NCBI GenBank assembly: GCA_963733035.1
Contig: CAVTBU010000007.1
Coordinates: 480,001-544,000 of the forward strand
DNA from: Pirellulales bacterium
GTDB lineage: Bacteria; Planctomycetota; Planctomycetia; Pirellulales; PALSA-1355
Direction of reading: 5' to 3'
Length of the DNA: 64,000 nucleotides
The notes under the pieces were generated by a model, which made no database searches, had not been told where the DNA came from, and saw only the letters and a program-made list of their open reading frames with translations. Below, piece by piece: positions 1-64,000 of this stretch. How positions within the stretch are numbered: position 1 is the stretch's first letter; each line of letters begins with the position of its first letter. A program made the position numbers and the translations under genes.

Positions 1-55
1 GCGATCCGTTTTCTCGCCGCCGACTGGTGAGCAACGAACGGATTGGTAAAGAGAG

Positions 56-146
56 CCCTCGCGCGCCGCGTCCGGTTAGTAGCCAGCCGCAAACCCAATA
101 AGCCCAGCGCCAGTCGCAACACACCAACCCGACGCGCAAGCGAGGG
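56..146. repeat. Degenerate inverted pair of REP-like elements (ACCCGACGCGCAAGCGAGG type)
   Basis: CCCTCGCGCGCCGCGTCCGGTT (~56-78) is approximately the reverse complement of AACCCGACGCGCAAGCGAGGG (~127-146); a related copy AAACCCGACGCGAAAGCGAG lies at 22181-22200. Confidence 0.45.
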
Positions 147-518
147 AACACCGCGCCGGCAATGAACTCGCAAATTGTTACAGAATCGACAGATCGAATC
201 GCACCGGGCCGCCAACCGATCTCGCGCGGAGCAGGAATCTCAACAATTCTCGGGGGGAATCTCTTGACTTCAGGGTGCCCGATCGATCATGCATATTGAG
301 AAATCGGAGTGGCCGCCGCGCCGCGCAGGCCTGACCGGAGTTCGCTAAATGCTCACCCCAATTCGATCCCCAGAAACAGGGCGCTCGCGCTCCGCCATCG
401 CCGGTGGAGCGCCGGCGCCCTGTTTCTTTTGTTGCTTGAGAACAGATGCAAGGCAGAACGGCTGATGGGTCGCCAGTGTGAATTCTGATCGAAACATTTC
501 AGGTTAGGAGAGTTCGCC

Positions 519-1370
519 ATGTCTTCCAATCTTAAGCGCGTGATCTCGTTGCTGACGATTCTTGCTGCCCTCGTTGTCGCTTCGACCACCAGGGCGGGGA
601 GCTTGACGCCGAACCCGGCGAACGGCAGTCCGCATACCGCGGCATCTCCCAATGGCTTCTACGTCTCTTTGATTCCCGATCCCGCGTCGTACCGCTCGCC
701 GGCCATTGGTTGCCCGTGGCTTGTGCCCGCGGCACAGTCCGCGACCCAGCCTTACAATACCGACGCGAACAACGCGTGGTTTTTCAACTACGCGGCCGCG
801 TTCAATGGCACGTTCAACATGACGACCTACGCGGCCACGAACGACGGCACGTATGGCGGAGCCGACTTCACCATCACTTACACGCCAGGCGCGGGCGACC
901 CGACTGGCGCCGACGTCCGCTGGATGCAGGTGATCGACACCAACATGCCCACGACCCGCGGCGTTACCTATGGCGTGCCCGGCACCCCGGCCGGATACAC
1001 CTCCTATCTCGACAACGCGGGCCCGGACGACCTGAACAACAATCCTCCGGTCGACCCCTACTACGGTTGGCTGACCGCCACGAACCCCAACGACATCACC
1101 ACTTCCACGGCCGCCAACAGCACTTCCTTCACCGACACGCCGGCCCTGCCCCTGGCCGTGGGCCGCGACTGGGAGGCGCAGGTGTTTGTGGTGAGCGAAA
1201 CGACCGCACTCGATCCGCATCAGCCCAATATCACCGACCACTACGTGACGATCTACGGCGGCGTGTGGTGGGGATTCCGCGTCATCCCCGAACCCTCCAC
1301 CATCGTCCTCAACACGATCGGCGCCATCGGGCTATTGGTCTACGGGTTACGGCGAAAGCGAGCGGCGTAA
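519..1370 (+). CDS. PEP-CTERM sorting domain-containing secreted protein
   Basis: AGGAGAG RBS; N-terminal signal peptide; Thr/Pro/Asn-rich body; C-terminal IPEPST + hydrophobic helix + RRKR. Confidence 0.9.
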   Translation: MSSNLKRVISLLTILAALVVASTTRAGSLTPNPANGSPHTAASPNGFYVSLIPDPASYRSPAIGCPWLVPAAQSATQPYNTDANNAWFFNYAAAFNGTFNMTTYAATNDGTYGGADFTITYTPGAGDPTGADVRWMQVIDTNMPTTRGVTYGVPGTPAGYTSYLDNAGPDDLNNNPPVDPYYGWLTATNPNDITTSTAANSTSFTDTPALPLAVGRDWEAQVFVVSETTALDPHQPNITDHYVTIYGGVWWGFRVIPEPSTIVLNTIGAIGLLVYGLRRKRAA

Positions 1371-1380
1371 GGCACTCGGC
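1285..1380 (+). repeat. PEP-CTERM anchor-coding repeat, copy 1 (copy 2 at 3870-3965)
   Basis: 96-nt ungapped alignment with 8 mismatches by manual count. Confidence 0.9.
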
Positions 1381-1915
1381 CGAACATTGCTTTGGCCCAT
1401 CGTGCTTTGGTACTTAGTCACGATCCCTCACCCGGCCACACGACATCACGACTCGGTGTCCGCGGGTTTTGCGATCGGCGACCCTGCGCCGCGTTGTAAC
1501 CTCACGTCGGCCGATTCGTTCGCCGGCCCATCCGTGCGACCCTTACTAAAAAGTAAACCAGCGATGTGAGCCCGATTCGCAACCGCTGCGAACCGGCCAA
1601 ACGCCGCGTAAAACGCGGCAAACGAACGGATCGCCCGCCGCTTTTCATTGCGCTTAAGTATGGATTCGAAAAAGCGTAACGCGCTTAGGGACGATTGACA
1701 GGCCCTGCCGAGGGATGCAATATGAGCTGTGTCGTAATTACGGCGGCGGCGTCCAGCCTCTAGGTTTGAACCGCGCTTCCGAGGCGCGGACCGGTTGAGC
1801 GTGCCGGGGCAATTCTCTTTCGACATCGCGAGACGTAGCTACTGAGCATTTCATTTCCCGGGCAGCGACGCTCGCTGCACTTTCTTTCTCCGCTCAGTCG
1901 TTTCGAGGTTTCCCG

Positions 1916-3955
1916 ATGGCTCGCTGTACGCTCACGTTGTTCGTCGTTCTCTCGCTGCTCCTGCTGACCGGCGCTTCGGCCCAGGCCGAGTATCAATTCG
2001 TCCAGGAGTTCGGCTCCAGCGGCACTGGCCCCGGTCAATTTCAACTCGGCCCATCGGCCGTGGCCGTTGACAGCTCCGGAAACGTTTGGGCGACTAGTTA
2101 TTTTGGGCCTTATTTTGGGCTGGTCGAAGAATTCAGCGGCAGCGGGGTGTTCATTCAGCAATTCGGCTCAACTCACAGCGCGGAAGGTGCGATCGGTGAC
2201 GTGAACTCCATCGCGATTGATCATTCCGGCAACGTGTTTGTTGCCCAGTCGGGAGGCACCGCGCCCGTCATGGAGTTCAACAGCAGCGGGGATTTCATCA
2301 GGCAAATTGGGACCTGGGGCCCATTTGGAGCAGAAGCCACCGGAGATGGCGAGCTTTATCAATACGGTCCTAATGCGGTGGCAACCGACAGCTTGGGCAA
2401 TGTCTGGGTCGCCGATACCTATGACAACCGTATCGAGGAATTCAGTAGTACCGGGCAGTTCATCAGGCAGGTCGGTTCGCTCGGCAGCGGCGATGGGCAG
2501 TTGCACTATCCTACCGGCATCGCAGTTGACACTTCCGACAACGTCTGGGTCGCCGACACCAACAACGACCGGATCGAGGAGTTCAGCAGTAATGGGGCAT
2601 ACATTTCCCAGGTCAGCCTGGGTATTGCTGCACCCCAAAGCATCGCGATCGATGCGTCGGGCAACATTTTTGTCGCGCACTTTTCCCCTGTCCCGAACTC
2701 TTCCGTCGAAGAGTTCACCAGCAGCGAAGCCTTGATCACGCAGTTCGGGTCATCTGGCAAAGGGACTGGGCAAATAGAATCACCCCAGGGCATAGCCGTC
2801 GATGCCTTCGGCAACGTGTGGGTTGCCGATAGGGGTAACAACCGCATCGAAGAGTTCAGCCTCGTCGTCCCCGAGCCGTCGAGTTGGCTGCTGGCGGTGA
2901 TGGGATTGATGGTCTTCGCCGCATTCCGCTGCCGCCGTCTTCTGCCTGTCTTTCGGCAGCAACGCCTAAGGCCTCACTTCATGCCGTCGCGAATTCCCCG
3001 ATCCTTGATCGCACTGACAATTCTCGCGCTTGGTTTCGTGCTGACCGCCGCGCCGGCCCAGGCCGAGTATCAATTCGTCCAGGCCTTCGGCTCCTATGGC
3101 AGTGGAGACGGTCAACTCGCTCAACCATCCGGCCTGGCTGTGGATAGCGCCGGCAACGTCTGGGTCGCCGATACCAACAACAACCGCATCGACGAGTTCA
3201 GCAGCAGCGGCGCATACATCCAGCAGTTCGGTACGTACGGCACAGGGAACGGTCAATTCACGAGTCCGACTGGGATAGCGATCGACTCATCGGACAATAT
3301 CTGGGTTGCCGATGCCCCCCCCTTCACCAACCGCATCCAGGAATTTAGCAATACCGGGCAGTTCATCGGGCAGATCAGTTGTGGTGCTGACTTCGACCCC
3401 GCTAATTTGGCGCTCGATGGATCGGGCAATCTTTGGGCCTCGGGCGGTCTCTACAATTCTCAGAGTACTTCCTACGTCCTGGGGATTGAGGAATTCGACA
3501 GTGGGGGCTCACCTATTGCACAGTTCACAGCCGAACGCGGTGTCGACTTTGCATTCGACAGCTCCGGCAACATTTGGTTGGCCGGCGAGTTCTCAATTTA
3601 CGAGTATTCCCCCAGCGGAGTCTATCTCACGCAGATCAATGTTCAAGGGGTGCCAGCGGGCGGCATCGCGATTGATCACGCCGATAACATTTGGGTGACG
3701 ACAGTCTTGAACGGCGTCGAGGAGTACAACAGCAGCGGCGTCTATGTAACTCAGTTCGGCTCAAAAGGGAGCGGGAACGGTCAATTCCTGGCTCCGACTT
3801 GGATAGCGATCGATGCTTCAGGCAACCTCTGGGTTCTCGATACCCACCGCATCCAAGAGTTCAGCCTCGTCCCCGAGCCACCCACCATCGTCCTCAACAC
3901 GATCGGCGCCATCGGGCTATTGTTCTACGGGTTACGGCGAAAGCGATCGGCCTAG
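1916..3955 (+). CDS. Tandem NHL-repeat beta-propeller protein with two signal peptide/PEP-CTERM units
   Basis: Many NHL repeats (P.GIAVD..GNVWVADT.NNRI.EF); internal VPEPSSWLL-TM-basic segment followed by a second signal peptide (APAQA/EYQFVQ); terminal VPEPPT-TM-RRKR. Confidence 0.85.
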   Translation: MARCTLTLFVVLSLLLLTGASAQAEYQFVQEFGSSGTGPGQFQLGPSAVAVDSSGNVWATSYFGPYFGLVEEFSGSGVFIQQFGSTHSAEGAIGDVNSIAIDHSGNVFVAQSGGTAPVMEFNSSGDFIRQIGTWGPFGAEATGDGELYQYGPNAVATDSLGNVWVADTYDNRIEEFSSTGQFIRQVGSLGSGDGQLHYPTGIAVDTSDNVWVADTNNDRIEEFSSNGAYISQVSLGIAAPQSIAIDASGNIFVAHFSPVPNSSVEEFTSSEALITQFGSSGKGTGQIESPQGIAVDAFGNVWVADRGNNRIEEFSLVVPEPSSWLLAVMGLMVFAAFRCRRLLPVFRQQRLRPHFMPSRIPRSLIALTILALGFVLTAAPAQAEYQFVQAFGSYGSGDGQLAQPSGLAVDSAGNVWVADTNNNRIDEFSSSGAYIQQFGTYGTGNGQFTSPTGIAIDSSDNIWVADAPPFTNRIQEFSNTGQFIGQISCGADFDPANLALDGSGNLWASGGLYNSQSTSYVLGIEEFDSGGSPIAQFTAERGVDFAFDSSGNIWLAGEFSIYEYSPSGVYLTQINVQGVPAGGIAIDHADNIWVTTVLNGVEEYNSSGVYVTQFGSKGSGNGQFLAPTWIAIDASGNLWVLDTHRIQEFSLVPEPPTIVLNTIGAIGLLFYGLRRKRSA

Positions 3956-3965
3956 GCCACTCGGC
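3870..3965 (+). repeat. PEP-CTERM anchor-coding repeat, copy 2
   Basis: Matches 1285-1380 from the PEP codons to ~10 nt past the stop. Confidence 0.9.
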
Positions 3966-4002
3966 GGTTGTCCTGATCGAAACGATTTCCTGTAAGTAGC
4001 CC

Positions 4003-5160
4003 CTAGCCGTCGTACGGCCGGCCGTACGGCGTCTCGCTGACTTCCCAGCCGCGCCGGTCGTCTCGCACGCGCATCACGGGCAGGTGCGTCTCGGCGACCA
4101 GCGGTTTTAGCAGCCGATCGAAGGGTTTCCCGTCGAGGTTCGAGCGCAGAATCGGCCACCGCTCACGCTCCCCTTGGCGGCAAGTGACGAGGTTCAACTC
4201 AGAGACGCGCTCCCCATCGCTCGTGCCGTCGGGCTTCAGCATCCGGGTCGTGATGTACTGCAAGTGTTCCACCTCGCGCGCATCGAAGGCGAGGCCGGAG
4301 CGCGGTAGCTCAACGCGGCCACTTGCGCGATCGTAAATGAACCACGGACCCAGCCGCTGCGCTTTGACGGTCTCCCACACCACCAGCAGCGTGAATCCTC
4401 CGCAGGTCAACAGTCCCATGCCCAGCGGCAGGCCGTATACCAGCCAAGGCCCCGCGTCGCCCGTGGCCTTGTTTTTCATCAGCCAGTGGAAACCGTAAAA
4501 GAACCCGGCGATGAGCAGGTTGATCACGATGATTTGCAACACCGGCAGCCGCGCCGGATCGATGCGATAGACCCACTCGTCGAGATAGGCCGTTGTCGTT
4601 TGCAGGTTGGAGTATGAGCCCTCGCCGATGACGAACTTCGCCGGGTCCAGCGTTCCCTCGGCCAGCGCGGCGCTGGCCTCCGCGACGCGCCGCCGACGCG
4701 AGCGGATGACCGCGCGACCAACAAGCACCACGGCCACGGGCGGCACGATGCCGATGGCCAACACCACCCACCGCATCCAGAAATGCCCGCCCCGATCGAA
4801 CCGGGGGATGAGCCAGTCGCCGTCGAACTGGTATGCCTCGAGCGCCGTGCCCAGAACCAACCCCTCGCGCGAAGACGTGCTGCGATACGCTTCCAGCGGT
4901 TTCGAGGACGGATAGCTTGAATTCAAGCCGATGTCCCAACCGATCAAGTCTTCCGACGGATCGCGCTCGATCCACGTCACATAGAGCGTCCGCGGCGCGA
5001 CCTTGCCCGCGTCGATCAGCGCCCGTCGCCGCTGATACTCGTAGCCCGACCGTGTCGTCAGCACAAAGCCGTACATGCTGAACCCAATCCACAGCACGGC
5101 GAAGGGCAGAAACGCCCAAATCAACATCTCTGGTCGACTGGCGTTTGGTTTGGACGGCAT
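4003..5160 (-). CDS. Hypothetical multi-pass membrane protein
   Basis: Long ORF with about four hydrophobic segments; start chosen at ATG 5160 (uncertain). Confidence 0.6.
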   Translation of the reverse strand: MPSKPNASRPEMLIWAFLPFAVLWIGFSMYGFVLTTRSGYEYQRRRALIDAGKVAPRTLYVTWIERDPSEDLIGWDIGLNSSYPSSKPLEAYRSTSSREGLVLGTALEAYQFDGDWLIPRFDRGGHFWMRWVVLAIGIVPPVAVVLVGRAVIRSRRRRVAEASAALAEGTLDPAKFVIGEGSYSNLQTTTAYLDEWVYRIDPARLPVLQIIVINLLIAGFFYGFHWLMKNKATGDAGPWLVYGLPLGMGLLTCGGFTLLVVWETVKAQRLGPWFIYDRASGRVELPRSGLAFDAREVEHLQYITTRMLKPDGTSDGERVSELNLVTCRQGERERWPILRSNLDGKPFDRLLKPLVAETHLPVMRVRDDRRGWEVSETPYGRPYDG

Positions 5161-5323
5161 CGGTCGGTGGCCCCATCGTCGTCGATCCGCGGACGCGTCA
5201 CGGCCTTTCGCCGCGTCCCAACTCCATCCTAGTCGATGGCGCACACGGGAATCGAGTCATGTGGAGGAAACCGGACATCAGGTCGAAGCGGTTTTCTGCC
5301 TCTCAGCGGGAACAAAAGATCGG

Positions 5324-6532
5324 CTAGTCGAGCACCCGCGCCAAATCCTCGCACAAGTCCGCCGCGTCTTCCAGTCCGACCGACATGCGAAAGATGCCCT
5401 CTCCGGCAAACGCCTGGTAGCCGGCAAGCTGTGCGCCGGACAGTCGAAAGGATGTCTCCATCAGGCCGGCCGTATCAAGCCAATAAATCAAGCTGCGATG
5501 ATGGCCCAGCGACACCGCGTAGTGAATCACCTGCAACTGTTTGGCCATCCGCCTCGCCAGCGCCGGACCATCGGACACCTGAAACGTGAGCATGCCCGAA
5601 AAATTCCGCATTTGCCGCCGCGCCAACTCGTGCTGCGGGTGCGAGGCCAGGCCGGGATAGATGACGCGGGTGACGCGCCAATGCGCTTCGAGAAAGCGGG
5701 CCACTTCGAGCGCGTTTTCCTCGTGCACCCGCATGCGCACCGGCAAGGTCGCGGCGCCGCGAAGGATGAGCCACGCATTGAACGGGGAGAGCACTCCGCC
5801 GTAGTGGATGCCGGCCTCCAAGCGCAGGGCCGCGATATCCTGCTTCGATCCTAACACCGCTCCGCCGAGGGCATCGCCATGGCCGCCAATATACTTGGTC
5901 AGCGAATGCATCACGTAGTCGACGCCCAACTCGAGCGGACGCGTGGCAACCGGTGTGGCAAACGTCGAGTCGACCGCAACCTTGATGCCGTCCTGCGAAC
6001 GCACCACGTCCACCACGGCCGCCAGGTCCGTCAAGCGCAGGATGGGATTGGCCGGCGACTCCAGCCACACCAGCTTCGTATTGGGCCGCATCGCCCCCTT
6101 CACGCCGGCCGGCTGCGACGTATCAACCAGCGAAACGTCGACCCCCATGCGCGGCAGCGTATCGCGCCCCACTTCCGCCACCCCGGCGTAATTCGTGTCG
6201 GTGAGAATCACGTGATCGCCCTGCGATAAGAGCGAGAACAGCACGCCGCAGGTCGCGGCCATGCCCGAGCCAAAACACAGACACGCCTCGGCCCCCTCCA
6301 GGGCACACAGCTTGCGCTCGAGTTGGCTTACGGTCGGGTTCGACCAGCGGCTGTAGAGATAACCGGAACTCTCGTCCAAGTCGTGGGCTGAAAAACCCGC
6401 CACGTCATCGGTAACAAACGTGGTCGACATCACCAGGTTGGGAGCCGACGCGCCGGTAACGGGGTCGGGATACTCGCCGGCGTGCACGGCCGTCGTGCGC
6501 AGTCCACGCGTTGGTCGCGACGGGTGAGTCAT
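5324..6532 (-). CDS. PLP-dependent Cys/Met metabolism enzyme (cystathionine gamma-synthase / methionine gamma-lyase family)
   Basis: YSRWSNPT, FGSGMAA, ESPANP, VDSTFATP, HSLTKYIGGHGD (PLP lysine), RMSVGLED motifs. Confidence 0.92.
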   Translation of the reverse strand: MTHPSRPTRGLRTTAVHAGEYPDPVTGASAPNLVMSTTFVTDDVAGFSAHDLDESSGYLYSRWSNPTVSQLERKLCALEGAEACLCFGSGMAATCGVLFSLLSQGDHVILTDTNYAGVAEVGRDTLPRMGVDVSLVDTSQPAGVKGAMRPNTKLVWLESPANPILRLTDLAAVVDVVRSQDGIKVAVDSTFATPVATRPLELGVDYVMHSLTKYIGGHGDALGGAVLGSKQDIAALRLEAGIHYGGVLSPFNAWLILRGAATLPVRMRVHEENALEVARFLEAHWRVTRVIYPGLASHPQHELARRQMRNFSGMLTFQVSDGPALARRMAKQLQVIHYAVSLGHHRSLIYWLDTAGLMETSFRLSGAQLAGYQAFAGEGIFRMSVGLEDAADLCEDLARVLD

Positions 6533-6703
6533 GAGTCGTTGCTCCTGGAACGTTCGCCGTGCGCCAGCGCCCAGCGCGTGCTGGCGCCCTGCCGCTGGAT
6601 AGTTTTAGTAAACTTTGCGATCGCTCGCCAGCGGCCGCGAAAACGAGCATCCTTGATCGCTGGTTCTTCACCTGCGCGGAACGCCGAGCCGAACGTGTGT
6701 TGA

Positions 6704-6806
6704 TCAGGCCACGGCCTGACAGATTCCCGCGACCGACCTACCGCGGGTGGCACCCAAGACTCGTTGTCGGTGTTGGTGTTGCGAAACAATGGGAGCGATC
6801 GTCCGC
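6704..6806. repeat. REP-like cluster: TCAGGCC-AC-GGCCTGA palindrome plus partial block D
   Basis: Palindrome resembles the REP unit at 58042-58109; GGTGTTGCGAAACAATGGGAGCGATCGTCCGC matches 8476-8517 and the reverse complement of ~63745-63805. Confidence 0.65.
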
Positions 6807-6862
6807 GGTCAGCCGGCGATGATTCGAGAATCAGCCGGCACCGCCCTCTGTCATTAAGACTA

Positions 6863-8167
6863 TTACTTTACCCGCTTCAAGGTAAATGAAGTTTCCCCTG
6901 AACCTCTCTTGATATCGAACGAAGTCGGCCTTTGCCACGCGCCACGCCGGGGAAAACATATTCGCAAAGAATCTCCCTTTAGCTCGTAGATGGCCGACGC
7001 GGTTTCTTCCTGCAATTCGTGGACCAGCGCAGTGGTCCGCTCTTTCTGCGGTGCGAATCTGGGTGTTTGCACGAGGTCGATTGCTGACGGCTCTTGTTGA
7101 CGCGCCGGCCGAACGCGAAACTCATCTTCTTTCTTCCCGTTTGGGCCGATCCATTCCAGCATCTCCTCGTGGAAGACAAACCGAAAACCTTTGATCTTTG
7201 CTTCGGGTACTTGCTCCCCGTTATCTGTGGCTTCGACTACTTCCCACGTACCGTTCAGCCTGGCCAATTCGTCTTTCGCCCGACCGCTAGTCTCGCGCTG
7301 GGGGGATGCCTCATTCGCAGGCTTGCCTAGAGTCTGGGACCCGGCGTGGTCGGATTGATTGGTGCCGCTCCGCGGCTGTCCCCCATTCTGTTTGTTCGTA
7401 AAGAGCTTAGTCTGACTCCATATTCTCTCATACGGTACACCACCTAAGGCTCCTTCCTCCGGTTCTATTGGCCAAAGCTCGTCGAAGTACCCGGTGTTAA
7501 CCGCCAAATGCTGCTTGTTTGTGTCATACCACCGCATGGCGCTCGTGACGAAATCGGCATTGTCTTTGCCAGTGATTCCAACGCCGCCGAAAGCCCGGCG
7601 GACTGCGGCCGCAATGTCATGGCGTACGTCGGGAACCGGGCACTTCGTATACGCCTCTCCGAGAATCAGAATGGGATCGTCGAGCCGTCCTTGTTGCGCC
7701 AGATAATACTCAATGGGCCAATTGCCAACGCGTAGCGGAAATCGCGCCGAGAGCAAGGCGACAAGGCTTTCGCGGTCCCGCGAGTACACGAGCACGTCAA
7801 GCATGAATTCAACCATTGCTCGGTCGAAGTTGCTCCAATCCCTCCAGTGCGTCGGCAGCGTCCCGCACGACGCGACCAAATGCCGCACATCGCTATCGGA
7901 AAGGCTCTTTCTCAAAAGGTCGCCTTGCATCCTTACAAGTTCTCGATGCGCGTCGAACTTGGCGACTGAAATCTTCGCTGGTGTCTTTGCAAAGGTATCC
8001 CGCAACGAATCCCATTCTCTCTTGATTTCGAGCATCTTGGGCGAATCCCAGGTGATGTGCGATTTTCGTGTCTTGGATGGATTCTCCCCACACCCTGACT
8101 GAATCGGTAGCGCAACCGCGACCAGAACCGCGTGAAACGAAACCAGCTGACGAAACGAAACGTTCAT
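6863..8167 (-). CDS. Probable lipoprotein with C-terminal planctomycete TIGR03067-type domain
   Basis: Signal peptide with SGC lipobox-like motif; C-terminal L.GTW.VV...G, P..IDL, IYELKGDSLRICF, RPTSF, TLKR pattern. Confidence 0.75.
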   Translation of the reverse strand: MNVSFRQLVSFHAVLVAVALPIQSGCGENPSKTRKSHITWDSPKMLEIKREWDSLRDTFAKTPAKISVAKFDAHRELVRMQGDLLRKSLSDSDVRHLVASCGTLPTHWRDWSNFDRAMVEFMLDVLVYSRDRESLVALLSARFPLRVGNWPIEYYLAQQGRLDDPILILGEAYTKCPVPDVRHDIAAAVRRAFGGVGITGKDNADFVTSAMRWYDTNKQHLAVNTGYFDELWPIEPEEGALGGVPYERIWSQTKLFTNKQNGGQPRSGTNQSDHAGSQTLGKPANEASPQRETSGRAKDELARLNGTWEVVEATDNGEQVPEAKIKGFRFVFHEEMLEWIGPNGKKEDEFRVRPARQQEPSAIDLVQTPRFAPQKERTTALVHELQEETASAIYELKGDSLRICFPRRGAWQRPTSFDIKRGSGETSFTLKRVK

Positions 8168-8475
8168 TGGTTCGTCCTCGGCCGCGGCAAATTGAGCAAG
8201 CGTGTCTCAACCTTCGCATCGACTCGTAGCCACGCTCATGTTCGCTCGTTGTCCCCTTACCCCGCATTATAACGGCCCCGGGAGTTTTACGGGCGGATAA
8301 ACGAAAGCGCAGACGACCTTGGCTCAGCGAGTGCCAAGGGAATCGCAAAACGTTTTCACCGCAGCCATCGCCTCGACGGGGTGGGTCTGCAAAACCAAGT
8401 GTGGACCGGATACGGCTTCGAGACGCACGTCAGGTCGAATTTCAGAGATCCGTCGCCAAGAACGAGGCGATACCA

Positions 8476-8606
8476 AGCGGTTGGCGGTGTTGCGAAGCAA
8501 TGGGAGCCATCGTCCGCACGATCCCCTCTCATGCAGGCGCAAGACGGCAATCCTTGCCCCTCCTGGCCCCGCGGCAGCCGGACAACAAAGTTGACCGGGC
8601 CGCCCT
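8476..8606 (-). repeat. Block D repeat (contains GGACAAC-N-GTTGTCC-type palindrome); inverted copy at 63660-63805
   Basis: Aligns over ~130 nt with the reverse complement of 63660-63790, e.g. GGACAACAAAGTTG(A/T)CCGGGCC(G/A)CCCT. Confidence 0.7.
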
Positions 8607-8612
8607 GCGCAG

Positions 8613-8807
8613 AGTAGTAGGCTCACGCCGTGAGCCGTTCGGGCGGCACTGCTCGTTGCCTCGCGACCTGCTGTGGTCGGTCGAACCAGTACGGCGTCCC
8701 AGCTTGTCCGCTGCTGACTGATTGACACCCGAGCCTCTCTGCCAACCGGACGCGATCGGTTGCGTCCAACGTGCTGCCGCGACGGCTCACGGCGTGAGCC
8801 TGCTACT
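8613..8807. repeat. Inverted pair of GTAG-type REP elements (REPIN/BIME-like)
   Basis: AGTAGTAGGCTCACGCCGTGAGCCGT (8613-8638) matches the reverse complement of 8782-8807 at 25/26; internal palindrome GGCTCAC..GTGAGCC. Confidence 0.8.
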
Positions 8808-8855
8808 TTGACGCAAGCGAACCCGAGGAATGGAGCCTGATCGAAGATGTATTTG

Positions 8856-9065
8856 AATTCGGGCCAGCACTTCGGCTAGCTTACGGTTGGGAGATTTCAG
8901 ACTCGGGCGATGGAGGTTTTTTTGATGGTCAAACGAGGGCAAATGCAGGATTTGGGGAGGTGAATTGTTCGGTTTTTCGGCCTCCCTTAGGAATGAAAAG
9001 TTTCACAAAAAGTGCAGCGCGAAAATCGAGCCACTTGAAAATCTTCGAAATTCCAAATCGGGCCA
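8856..9065 (-). repeat. ~209-bp AT-rich non-coding element, copy 1 (inverted relative to copies 2 and 3)
   Basis: Reverse complement is near-identical to 57690-57898 and 60794-61001; bounded by TGGCCCGATT / TGGCCCGAATT. Confidence 0.92.
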
Positions 9066-9130
9066 CAACACGCGCGGATTGTTCCGTGTTGGCGGTCAAG
9101 CGGCGGGCGGTCGCGCAGGACGAATTCGGC

Positions 9131-9688
9131 TCAGCCCGGCACCTGCCAATGCTTGATGGCATCGATGGGCCACAGGAGCATCAGCACGTTGAGCGTCAGG
9201 TTGTCGCGAGCGATGGCCAGTGCGGCCAGTTCGAAGGCCACGAACACCGCGGCCGCCGCTTTCCAACTGATGCGGCTGGCCAGGGCGAAACCGGCCAGCG
9301 CCGCCGCGACGTCGGTGAGCGAGTTGAGGATGCTGTCGCCCGTGTAATCGAGGCTGGCGGTGGTCTGCCGGTAACGGTCGATGATCCAGGGGGAGTTCTC
9401 GACGAGTTCCCAAAACACTTCCACGCCCAGCGCCGCAACCAGCCGCCACGCCAGCGGCCACTGCGGCACGAGCAGACGGAGGGCCCAATAGAAGATCACG
9501 CCATGCAACACATGCGAAAGCGTGTACGGATCGAACAGGTTCTGCGAAGTGCAATGACTCCAAGCCGGGCTCCAAACGCTAAACCCATACTTGCACCAGC
9601 CAACGCGGCCTTCCAGGTAAAGCACGACGCCGCACAGCGCAAACAAGGCCACGACGATCGGCAAACTGCGACGAGAGAACAAAGGCAT
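9131..9688 (-). CDS. DUF2585 (UPF0314) family membrane protein
   Basis: SQ.LFDPYT.SH.LHG.IFY, WE..ENSP.II.RYR, Y.GDSILNS, RDNLTLNVLML motifs. Confidence 0.88.
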   Translation of the reverse strand: MPLFSRRSLPIVVALFALCGVVLYLEGRVGWCKYGFSVWSPAWSHCTSQNLFDPYTLSHVLHGVIFYWALRLLVPQWPLAWRLVAALGVEVFWELVENSPWIIDRYRQTTASLDYTGDSILNSLTDVAAALAGFALASRISWKAAAAVFVAFELAALAIARDNLTLNVLMLLWPIDAIKHWQVPG

Positions 9689-9808
9689 GGCGAACGAATG
9701 AACGCGGAACGCGGAACAATGAAAACGACACAAGGCACGTCGCGCGGCGAACCGCCGACCACTTTCATGCCATCAGGCACGCTTGCCGACACTTTGCCCA
9801 GCGAGGCC

Positions 9809-11053
9809 CTACTTCGCCGAGACGTCGTAACACCACAGGCTGCCCAGATCGCGGACGTAAAGCTTGCCGTCCGCCAGCACCGGGTAGGCCCAGGCTTTCG
9901 CTCGCCCCCGGTCGGGTTGGTCAGGAAGCGTGAAGCGGCCTTTCTCGCGATACTCGTCGGGCGTGATTTCGACCAGCGCCATTTCGCCCGTATCGCCTTT
10001 GACGTACAGCCTGCCGTCTACGGCCAACACCGAAGCGCTGCCCACGCTTCGATTCTGCCACTTCACGTCGCCGGTGGCGAATTCGACGCACATCAAGCTT
10101 TCGCCGTTCGTGCCATAGAGGTAACCGCCAACTTCGACCGAACCGCCGATGCTCGAGGGCATTTTGGGTTCGAAGTAAACCTGCTCGGCGTCAACCGTTT
10201 TGCCATCGACGTTCAACTTCACCAGGCCGCCGCCGCTGCGTCCGGCCGCGCTATAGACCAACTGATCGTTGGCCACCGGAGTGGGAATGTTGGCGGGGCT
10301 CCCCTGGGCCGTGCGGTCGTAGCGCCACAGCAACTTGCCGGTATCCGCATCGACTCCGACCAGGCCTTTGGCCAGGAATTGCACGTATTGCTTCAGCCCG
10401 CCGGAGTTCACGACGATGATCGACGCGTAACCGGCTTCGTCGGCCTCGGGCGTGGCACACTTCCAAATGGCCTCGCCGTTCTTCTTGTCGAGGGCCACGA
10501 TCGTGGCGTCGGCTCCGCCGGGGGTGACAACCAGCTTCTCACCGTCGACCAGTGGCGACTCGGCGTAGGCCCATTTGCCGGGCTTGCCGTCGAAATCGCT
10601 ACGGAGATTCTTGGTCCACTTGATGTCGCCGCTGTCGGTATCGAGGCAAGCCAAATCGCCGTCCGAACCGAGAACATACAGCACGTTGCCGTCAACGGTC
10701 GGCGTGCTTCGTGCGCCAGGATATTGCGGTCCCTGGTTCGGGCCAACCTTGCCGATCGTGGTGCTCCACACTTGTTTCGCGTCGGCCGCGTTCAGACATT
10801 GCACGTATTCGTTGTCCATTCCCTCGTTGCTGATCACAAACAGGCGATCGCCGACGACTGCCGGCGTGGAATAGCCGTCGCCGATGTCCTTTGCGTGCCA
10901 CACGAGCGGTGGCCCGTCCTTGGGCCATTCGGCCAGCAGACCGGTTTCAGCCGAAATGCCGTCGCGATGCGGACCGCGCCACTGCGGCCAATCGGCCCCG
11001 TATGCCGCCACGCAAACCAGCCCGACGACGACCGCCATCAATCGCGATTTCAT
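9809..11053 (-). CDS. PQQ-like beta-propeller repeat protein (BamB-like, planctomycete expanded family)
   Basis: Signal peptide, DWPQWRGP.RDG, GYSTP, STPTVDG, ALDKKNGE.IW, WAYPVLADGKLYVRD. Confidence 0.9.
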   Translation of the reverse strand: MKSRLMAVVVGLVCVAAYGADWPQWRGPHRDGISAETGLLAEWPKDGPPLVWHAKDIGDGYSTPAVVGDRLFVISNEGMDNEYVQCLNAADAKQVWSTTIGKVGPNQGPQYPGARSTPTVDGNVLYVLGSDGDLACLDTDSGDIKWTKNLRSDFDGKPGKWAYAESPLVDGEKLVVTPGGADATIVALDKKNGEAIWKCATPEADEAGYASIIVVNSGGLKQYVQFLAKGLVGVDADTGKLLWRYDRTAQGSPANIPTPVANDQLVYSAAGRSGGGLVKLNVDGKTVDAEQVYFEPKMPSSIGGSVEVGGYLYGTNGESLMCVEFATGDVKWQNRSVGSASVLAVDGRLYVKGDTGEMALVEITPDEYREKGRFTLPDQPDRGRAKAWAYPVLADGKLYVRDLGSLWCYDVSAK

Positions 11054-11194
11054 TTTGCATCTCCTAGGCAAAACCGGTGCTTCCAATGCGGTCTTTATAG
11101 GAGGAGACGCGAAAACACGCAACTATTTGGCAGGATGCGAGATGAAGACTCGCGCAAGCACGCGGCGCATTGGCTTTGCCGGTGGCGACTTCCG

Positions 11195-12574
11195 CTACGC
11201 AACCCACTGGTTGGTGAAGTACCGCCACAGCAGCGCGATCTGCAAACATGCCAGCAGCGCGAAGCCGATCGCCAGTCGGCTGATGCGCGGCCGTGCAAGC
11301 CATGCGGGAACTGGCCCCTGCCGGCAGGCATGCAACAGCGCCAGCAGCAACAGCGAGTGCACCACGAGGCAGTAGCGGAACATGCTTTGCATCATGATCG
11401 GAGAGACCCCCGCCGCATGCAGGAAAAACAACCCGGCCGCCGAAAGGTAGAACGGCAGCCGCTGAGGCAGCGTCTTATCGCCCTCCTTGGCACGCCGCAG
11501 TTCCCACCGCGTCATGACCAGCAAAAACACGACGGTCAACAGCACGCAAAAGCGGCTGAGGTCGTCCGGCCATTCCCAGTGCTCGTAAAACGGCGAGCCG
11601 AAGAACGAGTAGCTACTCGGCTTGAGCCACCAGATCCAATCGGCCGAAACGGCCGCCCCTTCCTGCTGCGTCCAAAAGTACATATCCCAGTAGCCGAACC
11701 GCCATTGGCAGTACGCGAAGAACGCCAGTCCGCCCAGGCTGGCAACCAGGCCTACCAGCGCAAGCCGTGCGAAGGTGCGGCGGTCGTCCCAGGCCCGCGT
11801 TCGGCAAGCGGCCAGCGAGCGACGTGTCAGTTGCCAGCCGTCCGCGGCGCGGCGGTGCACCATTGCCATCTGCGCCGCCGGTGAGAACTCGACCATGAGT
11901 TGCGCAATGAGCGGCACGAATGAAACCGGCAAACCCCCTAGCCGTGTCGCACTCATCATCGCTCCGTGCGGCAAGGCCCATCGCCAGCGTCCTTGCTTGT
12001 CGCCCAGCCAATAGAAGAAGCCCACCATTCCAAACAGGAACAATGATTCGGAGTACGCGACGACCAAATAATATCCGCCCGGGTGCAAGGCAACGGCCAG
12101 CGTGGCAAGGAGCGCCAGTTGTCTCGGAGTACGAAAACGGCGTAAGAAAAGGAGCCAATAAGTCCAAAAGCCCCAGGCCGCCAATTGCGCGGCCAGCACC
12201 AGGCTCCCTTTAATGGAGAGCCAATCGCCCGACAACCGCCTGAGCGTGTGCGCCAACAGCGGATAACCGGGAAAAAACGCCACGTTCGATTGTTCGAAGT
12301 CGATTGAAGCCGTGGGTGGGATCGTCGTTTGATAGCCGTCGCGCACGACCCTGGCATACAGATGTCCGTCCCACTGGCACAACGTCTGATATGCGTTTTC
12401 ACCCGGCACGCCTTGCCCGGCGGTGATCGTCACCAGGAGGACCACCGCTGTTTGCGCGAGCGTGATGGCGAGGCCTAAGGCCAGGGTTACTCCGATGGCC
12501 GACGACGTCACCGCCTCGCGACGTGTGTTGGGGATTCGCCAGCTCGATAGTTTGGCACCAGTCGAGGAGTTCAT
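11195..12574 (-). CDS. GT-C fold membrane glycosyltransferase (PIG-V/mannosyltransferase-like)
   Basis: WDG..Y..V...GY, AFFPGYPLL, YSESLFL, ATR..G motifs and many TM helices. Confidence 0.8.
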   Translation of the reverse strand: MNSSTGAKLSSWRIPNTRREAVTSSAIGVTLALGLAITLAQTAVVLLVTITAGQGVPGENAYQTLCQWDGHLYARVVRDGYQTTIPPTASIDFEQSNVAFFPGYPLLAHTLRRLSGDWLSIKGSLVLAAQLAAWGFWTYWLLFLRRFRTPRQLALLATLAVALHPGGYYLVVAYSESLFLFGMVGFFYWLGDKQGRWRWALPHGAMMSATRLGGLPVSFVPLIAQLMVEFSPAAQMAMVHRRAADGWQLTRRSLAACRTRAWDDRRTFARLALVGLVASLGGLAFFAYCQWRFGYWDMYFWTQQEGAAVSADWIWWLKPSSYSFFGSPFYEHWEWPDDLSRFCVLLTVVFLLVMTRWELRRAKEGDKTLPQRLPFYLSAAGLFFLHAAGVSPIMMQSMFRYCLVVHSLLLLALLHACRQGPVPAWLARPRISRLAIGFALLACLQIALLWRYFTNQWVA

Positions 12575-12594
12575 CGGGGCTCCTTGTTGTTCGA

Positions 12595-14040
12595 TCAGGC
12601 GTTCGTCGTGACCAGGCCCGCGTCAGTAATGACGCCTGACTCCTGGTACGACTCGTAATCGGTGTTGACGCCCCACAGGTTGTGTTCTCGGTGCTCGAGC
12701 AGATTTTCGGCTGCAAGCAAGCCCATCAGGATGCTGTGATCCTGGTTGTTGTATTTGAAGGCCCCGTATCGTCCGATTGCCGTGAGCCCCCGCACGGTGT
12801 CAAGATATTGGGTGATTCGCCGCACGTGCCGCTTATAACCGCGGGCATAAACGGGGTAGCAGCGACGAAGTCGCACGACGTGGCCGGCGGTCACCGGCGC
12901 GCCGGCGAGCAACCCGGTGGTCGTCATTTCAGTCGCACCGCGGCGGATCAATTCGTCGTCGGATTGCCGCCAAAGTTCCTCGCCGTCATTGCACCAGTAC
13001 TCGAGCGAGAGAATCGTGTCGGGCGACGAACCGTACAGCTCCGGCACCCAATTGCGGAAGTTCGTCACTCGGCCGGTCAGCAGTTCGGGGGAATGCACGT
13101 ATAGCCATTGATCGGGAAACAAGTCACGACCGTCGACGCGGAGATACACGAGGATCGTATTGCGAAACGTGAGTGAGTCCGCCGCACGCACGACTTCGTA
13201 CGGTACGTCGTCAAGACTCTTGACCATCAGGGTCAGTGGCATCGTTGAAACGACTTGGTCGAAGCGCAGGACATCGCCCAATCGCGTGACCAGGCCGCGA
13301 ACACGACCTCCTTCCTGGATGACACGCCGAATTGGGCGGTTGAGGTGCACGTTGCCCCCCAGTCCGCGCACGTAGTCGGCCATGCGGTCGTAGACCATGC
13401 CGGTGCCGGCATTGGGAAAGGCAAAGCGATCGACGAGCGTGCGATGTTTCGCCCATCCCAGACCAAGTGCGTTCTTCACTGCTTCGCCGAGCGAAAGCTT
13501 CTTGATTCGCTGGGCCGCAAAGTCGGCGTCGAGATCTTGGCAGCCAATCCCCCAGAGCTTTTCGCTGTAAGTCTTGAAGAAGACCTCGAACAGCCGTCGG
13601 CCGAACCGGCTCACGACCCAGTCTTCGAAGCTGGCGTCCTCGTTTTCATTGCCTTCGCCCTGCTGTTTAGCTCGGCACTGCTGCTTGACATAGCTGGCCA
13701 GGCATCCGGCGGCTTCGACGAGCCCCAGGTTTCGCAGGGCATTGCCGGCTGCCAATGGATAGTTGAAGAATCGCCCGCGGTAGTAGATCCGCGTCATGCG
13801 GTCGACCATCTGGTAGTCGCGGCCGACGATTTCGAGCCACAAACGGTTAACGCGAGCATCGCTCGAAAAGAAACGATGCGGGCCGAGATCGACTGTCTGA
13901 TCCCACAGCGTGAAACTGCGGGCCAGTCCGCCCACCGAGCCCGAAGCTTCGAACACCTCGACTTCGACGCCGGCCTTCGCCAGTTGGTAGGCGGCCGTCA
14001 GCCCCGCCGGCCCGGCCCCAATCACCGCCACACGCATCAT
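12595..14040 (-). CDS. FAD-dependent oxidoreductase (protoporphyrinogen oxidase / UDP-galactopyranose mutase-like)
   Basis: VIGAGPAGLTAA, VGGL, DLGPHRFFS, GRYG.FKYNNQDHS motifs. Confidence 0.85.
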   Translation of the reverse strand: MMRVAVIGAGPAGLTAAYQLAKAGVEVEVFEASGSVGGLARSFTLWDQTVDLGPHRFFSSDARVNRLWLEIVGRDYQMVDRMTRIYYRGRFFNYPLAAGNALRNLGLVEAAGCLASYVKQQCRAKQQGEGNENEDASFEDWVVSRFGRRLFEVFFKTYSEKLWGIGCQDLDADFAAQRIKKLSLGEAVKNALGLGWAKHRTLVDRFAFPNAGTGMVYDRMADYVRGLGGNVHLNRPIRRVIQEGGRVRGLVTRLGDVLRFDQVVSTMPLTLMVKSLDDVPYEVVRAADSLTFRNTILVYLRVDGRDLFPDQWLYVHSPELLTGRVTNFRNWVPELYGSSPDTILSLEYWCNDGEELWRQSDDELIRRGATEMTTTGLLAGAPVTAGHVVRLRRCYPVYARGYKRHVRRITQYLDTVRGLTAIGRYGAFKYNNQDHSILMGLLAAENLLEHREHNLWGVNTDYESYQESGVITDAGLVTTNA

Positions 14041-14185
14041 GCCTGGATCCTTCGCGAACGACCGCAAGACCTGCTCGCGGATTGTGCCAGTCGTATCGAA
14101 TGCGCGCACCGGGTGCGGGCGCAACGCTATAGATACTTAGGTCGCGAACCGAGATTTGGCAAAGCGTTCCAGCGCTAGGAATTGC

Positions 14186-14971
14186 TTATGCGCGCCGGCC
14201 GCCGGCAGTTCGACGCACTCTGAGCGCGCCCATCGCCAGGCCGGCCCCCACAGCTGCCATCCACATGGTTGTCTGGGGTTCCGGCACAATTGCCGTGGCT
14301 ACGATCAGGCCGGTCAAGCGGTAGTTGACTTCGATGCCGCCAAGCGCTGCGGGAGCGTCGGGCAAGTCAATCGAATAGGGCAGCGTCAGCATGAGCAGAT
14401 CGCCGACGAGGCTGAGGTGCCCGGTCGACGACTCCGTGATGTAGTCATCAAGATAGCCATTGTAACTACCTGAAGTAATTCCCGGAGCGTCCCAATTCAT
14501 CGTCGCGGTGGTGCGGAGAAACAAGCCGGCAACTTCGAACTCGCCTACTCCATCGACCGCCTGCGGACCGCCGGAAATATCCGTGACAAAGTCGTGTATT
14601 GAAGACGTGCCAACGACACCGGGAAAGATGGCGCCCAAATCGTAGATGCCGGCGAAGTCCGCCGGGCCACCGTCCGGTTGAAAGTCACCGGGGTGTTCCA
14701 TCGCATAAACGCTGCTCGTCGACGTGATCGCTAGTGTCGTTGGAACACTCCCTGCGAGTTCGATTTGAACGGCTAGCGTGCCGTCCAGGTGCGACGTCAA
14801 GGATCCGGGAGCTTGTTCGACGACCGGTACTACGCCACCAATAACTGCGTTCAGCGTGACTTGGCTTTGGCTCGCGTCGAGCGTAAAAACGGTGTTCACA
14901 GAACTGGCGTGGGCGGTGCTTACAAAACTGAGCGCCGCGGCAAAAATGACAACTCGCTTGGAGCCGTGCAT
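14186..14971 (-). CDS. PEP-CTERM sorting domain-containing secreted protein
   Basis: Signal peptide (AHA/SS); C-terminal VPEPQT + hydrophobic helix + Arg cluster. Confidence 0.8.
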   Translation of the reverse strand: MHGSKRVVIFAAALSFVSTAHASSVNTVFTLDASQSQVTLNAVIGGVVPVVEQAPGSLTSHLDGTLAVQIELAGSVPTTLAITSTSSVYAMEHPGDFQPDGGPADFAGIYDLGAIFPGVVGTSSIHDFVTDISGGPQAVDGVGEFEVAGLFLRTTATMNWDAPGITSGSYNGYLDDYITESSTGHLSLVGDLLMLTLPYSIDLPDAPAALGGIEVNYRLTGLIVATAIVPEPQTTMWMAAVGAGLAMGALRVRRTAGGRRA

Positions 14972-15201
14972 CGATGAGGACCTCTTCACAGGTGGAGCAA
15001 TTAGGTAGAGCTACTGAACGGGCGTCATGCATACTGACGGTCGATTTTCAATCGCACCGCTGCCACGCCTACGCAAGGCGTGTGACAAACTTCCAGTAGC
15101 GCCGCTCCGAATTGCATTGGATTGAAATGAAGAGGTAATCCTCAGGAATCAATAGAATAATCGCCCCTCAAGTGGGTAGTCAAGACGCCGGCAAGATACT
15201 A

Positions 15202-16618
15202 TCACGCCAGCAATTTCCGCACCACGTTGCCGTGGACGTCGGTGAGACGGAAGTCGCGGCCTTGAAAGCGATAGGTGAGCTTCGTGTGGTCGAAGCCCAA
15301 CAAATGCAGGAGCGTGGCATGCAGATCGTGAACGTGCACGCGATCGACCGTGGTGTTGAAGCCGTAGGGATCGGTTTCGCCCAGCGTGATGCCCGGCTTG
15401 ATGCCGCCACCCGCCATCCACATGGTGAAGGCGTTCGGGTGATGGTCGCGACCGTCGTTGCCCCCCTGCACCATCGGCGTGCGTCCAAACTCGCCTCCCC
15501 AGATCACGAGCGTTTCGTTCAGCAATCCCCGTTGCTTGAGATCTTTGATCAGAGCGGCCGAAGGCCTGTCGGTAAGTCCGGTCTGATCCTTGAGTCCCTT
15601 GGTCAAGCCGCCGTGATGGTCCCAGGCCTCGTGGAAAAGTTGCACGAACCGCACGCCCCGTTCGACGAGACGGCGGGCGAGCAAACAATTGGTGGCATAC
15701 GACGGTTTGCCAGGTTCGGCGCCGTACATCGCCAGCGTCTCTTGGGATTCCTGCGAGATGTCCATCAGGTCGGGCGCGCTGGTCTGCATCTTATAGGCCA
15801 GTTCGAAGGAGTTAATCCGGGTGGCGATTTCTGGATCGCCCACCACATCGAGCCGATCGGCGTTCAACTTCGCCAGGGCATCAAGCGAGTCTCGCTGCGC
15901 CTGTTGGTCGAAGCCGGGCGGGTTTGACAGAAACAGTACCGGATCTCCCTGACTGCGAAAGGGCACGCCCTGATAGACCGTCGGCAAAAATCCACAGCCC
16001 CAATTGCTCGCGCCGCCGCTCGTTCCCTTTTTCGCCGAGTTCAACACGACGAACCCCGGCAGGTCGCGCGATTCGCTCCCCAAACCATACGTCGTCCAGG
16101 CGCCAAAGCTTGGACGGCCGAACTGCTGCGAGCCGGTATTCATCATGATTTGGCCCGGCGCGTGGTTGAACGCATCGGTCACCAGCGACCGGACAATCGC
16201 CACATCATCCACCACTTCGGCCAGATGGGGCAACAATTCGGAAAGTTCCGCACCCGACTGGCCGTGCTTGGCAAATTTGAACTTGGGAGCGAGAAATGTC
16301 GACTGCGGATTGATGAAAGCCGCGCGATAGCCTTCGAGCAGCTCCGCCGGAGGCAACTTTCCGTCGAGCTTGACCAGCTCTGGTTTATAGTCAAACAGGT
16401 CGAGGTGGCTGGGCGCCGGCCTGAAACAAGAAAATGACGTGCTTCGCTTTGGGCGTGTGGTGTGGCTGTCTGGGAGCGAGCGGGTCGATCGGCGCCGGCG
16501 ATGCCGTGGAACTGCCGCCTAGCAAGGAACTCAAGGCGATCGATCCCAGTCCGACACCGCACTGCTCAAGGAACCAGCGGCGGGAAATCTGTCGCTGCAT
16601 GGATTCGCGTAGGTTCAT
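15202..16618 (-). CDS. DUF1501 domain protein (Tat-like SRRWFL leader), frameshift near 16410
   Basis: N-part [11 protein letters not shown] in one frame continues as [10 protein letters not shown] in another; [28 protein letters not shown] motifs. Confidence 0.9.
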
Positions 16619-16650
16619 GCTTGCACCGGCCTTTCCCGGAAATCGGAAAG

Positions 16651-19600
16651 TCATGGCTTCGTGATCGTTTCGTCCAGGTTCAACAGCACGCGTGCAACCA
16701 CGGTATACGCCGCCAGTTCCGTCGGTGTTGCTCCCGGCGGCAATTCGCCCGGCAATTCGTTTTTTCCAGTGGCAATCTCGCGTGGATTGAGCCACCCTTC
16801 GGCAATCCGCTGCCGCTGCTTGTTGAGCAGGTCGACCAGCGTCTGCAGTTCGGCGTTGCTGGGCGAACGGCTGACACACAAGCGGAACGCATGCTCGATT
16901 CGCTCCTCGTCGCCGGGTCCGGCTTCTGCCAGTGCGCGGCGGGCTAGCGTCCGGGCGCACTCGGTGAAGATCACCTCGTTGAGTGTCGTGAGCGCTTGCA
17001 GCGGCGTGTCCGATCGTTGTCGGCGAACACAAGAAAAGTCGGCGTTCGGCGTGTCGAAGTTCTGCAACATCGGATACGGCAAGGATCGTCGGCGGAACGT
17101 GTACAGTGCGCGGCGATAACGATCGGGTCCCGTCTCCTCGTTCCAGGTCAGCGGCGCGTAACTTAGCGCCAATAGGCTCTGCGGGATGGGTGCGAAAATG
17201 CTTTCGCCGCCGAGCTTCGGATTGAGCAGGCCGCTGGCGGCCAGCGCGACGTTGCGCACGATTTCACCTTCGACTCGAAACCGCGCCCGCGCCAGCAGCC
17301 GATTGTATGGATCGCGTTCGAAGAGATCGGGAGAAATGTTCGACGACTGCTGATACGCGGCTGAGTGGACGATCAGCCGGTGCATGGCTTTGATGCTCCA
17401 ACCACGGTCGACGAACTCGCAGGCCAGCCAATCAAGCAGCTGCGGATGGCTGGGCGGCTCGCTCTGCACGCCGAAGTCCTCGCTCGTGCTGACGATGCCC
17501 GTGCCAAAATAGGCTTGCCACATGCGATTGACGAACACACGGGCCGTGGTTGGACTTTTGGGATCGACCAGCCAGCGGGCCAGCGACAAACGCGTCGGCG
17601 GAGCATCCGCGGGCATGTCGTGCAAAACCTCAGGTACGCCCGCCGAAACAGCATCTCCTGGCTTCAGGAAATCACCCCGCTTGAGCATCCGCGTTTCGCG
17701 AAATTCGCCACGGCTGGCCAGCACCAGGCTTGTCGTTCCCTCGGGCCATTTCTGCCAAAGCCGATCAATTTGCTCGTTGGCTTCGTTCCACTCCGGCACG
17801 GTGGTGCGCCAGTAGCTGAAAACTTCGGCGATTTGAGCCGGCGTTCGCTCGGCGGCAGGTGTCGCTAGGATCTTGCGAACCTTCACCGGCACCGGATCGG
17901 CCTGGGCGTTTTCGGCGGAAGTGACCGACACGCGAATGCGTCCCACCAGGTTGTTCTGATGATCGTCGCTATTCCAGCCGCCATGATTTTGCACGAGGGA
18001 GATTGCCAAGGCCGCGCCCGAGTCAAACGCAATTGGTTTTTCGAAACGGAACACTGCCTTGCGCGGCTGATTGCGGCGACCGGGCCCCGCATCGATTCCC
18101 CAGGCGGTTTCGTCCTTGTTATCGATCGCATACGATACCGGACCGACCACGCGATTCTTGCCGGAGCGATCGTCAAACACAGGCTCGAGCGGTGATTCGC
18201 ATTGTCCGAAGTCGGCGGTCGCTTCGGCAATTTTGACTTCCGCCAGATCGCCGCCTGACGCCGGTCGGGCTTCGACCTTGATCTGCGTCAGCGCGGACGT
18301 GCCTTTGTACGACCGGCCGGGGCCGCCGCGTGGCAAGTTTGGGTCGGTGAGCAATTCCAATTGAATCGCGGTCACTTTTGTTAGCTCGGTTTTTCCATCC
18401 ACGCGGAAGGTGCAGTGCGTGGGAGCATACCCGCCGCACAGCATCGAACCATCGGACAACAATCGCAGCTTTGCGCCGCCGCCCACGTCGACATAGTTCT
18501 CAGGCGTCAGCACTTTCCACTCGGGCAGGCTGCTCGATACCTCCGCCTCCCATGACGCCATCCGCTCGCGCCAATCGGGCGTCGCTTCCTGTAGGCCGGT
18601 TTCGATTCGTCGCATCTCGGCCAACAGTTGCTGGCAGGTTGCGAGTTCTTCCGGTCGATAGACCGTGGGCTGCGCTTCGTGGTCGTTATTCAGATAGGCG
18701 AACAGCCGGTAATAATCTCGTTGCGTCAGCGGATCGAATTTATGGTCGTGGCACTGTGTGCACTGGATCGTGAGCCCCAACACGCACTTGCCCAAAGCGT
18801 CCATCCGATCGAACATCGCTTCCATGCGGAATTGTTCGGGATCGATGCCTCCTTCTTCGTTGAGCATTGAGTTACGCAGGAACCCGGTAGCCACGATCTG
18901 GTCCTGCGTGGCACCAGGAAGCTGGTCACCCGCAAGCTGTTCGACAAGGAAGCGGTCGTACGGTAAGTCGCGATTGAAAGCGGAGACGACCCAGTCGCGA
19001 TACATCCAGACGCTTCGTGACTTGTCTTTTTCAAAACCGTCGGAGTCGGCATACCTGGCCGCGTCGAGCCAATGCCGTCCCCATCGCTCGCCGTAGTGTG
19101 GCGAGGCGAGCAATCGCTCGACTTGATTTTCGTACGCGATTGGACTGCTGTCCGCCAAAAAAGCATCGACCTCGGAAATCGACGGCGGCAGCCCGACGAG
19201 ATCGAGACTCAGCCGGCGCAACAGCGTTACGCGGTCGGCCGGTGGCGACGGGCCGAGTCCCTCGGCTTCGAGCTTGGCCAGAATAAAACGGTCGATATCG
19301 TTCTGCGGCCAGGCGGTGTTCTTGACCGTCGGCGCGAGTGGTCGCATTGCGCGCGGAAAGCCCAGTGATCGCGGCGGCTGTCGACTTCCGCCGCTTTGCT
19401 TTCAGGCCACGCGGCCCCCTCGTCGATCCACCGCTTGATCAGTTCAATCTGTTCGACCGGCAGTGGATCGCGGTCGGCCGGCATGCGCGAAACCTGTTCG
19501 CTCGCGCCGGTGAGCACGTGGACAAGTAGACTCTCGGCACTCTTGCCCGGCACGATGGCATTGCCCAAATCGCCCCCTCTCAACGCTCCTTCGCGACGAT

Positions 19601-19751
19601 CGAGCCGCAGTCCGGCCTCCTGCTTCACGGGCCCGTGACACTCGTGGCAGTGTTTGAGCAGGAGTGGCTGGATTTCGCGTTCAAAATCGACCGGCGCGGC
19701 CGCCGCCGGGACTGCCACAGCCAACAGCAGTAATCCTAGGACAAGTCGCAT
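16651..19751 (-). CDS. Planctomycete cytochrome c + DUF1549/DUF1553 protein, frameshift near 19350
   Basis: [33 protein letters not shown] in one frame; [39 protein letters not shown] in the next. Confidence 0.9.
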
Positions 19752-20074
19752 GTCGAAAACTCGAGCGGTGGGCACAGAGGGAGGGAACCGCCAGGGTATG
19801 GATTCCATTGTAGTGTGAAAAGTGCGCTCTGAGTAGCAGGCGCTACCGGGCCAAGCCAGGCGCTCGGCGAGATCTAGAAAGTGAACCGGAAATCGGCCGA
19901 GCGTTGAGCTTTGCACACGAGCCGAGTCGATGTCGCGAGCGCGTCCCATCGATTTCCTTCCAATATCGCACATGAGCGTGCCTGTCGCGCGAATCTTGGA
20001 TGCACTCGGCCACGCATGCTAAAATTGTTGCACCTGCCTGGCTTCCACACCGCACACCCAAACGAAAGCTTGAC

Positions 20075-21244
20075 ATGATTTCTCGCGCATGCATCACCGC
20101 GGTTCTGTTTGTCTTTGCGGCTCATGCCTTCGCCGAACAGGCGCCCAATACGCTCACCGAGCAGGAACTCAACGACGGCTGGATCCTGCTGTTCGACGGC
20201 GAAACAACCTTCGGCTGGAAGGCCAACAGCGACGCCAATTGGAAAGTGGCGGATGGCGTGATCTCGGTCGATTCGGGCGACAAGGGATTATTGAACACCA
20301 CGTCGCTGTTTGGAGACTTTGTCTTGAAAGTCGATTTTCGCGCACCGCAGGGGACCAACAGTGGTGTCTTTCTGCGCACGCCCGTCCAACCGAAAAACCC
20401 GGCCACGGACTGCTACGAACTGAACATCGCTGATGACAACGTCAGCCCTTTCCCCACCGGAAGTTTCGTAAATCGCGAGAAAGCGACCGGCACGCATGAT
20501 ACGACGACGTGGCGAACCTTCACGGTGAAGGCCGAGGCGGGACACTTCACCGTGGACGTCGACAATGAGCAAGTGCTCGACTACATCGACCCCGCTCCCC
20601 TGGGCCGCGGCTACATCGGCCTGCAGTTCAACCAGGGACGCGTCGAGTTTCGCAACGTCAAGCTCAAGCCACTTGGCCTGGTGCCGATTTTCAATGGTAA
20701 GGACTTGGCCGGCTGGAAGGTGTTTCCGGACAAGAAAAGCGTCTTCTCGGTCACGCCCGAGGGCTGGCTGAATGTGAAGAACGGCAATGGCCAGATTGAA
20801 TACCAACAGCCGGTAGCTGACTTCGTGCTCCAGACCGACGTGTTTTCCAACGGCGTGTTTCTTAACTCGGGAATCTTCTTCCGCAACATCCCCGGCCAGT
20901 TCTGGCAGGGCTACGAGAGCCAAATCCAAAACGGCTACTTCGGCGACCGCACGAAACCCATCGACTACGGTACTGGGGCGTTCTACCGGCGACAAAAGGC
21001 GCGTAAGGTCGTGAGCGACGATTTCAAATGGTTTCACAAGACGCTCGTTGTCGCAGGCGACCATATGGCTACCTGGGTCAACGGCTACCAGGTGAGCGAC
21101 TGGACCGATACCCGCGATCCGAACGAAAACGCCCGCAACGGCCTGCGTCTGGAAGCCGGCACGATCGCCATCCAAGGCCACGACCCAAAGACGGACCTGT
21201 CGTTTCGGAACATCCAACTCGGTGAATTGCCGCCGCGGGAGTGA
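20075..21244 (+). CDS. Tandem DUF1080 (3-keto-disaccharide hydrolase-like) secreted protein
   Basis: Two repeats of LF(D/N)G....GW, NSG(V/I)F.R, YE..I, G.I..Q, FRN; signal peptide. Confidence 0.9.
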   Translation: MISRACITAVLFVFAAHAFAEQAPNTLTEQELNDGWILLFDGETTFGWKANSDANWKVADGVISVDSGDKGLLNTTSLFGDFVLKVDFRAPQGTNSGVFLRTPVQPKNPATDCYELNIADDNVSPFPTGSFVNREKATGTHDTTTWRTFTVKAEAGHFTVDVDNEQVLDYIDPAPLGRGYIGLQFNQGRVEFRNVKLKPLGLVPIFNGKDLAGWKVFPDKKSVFSVTPEGWLNVKNGNGQIEYQQPVADFVLQTDVFSNGVFLNSGIFFRNIPGQFWQGYESQIQNGYFGDRTKPIDYGTGAFYRRQKARKVVSDDFKWFHKTLVVAGDHMATWVNGYQVSDWTDTRDPNENARNGLRLEAGTIAIQGHDPKTDLSFRNIQLGELPPRE

Positions 21245-21250
21245 GGGCGA

Positions 21251-22090
21251 TTAGCGCTTTCGCTGGCGACGCGTCGTGACAAGTACAATTGTTGCCATGG
21301 CCAGCGCCGCCAAGCTGATGCTTGCCGGTTCCGGCACGGTGGCGAACGTGAGCGTGACGTCGTAGAAGTCGTCGCCCACGGGACTATCCGCGAAAATCAG
21401 TTCGACGCGATTGTCGAAGACTTCGTACGAGGCCAGGTCACGGCCGGCATTCTTCGCGAACTCGGCGGAGGAAAACAGCACCGGCGCCGACAGGAACTCC
21501 GTGGCACCGCTATTGGGAAGCGTCGGGTCCGAGGTCGCGTCCCACGCCACTCCGTTGAGAGTCAGGTCGGTTGGGTTGGCCCATTGCAGATGATCGAGCG
21601 TCGCGCCGGATTGATCAATGACGATCCGATCGCTGCCGTCGAACCGTCCTTGCAGGTGCAACTGGACGGTCGGTGTGGCGGGTGGCGGTGGCTGTGGTGT
21701 GAGTGTGACCGCGAACTGGTACAAGTCGTCGCCGTTCGGCGTGTCGTCGACATAAACCAGCAGCTGGTTTCCTATGATCTCCGCGGCCACACTATCGCGA
21801 CCGGACGACTTCGTGACATTGGCCCGATAGCCCGACAGATCCGTCGGCAAAAGCGGCGAACCAGATGCGTCAAGTGTCGGATTCGTTTGCGGGTCCCAAG
21901 CCAAGCCGTTGAGCGTGAGTGCATCGGGGGTGCCGTAGTAGTAGTTGGTCCAAGTGGCCGAGGTCGCATCGACCGCGGCCACTCCGCTACCATCCACGCG
22001 GCCGGAAAATTGCAGTACCACCGGATCGGCCGCAACCGAAAAGCACGACAACACCAGTACGAACACCGCGTAAACAAGTCGCCGAAACAT
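21251..22090 (-). CDS. PEP-CTERM protein with two copies of a ~115-aa domain
   Basis: AGGAG RBS, signal peptide, duplicated GR.DGS...LTLNG.AWD...GRD...D.P.GDD.Y, terminal VPEPAS-TM-RRQRKR. Confidence 0.85.
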   Translation of the reverse strand: MFRRLVYAVFVLVLSCFSVAADPVVLQFSGRVDGSGVAAVDATSATWTNYYYGTPDALTLNGLAWDPQTNPTLDASGSPLLPTDLSGYRANVTKSSGRDSVAAEIIGNQLLVYVDDTPNGDDLYQFAVTLTPQPPPPATPTVQLHLQGRFDGSDRIVIDQSGATLDHLQWANPTDLTLNGVAWDATSDPTLPNSGATEFLSAPVLFSSAEFAKNAGRDLASYEVFDNRVELIFADSPVGDDFYDVTLTFATVPEPASISLAALAMATIVLVTTRRQRKR

Positions 22091-22376
22091 GCGAACTCCT
22101 GAACGTGAAAGGCAGAACAATAGGCTGGGCGAAACTCGCCGTGCGTCGCAAACGCGGGCAACGCGAGCGAACCAGCAAAGAAACCCGACGCGAAAGCGAG
22201 CGACGTCGAGTTGTGCGAGAGCGTCAGATTAGCGGTACCAGAAATCCCCAGAAGCAGTAGACCTTCCTATTAAAACCGAGCGCCGAAGGAAGTCAATCAA
22301 AAACAGTCGAACAAACTGCGTTCGAAAAAGGCAAGTTGACTTTTCCATTCCCCATGCATCCGGCTTCCGACGATCC

Positions 22377-24050
22377 TTAATGCTGCAATTTTTTGTACTT
22401 GATCCGATGCGGCTGGTCGGCTTCCATTCCGAGCCGCTCTTTGCGCTGAGTTTCGTACGTATCGAAGTTCCCCTCGCACCAGTGGACGTAACTGTCCCCT
22501 TCGAAGGCCAGGATGTGCGTGGCCACGCGGTCGAGGAACCAGCGGTCGTGGGAGATGACCACCACGCAGCCGGCGAAATTGAGAATGGCTTCTTCAAGCG
22601 CCCGTAGCGTGTCGACGTCCAAGTCGTTCGTCGGTTCGTCGAGCAGCAGCACGTTGCAGCCGCACCGTAAGAGCTTGGCCAAGTGCACGCGATTTCGCTC
22701 GCCGCCTGAAAGCGTGCCGACTTTCTTCTGCTGATCCTGCCCCTGGAAATTGAACCGTGCGACGTAGGCCCTGGCGTTCATCTTTCGCTTGCCCATCTCC
22801 AGCGTATCATGGCCGCCAGAGATTTCCTGATAAACCGTATTGTCAGGCCCCAGTGCATCGCGGTTCTGATCGACGTAGCCAAGTTCGACCGTAGGTCCAA
22901 TCCGAATCTCGCCGCCGTCGGGCTTTCCTTCGCCGGTAATCATGCGAAACAGCGTTGTCTTACCGACTCCGTTGGCGCCGATTACCCCCACGATACCCCC
23001 GGGCGGCAAACGGAAGCTGAGGTTATCGATCAGCAGTGTGTCGCCGAAACCCTTGCTCAGATGGTTTGCTTCAATCACCAGGTCGCCCAGGTGCTTGCCG
23101 GCTGGAATCTGGATTTCCAGTTCCTGGTCGCGGCTGGCCTGATCCTCGGCGGCCAGTTCTTCGTACGCCTTGATGCGGGCCTTGCTCTTGGCCTGCCGGG
23201 CACGCGGAGCCATCCGGATCCATTCGAGTTCCTTGTCGAGCGTCTTCTGCCGGGCGCTGGCGGACTTTTCTTCTTGTGCGAGGCGATTCTTCTTTTGCTC
23301 GAGCCAGGAGGAGTAGTTACCTTCCCAGGGAATGCCCTGCCCGCGATCGAGTTCGAGAATCCACCCGGCAACGTTATCGAGGAAGTAGCGATCGTGCGTG
23401 ACGGCCACCACGGTGCCGGTGTATTCGGCGAGGTGCCGTTCGAGCCAGGCGACACTCTCGGCATCGAGATGGTTTGTCGGTTCATCGAGCAACAACAAGT
23501 CGGGCCGCTCGAGCAGAATCTTGCACAAGGCTACGCGCCTCCGTTCGCCACCCGAGAGTTTCGTCACGTCGGCATTGCCGGGCGGAAGGTTCATCGCGTC
23601 CATCGCGATTTCGATCTGCCGGTCGAGTTCCCAGGCGTTATGCAGTTCGATTTGGTCCTGCACCTTGGCTTGATCTGCCAGCAACTTTTCCATCTCGTCG
23701 GGACTCAGGTCCTCGGCGAAGCGGGCGTTGATTTCGTCGTAGCGAGTCAGCAGTTTGCGAACGGGAGCGACGGCCTCCTCGACGTTCCCCCACACGTCCT
23801 TCTCGGGGTTGAGCTGTGGTTCCTGGGGCAAGTAGCCCGCGGTGAAGCCGTCCGTCAGTTTCGCTTCGCCATCGAAGTCACGATCCTGGCCGGCCATGAT
23901 TCGCAGCAACGTGCTCTTGCCGGAGCCGTTGCGGCCTAGCACGCCGATTTTGGCCCCCGGATAGAAAGCCAGCCAGATATTCTTGAGGACTTCGCGCTGG
24001 CCGTGTTTCTTGGTGAGTTCGCCGATTTGATAGATGTATTGTTTTCCCAT
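22377..24050 (-). CDS. ettA: Energy-dependent translational throttle protein (ABC-F ATPase)
   Basis: [26 protein letters not shown], two ABC cassettes, [10 protein letters not shown] linker, [11 protein letters not shown]-terminus. Confidence 0.95.
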
Positions 24051-24255
24051 GTGGTCATCAAATAGGGAGTTGTTTGAGGTCGGTATCGCCAGCACGGCGG
24101 TGTGAGATCAGCGGGAGAAGGCCCGAGGACGGCCACGAACGGTGTGCACTCCGATTGCCGCCGCAGACGAGTGCTGCCACGCGGACGCAATGTATTTTAG
24201 CAGTTCGGTCCCGACCGCCCAGGGGAACCAAATCGTCAAGCTCAAGTACAGCGGT

Positions 24256-25854
24256 TCACTCCCACTCGATCGTGGCCGGCGGTTTGCTGCTGATGTCGTA
24301 GACCACGCGGTTGACCCCCTGCACTTCGTTGATGACACGCGTCGAAATGCGAGCCAGCAACTCGTAGGGTAAATGGCTCCAGTCTGCCGTCATAAAGTCC
24401 TCGGTCGTCACTGCCCGCACGGCCACCGTGTCCTGATACGTGCGCGCGTCGCCCATCACGCCGACGCTCTGCACAGGCAGCAGCACGGCGAACACCTGCG
24501 AGGTCGAGCGATACAACCCCGCGGTTTTGATTTCCTCAACCACGATCGCATCGGCCTCGCGCAGCGTGTCGAGCCGCACCTTGGTTACTTCGCCCAGGCA
24601 ACGGACGGCCAACCCCGGACCCGGGAACGGATGCCGCCAGACGATATCCTCGGGTAGCCCTAATTGCAGGCCCAACCGCCGGACTTCGTCCTTAAACAGA
24701 TCTCGCAGCGGTTCAATGAGTTCAAAGTTTAGGTCCTTTGGTAAGCCGCCAACGTTGTGATGCAGTTTGATCGTGGCGGCCGGGCCATCGACGGCCGCGC
24801 CACTTTCGATCACGTCAGGATAGAGCGTGCCTTGTGCCAGAAAGCGAGCGCCGGAGATCTTCGCCGCCTCGTCGCTAAAGCACTCGATAAACGCATGGCC
24901 GATACGGCGACGCTTTTCTTGTGGATCGGTGACGCCGGCCAGCGCGGTGAGGAACCTGTCTTCCCCTTTGACGACGTGCAGGTCGGTTTTAAAGTGGCCC
25001 GAAAACTCCTGGATCACGGAAGCCTCTTCGGCTTTTCGCAGCAGGCCATTGTCGATGAGAATACAGGAAAGCTGCGAACCAATCGCCTTGTAGAGCAAGG
25101 CCGCCACGACCGACGAATCGACTCCGCCCGACAAGCCGCAGATGACGCGGTCCTTTCCTACGCGATGGCGGATCGCTTCGACCGCCTGATCGGCAAAATC
25201 GCCCAGCCGCCAGGTTCCCTGGCAACCGCAGATTTTGGTAAGGAAGTTGCCCAGCACCTTGGTGCCCAGTGGAGTGTGTGTAACTTCCGGATGAAATTGC
25301 AGCCCGTAAACCGGCAGCGACTCGTGCCGTACGGCAGCCACAGGGCAGGTCTTCGTCTCGGCCAGGGTGACGAAGCCAGCGGAGTTCTCCGAAACCTGGT
25401 CGCCGTGGCTCATCCAGACTTCCATCAACTCGGGCACGCTGTCGAAAAGGTCCGCGTGCGAAGTGATATGCACGCTGGCGCGGCCGAACTCTCGCTTGTG
25501 GGCACTGTCGACCTTGCCGCCCAAAGCAGCGCAGGCCAAGTGCAGTCCGTAGCAAATTCCCAGCACCGGAATGCCGAGGCGGAAGATTTCCGGATCGACC
25601 CGCGGAGCGCCCGGCTCGTAGACGCTTGAGGGACCTCCCGAGAGGATGATGCCGCGCGGCGCCAGTTCGCGAACCCGATCGGCCGTAATGTCGTGCCGCA
25701 CGATCTCGCAATAGACATTCAGTTCGCGGACGCGCCGGGCAATGAGTTGAGCGTATTGCGAACCGAAGTCGAGGATGAGCACTTTCTCATCGCCGACCAG
25801 CCCAGTGCGATTGGCAATCGTGGCCTCGGAAGTCTGCTTCACGCTGTTCGTCAA
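24256..25854 (-). CDS. guaA: GMP synthase (glutamine-hydrolysing)
   Basis: [57 protein letters not shown]; exact start uncertain. Confidence 0.96.
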
Positions 25855-26157
25855 TCCATTTGCAAGTGATTGGGGGCTCCACCCGGCCCGGCAACAAGTC
25901 CACACAGGAAAATGAAAAGACCCGCCGGACGCGACGGGTATCAAACCGAGGATTATAGGACATCGACCGGCGGGCGGCTAGGGGCCGAGGAGCTGGGTCT
26001 CCAGCCGCGAAACCCGCAACAGATGGCTTGCACGCCCGACTCGCATTGCAGGCAGCCGGTTTGCCGCCGCGAACTGTCGACCGGTATACTGGGGCGAACA
26101 GTGATTCGATCGCGGGTCTTGCCGCGCTCCTTTTTACGGACCCAGAGCCGAGTACGC

Positions 26158-26940
26158 GTGCTGATATTATTGACCAACGACGATGGCATTTATGCTCCCG
26201 GCTTGGCTGCGATGGAACGGGAGCTCGAAAAACTTGGCGACGTGTACGTCGTCGCGCCGGCCACCGAGCAAAGCGGCGTGGGCCATGCGATTACGTACCT
26301 CAGCCCGCTGGTGGTCAAGGAATTGTTCGAAGCACGCCAACGGCGTGGCTGGGCGGTCGAGGGAAGTCCGGCCGACAGTGTGAAGATCGGCATTCACGAG
26401 TTCTGCCCGCGGCTGCCCGACCTGGTGGTCAGCGGAATCAACGGCGGACTCAACGCCGGTATCAACGTGTTGTACTCCGGCACCGTGGCGGCGGCGGTCG
26501 AGGGCGCGTTTTTCGGCCTGACGAGCGTTGCCGTGTCACTCGAGTTCAACGACCATGCCGAATTCGAAAAGGCGGCCGTCATCGCGCGGGGCGTGATCGA
26601 GCAGATCCTGGCCAAGAAATCCCCCGCACCACAGCTCTACAATCTCAACATTCCCACGTCGGCCTTGGACACCCCGCAGCGCGAAGTGCGAGTGGTGCCG
26701 ATGGGGTTGGCACGCAGTGGCGAGCAGTACGAAAAGCGGACCGATCCTCGCGGCCGCAACTACTTTTGGGCCCTGTCGGACCCCGTTGCGCACGAGGGAG
26801 AACACGAAACCGACGTTTCGGCTCTGCGAAAGGGCTTCGTGACGCTAACGCCGTTGGATTTCGATTTGACGAAGCGGCCGCTGTTGGCTGAGATGGAGCG
26901 CTGGGAATTCGATTTGTCGGCCGACAGAATCACCAAGTGA
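26158..26940 (+). CDS. surE: 5'/3'-nucleotidase SurE
   Basis: ILLTNDDGIYAPG, VVAPATEQSG, GSPADSV, VVSGINGG.N.G....YSGTVAAA. Confidence 0.95.
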   Translation: MLILLTNDDGIYAPGLAAMERELEKLGDVYVVAPATEQSGVGHAITYLSPLVVKELFEARQRRGWAVEGSPADSVKIGIHEFCPRLPDLVVSGINGGLNAGINVLYSGTVAAAVEGAFFGLTSVAVSLEFNDHAEFEKAAVIARGVIEQILAKKSPAPQLYNLNIPTSALDTPQREVRVVPMGLARSGEQYEKRTDPRGRNYFWALSDPVAHEGEHETDVSALRKGFVTLTPLDFDLTKRPLLAEMERWEFDLSADRITK

Positions 26941-26964
26941 CACAAACTTAGCTGGGGGTGGGCG

Positions 26965-27582
26965 ATGAAATTCAGCATGTATTTGATCGCATGGATGTCG
27001 TTGACATGGATGGTTGGTTGTGGCGGCGATGTAGCCCCGGCGCCCACGACAACCGCCGAGGCCCCGGCCCCGCCCGCCCCTGCCCCGCCGGGCAAGCCGG
27101 CTTCGGCTGCCGACGAAACCGAAGCGGTCGCGGCGGAAGATTCTTCCGCGGCCATTCCAACGCAGGAGCTAGCCGCTGAGATGCCCGCGGCAGAGAGCAA
27201 CGCCCCAGAAACCAGCGGCCCGGACACTAACGTTCCGGACGCAACCGAGCCGGCCGCCGATGCGGGCGGCACTCTGGAAAAAGCCCAAGTGGGCGTTGGT
27301 GCCAAAGGCCGCGACTACGGTGGACCCGGTCTTGTGACCACTCCGGTGCAGGTTTACTTTCGAACGGGTGATCGGATCGCCTTCGAGATTCAAATCCCGA
27401 GCGCCATGAAACTCTACAAGGCGTCGCACGACAACAAAGGGCCCAAGACGCACGAAGAGTTCATGAACGTCATTATCAAGGAAAATGGAGTACAGTTGCC
27501 GGAACTGCCCGAGGGAGACGAATTCGTCTATGACCCTAAGACCGAGCAATTGATGGTGCGACATCCGGCGCAGCAGCAGTAA
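26965..27582 (+). CDS. Hypothetical lipoprotein with Pro/Ala-rich linker
   Basis: MVGC lipobox; low-complexity linker; C-terminal KAQVGVGAKG...LPELP...YDP domain. Confidence 0.75.
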   Translation: MKFSMYLIAWMSLTWMVGCGGDVAPAPTTTAEAPAPPAPAPPGKPASAADETEAVAAEDSSAAIPTQELAAEMPAAESNAPETSGPDTNVPDATEPAADAGGTLEKAQVGVGAKGRDYGGPGLVTTPVQVYFRTGDRIAFEIQIPSAMKLYKASHDNKGPKTHEEFMNVIIKENGVQLPELPEGDEFVYDPKTEQLMVRHPAQQQ

Positions 27583-27645
27583 CCTTGTCGTGAGCAGCTT
27601 GCGTCTGTCGTTTGAAAACTGCCGCCGAGAGGAAGCATCGGGTTG

Positions 27646-28392
27646 ATGGAGCAGATTCTGTTGGTGACCGGCGGCAGCCGCGGGATTGGTGCGGAGACGG
27701 CTCGACTGGCCGGCCGGCGCGGATACGCAGTTTGCGTCAACTATCGCCAGCGCAGCGATGCGGCCGCCGAGGTAGTTCGTGATATCGAAGCCGCCGGAGG
27801 GCGTGCCATTGCCATGCAGGCCGACGTGGCAGTAGAAGCCGATGTCGTGCGGATGTTCGAAACGGTCGACAAGGAGCTCGGCCGGCTGACGGCGCTGGTC
27901 AACAACGCCGGCATTCTCGAAACACAAATGCGCGTCGAGGGCATGGACGCGGCCCGTATCAACCGCATTCTGGCGGCCAACGTCACCGGCAGCTTTATCT
28001 GTGCCCGAGAGGCCGTGCTGCGGATGTCGACCAAACACGGTGGATCCGGCGGGAACATCGTCAACGTATCGAGCGGCGCTTCGCGGCTGGGTTCGCCCGG
28101 CGAATACGTCGACTATGCGGCCAGCAAGGGCGCGATCGATACGTTGACCATCGGCCTCTCGCGCGAGGTGGCCGAAGAAGGAATACGCGTCAACGCCGTG
28201 CGGCCGGGTTTCATCGATACCGACATCCATGCCACTGGCGGCGAGCCCAATCGGCTGGAGCGGGTCAAGCATTTCGTCCCGCTCAAACGCGGCGGCCGCG
28301 TCGAAGAAGTGGCCTATGCGATTCTTTGGTTGCTGTCCGACGAAGCGTCGTATACGACCGGCGCGTTCATTGATGTGACCGGTGGCAAGTAG
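27646..28392 (+). CDS. SDR family oxidoreductase
   Basis: TGGSRGIG, NNAG, YAASK, NAVRPG. Confidence 0.93.
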   Translation: MEQILLVTGGSRGIGAETARLAGRRGYAVCVNYRQRSDAAAEVVRDIEAAGGRAIAMQADVAVEADVVRMFETVDKELGRLTALVNNAGILETQMRVEGMDAARINRILAANVTGSFICAREAVLRMSTKHGGSGGNIVNVSSGASRLGSPGEYVDYAASKGAIDTLTIGLSREVAEEGIRVNAVRPGFIDTDIHATGGEPNRLERVKHFVPLKRGGRVEEVAYAILWLLSDEASYTTGAFIDVTGGK

Positions 28393-28430
28393 CGGGTGAG
28401 GCGTCTTCCGACGCCACGACGCGGGCCGTT

Positions 28431-28814
28431 TTACTTGGTCGGCTTCGACGCGGGCGTCTGTTCGGCCAGCCACTGCCGGGCTTCGTCAATCTTATTCGTT
28501 TTGAAATAGCGGACCTCGGCCGAGAAGAACGGGTTCATCAGGTTGGCAAAAACCTCAATCCATTTTGGATCGGCAACGATCGCCGCGCGCTCGATATCGC
28601 GCATGTGCTTGAAGCCAAACTTGACGTCTTCCCACCACTTCGACGGCGGGATGCCGCCCAGCGAACGAACCAGTTCCAGCACGCGAATCTTGCCATGTCG
28701 AGTGATCGCCGCTTCCATCCTCGCGATCAGATCATCGAACTCGGCGGCGCCAATCCTACCGTCGATCGAAAGTTCGAGAACGTTTGTGCCGGGAACCTCG
28801 TGCAGCTCGATCAT
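28431..28814 (-). CDS. STAS/SEC14 (SpoIIAA-like) domain protein
   Basis: 127 aa; G.I...EFD, KIRVL, WED.K, ERAAIV, VRYF.....EA..WL pattern. Confidence 0.8.
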   Translation of the reverse strand: MIELHEVPGTNVLELSIDGRIGAAEFDDLIARMEAAITRHGKIRVLELVRSLGGIPPSKWWEDVKFGFKHMRDIERAAIVADPKWIEVFANLMNPFFSAEVRYFKTNKIDEARQWLAEQTPASKPTK

Positions 28815-28887
28815 TGATTCTGCCTTGAACTAGCGCGATTCGTCTTGCTCCCGTTGGGCACCGGCGCGACAAAGCGTGCAACTCGCA

Positions 28888-31557
28888 TCACTTTGGCGCC
28901 AGGGCTGTTACCAACTGACTCAAGTCCACCGGCTTCACCAAATGATAATCAAAGCCAGCCGCTTTGGCCCGGCGGCGGTCTTCGTCCTGGCCATAGCCGG
29001 AGACCGCCACGAGCCGAACATGGGTGAAGGCCGGTTCACGCCGGAGCGCCTCGGCCACGCGATATCCGTCGAGCCCCGGCAGCCCAATGTCCAACACAAT
29101 GGCATCGGGTTGAAAACTTCGGGCCGTCGCCAGCGCTTCCAGGCCATCGTGCGCGGTCGTGATGGTGTGCCCCGCCTGCTCAAGCAATGTACCGAGGCTC
29201 TTGGCCATGTCCACATTGTCGTCGACCACCAGAATGCGCAGCGGTGAAAGCGTGGTCGAGGAGGGCGGCGTCGCCGATTGCGCAGCCGCTTCGCCCAGCG
29301 GCAACCGCACCGTGAACTCGCTCCCTTGCTCCAATCCCTCACTGGTTGCCGAGACACTGCCGCCGTGCATTTCGGCCAGCTTGCGAACGACAGTCAGGCC
29401 GATGCCCAGGCCGCCTTGCGAACGGTCGAGTGAGTGATCGACCTGCGTGAACAGTTCGAATACTCGGGGAAGCATTTCGGGCGGAATGCCGATGCCGGTA
29501 TCTTTGACCTTGAAGACCACCTGCCCGTCGAGCGGGAACGAACGGACAGTGATCTTTCCTCCCTCCGGGGTGTACTTGGCGGCGTTCGAAAGCAAATTGA
29601 CCAGGATTTGCTCGACCCGAACCGGATCGGCAAACAGCGGCATCGACTGGCTTGACAGGTCACAAATCAGCTCGTGCTGGCGTTCTTCGATGGCCGGACC
29701 AACCGTGGCCAAAGCCCGCTGCATTAGCAACTGTGCGTCGACGGCTTCCTTGCGGAGTTGAATTTTGTCACGTGTAATCCGCGAGACGTCAAGCAGATCA
29801 TCAATCAAGTGCGACAAGTTTTTGACCTGGCGATCGATCACTTCGGTGGCGGGGTTGTCCTCCTGCTTGGCGAGCGCAGCCAATTGATTGGCGTATTGAA
29901 TGGCCGCCAGGGGATTGCGAAGCTCGTGCGCCAGCATTGCCAGGAAGTCATCTTTTTGCCGCTGCGATTCATGCAACTCGGTGTAAAGCCGCACGTTATC
30001 GCTGGCGGAAGATACCCGACGGCCTAGCTCGGTCACCAGGTCCAATTCGGCGTCGGTGTACCGGCGGCGCGGATCGGTACTGACGAAAGTGATCGCGCCG
30101 ATTACTCGATCGCGCACCAACAGTGGCACCGCCATCCACGAGACGGGATTGAGCTCAGCCAGGATGCGGCGATGCTCGTCGCTGCGTGCGATCGCATCGA
30201 GATAACCGGCCGATACTTCCTTCAGGATCACCGCTTGCTTGCTCCGCAGCGATTCCACGACCGGGCCGGTCGAATCCCAATCGAGCGGGTTCAAGTCGAG
30301 CGCTTTGCGCAGGAGCGGTTCCTGGGCGACATTGCGATGGGCGTAGGCCACCCGATTGATTGTTCCCAACTCGTCGAGCATATCGACAAAGCAATAGTCG
30401 GCGATGAACCGCACCGCCAGTCGAGCCACGCTTTGCAGCGTGCTCTCAAAATCCACCAGCACCGAGAGTACGTTGCCCGCCTCCGAAAGGAAGCCCAGGG
30501 CAGCCTCCGCCCGCTTGCGATCGGTGATATCGAGCACGATGCCGGTTGTCCGCAGCGCGCGGCCGTCTTCGGCGAACGTCGTACGGCCGCGGGCGGCGAT
30601 CCAACGCATGCCCTTCTCTGGATGTTCGATTCGGTATTGTACGTCGATTCGCTTGCGGTTCTCGAGCGCCTGGCGAACCGCGCTAACTACCTTTGTGCGA
30701 TCGTCGGGGTACACGCTATCCAGAAACCGCGCTTGCGAAGGAGGTGTGGCTGGGTCGAGCCCGTTAATGTCGTAGTATTCGGCCGACCAGGTGACTTCGC
30801 CCGACACCAGGTCCCAATCCCAGAGCCCCGCACGCGCGCCTTGTTGCGCCAGTCGCAGTCGTTCCTCGCTTTGAGCCAGAGCCATTTGCCCCACCTTTCG
30901 TTCGGTAATGTCGCGAAAGAAAATGGCAAGCGTGCGATCCTCTGCTGGAGAAACCTTGACTTCGAACCAGGTTTGCCACGGCGAATGAAAGCACTCGAAC
31001 TCGGTTGTTTCGCGAATGGCGGCGGCCTGGCGAATCTTGGCGGCGGCTGGCGCATTGTCGGCCAGCGGAAAGACGTCCCACAGCGTCGTATCGACCTCGA
31101 GCTCAAGTTCGCGTCGCGAGAGCTCCTCAGCGGCGCGGTTCAAGTAAGTGCAACGCCACCGGCTGTCGACGGCGATGAACCCGTCAGCAATGCTTTCGAC
31201 GACCGAGACAACCTGCTGCGCGCTGGTGGCCGCGCGAAGTCGAGCGCGGCGGGCCATCTCACTGAACACGGCCAGCCCAATGCAAACGAATAGAAACGCG
31301 GCCGTCCCGGTGTCAAACTGAAAGACTCGATCGGGGGGCAACACATACCAGTTGGCCACCAGGTAGATCAGTGCGGTGGCCAACATTGCCGGCCCCAGAC
31401 CGCCGTACCAGCTGACGGCGGCCACGGCCGAGAAAAAGGTGACGTAGTAGATATTGTCACTGAACGTCGGCGCCATCAACGCCCCGACCGCACTCGCAAT
31501 GGCCACGGCCAGGCAAGCAGCCAAGTACGAAACCCAGCCTGACACCAGTCGTTGCAT
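28888..31557 (-). CDS. Hybrid sensor histidine kinase (membrane sensor-PAS-PAS-GAF-HisKA-HATPase-REC)
   Basis: FLAMLAHELRNPL H-box, NLLSNAAKYT, DTGIG, GGLGIGL, C-terminal VVDDN...LDIGLPG.DG...KP receiver. Confidence 0.93.
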   Translation of the reverse strand: MQRLVSGWVSYLAACLAVAIASAVGALMAPTFSDNIYYVTFFSAVAAVSWYGGLGPAMLATALIYLVANWYVLPPDRVFQFDTGTAAFLFVCIGLAVFSEMARRARLRAATSAQQVVSVVESIADGFIAVDSRWRCTYLNRAAEELSRRELELEVDTTLWDVFPLADNAPAAAKIRQAAAIRETTEFECFHSPWQTWFEVKVSPAEDRTLAIFFRDITERKVGQMALAQSEERLRLAQQGARAGLWDWDLVSGEVTWSAEYYDINGLDPATPPSQARFLDSVYPDDRTKVVSAVRQALENRKRIDVQYRIEHPEKGMRWIAARGRTTFAEDGRALRTTGIVLDITDRKRAEAALGFLSEAGNVLSVLVDFESTLQSVARLAVRFIADYCFVDMLDELGTINRVAYAHRNVAQEPLLRKALDLNPLDWDSTGPVVESLRSKQAVILKEVSAGYLDAIARSDEHRRILAELNPVSWMAVPLLVRDRVIGAITFVSTDPRRRYTDAELDLVTELGRRVSSASDNVRLYTELHESQRQKDDFLAMLAHELRNPLAAIQYANQLAALAKQEDNPATEVIDRQVKNLSHLIDDLLDVSRITRDKIQLRKEAVDAQLLMQRALATVGPAIEERQHELICDLSSQSMPLFADPVRVEQILVNLLSNAAKYTPEGGKITVRSFPLDGQVVFKVKDTGIGIPPEMLPRVFELFTQVDHSLDRSQGGLGIGLTVVRKLAEMHGGSVSATSEGLEQGSEFTVRLPLGEAAAQSATPPSSTTLSPLRILVVDDNVDMAKSLGTLLEQAGHTITTAHDGLEALATARSFQPDAIVLDIGLPGLDGYRVAEALRREPAFTHVRLVAVSGYGQDEDRRRAKAAGFDYHLVKPVDLSQLVTALAPK

Positions 31558-31746
31558 ACAAGACTCCGCGCTATGATTGTCTGCCCATCTCTAATTCTAT
31601 TCCACTTGGAGGATCACGGCGCACGGTCGCTCCCAAGGTGGCCAAAACAGCCAGTTTTCGAAGGGTTGCCCAGTTGCCACGCGTTCACCGGACCGCCGTC
31701 AAATGCGAGTGCTCCACAATGGAGAGAACGTCACTGGGTGGTGCCA

Positions 31747-32601
31747 CTAACTGCTTGCGCTGCGGTAACTTTTCATCGCGCGCATGAAAACCCAGCGCGA
31801 TAGCCACAGCGAGCCGGCCGCGGCCAGAAGTCCAAATGCCGCCAGCGGCCAACTTTGTCCGGAAAGCGGCTTGGCCATCAACCGGGCGGGCACGTTCACC
31901 ACGATCAGCACCGGGATGATGAACGTGAAAAACCATTGCAGCGGACTGCCGATCGTGCCGTGGTAGATCTCCATCGGATAGCGAGAGAAGTTGGTGATGT
32001 AGAACCAGAAGTCATAGAGTGTCTGATTGCGGCCCAGCCACACGCTGGTGGCCGCCAGCGTAATCATCAGGCTATACAGAATCGCCACCCCGCAGGCCAC
32101 ATAAAACGGATAGAGCAAGAATTGGGCAATGCCAGGCAGCGTCGGCAAGTGCGACACCGAATACGACAGTAGCGCCAGAGCAAAAAAGAAGTTGGCAAAC
32201 GACGACCAATTGATCTTGTGCAGCGAAATCAAGAATTGCGTGTCGATCGGCTTGAGCAGTGCGAAATCCAAGCCGCCTGTCCGAATGAGCTCACTGAACT
32301 CCTCGCAATTGGGCATGAACAACGCCTGCACGATACTGTTCACAAACAACGTCGTGGCCAGGAAAATAAAGAACTCATAGCGGGTCCAATCGGCAATGGC
32401 CGAGGTAAACTCGTAGATCAACAGGTAGTAGCCCAGGTTCATCGCCATCCATGACAGCGATGTGACGCACTCGATGATGAAGTTCGAGCGAAACGTCATA
32501 TCGCGCACCAGGCTGTTCCGCGCAAACGTCAGAAACACCTTCGGATACGAAGGCCTTAGCGCAGACACTTCTCCCTGCATGTCAGATTCAAGCATGCTCA
32601 T
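31747..32601 (-). CDS. ABC-2 family transporter permease (DUF990-like)
   Basis: IRTG.LD..LLKP.D, RYP.EIY, six TM helices; operon with ATPase. Confidence 0.88.
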   Translation of the reverse strand: MSMLESDMQGEVSALRPSYPKVFLTFARNSLVRDMTFRSNFIIECVTSLSWMAMNLGYYLLIYEFTSAIADWTRYEFFIFLATTLFVNSIVQALFMPNCEEFSELIRTGGLDFALLKPIDTQFLISLHKINWSSFANFFFALALLSYSVSHLPTLPGIAQFLLYPFYVACGVAILYSLMITLAATSVWLGRNQTLYDFWFYITNFSRYPMEIYHGTIGSPLQWFFTFIIPVLIVVNVPARLMAKPLSGQSWPLAAFGLLAAAGSLWLSRWVFMRAMKSYRSASS

Positions 32602-32653
32602 CGCCTGCCTTCAATTCGCATCCTTCGTTCCTCTGGCCTCTGATTTCCCGGCA

Positions 32654-33538
32654 CTATCCGCCAAAACCGCTGTATCGTCGCACGCCGAGGTGAAATGTCA
32701 CCCGACATAGCACGATGAAGAAAACGGTCCAGAACAATTGCAGACCGAGGCCCCAGGCAAGTTCCGAGCCCTGAATCTTTCCCAGGAACACGGCTGCCGG
32801 GAAATAGGCCAGGTACTGTAGTGGAATGGCCCGCACAATCGCTCCCCAGTAGCCCGGCAGTGCGTTGAGCATGTCGATCGGGAACATATGCCCCGAGAAA
32901 AAAAACGTGAACAGCATATAGATGAACAACAGTGAGCTTACTTCCAGGAACCAGAAGCCAACCAATCCGAGCGTGGCCTCCAGAAAAAAGCCCATCAGAA
33001 ACGACATCACCAGCGACGCGAGGAACGCGAACAGGGTAGTCGCGTCGGGCCAGCCGTCGAAGTAGTCGCGGCACAAATAGAAAACCAGCGCGAACGGCCC
33101 CGCGGCGACCACGTAATAGACGAGCTTGTGCGCGATTCGCCCCAGCAGCAGAAAGCCGATCAGGTCGACGGGTTGGATCAGGTACTTTTTGATTTCCCCG
33201 TTGCGGATCTGCAGTGCAATGTTTGACGCTAGGCCCGGCATGCTGGAAAAAGCGCGGCTGATCTGGGTCAACAGATAGTAGGCGATCATTTCGCGATACG
33301 AGTAGCCGGCGATCGTGCCCGATCCGTCGTTCGAGCGAACGGCTTGGAAGATCGCGCCCCACAGGAAAACCTGCGTCACCAGCGGCAAAAACCGCATCAG
33401 CGTGCCGAGGGCAAAATCGCCCCGGTAAACCAACCGCTCCTCCAGTGAAATGCGCAGGATGGTCCACCACGTTCGCAGCGGATTGGAACGCGCCGTCGCA
33501 TGGTTGCCACTATTCGCGATTTCAGATGCAGTTGCCAT
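32654..33538 (-). CDS. ABC-2 family transporter permease (DUF990-like)
   Basis: YR.DF, IRNGEI..YL.QP, FSG..FP.D, YFPA motifs, TM helices. Confidence 0.88.
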   Translation of the reverse strand: MATASEIANSGNHATARSNPLRTWWTILRISLEERLVYRGDFALGTLMRFLPLVTQVFLWGAIFQAVRSNDGSGTIAGYSYREMIAYYLLTQISRAFSSMPGLASNIALQIRNGEIKKYLIQPVDLIGFLLLGRIAHKLVYYVVAAGPFALVFYLCRDYFDGWPDATTLFAFLASLVMSFLMGFFLEATLGLVGFWFLEVSSLLFIYMLFTFFFSGHMFPIDMLNALPGYWGAIVRAIPLQYLAYFPAAVFLGKIQGSELAWGLGLQLFWTVFFIVLCRVTFHLGVRRYSGFGG

Positions 33539-33554
33539 CGCCGGAAACGAGGGA

Positions 33555-34580
33555 TTAGTTGCGCGTGGCGAGCTGTGGTTTCGCCGTGCCGTTTTCGAAT
33601 TGTTCGGCCGCCAGCGAAAACATCTCGGCGATCACTTCCTCGAGAGGCGGATCTTCGACGCTTACGTCTTCGACCGAATGCTGGGCTAGAATCGTTGACA
33701 GGGCTCTGCCGATGCCGTTGCGATCGACCTTAATTTTGACCTTGGGAGCTTGCTCTTCGACCACTTCGCCAAACTGGCTCAAGCCGTGCGGCAGCGTGTC
33801 GCCGGGAAAGACCAGCGTAATGATCTTGTGCCCGCTGAACCGGTCGACGATGCCCGATAGGGAGCCGTCGTACATGATCGTTCCCTGGGCGATGATGACC
33901 ACGCGCCGGCAAAGCGCGGCCACGTCCTTCATATAGTGGCTTGTCAGCAGCACCGTCATCTTCCGCTGCTGCTGGTAGTAGCGCAGAAACGACTGAATAT
34001 TGTGCTGGGCGACCACGTCCAAGCCGATCGTCGGTTCATCAAGAAACAGCACCTCCGGCGAGTGCAATAGCGCCGCGATCAGTTCCATTTTCATTCGCTC
34101 GCCGAGTGAGAGTTCCCGCACCGGCTGGCTCAACAACTGGCCGACAGAAAGCAATTCCGTCAATTCCGCCAGCCGGCGATCGAACTGAGCCGGTTCGATG
34201 CAATAGATCTGCTGATGCAGTCGAAATGACTCCTGGGCGGGCAGGTCCCACCAGAGTTGGTTCTTCTGCCCCATCACCAGGGCGAAGCGACGGCGATAGG
34301 CGTTCTCTCGCTTCCAGGGCGTAAAGCCCATCACGCGGGCCGTGCCGCCCGTGGGGCTGATCACACCGGAGAGGAGTTTGAGCGTGGTCGTTTTGCCGGC
34401 CCCGTTAGGGCCGAGAAAGGCAACGAACTCGCCCGGCTCGACCGCCAGGTCGATACCGCGCACAGCGTCGACTTCGCGATACGTGCGCTTAAACAGCCCA
34501 CGAACTGCGGCCAGCAGTCCCTCCTGCTTTTGGTAGATGCGGTAGGACTTTGCCAGCCCTTCAATTTCGATGATCGCCAT
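33555..34580 (-). CDS. ABC transporter ATP-binding protein
   Basis: GPNGAGKTT, LSLGERMK, LFLDEPTIGLD, TSH. Confidence 0.93.
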   Translation of the reverse strand: MAIIEIEGLAKSYRIYQKQEGLLAAVRGLFKRTYREVDAVRGIDLAVEPGEFVAFLGPNGAGKTTTLKLLSGVISPTGGTARVMGFTPWKRENAYRRRFALVMGQKNQLWWDLPAQESFRLHQQIYCIEPAQFDRRLAELTELLSVGQLLSQPVRELSLGERMKMELIAALLHSPEVLFLDEPTIGLDVVAQHNIQSFLRYYQQQRKMTVLLTSHYMKDVAALCRRVVIIAQGTIMYDGSLSGIVDRFSGHKIITLVFPGDTLPHGLSQFGEVVEEQAPKVKIKVDRNGIGRALSTILAQHSVEDVSVEDPPLEEVIAEMFSLAAEQFENGTAKPQLATRN

Positions 34581-34734
34581 AAGTGCAGGGATTATAGAGA
34601 CCGATAGCACCCTGGGAAAGTTGGACCACCAACGCGGTGTGGCCGCCAGTCGCCAGGGGAGACTGCGCAATGGCTCGCGTTGTCGGTATTTGCGGGGTTC
34701 GCTATAATCCCGCCGGTCCAGATAACATGAGTGG

Positions 34735-35259
34735 TTGGGCCATTACGCGGGAACGCAACCAGGAGACGCCATCACGCCAGCGCATCGGATCGGCATCGGG
34801 CACGACACGCATCGGCTGACGCCGGGGGGGCCATTGCGGCTGGGGGGCATCCAAATTCCTGCCGCCGTCGAGGCCGTCGGACACAGCGACGCCGACGTGC
34901 TGTTGCACGCCTTGACCGATGCCCTGCTGGGTGCGGCCTCGTTGGGTGACATCGGCGAGATGTTTCCTAACACCGACCCGGTCAACCGGGGACGCGACTC
35001 GGGCGAAATGCTGTCGTTGGCTTGGCAGGCTGTTGCACAGCGTGGATTTCGCATCGTGAATCTCGATTGCATCGTGTTCTTGCAGGAGCCCAAGTTGTCG
35101 ACTCATAAACAAAACATTCGCCAGCGAATCGCCGACCTCTTGGGTTTGGCCGTCGACCAGGTTGGGGTCAAGGCCAAGACGGGCGAGTCGGTCGGTCCGA
35201 TCGGTCGCCAGGAAGCGATCATGGCCGAATGCGTGGCCCTGCTGGAACGAAACGAATAG
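34735..35259 (+). CDS. ispF: 2-C-methyl-D-erythritol 2,4-cyclodiphosphate synthase
   Basis: RIGIGHDTHRL, GHSDADVLLHA..DALLGA, GDIG, VKAKTGE; start uncertain. Confidence 0.95.
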   Translation: MGHYAGTQPGDAITPAHRIGIGHDTHRLTPGGPLRLGGIQIPAAVEAVGHSDADVLLHALTDALLGAASLGDIGEMFPNTDPVNRGRDSGEMLSLAWQAVAQRGFRIVNLDCIVFLQEPKLSTHKQNIRQRIADLLGLAVDQVGVKAKTGESVGPIGRQEAIMAECVALLERNE

Positions 35260-35373
35260 ACAAAACGCGAACTTGTGCCGCGATGCAGGGTTCGTAGTTC
35301 CCGACACTACTCTCGAAGGATTGAGATGCTCACCGTTAAGGAAAGTTCTTCTGCCAAGAAAAGCGAGTCTCGG

Positions 35374-36921
35374 ATGTCCCTGCGAGTCTACAACACCCTG
35401 TCGAAAACCAAGGAACCCTTCGAACCGGTTACGCCGGGACAGGTGGGCATGTATTTATGCGGACCGACGGTCTATAAGCCGAGCCACATCGGACACATGG
35501 TCGGGCCGGTGATTTTCGACGCGGTAAAACGCTATCTCAGCTACAACGGCTACAAGGTAACGTTCGTCGTCAACGTGACCGACGTCGACGACAAGCTGAT
35601 CAAGGAATCGGCCGCGCGCAAGGTGAGCATGTCGGAGTTGGCCGAGGAAATGACGGCCGACTACCTGCGCAACCTCGACGCGATGGGCATCGACACGATC
35701 GATCACTTTCCCCGCGCAACGCAAAATATGGGCGAGATCATCAAGCTGATCCAGTCGCTCGTCGATAAGGGCTTTGCCTACGAATCTGACGGCGACGTCT
35801 ACTTTGACGTTGCCCGCGACGCCGGTTATGGCAAGCTGAGCAATCGCGATGTGGCCAGCATGCAGGGTGAAGGGGGCGACATGGCCGAGCGCAAACGCTC
35901 ACCGGCCGACTTCGCTCTCTGGAAAAGCGCCAAGCCGGGCGAACCCTCCTGGGATAGCCCCTGGGGCGAGGGCCGGCCAGGCTGGCATATCGAGTGCTCG
36001 GCCATGAGCCGTGCAATCCTGGGCGAAACATTCGACATCCACGGCGGCGGACTCGACTTGGTGTTTCCACACCACGAGAACGAAATCGCCCAAAGCGAAT
36101 GTGCCCACGGCAGGCCGCAGGCCAAGTACTGGATGCATAACGGCCTGATGCAGGCCTCCGGCGAAGTCGGCAAGGTGGGTGGCCGTGCGACGCGCGAAGC
36201 GAGTGCCGGCGATCAGCAGGCGCAAGAAGCCGGCAAGATGGGCAAGTCCAAAGGGGCGAGTGCCTTCAGCGAACTGCTCCAGCGTCATGCGCCCGAAACG
36301 ATTCGTTTCTTCCTGCTCTCGACGCACTATCGCCGACCCATCGACTACAGCGAGGCCCGCATCGAGGAAGTGAACACGGGCCTTGAGCAATTCTACCGAT
36401 TCTTCAAACGCTACGAGCGGATCACTGGGCACAGTTTTTACGAGCTCCCAACGATTGATCGTCGCCAGGAGGGCGAGTTTGACCCCGGTCAGAGCGTTAC
36501 GCTCAAGCAAGTAGGCGAACATCGCAGGCATTTTCTGGAGGCGATGGACGACGATTTCAACACCGGCGGCGCCGTGGCCGATTTGTTCGAATTGGTGCGC
36601 ACGCTGAACAAGTTTGCCGACGATGAAAAGTTGGAAGCCAAGAAGCCGACCGAAGAACAACTCGCAACGCTCAAGCTGGGCGCCAAGACGCTGCGCGAGC
36701 TTGGCGGCACGCTGGGCCTGTTCCGCAAGCCGATTGATAAAGCGGCCGCCGGCGGCAACGACGAACTGGTCGGCAAACTGATGGGCCTGATCATCGAATT
36801 GAGAGCCGGAGCCCGATCGAAAAAGGACTTTGCCACCGCCGATCGCATCCGCGAGGTGCTCACCGAGCTGAACATCACGCTGGAAGACCGTCCCGGCGGC
36901 ACCGAATGGACCACCAAATGA
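35374..36921 (+). CDS. cysS: Cysteine--tRNA ligase
   Basis: [49 protein letters not shown]. Confidence 0.97.
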
Positions 36922-36931
36922 GATTGCCCGC

Positions 36932-37454
36932 ATGAGCAGCCCCGTAGTACGGATCTTGGGCATCGATCCCGGGCTGAACATCACCGGCTACGGCGTGCTC
37001 GAAGTTGGTCGCAACGTAGTCCGCGTATGCGAGGCCGGCGTGGTGCGCGGTCGAACGAAACAATCGCTCGCCGCCCGACTGGCCGAGATCCGCGCCGGCG
37101 TTGCCGATGTAATCGCATCGCTCAAGCCCGAGGCAATGGCGCATCGAACAGCTTTACGCCCACTACAAGCACCCGCGGACGGCAATCCTCATGGGCCACG
37201 CGCGGGGCGTGATCTGTTTGGCTGCCGCCGAAGTTTCGGTGCCGGTGATTTCCTACTCGGCCACCCAGATCAAAAAGGTGCTGACCGGCAACGGCCGCGC
37301 CCCCAAGAGCCAGATGCAACTGGCCATCCGCCGCGAGCTGGCGCTGGCCGAAGTGCCCGACCCGCCCGACGTCGCCGACGCCCTGGCGATCGCCCTTTGT
37401 CATTACTACCTACAAGTGCGGCGCAACCTGATAGAAAAGAGACCCGCATCGTAG
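36932..37454 (+). CDS. ruvC: Holliday junction resolvase RuvC, frameshift near 37140
   Basis: RILGIDPG...TGYGV in first frame; IEQLY, MGHARGV, GNGRA.K.Q, DVADALAIALCH in second. Confidence 0.92.
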
Positions 37455-37577
37455 CCGGCAGACTTCGCCGTGCCTCAGGGGCCGCGTGCGGGCCGGTTAC
37501 GGTAGCACGATTCGAATTCATTGCCGTTGATCGCGACTAATCGGGCGGCCGGTAAACCACAACTGAGGTCCCAACCT

Positions 37578-38201
37578 TTGATCACCAAGATTACCGGCCA
37601 ATTGCTGGCGCTCACCGACGACACACTTACGCTCTGCGTTGGCGCGTTTGAATATGAGGTGCTGATTCCCGAATTCTCCCGCCGCCAGCTGCAGGACAAG
37701 CTGCACAGCGAGGTCCGGTTGCATACGATCGAGTATCTCGAGGGCAACCCGATGCAGGGTCGCCTGACACCTCGGCTAATCGGCTTTCTCTCGGAAGTCG
37801 AACGTGAGTTCTTTGAACTGTTCTGTTCAGTCGATGGCGTGGGGGTCAAAAAAGCGCTCCGCGCAATGGTCCGTTCCGTGCGCGAAGTGGCGACCGCGAT
37901 CGAAGAGCAGGACGTCAAAGTCCTCGCGACCCTGCCTGGAATTGGCCCGGCCACGGCCGAACGTATCGTGGCAAAACTCCGCCGCAAAGTCCCCAAATTC
38001 GCCCTGATGGTCGCCCGCGACGAGCCCACGGTCGCCGAAGTGGCCACCGATGTTGTCGGCGAAACCTACGAAGTCCTCCGCAAGCTCGGCCACAGCGAAA
38101 GCGACGCGCGTCGGCTGCTCGACGCGGCGTTAGGGCAGAAAAAGAAGTACAAGAGCGTGGAAGAGCTGCTGCAAGCGGTGTATCAGTCGAGCCAGAGTTG
38201 A
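37578..38201 (+). CDS. ruvA: Holliday junction branch migration protein RuvA
   Basis: I.KI.G, SVDGVG.K.AL, LPGIG..TAERIV HhH motifs; between ruvC and ruvB; TTG start. Confidence 0.93.
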
Positions 38202-38296
38202 CGGTGTCGATCGCCGCACCTCGCTTGACGCCCCCTACGCCCTTGCCGGTATATTGGGCGGTGTTCAAACGTTCCGTTTCCACGGAGGGCTGTGCC

Positions 38297-39319
38297 GTGC
38301 GCGAGCCGGTCTTGAAGGGAGTTGATGACGCCGCCGACGATGCCGATCGCGACTTGCGCCCGCAGCGCATGCAGGACATGGTCGGCCAACGCGACGTCTT
38401 CGCCCGGCTGGAAATCGCCGTCGACGCGACCCGCAAACGGGGAGGCACGCTGGGGCATATCCTGTTTGACGGCCCGCCTGGGCTCGGCAAAACGACTTTT
38501 GCCACCTGCATCCCCCGCGACATGGGAGTAGCCGTGCAGATCGCGAGCGGCGCGACCCTGGCAGCCCCCAAGGATCTCGTCCCCTACCTGACGAACGCCG
38601 AGGAGAATTCGGTGCTCTTCGTCGACGAAATCCACCGCTTGCCCAAGGCGGTTGAGGAATTCCTCTATCCGGCGATGGAGGACTTTCGCATCGACATTAT
38701 CCTGGGTGAAGGCGTCAACGCCCGCACCATCAATATGTCCTTGCGGCCGTTTACGCTAATCGGCGCCACGACGCGCGCGGGGCTGTTGTCGGCGCCGCTC
38801 AGAGATCGATTTCAGATTCGCGAGCACTTAGAGTTTTACAACGTCGAAGAGCTCACCGAAATCGTGGTACGCAATGCCAAGAAGCTCAACACCCAGATCA
38901 AGCCGAATGCCGCCCAGGAGATCGCTTCGCGGAGCCGCGGCACGCCGCGCTTGGCGAACAATCGATTGCGATGGGTGCGCGACTATGTAACCAGCAAGGC
39001 CGATGGCAAAATCACCCTGCCCCTCGCGCACGCCGCGCTCGACATGCAGGGCATCGATTCAATGGGCCTTGATGGGCAGGACCGTCGCTACCTGGAAACC
39101 ATTGCCCGCGTCTTTCACGGCGGACCGGTGGGCGTGGAAGCGGTTGCGCACACCATGAACCTGGCGATTGACACGTTGGAAGACGAGATCGAACCGTTCC
39201 TGCTGCGCAGTGAATTAGTCATTCGCACGCCTCGTGGGCGCAAGGTGACTGCCCGCGGCTTCGATCATCTGAAGCTGGTGCCCCGCCTGCCGGACGATGC
39301 CCAGCGATCGCTGTTCTGA
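38297..39319 (+). CDS. ruvB: Holliday junction branch migration DNA helicase RuvB
   Basis: LRP, GPPGLGKTT, FVDEIHRL, LYPAMEDF, GATTRAG, SRGTPR, RTPRGR. Confidence 0.97.
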   Translation: MREPVLKGVDDAADDADRDLRPQRMQDMVGQRDVFARLEIAVDATRKRGGTLGHILFDGPPGLGKTTFATCIPRDMGVAVQIASGATLAAPKDLVPYLTNAEENSVLFVDEIHRLPKAVEEFLYPAMEDFRIDIILGEGVNARTINMSLRPFTLIGATTRAGLLSAPLRDRFQIREHLEFYNVEELTEIVVRNAKKLNTQIKPNAAQEIASRSRGTPRLANNRLRWVRDYVTSKADGKITLPLAHAALDMQGIDSMGLDGQDRRYLETIARVFHGGPVGVEAVAHTMNLAIDTLEDEIEPFLLRSELVIRTPRGRKVTARGFDHLKLVPRLPDDAQRSLF

Positions 39320-39695
39320 TTTTCTCGCTTTGTCGGGTTGGGGCGTTTTCCCCCAAAATCCACGGGAAATATCGCGCCGACAACCGTTGTTGGTCGCCCG
39401 GCGTTCACATTGGCGTTCTGTTTACCTACCGTTTGGTAACCATAAACCGTGGTGGGTAAGCACTTTACTTCAAGAATATTTTTCCAAAGTGCTTGTGCTC
39501 TTGAGGTGAGATGCGTTAGATTGAACAAACGCGAAGGGACTCAGATCGCTGAGAGTAGCGTGCGTTTCGGGCCTATCTTCGACAAATCCGTCACATCTTA
39601 AGCGGAATAAACCTGGCCTGCAGGGGCGAATCGTAGGGAGCCTGTGCCAGGGCCCAAAGTCGAGGAAAACGGCCTCCTGGAACGGGAGTGCAAAA

Positions 39696-40205
39696 GTGGC
39701 ACTAACACAGGCAGCCTTCGATCGCCTGGTCTCCGAGCACGGGTCGGCATTGTACCGCATGGCCTACCGTATGTTGGGTGACAGGCACGAGGCGGAAGAC
39801 ATCGTTCAAGAGACCTACCGTTCGGCGTGGAGTAGCCGGCGGGGGTACCAGTCGGGCCATAGTCAACGGGCCTGGCTGGCTTCGATCCTCAGGCGACGCG
39901 TCGTCGATCGCTGGCGGAGGCATCCAGCCCCCGCCGCCACCGGTGGCGAGTTCATGTTGGATGTCGAAGTGAACGGTGTCGATCCGACGGCCCACGAGTT
40001 TACTGATGAAATGCAACACGGCCTGAACCGTTTACCAACAGAGCTGCGTGAATCGCTCTTGCTGGTGGTGGTTGGCGAACTGACCCATCAGGAAGTGTCG
40101 AACATGCTGGGAGTGCCGTTGGGAACGGTGCTTTCGAGAGTCAGCCGAGCCCGGCAGAGACTGCGTGAGTATCTGTTGGTATCGGCAAAATCGATGGCTG
40201 GTTAG
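39696..40205 (+). CDS. ECF-type RNA polymerase sigma factor
   Basis: AEDIVQET, AWL..I, LP...RE, E....LGVPLGTV.SR.SRAR. Confidence 0.92.
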   Translation: MALTQAAFDRLVSEHGSALYRMAYRMLGDRHEAEDIVQETYRSAWSSRRGYQSGHSQRAWLASILRRRVVDRWRRHPAPAATGGEFMLDVEVNGVDPTAHEFTDEMQHGLNRLPTELRESLLLVVVGELTHQEVSNMLGVPLGTVLSRVSRARQRLREYLLVSAKSMAG

Positions 40206-40245
40206 TCGATCCCGCTGGATTGGTCCTACCCTACGATAGTTTGCC

Positions 40246-42289
40246 ATGCCAGACTTTGGCTTCGACGATTGGATGGACGCGGAGCTGCGTAATGTGTCCG
40301 TGCCGCGCGATCTTGATGCACGGCTGCGGGCGTCTCGCCCGTCGCCTGAAGAAGTCGCGGCAGCCCAGGGCGATCCGCACGATCCGGGTGATGCCCGGAT
40401 GGATGCCGTGCTGCGCAACGTCCAAGTGCCCGCAGGGCTCCACCGTCGTCTGCACGCTATCCCTCACCGAAGCCGCTTGCTGTTTTTGCCCAGGGCCGTT
40501 TCTCAAAGAGCTTGGGCTGCCGCCGCGTCGCTGCTGATCTTGGCCAGCGCAGGGGCTTATCTGGCGACGGTGCGGCAGACGGGTCGGCCGGAGCAACCAA
40601 ATGTTGCAGTAAGGTCCCCTGCGCCGACTAGCCCCGAACGGGGACGGACGGTGGTCGTTCAGTCCGATCCAGCGGGCGGCCGAGCCCGCACTGCACACAA
40701 GTCGACGCGGCAGACTCCGGTTACGGTTCCCTTGGGTCAGCCCCAACTGGCTGAGGGCGAATCCTATCGGTTATTGGAAAACGTGGCCGGTGTCGGCGCG
40801 TCGATACGGCAAGCCATCGAAGCGAAGATGCGGGCCGAGTATGCCCTGGGGGCCGGCGGAAAAATCGAGCAATTGCCCGACTTGGAAGTGCTGGAGCGTC
40901 CGATCGACTTGGGCGTGAGTCCACCCCGAGTTCGCGGCTACGACATGTTGTTTCAATTGCGTCACGGGGAGCATCCGTTCGTGTCGCCCGGGGCGAACGC
41001 GGCCCTGGAAACCAGTCGCGTACCGTTTACGTTTCGCACCGCAAGCTACGACCGGGCCACGGCCAGCATCGCCGAAGGGCACCTTCCGGCAGGCGACGAA
41101 GTGCGCGTTGAAGACTTTCTGGCAGCCCAACAATACGCCCTCCCCTCGGCTCCTCAATCGGGTTTGGCGCTGCACGTGGCCGGCTGCCCGGCGCCGTTCG
41201 GCGAGACGGGTAAGCACGTGTTACAAATCGCCGTGCAGGCTGCCAGAGCCAGACGCTCGAACCAAAAGCCCACCCGAGTCATCGCGGTCGTCGATACGTC
41301 GTCGGCCATGCAAGCCGGCGCGAGACAAGTTGGCCGTGCGGGCAATGTCGAAGCTCGGTCCGTATCTCTCGCCGGGAGACAGGTTGACGCTGATTGGTTT
41401 TTCCGAGTCGCCACGCGTGCTCTTGGAAAATGCCGGGCGCGATGAACTAGCCGCGTTGTCTGCCTCGGGGGGGCTGGAGCCAACGAGCGGCTCGGCCGAT
41501 TTGTTGGCTGCCGTGCAAACTGCGGCTGAAGCCGTCGCCACCCTGTCCAGCTCGGAAAATCGCCGGGTGATATTCATTACCGCGGGCGGCAGCCTCGAAG
41601 GATCTCGGCGCGACTCCGCTCGCCAGTTGTTGGCTCAGTTAACGACCAGTGGCGCCGGTTGGCATTTCGTCCGGCTCTCCGGCGGTACCGACGATTCCAG
41701 TTGGCAGGATCTCGCGCAAGCTGGTCGCGGACGGGCCCGGACCGCCACTTCCGCCGATGAACTGTTCGCCGTATGTCTGGAAGCGCTGACGGGCCGGCCG
41801 TCGGTCGTTGCTCGTGACGTCGCCATGCGAATTCGGTTCAATCCCAAGGCCGTGGCAAGTTATCGCCTGGTGGGGCACGAGGCGGCGACGCTTACCGGAG
41901 ACGCCAACGATCCGCTGGTTGTCGATTTGAATGCCGATCAGACGGCAACATGCCTCTACGAGTTATGGCTCCGCCCTGGCGGCAAGGGCGACCTGGCGGC
42001 CGTTGAACTGACCTGGGTCGATCCCAACGGCGGCACACGGCGGCGTCGCGTGCAGCCGATTCGCGATGCCCAGATGGCCGCGTCATTTGCCCAGGCGGCT
42101 CCCTGGCTTCAGCAGGGCGTGGTCGCTGCAAGTGCGGCCGAATTCTTACGTGGCAGCCATTATTTGCCCAATCCCAGGCGGCTCGGCCAGTTGCGAGAAC
42201 TTGCTGACGAAGTCGAGCCAAACGCCGCGAAACTTCCCGAATTCCGCGGTTTGGTTCGCCTGATCGAGCAGGCCGAGCGGCTCCGGTAA
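40246..42289 (+). CDS. Membrane-anchored vWA-domain protein (YfbK/DUF3520-like), probable anti-sigma; frameshift near 41325
   Basis: Follows ECF gene; TM WAAAASLLI; TASY...G.LP...VRVE.F; VVDTSSAM MIDAS-like motif; FNP..V..YRL.G.E in second frame. Confidence 0.78.
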
Positions 42290-42430
42290 CGCTGCCCGTC
42301 TGGACGCTTGCTGCGTCCGCCGATAGCCGGTGTTCCAGTTCCCGGTCCTGGTTACACTGGAAGACTTTGCGGCGCGTCATATATAGAACTTTGTGCGGCG
42401 GCTTTGCGCTGTTTGGGTGGCTGGGGTGAA

Positions 42431-43279
42431 ATGAAGAAGAATCTGCTACGCATCTACGACGGCGCCACAGCCATCGTCACGGGCGCTGCCTCAGGCATCG
42501 GCTACGGGATTAGTAAAGCGTTAGTGGAACGGGGCGCCAACGTCGTGCTCGCCGATCGGCAAGGTGAGCGCGTGGAGGAAATCGCCTCGTCGTTACGACA
42601 CGCAGGCGGAAAAGCTACGGCTGCCGAGGTGAACGTAACCGACGCCCGGACCGTGCGCCAACTTGTTGAGGAAACGGCCGCCACCTACGGGCGGCTGGAC
42701 TTCATGTTCAACAATGCCGGTATCAGCATCGGCGGCGAAGCCCGGCATTATCAACTCGAAGACTGGAACAACGTGTTCGACGTCAACTTGCGCGGCGTTG
42801 CCCATGGCGTACAGGCGGCCTACCCGTTGATGGTTAGCCAAGGCTTCGGGCACATCGTCAATACGGCGTCGGTTTGTGGGTTGTTGCCGTCGCCGTGGTG
42901 CGTGAGCTACGCGGCCTCGAAATTTGGCGTCCTGGGGCTTTCCATATCATTGCGTGTCGAAGCCGCCGCGGCCGGCGTGCGCATTAGTGCGCTCTGCCCC
43001 GGGGTGGTTCGCACTGCGATGCTTGAAGACTACGGAAAATTTGGCAAGCTGCTGCAGCCGGTGCCGCTTCCAAAGCAACAGGCATTTTGGAGCCGCCTCA
43101 ATCCAATGGAGCCCAACGAATTTGCCAGACAGGCACTTAAGGCGATCGCCAAAAACCAGGCGATTATTGTGATCCCGCGGTGGTGGCGCGTAATTTGGTG
43201 GCTAAATCGCGTGTCGCCGTCATTGGGACAGCGAATGGCTAGTCGCGAACTCAAACGCACCAAGACCAGTATGGAATAG
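42431..43279 (+). CDS. SDR family oxidoreductase
   Basis: TGAASGIG, NNAG, YAASK, LCPG. Confidence 0.92.
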   Translation: MKKNLLRIYDGATAIVTGAASGIGYGISKALVERGANVVLADRQGERVEEIASSLRHAGGKATAAEVNVTDARTVRQLVEETAATYGRLDFMFNNAGISIGGEARHYQLEDWNNVFDVNLRGVAHGVQAAYPLMVSQGFGHIVNTASVCGLLPSPWCVSYAASKFGVLGLSISLRVEAAAAGVRISALCPGVVRTAMLEDYGKFGKLLQPVPLPKQQAFWSRLNPMEPNEFARQALKAIAKNQAIIVIPRWWRVIWWLNRVSPSLGQRMASRELKRTKTSME

Positions 43280-43614
43280 GCCGGTTGTGCCGGCGCGGTA
43301 CGGCCGCTCGAATGCGAGTCTTGTCGTAATTGTCACTGCAACTGCAAGGCTGTGGTGGGAAAAGGGTTGCGTTTGTTCCTGCGGCACTATAATCTGGCAA
43401 GTATAGAGGACGAGGCAGGCCTGAGGCGGTCCGGAACTCCGCCCCCGGCAGCAATTGCGCTCGGGCGCCCTTTCTATGCGAGTCGTCATGACTGCTTGGC
43501 CTCTCGGACTGCGTCATTTTGGCGGGCAACAGCCGCGTCATGACGGCACGGTCCGCTAAGATTCGTGAGTGCCGTGTCGCGCGGCAAACGGTGCATTGCG
43601 CGTCGAGGGAACGG

Positions 43615-46600
43615 ATGATAGCAAGACTCCAGTGGCTGCTCATGGCACTCGCGCTCGCTGCCGGTCCGTCGGCAGCTGCACGCGGCGTCGAGCCCGTGGA
43701 ACAGTTCCTCGATGCGCTGCGCCACGGCAAGTATTTCGACGAGGCGCTCGTCTACGTCGATCAGTTGCAGACGCTGCCCTCGACGACTGAGGCGATTCGG
43801 CAGCGTGCCGACTACGAACGCGGCCTCACGCTGCTAGCTCAGGCTAGTGAACCGGGCGATCCAGCGCTGCGGCGCAGTCAGTTGGCCCGGGCCGCCGAAG
43901 CCTTCGAGAAATTTGCCGCGGACCAGCCGCAACATGAATTGGCCGGTTCGGTACGCAACCAGCTGGCCAATATCCTGGTCGAACGCGGGCGGAGCGAGTT
44001 GAAAGCCGCCCCCGATGTCGGCAGAGAGGCGGCCACGGTCGCTGCCCGTGAGCTTTACCAACAGGCTCGCGAGCAGTTCATCAAGGCCGAAAAGCTGCAA
44101 GGCGAACAATTGAAAACGCTGCCCAAGCTGATCCCTCCCGATCGGGCGGATTTGCACGCTTTGAAGCTTCGTCTGGCCGGCGACCAAGCGCAGGCGCGCT
44201 TGATGCTGGCCAATATCGACTACGAACTGGCCAAGACGTTCGATTCCAAGAGCGGTGAGGCCAAGGACCATTTCACGGCCGCGGCTAAGAGTTACGCCGC
44301 CCTGCACGACGCTTATCGCACTCGTGCCGTGGGCCTGCTGGCCCGACTGTGGGAAGGCCGCTGCTATCAGGAATTGGGCCGTTTCGATCAGGCTTTGGGT
44401 TGTTATCGAGAATTGATGGACTTGCCCGACTCGGCCGAAACGCGGGCGATTCGCAGTAAGAGCACGCGGCAGGCGATGGAGTGCTGGACGCAGGACACCG
44501 TCCAGAAATATCAAGCGGCCGTCGAGCGGGGAGGACTTTGGCAAAAAGAGCATGGCGATCAGCCCTCCGACGCCGATGACTTGGCGATTCGCTATCTGAC
44601 GGCCGTGGCCTATCAACAGCAAGCCAAGTCGCTTCCCGAGAAAGACCCCAATCGCAAGCGGTTGAGCGGCGTGGCGCGGCAGTACGTGCAACCCGTCGCT
44701 CGGCATCCCGGCGAATTCCAGCGTCCGGCGAAAATGCTGCTCGTGGCGTTACAAGGTAAGACCGCGGCCGAGAAGGAAACCAAAGTCGCGCCCAAGAACT
44801 TTGCCGAGGCGTTCGAACAAGCCCAGGCAGCCTTGGCAAAGATGCAGGAAGCGGCAGCCAAGAACGCGACGCAAGAAAAAAACGCGGCGGCCCTGGAGGC
44901 GATGGACTTGTTACGGCTGGCCATCAGCATGCGTGACGCCCAGACTCCTGCCGACGCGTTGATTTCCGCCCGCTACTATCTTTGCTATCTCAATTGGGAT
45001 TTGGGCAACTACTACGATGCCGCCGTACTCGGTGAGTACCTCGGCAAACGCTTTCCGCAAACCCTCCCCGGGCGGCAAGGCGCCAAAATTGCCCTGGCCG
45101 CGTGGGTGCGGTTGTACGGCGAGTCAACGGCCGAGGATCGTTCGTTCGAGGTGGCGCAAATCCAACGCGTGGCCGAGATGACGTTCCGGCAATGGCCCGA
45201 CCAGCAAGAGGCCGAAGAAGCGGCGCTCACCCTGGTAAATTTCGCGGCTGCTGCCGGGCAGGTTGAAAAGGCGACCGAGTATCTCGCCAAAATCTCACCC
45301 GATTCTCCCCGCCGGGGCCAGGCCGAGCTGGCGCGGGACAGGCATTGTGGTCGACGTATCTCCACGCGTTGCGAGAGCCCGAGGGCGATCGGCCGTCGGA
45401 GGCCGAACTGAACTCCCTGCGCAAGCAGGCTCAGGAAATACTCAAACAAGGCATCGAGCGGGTCAAGGACCGCGGTCTGGTCGACGCGACACTGGCGACC
45501 GCTGCATTCTCGCTCGTTCAGATTTGCCTCGAAAACGACAATGCCAAACAGGCCGTCCAATTGCTTGAAGATCCGAAATTCGGTCCGCTCACGCTGGTCA
45601 CTTCCGGCAGCGACGCCGCCCGCCGCGAGGGCTTCGCGGTGGAAACCTACAAAATGGCGTTGCGTGCGTACATTGCCGACGATCCCCCGCAACTCGAAAA
45701 GGCCGAACAGGCCATGAAGTCGCTTGAAAAGCTCGTGCAGGAGAGCGGCGACGCCAAAGCGGGCGAAAACCTAACGGCCATCTACATCAGTCTTGGCCGC
45801 CAACTGCAGGCCGACCTCCAGACGCTGCGTAAAAGCGGCAAGACGAAGGACGTCGAGCGCACCGCCGAAGCCTTTCAGGTGTTTCTCGATCGTTTGCTTG
45901 CGCGGAGCGCGGGAGGCAGCCTGCCCTCGCTCAACTGGATCGCTGAGACCTACACCCAACTCGGGAAGGATTTTAGCGACGCCGAGGGGAGCGCTTCGTC
46001 GCGCGCGCAGCAATGCTACGCAAAGTCCGCCTCGGCTTACAAACAGTTGTTGGCCGCCGCCGAGAAGGATCCCCGCTATCAGGCCGCACCGGATTCCCTG
46101 TTGGCGATCCGGCTGCGGATGGCTGATGCCTATCGCGGCGCCGGCAACTATGACCAGGCGACGCTCGCCGTCGACCAGGTGCTGCGCGACAAACCTTCGC
46201 TGCTAACGGCGCAAGTGACCGGCGCGGCCATCTACCAGGCCCGCGGCGCGACCGACCCGACGGGTTATGTCAAGGCAATCATGGGTGGCTCGCCCGATCC
46301 GTCTGGACGCAACCGCATTTGGGGTTGGTCTCAGCTTTCGAAGATGACCATGAACAACGAGAAATTCTCGGACACGTTTCACGAGGCCCGATTGAACATC
46401 GTGGAATCTCGGTATCGCTACGCACTGGTTCAAAAGGATGCCCAGCAGCGAGACAAGATTCTGCGAGCGGCCGTGGAAGATGTCCGCACAACCTACAACG
46501 TGAAGCCCGACCTGGGTGGTCCCGAAATGACGGCCAAGTACGACCGGGCGCTCAAACGCGTGCAAAAGGCGCTGGGACAACCGGAGACCGGGCTTAAGGA

Positions 46601-46640
46601 AATCACGAAACCCACGGACAACGCGGCGGTGACCAAATGA
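43615..46640 (+). CDS. Large secreted TPR/alpha-solenoid protein, frameshift near 45330
   Basis: Signal peptide; Ala/Leu/Glu-rich helical repeats continue from ORF 43519-45411 into ORF 45345-46640. Confidence 0.75.
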
Positions 46641-46666
46641 CAGACTTCTGTGCCAAGAGGTGTGCA

Positions 46667-47698
46667 ATGCGAATCCTTTCAAGCGGATTGGCAATCACGT
46701 TGGCTTTGTCCTTGACCGCGCCGGCGGCGCTTGGCATTGACCGCGTCAAGGTATTGCAAGGGGCCCAGCAGAACGGCGACGTGTCCGACACGACCGCGAC
46801 GGAAGTTACCGTCAAGGTCGGCGCTACGACCAAGCAGGTGCCGGTCAACGAGATCGACTCGGTGCAGTTTGATTCCGAGCCCACCGAGCTCACTCAGGCC
46901 CGCGCGGCCATCAAGAGCGGGCGGTTTGACGATGCGCTGGCGAACCTGAACAAGATCGCCCCCGGTGAAATGCGACGTCCGCTGATCGCCAAAGACGTGC
47001 AGTTCTACGAGGCCCTGGCTTCGGCGCGGTTGGCTTTGACCGGTCGCGGTGCGATTGCCGAGGCGGGCAAGAAGATGTTCGCTTTTGAAAAGAACAATAC
47101 AGAAAGCTATCACTACTTCGAAGCCTGCGAGGCCCTGGGCGATTTGCTTGTCGGAGCGGGCAACTTCCCGGCCGCCGAAAGCTTCTACACAAAACTCGCC
47201 AAGGCTCCTTGGCCCGAGTACAAGATGCGGGCGGCCGTGCTCGTGGGCCGTGCCTTGGTTGGTCAAAAGAAATTCGAGCCCGCGATCGCCAAGTTTGACC
47301 AGGTGCTCACCAGCGATGCCGCTGGCAGCGAAGCCCGCAATGAAAAAACCGCAGCCAAGCTCGGCAAGGCATCGGCCCTTAGCGGAATGGGGCAGACGGA
47401 GGAAGCGGTCAAACTAATCGACCAGGTTATCGCCACGGCCGATCCGGACGCCGAAGAACTGTACGCCCGCGCGTACAACCTGCTGGGGCATTCCTATCAG
47501 GCGGCCGGAAAGGTCAAGCCAGCAATCGTGGCCTATTTACACGTGGACTTGTTGTACCCGCGATTTCCCGAACAGCATGCCGAGGCACTGGCCAATCTGG
47601 CGAAGTTGTTCGCCGAGGACAAGAAGGCCGACCGCGCCGCTCAGGCCCGCAACACACTGAAGGAGAAGTATCCCCAGAGTGCGTGGGCGAGCAAATGA
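46667..47698 (+). CDS. Secreted TPR-repeat protein (CpoB/BamD-like C-terminus)
   Basis: Signal peptide; TPR helices; A..AYLHVD.LY, AEAL..L, L..KYP.S.WA. Confidence 0.82.
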   Translation: MRILSSGLAITLALSLTAPAALGIDRVKVLQGAQQNGDVSDTTATEVTVKVGATTKQVPVNEIDSVQFDSEPTELTQARAAIKSGRFDDALANLNKIAPGEMRRPLIAKDVQFYEALASARLALTGRGAIAEAGKKMFAFEKNNTESYHYFEACEALGDLLVGAGNFPAAESFYTKLAKAPWPEYKMRAAVLVGRALVGQKKFEPAIAKFDQVLTSDAAGSEARNEKTAAKLGKASALSGMGQTEEAVKLIDQVIATADPDAEELYARAYNLLGHSYQAAGKVKPAIVAYLHVDLLYPRFPEQHAEALANLAKLFAEDKKADRAAQARNTLKEKYPQSAWASK

Positions 47699-47874
47699 TG
47701 AACCACCAGTCCGCCTTGGCGAAAACCACCCGGCGGCGATAAACTGAGCCGGCACGAGGGAGATCTCGACTCACGATGTATGCTTAATCGGCGGTTTTCT
47801 GCGACGAAGCGGGCCGCCGAACTGAATCAACCGAAATATAAACTTCCGGAACCAAGGAACTTCGAGGAATTCTT

Positions 47875-48669
47875 ATGCGGTATGACTCTCGCCTGCGTAG
47901 GCATCTTGTCGCGCTCGTATGTGCGATCGCTGTGGGCATGGCGATCGGTCCCGTGTTGGGCACGACGATGATTCAGACCGCCCGTGCCCAAGAGGCCCCT
48001 GCCGATGGCGGCGACGCCGCGCCCCCTGCCGAAACCAGCGCACTGGGGTTTTACTACCGCGCGCTCGGCCCAATCTATACGATCGTATTCCTTTCACTCT
48101 CATTTATTTTCGTGGCGCTGATCGTCATGAACATTATGTCGATTCGCCGGCAGAGCGTGGTGCCGCCCGATCTAGTCGAAAACTTCGAAGCCATGCTCAA
48201 CGAAAAGCGGTTTCAAGAGGCCTACGAACTGGCCAAGAATGACGAGAGCTTTCTGGGCCACGTACTGGCTGCCGGGTTGGCCAAACTGCAGGAAGGCTAT
48301 CCGCAGGCCGTCGAGGCGATGCAGGAGGTGGGCGAGGACGAAAACATGCGACTTGAACAGCGGCTCAGTTACATCGCGCTGATCGGCACCGTCAGCCCGA
48401 TGATCGGACTGCTGGGCACGGTCAACGGCATGGTCGACGCCTTTCAGACGATCGCCCGCACCAACTCGCAGCCCAAGCCCTCGGAACTGGCCGGCGGCAT
48501 TTCGACGGCTCTGATCACCACGCTGGTTGGCCTGCTGTTGGCGATTCCGGCGATTGCGTCGTTCGGCATCTTCCGCAACCGCCTGGCAAGGTTGGTGCTT
48601 GAAGTGGGCATTTTCAGCGAACGTCTGATGAGCCGATTCCAGAACGTGGGTCCCAAGAAGCCGATGTAG
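47875..48669 (+). CDS. MotA/TolQ/ExbB proton channel protein
   Basis: IG.VSPMIGLLGTV.GM..AF, LAGGIS.AL.TT..GL..AIP. Confidence 0.95.
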   Translation: MRYDSRLRRHLVALVCAIAVGMAIGPVLGTTMIQTARAQEAPADGGDAAPPAETSALGFYYRALGPIYTIVFLSLSFIFVALIVMNIMSIRRQSVVPPDLVENFEAMLNEKRFQEAYELAKNDESFLGHVLAAGLAKLQEGYPQAVEAMQEVGEDENMRLEQRLSYIALIGTVSPMIGLLGTVNGMVDAFQTIARTNSQPKPSELAGGISTALITTLVGLLLAIPAIASFGIFRNRLARLVLEVGIFSERLMSRFQNVGPKKPM

Positions 48670-48735
48670 TCCGCCCGCGCTTAGAGCCAACAACGCCCTT
48701 CCGAGAAGTTATCGCGGGTCCCGAGGTCGAACGTC

Positions 48736-49182
48736 ATGCGATTGAAGCCCAAGTATCGACAGGCGAATCCTGAGATGGATATGACGCCCATGATCGATAT
48801 GACGTTTCAGTTGATCGCCTTTTTCATGGTGCTGTTGAACTTCAGCGAAACCGAGCAGGACGCCCGCATCAAGCTCCCCAGCAGCGAGTTGGCCAAACCG
48901 CCAGAAATGGCCCTCGAGTCGCCGCTCGTGCTGCAGTTGACGAACGACGATCGGGTGATCTTTGGTGGCGAATTGTTGTCGATCCCCGAGCTGGGAGGCC
49001 CGCTGCGCAACGAGCGCCGTTTCCTGGAACTCAACGGCCTGAAGCCCCAGGACGCCAACGTCATCCTGCCGCCGATGCGGACGCCAAGACCGGCGTCGTG
49101 CAGGAAGTGATGCAGCAGTGCCAGGAAAACGGCTTTGAAAACTTCGCCCTGCGCAAAACAGGAGCAGGGAGATACGCCATGA
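48736..49182 (+). CDS. ExbD/TolR family protein, apparent indels near 49070 and 49155
   Basis: MDMTPMIDMTFQL; C-terminal ADADAKTG.VQEVM..C...GF.NF.L lies in a shifted frame; end inferred at the ATGA overlap with the next gene. Confidence 0.8.
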
Positions 49183-49667
49183 GACTCCGTCGCTCCGCGG
49201 GCGAACTTTCCGAGAAGGTCGACATCGCCATGACGCCGATGATCGACATCGTCTTTCTGCTGCTCGTTTTCTTCCTGTTCAATTTCCAAATCGTGGTGCA
49301 GGAAGGCGACTTCAACATTCGCATGCCGGTGGCCGGGCCCGCCAGCTCGACGAGCCTCGACACGCAACTTCCCATCAAGGTGCGGCTGCTGTCCGACGCC
49401 GAAGGCAACCTGACGGGCATCCGCATGGACGATCAGCAGTTGCCAAACTTTACTGCCCTGCACGAGCGGATCATGGGCCGCGTGGGTGGCGACGCCGGGC
49501 CGGATGTCGCCGATAACATCGAGGCCGAGCTCGACTGCGACTACAACCTCAAGTATCGCTACGTGATCAATGCCGTAACGGCCATTTCCGGCTACGTCAC
49601 GCCCGACGGTCACATCGTCAAGCTGATTCAAAAGATCAAATTCTCGCCCCCCAAGAAGCCGACCTGA
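49179..49667 (+). CDS. ExbD/TolR family protein
   Basis: MTPMIDIVFLLLVFF motif. Confidence 0.88.
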   Translation: MRLRRSAGELSEKVDIAMTPMIDIVFLLLVFFLFNFQIVVQEGDFNIRMPVAGPASSTSLDTQLPIKVRLLSDAEGNLTGIRMDDQQLPNFTALHERIMGRVGGDAGPDVADNIEAELDCDYNLKYRYVINAVTAISGYVTPDGHIVKLIQKIKFSPPKKPT

Positions 49668-49712
49668 TCGGCGCGCGGGGAGCGCTGCGGTTAGCTCGCT
49701 CTCCTTCGGACT

Positions 49713-50654
49713 CTACCCTCGCGGGTGGAACTGTTTGTGAATCTTCTTGAGGCGCGCCGGATCAACGTGCGTGTAGATTTGTGTTGTCGCAATGCTGGCG
49801 TGTCCCAACATTTCCTGCACCTGTCGCAAATCGGCCCCTCCGGTCAACAGATGCGTGGCAAAGCTGTGGCGAAGCGTGTGCGGACTCATGTCTGACGAAA
49901 TGCCCGCCATTGCGGCGTGCCGTTTGAACAGCTCCCAAATCCTCTCCCGCCGTAACCTCAATCCTCGCCGCGAAACCAGCAGCCATGGCGGCGGCGGCGC
50001 GCGATGCGCCACGCATTTGGGGCGCTCATGGGCCAAATAGTCGCGCACCGCTTGGATGGCCCGCTTGCCCAACGGCACCAGCCGTTCCTTGTTTCCCTTG
50101 CCCTTGCACAGGCAGTAACCTTCGTCCAGATGAGCATCGACGACCTGCAGGTGCGAGATCTCCGACGCCCGGCAACCCGTGGCATAGAGTAATTCAAGAA
50201 GCGCCCGATCGCGGCGCCACAGTGGTTCGCCCCGTTTAGGGCTATCGAGCAGCCGTTCGACCATCCCGGGCGTCAACACGTGCGGCACGCGCTCCCACAG
50301 CTTTTGGCTGCCCAGCAACTCCGCCAGATTCTCGTGCAAGAGTCCTTCGAGCTGCAGATAGCGGAAGAAAATCCGTAGCGACGCCAGGTGCCGTGCAATG
50401 CTGGCCGGAGCCAGCTTGCGCTCGTGTAGCCAGCCGGCATAGTCGGCCAGTTCCTGAATCGTGAGCGTCTGCACGCGCCGACCTGCCAGCCAACCGTAGA
50501 ATCGCTTCATGTCGCGGTGGTAGGCCGCCACGGTGTTTTCCGACAGGTGGCACTCCGACCGCAGATATTCCACGAACGATTCGATCCAGCGGCCCGTGAT
50601 TGCACCGCTTGCCACGGCGGCCGGCTTGAGCAGTTTTCGACGCGGTCCGCCCAT
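49713..50654 (-). CDS. xerD: Site-specific tyrosine recombinase XerD
   Basis: S.NT..AY..D, RDRALLELLYATG.R.SE, GKG.KERLVP, PHTLRHSFATHLL.GGADLR.VQEMLGH, TTQIYTHV, FHPR. Confidence 0.88.
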   Translation of the reverse strand: MGGPRRKLLKPAAVASGAITGRWIESFVEYLRSECHLSENTVAAYHRDMKRFYGWLAGRRVQTLTIQELADYAGWLHERKLAPASIARHLASLRIFFRYLQLEGLLHENLAELLGSQKLWERVPHVLTPGMVERLLDSPKRGEPLWRRDRALLELLYATGCRASEISHLQVVDAHLDEGYCLCKGKGNKERLVPLGKRAIQAVRDYLAHERPKCVAHRAPPPPWLLVSRRGLRLRRERIWELFKRHAAMAGISSDMSPHTLRHSFATHLLTGGADLRQVQEMLGHASIATTQIYTHVDPARLKKIHKQFHPRG

Positions 50655-50891
50655 GAACGTGTGCCTAGGGCCTCGTGAGGGAATTGCCGGCCTCGCTGCA
50701 AGCGGGATCTTGGCCGGACTCACCTCTTTGGTTCGTCGGGCCAAGCCTGCCGGCTGTAATGGGATTTGCGAGGCCCGCGATTTGTGCCTATGCTTCAGGG
50801 CAATCCCGACCGGCCTTGCCGGTAAGGGACCGCCGAAGCGCTCGCAAAATCAACACAATCCGTGCAATTGCCACGGCTTTCCATCGCGGAG

Positions 50892-51884
50892 ATGCTCAAC
50901 TTGAAAGTGCTCGTGGTTGGCGGCGCAGGATACATCGGAAGCCATGCCGTGCGGTTGCTCGCGCGGTCAGGACACGACGTATGGGTCTACGACAACCTTT
51001 GCGATGGGCATCCGCAGGCGGTTCCCGAGGGGCGGCTGATCGATGGCCAGCTCAGCGACCGCCCGCGGCTGGTCGCCGCCATGCGCGAGCATGAGATTGA
51101 CGCAGTGATGCACTTCGCGGCATTTGCGTCGGTGGGCGAATCGGTCGTCGATCCTGCCAAGTACTATCAAAACAACATCGTCGGCACGCTAAACCTGCTG
51201 GAAGCGATGCGCGAGGCGGGCGTCACGCGATTGGTGTTTTCCAGCACCACCGCCACCTATGGCGTGCCAGAACGGATTCCGATCACCGAGGAAGAACCGC
51301 AGCGGCCGATCAACCCCTACGGATTCAGTAAACTAGTTATCGAACAGGCAATGGCCGACTACGCGCTGGCCTATGAGCTGGGTTACGCCGCCCTGCGCTA
51401 TTTTAATGCCTCGGGTGCAAGTCCCGATGGAGACCTGGGTGAGGATCACGATCCCGAGACGCATCTAATTCCGCTGGTGCTGCAGGTGGCGCTCGGACAG
51501 CGTTCGCACATCACCATCTTCGGCGATGACTACCCTACGCCCGACGGCACCTGCATTCGCGACTATGTGCACGTCGACGACCTGGCCACGGCGCACCTGG
51601 CCGCGCTCGAGCGACTGGAACCCGGTAATGGGATCAAGCTGAACCTGGGCACTGGCCGCGGATATAGTGTGCAAGAAGTCGTGGATGCCTGCCGCCGCGT
51701 CACCGGGCATGAGATTCCCGCCAAGATGGGCTCCCGCCGCGCCGGTGACCCTCCGGAATTGGTGGCCGATTCGTCCAAGGCCCAGAAGCAACTCGCGTGG
51801 CGTCCCAAGTACAACGACATCGATTCGATCGTCGCCACCGCCTGGAAATGGCACTCATCGCACCCGCACGGGTATCGCAGCTAG
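50892..51884 (+). CDS. galE: UDP-glucose 4-epimerase
   Basis: GGAGYIGSH, HFAA...VGES, NPYG.SK, LRYFN, DGTCIRDY.HV. Confidence 0.95.
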   Translation: MLNLKVLVVGGAGYIGSHAVRLLARSGHDVWVYDNLCDGHPQAVPEGRLIDGQLSDRPRLVAAMREHEIDAVMHFAAFASVGESVVDPAKYYQNNIVGTLNLLEAMREAGVTRLVFSSTTATYGVPERIPITEEEPQRPINPYGFSKLVIEQAMADYALAYELGYAALRYFNASGASPDGDLGEDHDPETHLIPLVLQVALGQRSHITIFGDDYPTPDGTCIRDYVHVDDLATAHLAALERLEPGNGIKLNLGTGRGYSVQEVVDACRRVTGHEIPAKMGSRRAGDPPELVADSSKAQKQLAWRPKYNDIDSIVATAWKWHSSHPHGYRS

Positions 51885-51993
51885 CGATTAGACTTTTCAG
51901 CAATCTTCGCCACGGGAATTGGACTTCCGTCCGGTCACATCGCTAGGATACTAGGACCCCCATAAGGAGGTCTTTAGCAAAGGATACCTCGCA

Positions 51994-52998
51994 ATGTCCC
52001 GTGCAACGCTACCGATCGTAATGCTCTCGGAACTGGTTCACGGCCAGGAGGCCGACCTTTTCGTGTTGATGACGGTCAAGGAGGAGCTGACCACACGCGA
52101 CGGCAAGCCCTATTTTCGCGTGGCGTTTCGCGACCATGCCCGGGAAGTGACGTTTCCCATCTGGCAGGATTCACCCTGGGGCAACGACTGCCGCGAGGCC
52201 TGGCAGCCTGGCTCGTTCTACAAAGTGCGGGCCGTCTATCGCGAAACCAGCTACGGACCGCAGCTCGACCTGCGCAAAATTCGCGAAGTGAACGCTGCCG
52301 ACCGGGCCGACGGGTTCTCACCAGCCATGTGCCAGCCGCAAACGCGATTCGAAGCGGGGGCGATGTACGATGAACTGCTGGGCATGGCCACCGAGCGGAT
52401 TGCAGACACCGAGCTGCGGGCGTTGGTCGTCCATCTGCTCGAGTCGAACCGTGAAGCGCTACTGACACTGCCGGCGGCGACCCACAACCATCATGCCTTC
52501 GTTGGCGGCTGGCTCGAGCACGTGCTCAGTGTCACGCGCACAGCCGTCTACCTGGCCGACAAGTACGACGATTACTACCCAAATTTGAAGCCGCGGCTCG
52601 ACAAAAGCGTCGTCGCGGCCGGCGCGATTCTGCACGACATTGGCAAACTCCGTGAGATCGAGGAGAGCCCGACCGGCGCGGAGTACACGGCCGCGGGAAA
52701 TTTAATCGGCCATATCCTGCAAGGCCGCGACATGGTCCGCGAAGCCGCCGTTGGGAAAAACGTTAACGCCGAACTACTTTTACGCCTCGAACACGTGATT
52801 GTTTCGCATCAGCGGCTGCCGGAATGGGGTTCTCCCAAGCCGCCGATGACGCCCGAGGCCCTGATTGTTCACTATGCCGACGACTTGGACGCGAAGTACC
52901 AGATGATGGCCACGATCCTCGGTGAAGACACGACGCCCGGCCCGATGACATCAAAAAAGAACGCGCTCTATCAGAAGGTGTACAAAGGGGACGGATAA
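51994..52998 (+). CDS. OB-fold + HD domain 3'-5' exoribonuclease (YhaM-like)
   Basis: N-terminal OB fold; PAA...HHA..GG.LEH, LHDIGK, GHI, SH, P.TPEA...HYAD.LDAK. Confidence 0.88.
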   Translation: MSRATLPIVMLSELVHGQEADLFVLMTVKEELTTRDGKPYFRVAFRDHAREVTFPIWQDSPWGNDCREAWQPGSFYKVRAVYRETSYGPQLDLRKIREVNAADRADGFSPAMCQPQTRFEAGAMYDELLGMATERIADTELRALVVHLLESNREALLTLPAATHNHHAFVGGWLEHVLSVTRTAVYLADKYDDYYPNLKPRLDKSVVAAGAILHDIGKLREIEESPTGAEYTAAGNLIGHILQGRDMVREAAVGKNVNAELLLRLEHVIVSHQRLPEWGSPKPPMTPEALIVHYADDLDAKYQMMATILGEDTTPGPMTSKKNALYQKVYKGDG

Positions 52999-53032
52999 AG
53001 TCAGGCAGAGGACGAATTCGAAACGAGTCGAT

Positions 53033-53434
53033 TCACTCGTCGTCCTTCTGGGACCGGCCTCTTTTACCTGCGTCCTTGGCATCCTTCGGCAAATCGAGGC
53101 TGCAGCAGCCGAGGTTGAGCGTATTGACGTTGCTGTCTGTGTGGGCGGCGATTTGGGGGTCCAGGCGATAGATCACAAACTTGCCGTTCCTCTCCGTTTG
53201 CACCACGCCCGCGTGACGCAGCACACCCAGGTGGTGCGAGACTTTCACCATGTCTTCGCCCAGAACGTGCGAGATTTGCGAGACGTTCAATGGCCCATTC
53301 AGCAGGCAATTCACGATGCGCAGGCGATCCGGGTCGGCCAGAGCCTTCAGTCGGCTGGCGCATCGTTGGTAGTCGTCGTCGGTTCGCATGACAACGTTCA
53401 AGGCAGACGATTTGGCGGGGGGCCGGTGGTCCAT
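53033..53434 (-). CDS. ArsR/SmtB family transcriptional regulator
   Basis: KALADP.RLRI, VSHHL.VLR.AG.V...R.G..V.Y; C-terminal LGCC; start could be 53389. Confidence 0.88.
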   Translation of the reverse strand: MDHRPPAKSSALNVVMRTDDDYQRCASRLKALADPDRLRIVNCLLNGPLNVSQISHVLGEDMVKVSHHLGVLRHAGVVQTERNGKFVIYRLDPQIAAHTDSNVNTLNLGCCSLDLPKDAKDAGKRGRSQKDDE

Positions 53435-53507
53435 CGGTCGGCTCAGAATCCTAGGCAAAAGGCGAAATGCTAAGGCCGGCTCCTTTCGGCGGCCGCCCCT
53501 TAGAATA

Positions 53508-54899
53508 TCACCCCCCTGCCCCGCTGGGCAAACCCTTCAGCATTCGGTGGCTGTCGACACGATGACGCACATGCGGGCGCGACTTGCTGGCGATGATCAC
53601 GGGGTCTTCGTCCCCTATCACAGACCGCGCCGGAAGCGTGCCGGCTCGCACGATCTGTCCGCCGAGTTGAGCAATTTTGGCATCGAGCTGCTCGTATCCA
53701 CGGTCGAGGTGTTCGATGTTGTGGATCGTCGACTCATGCGCGGCCGCCAGACCCGCCAGCACCAAGGCCGCGCTGGCCCGCAGGTCGGAAGCGACGACTT
53801 CGGCGCCCGAAAATCGCCGTACGCCGTCGATGATGGCGAGCTTCCCGCACCGCTCGATGCGAGCGCCTAGCCGGTTCAACTCACCGAGGTGCAGGCAACG
53901 GTCGGGGAATACGTCGTCGGCCACATGGCTCGTTCCATCCGCCAGCGCCAACAATGCCGTCAGCTGGGCCTGCACGTCAGTGGGAATTCCGGGATACGGT
54001 CGCGCAATGAGCCGGGCGGGACGCGGTCGGCCCTCGGCATGGACCGTGATTTTCTCGTGGCCGCGGGCGACGTCGACGCCCATTGCCGTCAACGCATCGA
54101 GCACGGCGGTCAGGTGCTCGGCCCTGGCACCTACCACTGAAACAGTGCCCTGGGTGATGGCTGCCGCAATCAAGAGCGTGGCGGCTTCGATACGGTCGGG
54201 AATGATTCGATGCAGCACACCTCGGAGCTCCGCGACGCCGCTGATTTCCAGCGTCTCGCTCCCCAGGCCGGAAATCTCGGCACCGGCGGCATTCAGGAAT
54301 TGCCCCAGATCGACGATTTCCGGTTCGGCCGCGGCGCCGGTGATGACCGTCTTGCCCTCGGCCAGCGCTGCCGCGCTCATCACGTTGGCCGTGCCGGTCA
54401 CGGTCGTGCCATGCCTACCGCGCAGGTCGATCTGAGCCCCGCGCAGCTTGGCGGCTTCGGCAATCACGTAGCCACGTTCGATCCGCAAGTCGGCTCCCAG
54501 GGCATGTAGCCCGGCCAGGTGCAAATCGACCGGTCGCGTACCGATGTTGCAGCCGCCGGGAAGCGAAACCACGGCCCTGCCCCGTCGCGCCAGTAGCGGC
54601 CCTAGCACGCAGAAACTAGCCCGCATCCGCCGCACGAGTTCATATGGAGCCGTGGTCGAACGCCGATCCACCGTCGCCAGATGCAGGTCGCCGGCCAGAT
54701 CGCGTTTGACTTCCACGCCGAGCTGGCCGAGCAAAAGCGAGAGCGTTTGCACGTCAGCCAGATTGGGCACGCCACACAGCACGGTCGGTCCCTCGACCAG
54801 GATCGAGGCGGCCATGATCGGCAACGCGGCGTTCTTCGAGCCGCTGCAGGCCACGGTCCCATGCAGCCGGACTCCGCCCGTGATGCGCAAACAATCCAT
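53508..54899 (-). CDS. murA: UDP-N-acetylglucosamine 1-carboxyvinyltransferase
   Basis: SGSKNAALP, RMRAS, LPGGC.IG.RP.DLH, PDRIEA, PG.PTD.Q, DLRA, LDRGYE. Confidence 0.96.
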   Translation of the reverse strand: MDCLRITGGVRLHGTVACSGSKNAALPIMAASILVEGPTVLCGVPNLADVQTLSLLLGQLGVEVKRDLAGDLHLATVDRRSTTAPYELVRRMRASFCVLGPLLARRGRAVVSLPGGCNIGTRPVDLHLAGLHALGADLRIERGYVIAEAAKLRGAQIDLRGRHGTTVTGTANVMSAAALAEGKTVITGAAAEPEIVDLGQFLNAAGAEISGLGSETLEISGVAELRGVLHRIIPDRIEAATLLIAAAITQGTVSVVGARAEHLTAVLDALTAMGVDVARGHEKITVHAEGRPRPARLIARPYPGIPTDVQAQLTALLALADGTSHVADDVFPDRCLHLGELNRLGARIERCGKLAIIDGVRRFSGAEVVASDLRASAALVLAGLAAAHESTIHNIEHLDRGYEQLDAKIAQLGGQIVRAGTLPARSVIGDEDPVIIASKSRPHVRHRVDSHRMLKGLPSGAGG

Positions 54900-54998
54900 T
54901 GCTCGCCCCCCGCTTGATGCGTCCTTGCCGCGGCTGTTGTCAGAATATCGATCGGGCAGTTCATCCGCCCAAAGTTTCGCTCGTGGTGGGGCGTCGCC

Positions 54999-55877
54999 TT
55001 ACGCGGTTTTCCGTCGAGCTCGTAACACGCGGGCATGGCCCGCCAGATCCTTCGCCGTTGGGGCGAGCTCCCAGTTCGGATCGGCCGCCACCAGCGATTC
55101 GACTCGCTGTTGTAGCATAGGGCTGATTTCCAGCAAGAGTGTTCCCCCAGGTCGCAGCCGCTCGGCCGCCTGTGGGATTAGCCGTTCGATGACGCTCAGG
55201 CCGCTCTCGCCAGCAACGAGTGCTAGCTGCGGTTCGTGCTCGCGCACCTCGGGGGCCAACGCCGCAAACTCCGCGGCTGTGATGTAAGGCGGATTGCTGG
55301 CAATGAAGTCGAACCGGCGCTCGGCTGGCAACGCCGCAAACAAATCACTTTCGATAAACTCGACGCGGTCCGAGACTCCCAGTCGTTCGGCATTCTCTTT
55401 GGCCACCGCGAGCGCTGCCCGGCTGAGGTCAATGGCGACCGCCCGCACGCGCGGCGCGTGTTTAGCTACGCTGAGGGCGATGATGCCGCTGCCGGTCCCC
55501 ACGTCGGCGAATTCAAGGGGCCCCTGGTCTGGCACGGACTTGATCAAGTCCAACAGCGCGATCACCAGAAATTCGGTTTCAGGACGCGGAATCAGCACGT
55601 CGGGTGTCACGCGAAAGTCGAGCGAGTAAAACTCGCGGTGTCCCACCAGATAGGCAAACGGCACACCCTCGGCCCGCCGCTTCACCAACGCGCGAAACCG
55701 CGTTCGCAGCACCTCGTCGGCCGGTTGGTCGAAGCTGGTGTAGAGATCCACCCGTTTGCAATCGCGGGCGTGGGCCAATAGCACTTCGGCCTCTAGCCTG
55801 GGGCTCTCGGCGCCGTGCTGCTTGAGATAGTCGCTCGTCCACTGGAGCAATCGCCCGATGGTCCAGTCTTCGGCCAT
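54999..55877 (-). CDS. prmC: Release factor glutamine methyltransferase
   Basis: VLIPRPETE, DVGTGSG, SNPPY, EP..AL; downstream of prfA. Confidence 0.96.
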   Translation of the reverse strand: MAEDWTIGRLLQWTSDYLKQHGAESPRLEAEVLLAHARDCKRVDLYTSFDQPADEVLRTRFRALVKRRAEGVPFAYLVGHREFYSLDFRVTPDVLIPRPETEFLVIALLDLIKSVPDQGPLEFADVGTGSGIIALSVAKHAPRVRAVAIDLSRAALAVAKENAERLGVSDRVEFIESDLFAALPAERRFDFIASNPPYITAAEFAALAPEVREHEPQLALVAGESGLSVIERLIPQAAERLRPGGTLLLEISPMLQQRVESLVAADPNWELAPTAKDLAGHARVLRARRKTA

Positions 55878-55911
55878 GGCAGCTTCCAGAGGGTTGAGTC
55901 GGTCGAGAGGC

Positions 55912-56976
55912 TTACGCTTCGGAGCCCATCTCGCGGCGGAGTTGTTGCCGATCGTAATCCATCAGGGCGTCGGTGAGCACTTGCATGTCGCCGGCCAGAA
56001 TGGCATCCAGCTTGTAGAGCGTCAAATTGATGCGGTGATCGGAGACCCGATTCTCGGCGAAGTTGTAGGTGCGGATTCGCTGGCTGCGGTCGCCCGATCC
56101 GACGAGCGTCTTGCGTTCGCTCGAGCGCTTGGCATGTTCGGCCTCGCGTTTGGCTTCGTACAGCCGGGTTTTGAGCACGCGGATGCGCTTGGCAAAGTTC
56201 TTGTGCTGGCTCTTTTCGTCCTGGCACTGCACGACGATGCCGGTTTCCAGGTGCGTCAGCCGAATGGCCGAGGCCGTCTTGTTCACGTGCTGACCGCCGG
56301 GCCCGCTGGCACAAAACGTGTCCTTGCGAAAATCCTCGGGCTTCAGGTCGATTTCCACGTCCTCCGGCTCCGGAAGCACGGCCACGGTGGCCGCCGAAGT
56401 GTGAATCCGCCCCTTGGTTTCGGTCTCGGGCACGCGCTGCACGCGATGACCGCCGCTTTCGTATTGCAGCTCGCGGAACACGCCCTCGCCTTCGATGCCG
56501 AGGATGATTTCCTTGAAGCCGCCCAGCTCCGTGGAGTTCATATCCAGAACTTCCATCTTCCAGCCTTTGTTCTCGGCATGGTGCTTGTACATTTCGTACA
56601 GATCGCGAGCGAACAGGGCGGCCTCGTCGCCGCCGGTGCCGGCGCGGATTTCCATCACCACGCGATCGCGCTGGGCGTCTTCGCCGCCGATGGTCATGCC
56701 CAGCAGTTCGTCCCACAGGTTTTCGCGCTCGTGGCGAAGCGTTGGCAGTTCGCCCTCGGCCATTTCGCGTAGTTCGGCGTCGTGTCCCTCGATCATTTCC
56801 TGGGCTTCGCCGATCTGCGCGTTGAGCGACTTGAAGCGTCGATACTTCTTGGCCAGGCGCCCCAGCGAGCCATGTTCGCGCGCGGCGGCAGCCACGAGTG
56901 CCGGCTGGGCCAGCACCTCTGGATCGACGAGCTGGCGTTCCAACTCCTCGAAGCGAGCCAGTTTGTCATCGAGCAT
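55912..56976 (-). CDS. prfA: Peptide chain release factor 1
   Basis: [21 protein letters not shown] (PxT), [21 protein letters not shown]. Confidence 0.96.
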
Positions 56977-57097
56977 GGTGCGCAGTGATGACACCGGGGG
57001 TGTCCTCCAAAAAGAAAGCGCCTGAATTGACCCTCCGTGGCACCGAACTCTCGAGCATGCAGCCGCGCGGGCTTGGTGTGCGCGGCGGCGGGCAGGC

Positions 57098-57144
57098 AAA
57101 CAAAAACGCCGCCCACCCGCCAATCTCCGGCAGGCCGCGCGGCG
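57098..57144 (-). terminator. Possible intrinsic terminator after rpmE
   Basis: Imperfect GC-rich stem (CGCCGC..CCTGCC / GGCGGG..GCGGCG) followed by TTTTTGTTT on the minus strand. Confidence 0.45.
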
Positions 57145-57160
57145 CGATTGTTCTGGTCAG

Positions 57161-57412
57161 CTACGACTCGGTCTTGGCTTCGGCCTTCTTGCCACGCTTC
57201 AGGCTGGCATAACCGGCCGAAGCGAACTTGTTCTTGAACTTCTCGATCCGTCCGGCCGTGTCGACGAATTTCAGCTTGCCCGTGTAGAACGGATGGCAAG
57301 CGTTGCAAATGTCGACCTTCAGCTCGGGACGCGTGCTGCGCGTGGTAAACGAGTTGCCACAGCCGCACTTGACCAAGGTTACGTAGTACTGGGGATGGAT
57401 GTCTTTCTTCAT
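57161..57412 (-). CDS. rpmE: 50S ribosomal protein L31 (Zn-binding type)
   Basis: [29 protein letters not shown]. Confidence 0.97.
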
Positions 57413-57499
57413 AACTTTCACCACGACCATTGTAGCCGCCTGGGCAAGACCCAAACGGACCGTAAAAGGCCGCTCCGCGGGAGAAAAAGGCAAACTAAG

Positions 57500-57528
57500 A
57501 GTTTAGCAATGCAGGGTTTAAGCCACAA
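57500..57528 (-). promoter_or_regulatory. Putative sigma70 promoter for rpmE
   Basis: Minus strand TTGTGG-17 nt-TAAACT with extended -10 TG, ~90 nt upstream of the start. Confidence 0.45.
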
Positions 57529-57689
57529 GGGGGCCGCTCTGTAATGGCCGCCGCCAACGTGGAAATTCCCGCGGTTTGCGTCCTTTGGATGATCCCTTTC
57601 ATTCTCAAGCGGTGTTCGGCGGATTGGTCTTTGTTCGGCCCGATAGCGCACCGCGCGCGGGTCGCCACCGCGCAGGATCGGCCGACGAT

Positions 57690-57898
57690 TGGCCCGATTT
57701 GGAATTTCGAAGATTTTCGAGTGGCTCGGTTTTCGCGCTGCACTTTTTGTGAATCTTTTCATTCCTAAGGGAGGCCGAAAAACCGAACAATTCACCTCCC
57801 CAAATCCTGCATTTGCCCTCGTTTGACCATCAAAAAAACCTCCATCGCCCGAGTCCGAAATCTCCCGACCGTAGCCTAGCCCAATCGCTGGCCCGATT
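57690..57898 (+). repeat. ~209-bp AT-rich non-coding element, copy 2
   Basis: TGGCCCGATT at 57690-57699 and 57889-57898; matches 8856-9065 (inverted) and 60794-61001. Confidence 0.92.
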
Positions 57899-58041
57899 AC
57901 CAGAGACAAACCGAGCAAGCGCTGCCGACGACCATCGGCGGCACGCATTGCAGCGGAAAAACTCCGCCCACGGGTTTCTCGCAAACGGCCGGCACTTCCC
58001 AGGTGCCCGAAGCATTACAATGTTATCCGGAGGCCCGTTCG

Positions 58042-58109
58042 AGTAGGTCAGGCCCTGGCCTGACGGATGTTCGACAACGCCTCCCCGTCAGGCCAGGGCC
58101 TGACCTACT
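58042..58109. repeat. Perfect 25-bp inverted pair of GTAG-type REPs (REPIN-like); second copy 61137-61203
   Basis: AGTAGGTCAGGCCCTGGCCTGACGG ... CCGTCAGGCCAGGGCCTGACCTACT with an 18-nt spacer. Confidence 0.9.
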
Positions 58110-58449
58110 TTTAATGCGAACGCGAGGATTGAGAAGGTTCCTGAGAGCCGATTCACAGCGATCGTCTGTACAAAATCCATGCTCACAAAACCCATCGCCG
58201 TTTTCTCGCTTAGCGCGCTGCTGCTGCCGATATCCCGTCGCGGCCGCCCGCACGTGAGTTTCTGGCCGGGCCGGCGGCGGCAAAAGTTCCGGCGGCACCT
58301 ATTTTGGAACGGGGGACTCGGGGCGGAAGTGATGGGAGGGTGCCCCAGGTGGTTTCTGGAAAGGGTTTGCATCCCCTTAGGTTACTCTTGCAATGGGCTG
58401 GCGTGTCGGAAATGAAGACGCGCTTTTGGGCTAGCTGGCGAGGCGTCGA

Positions 58450-59576
58450 ATGCACTTTTTCTGCATAGCCACCGTCTGTGTTGGCAGTGTCTTGGGATCG
58501 GAGTGTGACGAACTCATCAATGCGAACGCGCAATCGCTGAGTCTCATTCGAACAATTGAAGTTGAGTACGAGCTCGAAACGCTTGATCCCTCGGATTCGA
58601 CCGCACTGAAGTCGCAGTGGACTAAAGACGGTGACTTAGAGCGATTTGGTCGCTCACATGAGCCAGACAGAAACTCGGTTGATGTCGTCCAAGACGGTGA
58701 GACTGTACGGCAGTTGCGGAATTGGGTTCCCAATACACCGCTGACTCCGACGTATCAGAATGGCGTTGAGGCAGAGGTGCGGCCACAGACCATTTACCCG
58801 GCGAGCGCAATTTCGCCAGCGTATCAGCTCTGCATGGAACTCTCGGCGGTTCCCAAATGGTCACTTGCCGAGTTGGCCAAAGTATCGCCTCGCACCGAGT
58901 GCAAGGGAAAGGTTGATCGTGGTGGAGAGACATTGTGGCTGATAAAGCTCGAATCGCCCGATGACGCGCCGGCCGAGGAGTCTAAGAATCGCTTCGAAGT
59001 GTTTCTTGATCCGTCTCACGGGTATGCGATTCGTCGTTTGGTCGTGCATCGTGATGAGAAGCTTCCCGATGGGCGTTCACGGGTGTATTCTCATTGTCAT
59101 GAAGTTTTTGAGTACAAGGATTTTGGCGATGGAGTGTTCTTGCCCATTCACGTTAAGCACGGGACGTACTCTGGGGGCGAGGATCTGTGGGAGACGGAGG
59201 TCAAGGTGCGAGTCGCTCGTGTGAATGAGGTCATTCCGCCGGAGAAGTTTGAGTTAAAATGGCCGCAATTCGCAATCGTCAAGTATTTTCCGGCCGTCAA
59301 TGGGCAAGTGAAATTCGACGTATGGGGAAGCGATGGGCCGATTGAAACCTTCGTTGGCAACGTCGATCTAAGGCGTTGGTCGGAGGACCGGCAACGAACT
59401 GATCCAGAGTTTGCGGAGAGTCTAAGTTTAATGGAGCAAAAGCTGCTTCGCACCAACGCTCAAGGAGCTGGCTTTCGAACGTGGTTGATAGCGATCAACG
59501 TATTTGTGTGTGCAGGCGCGGCGCGTACATTTTCCGCCGATTTCTATATCGGCGCCACCGTGAGGTGCTTCCGTGA
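58450..59576 (+). CDS. Hypothetical secreted protein with C-terminal membrane anchor (probable frameshift near 59515; ORF as given ends at 59682)
   Basis: Beta-rich body; WLIAINVFV TM start; the shifted frame gives AYIFRRFLYRRHREVLP* ending in a GTGA overlap with the next gene. Confidence 0.65.
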
Positions 59577-60619
59577 AGCCGGCAATTCGGCTGTTGCCAG
59601 TCGCGATTTTCTGCGTTGTTTCCATTGGCATTGGATCCGCAATTGCTCGTTGGGCTCGAACACCGAAATCAGTTGTATTTGATCCGCCGACGGTCAACGT
59701 CGAGCGTGAGGTGCTGCACGGTACTCGTCTCGATGTGCGGTTTGAGTTGGTCAATCAGTCGGCTGAAAGGATAGCGATCAGCAAGCTGGTTGGTTCTTGC
59801 GGCTGCATGGTATTGTCCGGTGATAGCGGTCCGCTGCCCACGCCACTAAACATAGAACCAAATGGGCGTACTGCGATTGCAGTGAAGGTGAGAACCGATC
59901 GTGGGAACGGGGTAGGGTCGCGCGACTTTACTGTCATGGCGTATGGAAAGAGTGCAGGCGGCAAGCAAATAGCCGCGGTCGGCAGGATCCAAGTAACTCT
60001 CTTGTCTGGCCTTCAGGCAGAACCTGCATACGTGCTCCTTCGGAATATTAATTCGCAAGATGAGCGGTCTGTCGAAATTGAGGTGGCGGATACTCTGACG
60101 GACCCAGGTGTCCGGATACGCGACGTTGTAGTGAGCGATCCCGCGCGTATGAGCGTTGAATTGAGACAAGCCGCGGGCGCGTCGAAGGTTTTTGGCGACA
60201 GCGGCCTCGGAAGGCAACGCGCCATTCTAGTGCTCAAGTATCGGCCCTGCATAACTGCGGGGCTCGAGCGTGATAAGGTTACCGTTGTGCCGGAAGATCC
60301 CATCTACCCAATCCTGGAGATTCCGGTTGAGTGCTCGGTCGCTGGCCCCGGTTTCGGGTTCGTTCCTAGTAGCCTCACTTTTACCGAGACATTTGACACG
60401 GTCACTCGTGAGATAGCTTTTAAGGCGGATGATTCGGTGACGCTTTCGGTTGAAAAATGCCCGCCTGGCATAGCGGCTAAGATTATCCAGGGGCCTCGCC
60501 GTCGCATCGTTTCGATAACCTGCGAGAAGAATGCATTTCGGAATGGCGACTGCGAATTGGTGTTTCTCGTTGACGGTGTTGCAACGCCTTACTCGCTTCG
60601 AAGTCGCCCAATCGAATGA
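59573..60619 (+). CDS. DUF1573-like Ig-fold domain protein
   Basis: N-terminal TM; F.L.N......I.....SCGC.......I.P motif followed by further beta-sandwich segments. Confidence 0.72.
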   Translation: MKPAIRLLPVAIFCVVSIGIGSAIARWARTPKSVVFDPPTVNVEREVLHGTRLDVRFELVNQSAERIAISKLVGSCGCMVLSGDSGPLPTPLNIEPNGRTAIAVKVRTDRGNGVGSRDFTVMAYGKSAGGKQIAAVGRIQVTLLSGLQAEPAYVLLRNINSQDERSVEIEVADTLTDPGVRIRDVVVSDPARMSVELRQAAGASKVFGDSGLGRQRAILVLKYRPCITAGLERDKVTVVPEDPIYPILEIPVECSVAGPGFGFVPSSLTFTETFDTVTREIAFKADDSVTLSVEKCPPGIAAKIIQGPRRRIVSITCEKNAFRNGDCELVFLVDGVATPYSLRSRPIE

Positions 60620-60707
60620 GTGTGCGAGCAGTGCGAGGCATGCGCGCATCGTACCGCCAGAACCGCTCGTCGGCAAGAAAAAAGGTTCGCGTCCCCTTTA
60701 ATTGCTC
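60618..60707 (+). repeat. Block C repeat, copy 1 (copy 2 at 61570-61659)
   Basis: GAGTGTGCGAGC(A/C)GTGCGAGGCATGCGCGCATCGTACCGCCAGAACCGCTCG...AAAAGGTT.GCGTCC.CTTTAATTGCTC present twice. Confidence 0.88.
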
Positions 60708-61470
60708 TCAAGTGGTGTTCGACGGATTGGTCTTTGTTCGGCCCGATAGCGCAGCCGGCCGTGGGTCGCCACCGCGCTGGATCGGCCGACGATTGGCCCG
60801 ATTTGGAATTTCGAAGATTTTCGAGTGGCTCGGTTTTCGCGCTTCACTTTTTGTGAATCTTTTCATTCCTAAGGGAGGCCGAAAAACCGAACAATTCACC
60901 TCCCCAAATCCTGCATTTGCCCTCGTTTGACCATCAAAAAAACCTCCATCGCCCGAGTCGAAATCTCCCGACCGTAGCCTAGCCCAATCGCTGGCCCGAT
61001 TCCAGAGACAAACCGAGAGCGCTGCCGACGACCATCGGCGGCACGCATTGCAGCGGAAAAACTCCGCCCACGGGTTTTCGCAAACGGCCGGCACTTCCCA
61101 GGTGCCGAAGCATTACAATGTCAGTCGGAGGCTTCGAGTAGGTCAGGCCTGGCCTGACGGATGTTCGACAACGCCTCCCCGTCAGGCCAGGGCCTGACCT
61201 ACTTTTAATGCGAACGCGAGGATTGAGAAGGTTCCTGAGAGCCCCTTCACAGCGATCGGCTGTACAAAATCCATGCTCACAAAACGCATCGCCGTTTTGT
61301 GGTTATCGCGCTGCTGCTGCCGATATCCGTCGCAGCCGCCCCACGATTTCGTCGGCCCGGTGACGGCTAAAGTCGGCGGAACTGTTTTGGAACGGGGACT
61401 CGGGGTGGAAGTGATGGGAGGGTTCTTCAGATGGTCCCAGGAAAAGGTTTGCGTCTTTGCGTCCCCTTAA
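60707..61470 (+). repeat. ~780-bp composite non-coding direct repeat, copy 2 (includes 209-bp element copy 3 at 60794-61001)
   Basis: Direct alignment with 57604-58388. Confidence 0.93.
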
Positions 61471-61569
61471 GTTCTTCCGAGTTGCCGCTGAGCGACAAAT
61501 CAGTGATGTCCGATTTTCTACTCGCAGTTGGCGTTGGCCCGATTGAGGATATGATAAACACATCCGCCA

Positions 61570-61659
61570 GAGTGTGCGAGCCGTGCGAGGCATGCGCGCA
61601 TCGTACCGCCAGAACCGCTCGCCGGCAAGAGAAAAGGTTGGCGTCCACTTTAATTGCTC
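61570..61659 (+). repeat. Block C repeat, copy 2
   Basis: Matches 60618-60707. Confidence 0.88.
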
Positions 61660-61693
61660 CCTTTAACTGCTCCAATTAGAAGCAGAACTCCTC

Positions 61694-62766
61694 ATGAGCA
61701 GCGTAGAAGATGAAGCAACAAAGCAAGGCGATTTGCTGCGGGACAAAGGCGATCTCGATGGAGCGATAGCTGCTTACACCGAAGGCCATTCGTCTGCATC
61801 CACAAAACGCTCAGTCGTATTTTCGCCGGGGCCAAGCTTACTTGCGAAAAGGCGAATTCAACAAGGCCATCGCCGACTGTAACAAAGCCATACAGCTTGA
61901 TCCGATGATGGCCGAGGCATATTGCTGGCCGGGGTTGCTCCACGGCAGGAACGGCGACCTCGACAAGGCAGCGACTGACTGCACGGAGGCTATTCGCCTC
62001 GACCCGCACATATGCCGAGGCATACTATGTCCGAGGGATGCGTTTTGGGCTGAAGGGTGATTTTGACAGAGCGATTGCTGACTGTACAGACGCTATTCGC
62101 CTCGACCCGAAGTTGCCTCACGCATTTCGAGGGCGAGCCGGTCTTCATGATAGGAAGGGTGAGTTCGACAAGGCGATTGCGGACTGGACGGAGGCATTCG
62201 GCTCGAACCGCAACGTGCGAAGACATATTGGGGTCGAGCCCATGTATATGAAAAGAAGAGCGAGTTCGACAAGGCGATTGCGGATTTCACGGAGTCCATT
62301 CGGCTCGATCCACAGATATGCCGAAGTCTATTGTGGGCGGGCCTATGCTTATTCTAAGAATGGTGAGTTCGACAAGGCTATCGCTGACTACATCGAGGCC
62401 ATCAGACTCGATCCGAAGCATGCCACGGCGTAATAAAACCGTGCCTTGATCTACAGACAAGAAGAGTGAGTTCGACAAGGCGATTGCCGACTTCACCGAG
62501 GTCATTCTGACTGAACCCGAAAGATGCCGAGGCGTACTACAACCGTGGCTGCGCCTACGGCAAGAAGGCTGACTACGACAAAGCGATCACCGACTTTAAA
62601 GAGGCGATTCGGATCAATCCGAAAAATGGGTACACGTTTCTATGCTCGGGGCTGGTGCGTACTGGCAGAAAGACGAGAAAGGCAAAGCCACGCCGATTTC
62701 GCACAAGCCGAGAAACTTGGGATACAAAGCGGGCCAGGTCGACGAACATCAGAGGACGGGGAGTAA
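61694..62766 (+). pseudogene. TPR-repeat protein (about 9-10 TPRs) broken by many frameshifts: pseudogene or low-quality sequence
   Basis: Repeating (G/S)EFDKAIAD.TEAIRLDP..AEAY..RG units spread over all three forward frames; GAGTTCGACAAGGC recurs at ~102-nt spacing. Confidence 0.8.
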
Positions 62767-62943
62767 CTTAAAGGGACGCAAAGGACGCAAGCCTTTTTTC
62801 CGTTTTGTTGCCGGCACGGAACACTGCCGTGCGATGTAGCCTAATGCCGCGCACTGCTTCGTGATACTTCTGGGTGCACATGTTTACTCATCCCGCCATG
62901 GGGCCAGCGAGCACGTTACACGATGGCTACAGATGACCTGCCA

Positions 62944-63087
62944 CGGCCGCCCGCACATGAGTTTTATGCCTGGCAGGCGGCAAAAGTTTCGGCGGCACGT
63001 GTTTCGGAACGGGGACTCGGTGCCGAAGTGATGTGAGGGTTATCCGGGTGGTTCCAGCGAAAGGTTTGCGTCCGCTTAGGTTACTCT
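62944..63087 (+). repeat. Block B repeat, copy 3 (others 58241-58388 and ~61334-61470)
   Basis: CGGCCGCCCGCAC.TGAGTTT...GGCGGCAAAAGTT.CGGCGGCAC...GGAACGGGGACTCGG...GAAGTGATG...CTTAGGTTACTCT. Confidence 0.85.
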
Positions 63088-63107
63088 GGACCAAGACGAT
63101 AGCACAT

Positions 63108-63536
63108 ATGCGGTTATCTCGACTCATAATGGCGCTCGCCCTGATTGGGATGTGCATTGGTGTTGTCATTCTGTTTTTTGCACCGGTTTTGCACTTTGCG
63201 TTTACGATTGACGAGGCGAAGTCAAGATTCCGAAGTAGATCCGCCGAGGCTCGCGAGACGATCGAGTTCGTTTATGGATACTACCTACGTCATTACAAAT
63301 GGCCGACAGAAGCGGAAACGGCCCAAATGGCCGTCAAGCCTCTTCCGCCCGAATGGCACTACGAGAGCCACCCTGACGGTCCGATAATCTATTGTCAGGG
63401 ACCCCACCATATGGCAATTGCCTACTATTTTTCTCCACCAATACGTGGAAAGATAGCCAACGAGTGGGTGTTGTCGGTCGAAGGAACTAAGGAGCGGTTT
63501 TCTTTTGAACGTGAATACACCGCGAATACATTCTGA
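63108..63536 (+). CDS. Hypothetical protein with N-terminal TM helix
   Basis: ATG-started 142-aa ORF 20 nt after block B; hydrophobic N-terminus. Confidence 0.62.
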   Translation: MRLSRLIMALALIGMCIGVVILFFAPVLHFAFTIDEAKSRFRSRSAEARETIEFVYGYYLRHYKWPTEAETAQMAVKPLPPEWHYESHPDGPIIYCQGPHHMAIAYYFSPPIRGKIANEWVLSVEGTKERFSFEREYTANTF

Positions 63537-63659
63537 AGAGGAGCCCGTTGCCGCGGTCGTGCTTTCGACGGACCATCGGCGCAGGCTAGGGCGATAGCAC
63601 GTTAGGCAATTTCAAGAGGAAACAAGCGCCAGCGGACCTTAGACACTCGACTCATGCGA

Positions 63660-63805
63660 GGGTGGCCCGGACAACTTTGTTGTCCAGGTGTCGCAGGCAC
63701 AGGAGGGTCGAGAATTGCCGCGTTGCGCCCAGTTGAAATGGGATCGCGCTGACGACGGCTCCAATTGCTTCGCAACACCGACAACGAGTTGTCCGTGCCG
63801 CCCGC
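63660..63805 (+). repeat. Block D repeat: degenerate inverted pair of GGACAAC..GTTGTCC palindromes
   Basis: GGGTGGCCCGGACAACTTTGTTGTCCAGGTG ... CACCGACAACGAGTTGTCCGTGCCGCCC; reverse complement matches 8476-8606 and 6743-6806. Confidence 0.72.
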
Positions 63806-63937
63806 GTTATTTCCGCGCCCGTGCGACAAGGACTTATATACGACTGTTGAATTAGCGTTGTCTAGATCCAAAGGTAGTCCCAAGATGCGCTGGCTCCTGG
63901 GTGTAGTTTGGTCGACGGTTTAGCGATCAAGGTGCGA

Positions 63938-64000
63938 ATGCTGCGACATCTGATGCTTAGCGTGTGCCTATTCGCGTTTGGCGCGATCGTATACTACGGT
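63938..64000 (+). CDS. Possible start of a secreted/membrane protein truncated by the window edge
   Basis: AAGG then ATG; MLRHLMLSVCLFAFGAIVYYG is open to the end of the window. Confidence 0.3.
   Translation, partial: MLRHLMLSVCLFAFGAIVYYG

Follow-up and report, generated by a model that had tools for sequence, protein, structure and literature searches.

A lineage-specific accessory islet beside rpmE in a Pirellulales genome, with spacer blocks that are probably for the most part remains of tyrosine (HUH) transposase elements

Di Nocera et al. 2013 (PMC3733652) describe RAYT genes with GTAG REPs on their flanks (REPtrons) and others that have long inverted repeats there instead (TIRtrons, TIRYTs); a GGGGWSAS motif is shared by some. 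According to the same paper, repeat families occur “in dimers or clusters”, and REPs, which for the most part follow coding regions, are possible RNA elements.

The window analysed in the current work is a 64,000 nt stretch of a Pirellulales genome, the right-hand part of which is occupied by a lineage-specific accessory islet of ≈8 kb (window 57.5-65.35 kb), flanked by rpmE on one side and by a TPR/transglutaminase/KdsA gene group on the other. DNA homology with relatives G001-G003 stops at 57435-57448, and the gap between rpmE and the right flank gene measures 8.05 kb here versus 0.47-0.73 kb in G002, G003 and G004, the islet being absent in these three relatives; in G001 the flanks are on separate contigs. 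A first-pass annotation had described this region (57570..64000) as AT-rich genes, all on the + strand, separated by a motif M and reused blocks A to D. Every listed block was found in the order given, the islet GC content is 0.52-0.59 versus 0.61-0.67 over the preceding 7 kb, and every long open reading frame is on the + strand; the islet extends past the window to ~65350 (C7:545350). Reuse of the blocks was likewise borne out (A+B copies, 92% identity over 784 columns; C copies, 94% over 90 nt), and these repeats are far beyond chance. The features of the islet are, in window coordinates:

57161..57412, - strand: rpmE (ribosomal protein L31), last core gene left of the islet (PF01197, 111 bits)
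~57573-57603, + strand: M0, a degenerate M with an internal insertion, directly 5' of block A (by eye and alignment A1; missed by the nhmmer search for M copies)
57594-58210, + strand: A, copy 1 (repeat alignment)
57596..57690, + strand: Apre, 95 nt between M and R1, with a hairpin-prone stretch (nhmmer, 2 copies)
57690..57905, + strand: R1 copy 1, 215-nt dispersed repeat, core of “long repeat A”
57905..58039, + strand: Amid, at the place of the RAYT gene and leader of an intact module (C5:2308825-2309566; alignment A1)
58042..58109, no strand: REPIN, a pair of GTAG-tagged REPs in inverted orientation (AGTAGGTCAGGCCCTGGCCTGACGG / its complement), 25-nt arms with 100% complementarity, 18-nt spacer
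58179..58358, + strand: small secreted-protein gene remnant, signal-peptide start and frameshifted C-terminus
58217-58383, + strand: B1, 3' part of that remnant, ending in M
58359-58387, + strand: M closing B1 (nhmmer, E=1.5e-5)
58450-59682, + strand: ORF1, no family
59573-60619, + strand: ORF2, DUF1573-like (PF07610, 24.8 bits, just below the cut-off of 26.1)
60616-60707, - strand: C1, left-end relic of a Y1 (TIRYT-like) element, M plus promoter TTGCCG-17 nt-TACGAT plus codons
60679-60707, - strand: M of C1 (nhmmer)
60696..61477, + strand: A+B copy 2, 91.96% identical to copy 1
60696-61300, + strand: A2 (Apre2, R1, Amid2, REPIN)
60794-61003, + strand: R1 of copy 2
61137-61203, no strand: REPIN of copy 2
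61310-61473, + strand: B2
61456-61477, + strand: M closing B2 (weak, E=0.1)
61486-61661, - strand: C2, second Y1 left-end relic, ~25 frameshifted codons (..VYHILNRAN..) plus M; 61540-61658 in the block map; 94.4% identical to C1 over 90 nt
61631-61661, - strand: M of C2 (nhmmer)
61694 to ~62760, + strand: TPR-repeat gene, frame broken several times (TPR_1, 72 bits on one fragment; ORFs fragmented)
62759-62798, + strand: inverted M, in C3 (nhmmer)
62759-62899, + strand: C3, Y1 left-end relic in opposite orientation, inverted M followed by ATG CCG CGC ACT.. remnants
62926-63086, + strand: B3, a third and older small-gene 3' end (62926-63082) plus M
63060-63086, + strand: M closing B3 (nhmmer)
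63108..63536, + strand: ORF4, 142 aa, no family, one membrane helix predicted from sequence
63658..63806, no strand: D, 149-nt imperfect palindrome, two inverted arms of ~45 nt, REPIN- or MITE-like
63908..64000, + strand: start of ORF5, continuing to 64396 outside the window
64485-64607: C4 with M, after ORF5 (outside the window)
64732-64786: single GTAG REP downstream of C4 (outside the window)
64960-65316, + strand: ORF6 (outside the window)

With a probability of roughly 0.68, these blocks are mostly broken pieces and end repeats of tyrosine (HUH) transposase elements in an accessory islet rather than parts of an integron, and repeat debris of this type is a known kind of selfish DNA. On this reading the intergenic spacers consist of relics of two Y1 (HUH, single-tyrosine) transposase systems and of their non-autonomous repeats. 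The first system is of the TIRtron type, with a RAYT-like gene (MPRTAR..YHxLNRxN..HWH) within inverted 24-30-nt repeats with a AAAGGGGACG core; the second is a REPtron with a true RAYT gene between GTAG-tagged REPs, and A+B is a copy of its module minus the RAYT frame and the middle of a small gene.

M represents the inverted repeat found at the ends of a RAYT-like Y1 transposase element, or “TIRtron”, and an M-bounded element is demonstrably mobile in the relative G007, where three full 791-nt copies in differing flanks each contain a 229-aa Y1 gene framed by perfect inverted repeats of 24-25 nt that include the M core, with element fragments at two more loci. In the genome under study, a Y1 gene (C6:844189-844860) is framed by inverted GAGAAGAAAAGGGGACATCACTG repeats, and the 20-nt M core, with up to two mismatches allowed, occurs 10 times as compared to 0 occurrences of a reversed control pattern. 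Two findings count against the transposase-debris reading, namely that the sole intact M-type gene of this genome (C6:840983-841714) has M on one side only, and that the M hairpin as read by eye has a 5-bp stem at best, none being clear.

Block C consists of M, a promoter and the first 8-25 codons of a TIRtron-type transposase gene. The likeness begins sharply at GGAGTAAYTAAAGGGGACGCRAACC in all 16 copies of the genome, and is followed by the sigma-70-like TTGCCG-17-TACGAT and then by ATG CCT CGC ACT GCT CGC, this start region matching the intact gene at C6:841714-840983. The coding remnant of C1 (ATG plus 7 codons, MPRTARTL) is ended at the ORF2 stop codon, while C2, separated from B2 by a spacer of ~60-100 nt, carries at its inner end a GGACATCACTGAT-type repeat, which belongs to the ends of a second type of Y1 element. 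The initial statement that neither a transposase nor an integron integrase is adjacent stands for the integrase, of which the genome has none (best match 81 bits versus a cut-off of 265 bits), but not for the transposase, four truncated Y1 gene starts being present inside the islet blocks. The search for a co-occurring Y1/RAYT transposase that had been proposed returned nine PF01797 matches in this genome. The C5 gene scores 193.7 bits on NF047646 (REP-associated tyrosine transposase, cut-off 80), and the MPRTAR genes stay under this cut-off at 62-67 bits but exceed that of PF01797 (33-49 bits, cut-off 23).

The A+B unit is a deletion copy; the undamaged form of the module is present at C5:2308610-2310275 and comprises in order the 215-nt R1, a GTAG REP, the RAYT gene, a REPIN, a small secreted-protein gene and an M-like site. 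Both window copies are collinear with C5:2308560-2310300 (alignment A1) save for two gaps, one of ~590 nt over the RAYT reading frame in both copies and one of ~320 nt in the small secreted-protein gene, the intact form of which encodes 171 aa (C5:2309658-2310174). The RAYT gene of that module has the REPs of the window on both sides, at C5:2308873 and 2309567-2309635. Apre is present only in the two A+B copies of this islet (nhmmer), R1 starts and ends with TGGCCCGRTT, and the 50 nt preceding R1 copies have a mean fold of -9.0 kcal/mol versus -6.4 kcal/mol for random 50-mers. B1 and B3 share 79% identity over 166 nt, and C3 and B3 form a 330-nt unit between inverted M sites. Copies 1 and 2 of A+B start aligning at GGTTYGCGTCC, in M0, and diverge exactly at the outer edge of the M at 58359-58387. 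The duplicated unit has M at either end, and neither this nor the exact point of divergence is predicted by random piling-up, which counts against the transposase-debris reading.

The array may have grown by repeated side-by-side insertion of such elements, after which the M-bounded A+B(-C) unit would have been duplicated locally and, last, deletions would have occurred. Clustering is known for REP/BIME and TIR repeats. Two outcomes that had been named as fatal to the idea of gene exchange at the blocks did not materialize, as the blocks are not a one-off but belong to genome-wide families (R1 27, C 16, M ~22-29, D 7 and B 4 copies, the M census resting on a model built from its own hits, 7 of 29 of which have E values of 0.05-0.1), and as they track variable, low-GC DNA, in an islet absent in the relatives examined. 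A further such outcome, that the blocks are decayed fragments of a known IS-type element, was observed for most of them: C is a truncated Y1 start, A a RAYT locus minus its frame, and B a decayed small-gene 3' part. Nothing integron-like was detected beyond the shared gene orientation, attC-type sites being absent. M does lie at the breakpoints of the duplicated unit, as recombination at the blocks would have it, but gene capture stays a minority reading.

The cargo would consist of ordinary, patchily distributed accessory genes between repeats and not of cassettes with their own recombination sites. ORF1 and ORF2 are a conserved gene pair, each single-copy in this genome; of 150 further genomes of the order, 4 contain relatives of ORF1 (25-32% identity), its own family giving none, and in G026 an ORF2 relative follows the ORF1 relative. 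The TPR gene, with repeat spacings of 102, 103, 102, 101, 103, 103 and 103 nt (102 being in frame), is either a pseudogene or affected by consensus errors.

What the transposase-debris reading does not explain is R1, a repeat with neither a protein remnant nor a consensus RNA fold, of whose 27 copies 24 border low-GC DNA in one and the same orientation. The other repeat families are concentrated on that side too. It is possible, if unlikely, that the islet is a polar insertion platform, integron-like in its working but based on HUH chemistry, in which R1 is a conserved “head” with accessory DNA added on one side only, and M, D and the REPs are sites where a trans-acting Y1 transposase (TIRYT/RAYT) cuts and joins single strands, with the consequence that repeat-bounded cargo segments are inserted, duplicated and swapped. 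The 2.5 kb downstream of R1 is lower in GC than the upstream side at 24/27 copies (means 0.580 and 0.615; Wilcoxon p=2e-5), with 37% of downstream and 4% of upstream stretches below the 10th GC percentile of the genome. The 7 kb downstream of R1 copies, 2.8% of the genome, contains 21/28 M, 6/7 D, 10/16 C and 4/4 B, against only 2 M, 0 D, 1 C and 1 B on the other side; ten different R1 copies have M downstream, and three loci contain a 1.5-2.3-kb islet that adjoins high-GC3 genes and has R1 at one end and D at the other. The linkage of R1 with M and B is however in part trivial, because these all belong to a single repeated module (7 cases at 248-454 nt), and 8 of the 21 downstream M belong to this one islet. 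All six cargo ORFs are on the strand of R1, yet a crude test of gene co-orientation with R1 gave 13/26, with an unreliable ORF caller. A+B has M at both sides and is followed after B-M by ORF1-ORF2 in one copy and by a Y1 relic and the TPR gene in the other. In run X2 of a related strain, ORF1/ORF2 are without cover and one contig has B1-like sequence linked to M-ORF4 (58341 to 63062, 20 additional letters intervening), but this joint, with just ~90 nt of B on the contig, may mean only that the B3 copy of that strain is closer to B1. Against a platform also speak the lack of a tyrosine recombinase gene within 8 kb of any R1 and of any enzyme tied to R1, the genome being without an integron integrase, the failure of R1 orientation to follow GC skew (14/27), as would be expected of a single-strand transposon aimed at the lagging strand, and the G026 ORF1-ORF2 pair, which has no M, R1 or D within 1.5 kb on either side.

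Decidedly unlikely is an origin of the segment at 60.7-62.8 kb (A2, B2, C2, TPR) as a piece of metagenome or long-read assembly that was badly polished or mixes strains, the “duplication” being two haplotypes of one locus joined in tandem. The two A+B copies differ by 50 substitutions and 15 indel events, and while so many substitutions argue against simple assembler duplication, their ~6% substitution distance resembles that to the X2 strain (~5-8%), 12 of the 15 indel events are bases absent in copy 2 (8 of them involving one base each, several times within a C or G run), and the adjoining TPR gene changes frame in at least 5 of 7 repeat intervals with each repeat still a TPR. These many one-base gaps warn of a poor consensus or a merged haplotype in this segment. 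Contigs of run X1, elsewhere identical to the window, leave 59.8-61.3 kb and 61.9-63.7 kb without cover, which counts for little because X1 depth is only 2-3x. Against an artefact stand the partial X1 cover of 61.3-61.9 kb and the unequal lengths of C1 and C2 (8 versus 25 codons), in contexts that fit a coherent local history; the block families exist genome-wide whatever the segment truly is. That the blocks are selected regulatory modules (promoters, leaders, terminators) common to accessory genes, and not mobile-element debris, is most improbable. M does lie 20-60 nt 5' of three start codons (ORF1, the TPR gene, ORF4) and elsewhere after stop codons, and certain M pairs give G+C-rich hairpins with trailing T runs (e.g. 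C5:1828532-1828570). A downstream position and a possible RNA role of REPs are noted by Di Nocera et al. 2013 (PMC3733652), as cited above. The promoter in C nonetheless faces away from the cargo genes, the coding sequence in C and B is truncated and frameshifted, and R1 has no conserved RNA fold and is known from this genome only, being missing in all relatives searched; Rfam gave no match at gathering level, the best one being mraW (26.9 bits, threshold 50) on the REPIN hairpin.

The window contains another, smaller islet with the same architecture at 6748..9065 on the - strand:

9065-8853, - strand: R1 (repeat search)
~8810-8620, - strand: REPIN of another GTAG type (repeat search)
8605-8474, - strand: D (repeat search)
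8167-6863, - strand: a single gene of 434 aa, between D and partial D
6810-6748, - strand: partial D, adjoining the next core gene (repeat search)

D is a third, REPIN-like palindrome family, with single-stranded DNA folds of -37.4 and -39.8 kcal/mol (z -3.25 and -3.95).

The accessory DNA between rpmE and the TPR/transglutaminase/KdsA gene group (≈8 kb, window 57.5-65.35 kb; hereafter the islet) is organised as the first-pass annotation had described: the series of reused non-coding blocks (A, B, C, D and the short motif M) is present, exactly in the order given there, from 57.5 kb to the window end, the islet itself extending past that end to ≈65.35 kb, where core genes resume. The reported AT-richness (GC of 0.52-0.59 vs 0.61-0.67 for the core) and co-orientation of the cargo, all six ORFs being located on the + strand, were likewise recovered.

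Features of the islet (window coordinates, the window being C7:480001-544000; R1, at 57690-57905, is the 215-nt core of A)
57594-58388 and 60694-61478, A+B unit, copies 1 and 2, 91.96% identity over 784 columns
58042-58109, REP doublet (REPIN), perfect 25-nt inverted repeat
58450-59682, + strand, ORF1
59573-60619, + strand, ORF2
60618-60707 and 61570-61659, C copies C1 and C2, same orientation, 94% identity
61137-61203, REP doublet (REPIN)
61694-≈62760, + strand, TPR gene
62926-63087, third copy of B, 79% identity
63108-63536, + strand, ORF4
right flank of the islet, genes for a TPR protein, a transglutaminase-like protein, a DAHP-synthase-family (KdsA-like) protein and a lipid kinase

ORF1 is without a family, ORF2 is DUF1573-like at a score slightly below cut-off, the Pfam scan gave no family for ORF4 and ORF6 (the latter beyond the window end), and the TPR gene is disrupted by frame changes. 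Within the genome under study (G000) no paralogues were detected for ORF1, ORF2, ORF4, ORF5 and ORF6, save weak matches to ORF6. When 150 other genomes of the order were searched, relatives of ORF1 (25-32% identity) were retrieved from four, none belonging to its own family, and in G026 an ORF2 relative directly follows the ORF1 relative, with M, R1 and D absent nearby; on this patchy occurrence and the repeat-free pair, ORF1-ORF2 is taken as a pair of ordinary genes with a scattered distribution. The distance from rpmE to the right-flank gene is 8.05 kb in G000 as against 0.47-0.73 kb in G002, G003 (same genus) and G004, and this short gap in the relatives points to a lineage-specific islet; in G001 the two genes are on separate contigs.

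Blocks A and B can be read by comparison with a module that is intact on contig C5:

C5:2308610-2310275, R1, GTAG-tagged REP, RAYT gene, REP doublet (REPIN), 171-aa gene, M-like site

The RAYT of this module (C5:2308999-2309550) reaches 193.7 bits against NF047646 (cut-off 80), the 171-aa gene encodes a small protein with a signal-peptide-like start, and the GTAG REP, GTAGGTCAGGCCCTGGCCTGAC, occurs at C5:2308873, with a doublet of it at 2309567-2309635. In a three-way alignment both window A+B copies are collinear with the module save for two gaps, one of ≈590 nt corresponding to the RAYT reading frame and one of ≈320 nt corresponding to the middle of the small gene, and no RAYT gene is present in the window. 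This collinearity identifies block B as the frameshifted 3' end of the small gene plus M. The hairpin of A yielded 23 nhmmer hits on both strands, representing 13 elements at ≈11 loci of G000, and the two parts of A other than R1 and the hairpin are, within G000, confined to this islet.

G000 holds an NF047646 RAYT together with GTAG REPs that flank its gene and also occur elsewhere. REP/BIME and REPIN systems with a RAYT have been described by Bertels & Rainey 2011 (PMC3116915, PMC3337134) and, for Escherichia coli REPtrons, by Ton-Hoang et al. 2012 (PMC3333891), whose account includes loss of the transposase gene with retention of the flanking repeats. As in REPtrons, a true RAYT stands here between GTAG-tagged palindromes that include a REP doublet, and the persistence of the doublet in both window A copies without the gene parallels the tnpA-REP loss with BIMEs kept that is reported there (PMC3333891). 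Unlike REPtron/REPIN systems as presented in these accounts, the REP family is small and does not run to hundreds of loci; and unlike published REPtrons, for which movement as a whole is said not to occur, the module, with R1 and its passenger gene, is found in four partly decayed copies.

M is a motif of ≈28 nt, AAAGGTTTGCGTCCCCTTWARTTRCTC, which terminates B, C and the stretch preceding A, and which is inverted behind the TPR gene. A profile search of the whole of G000 (nhmmer, profile from its own copies) gave 29 hits, 22 of them at E<=0.01, forming clusters of 8, 6 and 5 plus back-to-back pairs; in an independent count its 20-nt core was found ten times with up to two mismatches, and the reversed control not once. 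The Y1 transposase family PF01797 has nine matches in G000, several exactly at C copies. On the opposite strand, all C copies begin sharply at GGAGTAAYTAAAGGGGACGCRAACC, the reverse complement of M, after which follow a good sigma-70-type promoter (TTGCCG-17 nt-TACGAT) and, ≈8 nt past it, ATG CCT CGC ACT GCT CGC (MPRTAR), the start of an intact 243-aa gene at C6:841714-840983. C1 retains 8 codons and ends abruptly at the ORF2 stop codon; C2, C3 and C4 retain ≈25 codons and are frame-shifted, C3 (the 'inverted M') and C4 (beyond the window end) being oriented oppositely to C1 and C2. Relics are all that the window holds, in the form of four truncated gene starts and of solo repeats.

In G000 the repeat accompanies the intact M-type gene (C6:840983-841714) on a single side, and inverted GAGAAGAAAAGGGGACATCACTG repeats frame a second type of Y1 gene (C6:844189-844860), with one copy of GAGAAGAAAAGGGGACATCACTG located at the inner end of C2. 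The M core is present in 5 of 30 relatives, none of the same genus. One of these genomes, G007, contains at least three full 791-nt copies with different flanks, plus further fragments, each full copy consisting of a 229-aa MPRTAR gene between perfect 24-25-nt inverted repeats that hold the M core. In the Y1 proteins an HUH motif (HWH) can be made out, with a conserved Tyr further along the chain. MPRTAR proteins score 33-49 bits against PF01797 (cut-off 23) and 62-67 bits against NF047646 (cut-off 80), and since the latter values fall below the cut-off, the genes are classified as RAYT-like and not as members of that equivalog. The layout of C, the G007 copies and the framed C6 gene together identify M as a small Y1 element's terminal inverted repeat.

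This architecture of a Y1 gene with inverted repeats is already published: RAYT-like genes framed by inverted repeats were named TIRtrons, and their enzymes TIRYTs, by Di Nocera, De Gregorio & Rocco 2013 (PMC3733652), whose account also mentions a GGGGWSAS motif in some TIRtron repeats and moderately abundant repeat families in dimers or clusters. In G000 and G007 a RAYT-like Y1 gene, framing inverted repeats with a GGGG core and gene-less copies of the repeat, both scattered and clustered in intergenic DNA, were all found, as in the TIRtrons described there. The M core GGGGACGY matches only the first six letters of GGGGWSAS, and the G007 element differs in its several near-identical, IS-like copies, TIRYT/RAYT genes being usually single-copy.

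Three further C copies (C5:1088092-1088214, C5:2648636-2648771 and C5:2737001-2737128) carry in common, past ≈25 Y1 codons, an additional tail that is a G+C-rich hairpin (CGGCCCGGTCC..GGACCGGGCCG), and look like one miniature derivative that has been copied. Two more M clusters are located at C5:2311500-2318750 (6 hits) and C5:2527800-2534950 (5 hits), in both of which each M is placed at an ORF boundary among low-GC3 ORFs, the first cluster directly following the intact RAYT module.

Iterated nhmmer searches of the 6.65-Mb G000 returned 27 copies of R1, 16 of C, 7 of D and 4 of B, and the blocks are consequently genome-wide, dispersed families. The seven D members have the conserved core ATTGCTTCGCAACACCGACAAC. 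D of the islet is an imperfect 149-nt palindrome with two ≈45-nt arms (folding energies of -37.4 and -39.8 kcal/mol, z of -3.25 and -3.95), and the D copy at 8468-8612 has no end-to-end fold (z of -0.5 and -1.7); D may be read as a third REPIN- or MITE-like family.

The A+B unit has M at both boundaries, and its two copies part exactly at the outer edge of M, past which one copy continues into ORF1-ORF2 and the other into a longer transposase relic followed by the TPR gene. Since C2 has more codons than C1, a deletion in copy 1 cannot have given rise to copy 2; either the duplication was followed by replacement of sequence by ORF1-ORF2, or different haplotypes underlie the two arrangements. 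A simple assembler duplication is ruled out by 50 substitutions between the copies, and the segment at 60.7-62.8 kb may be a second haplotype joined in tandem. It looks poorly polished: the A+B copies differ by 15 indel events, of which 12 are bases absent from copy 2 (eight of these single bases), and the TPR repeats are mutually out of frame, each being intact on its own. The decoding of the blocks is independent of this quality question.

Two soil-metagenome sequencing runs each contain small shares of the region. The first (X1) gave short contigs identical to the window and may be the source sample; the second (X2) contains a relative at ≈92-95% identity, which retains the rpmE-M0-A junction on a contig spanning 57398-57766. 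Another X2 contig joins sequence resembling the first B copy (B1) to M-ORF4-D (58341 to 63062, with 20 other letters between), and a further one continues from the TPR 3' end into 1146 nt unlike window 55000-64000. As the joining contig has only ≈90 nt of B, and B1 and B3 are paralogues, this joint indicates at most a structural difference between strains, and the coverage gaps (ORF1/ORF2 in X2; 59.8-61.3 kb in X1) are no evidence by themselves.

The integron-like logic proposed by the first-pass annotation has to be set against these identifications. As in integron arrays and CALINs, co-oriented, unrelated, AT-richer small genes are placed between short repeats, some foldable as imperfect hairpins, and as in integron arrays a conserved element, here R1, is present at one end. 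Integron cassettes are co-oriented and mostly promoterless, and each is followed by an attC site, an imperfect palindrome of 57-141 nt with RYYYAAC ... GTTRRRY cores. Nothing that defines an integron was found: none of 17 matches to the integron integrase (IntI, TIGR02249) in G000 reached the cut-off (best 81.1 bits vs 265), in a genome that is 92% complete and may have such a gene in its unassembled part; and, inspected by eye for attC cores, the D arms GGACAAC ... GTTGTCC fit the AAC/GTT part only, and M has no palindrome. Unlike in integrons, D and M are devoid of R''/R' core sites, the repeats are ends and fragments of HUH elements, and several spacers contain decayed genes. The IS200/IS605 family has the same Y1 HUH transposase fold (PF01797 above cut-off), can insert beside its own kind and produces short non-autonomous derivatives, its gene-less forms being known as PATEs (cf. 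PMC6006769). The ends found here differ in being inverted repeats instead of two like-oriented subterminal hairpins, the IS200 equivalog NF033573 scored 19.4 bits (cut-off 55), and no TnpB neighbour was noted for the Y1 genes inspected. A likeness also exists to the 'minimal mobile elements' and the dRS3/Correia-rich variable sites of Neisseria, where a repeat-rich site between conserved flanking genes holds different genes in different strains; in Neisseria this exchange follows transformation and relies on homologous recombination within those conserved flanks.

Of the earlier interpretation, in which genes are shuffled by recombination at the blocks with an enzyme in trans, the association of dispersed blocks with variable DNA and with Y1/RAYT transposases stood, whereas the blocks themselves proved to be decayed fragments and end-repeats of REPtron, TIRtron and REPIN-like palindromes, an identity that the annotation had itself named as contrary to its proposal. 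The islet would most likely have formed by repeated insertion of such elements next to one another, with subsequent local duplication and decay. It can be regarded as a Planctomycetota example of a known phenomenon, in which REPtrons, TIRtrons and orphan repeats gather in variable intergenic DNA and mimic a designed 'kit', and as a warning for annotation, given that truncated transposase starts, decayed small genes and end-repeats account for most of the apparent cassette punctuation.

A tyrosine recombinase gene is located ≈7 kb before the islet (window 49713-50744, - strand; PF00589, 159 bits). It falls far under the integron-integrase cut-off, and a score similar to that of the gene at C5:996154 makes it a probable member of a XerC/XerD pair.

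The part of the islet that these known elements leave unexplained is R1, a lineage-confined 215-nt element whose orientation predicts the side on which accessory DNA and every other repeat family are found. GC is lower on its 3' side than on its 5' side (2.5 kb each) in 24 of 27 copies, with means of 0.580 and 0.615 (Wilcoxon p=2e-5). The 7 kb 3' of the R1 copies represent 2.8% of the genome and contain 21 of 28 M, 6 of 7 D, 10 of 16 C and 4 of 4 B, as against 2 M, no D, 1 C and 1 B on the 5' side, counts that are not independent in that 8 of those 21 M belong to this islet alone and that in seven cases M, 248-454 nt away, is part of R1's own repeated module. M nevertheless occurs downstream of ten different R1 copies. 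At three loci, one being window 6.7-9.1 kb, R1 and D bracket an islet of 1.5-2.3 kb beside high-GC3 genes. The orientation of R1 shows no link to GC skew (14 of 27), and a count of gene co-orientation with it (13 of 26) is uninformative, as the ORF/GC3 caller behind it misjudged even known islet ORFs.

Several identities were considered for R1. RNAalifold of 27 copies gave almost no consensus fold, a single local hairpin of 9 pairs at -5.16 kcal/mol, which is not the signature of a structured RNA, and Rfam at E<=1 produced sub-threshold matches on the REPIN hairpin only, none being in R1 or D. As a decayed gene it was rejected, blastx against the G000 Y1 proteins giving a best E of 0.2 with hits in inconsistent order, and a peptide-like frame common to the copies merely mirrors nucleotide conservation. 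A likeness of its boundary, TTGGCCCGRTT, to the antisense of Y1 codons (..LNRAN..) was seen between window 61519-61545 and R1 starts such as 57688-57705; since the C profile misses R1 and the 10-mer of this motif has ≈55 copies in G000, the likeness is treated as chance and R1 as a transposase-gene relic was discarded. BLAST retrieved nothing for R1 in 30 relatives, and a 17-nt core pattern exceeded its control in G000 only among 33 family genomes, a repeated variant of this pattern in G012 going unmatched by the R1 profile. Two exact degenerate patterns in a genome-contig collection and one 36-nt pattern in a metagenome-contig collection gave no hits, in scans that may omit records of the window's own genome.

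Given the polarity of R1 and the M breakpoints, a bolder idea persists, in which R1 would head a polar insertion platform of an undescribed kind, represented by ≈26 'R1-headed islets', with low-GC foreign genes and M, C, D and B gathering only 3' of R1, and with HUH tyrosine transposases acting in trans to insert, copy and swap M- or D-bounded segments. This would amount to integron-like logic by single-strand HUH chemistry, in which neither tyrosine recombinase nor attC takes part. It is considered unlikely, at roughly one chance in six; if the polarity does reflect mechanism, gene islets would be built with domesticated HUH transposases, and this would bear on what RAYT-type enzymes do for their hosts.

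Twelve R1 copies form the largest, near-identical subfamily (e.g. C7:388066-388700, C6:846647-847270 and C6:346372-346990); three of these extend to a ≈510-nt unit ending in M and a shortened Y1 promoter copy, and some have a further common 70-115 nt upstream with a third motif, TGGCCCGGTT. Near several R1 copies, stretches of 1.2-1.4 kb are present at 99.6-99.8% identity, which are probably active insertion sequences of another family.

Near-identical stretches close to R1 copies (approximate coordinates)
C10:163300-164700
C6:113300-114700
C7:384400-385600
C5:2532550-2533800

A second small islet of the same build is located between two core genes at window 6748-9130:

6748-9130, - strand, R1, a different GTAG-type REPIN (GTAGCAGGCTCACGCCGTGAGCC.. 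arms), D, a 434-aa gene without a family, partial D

The 434-aa gene has weak paralogue matches in G000. An empty site was sought at the neighbouring membrane-protein gene in G002, G003 and G011, where synteny is not conserved. On contig C7 the cumulative GC skew is lowest near 500000 (window ≈20000), so that a replication origin or terminus may be located within the window.
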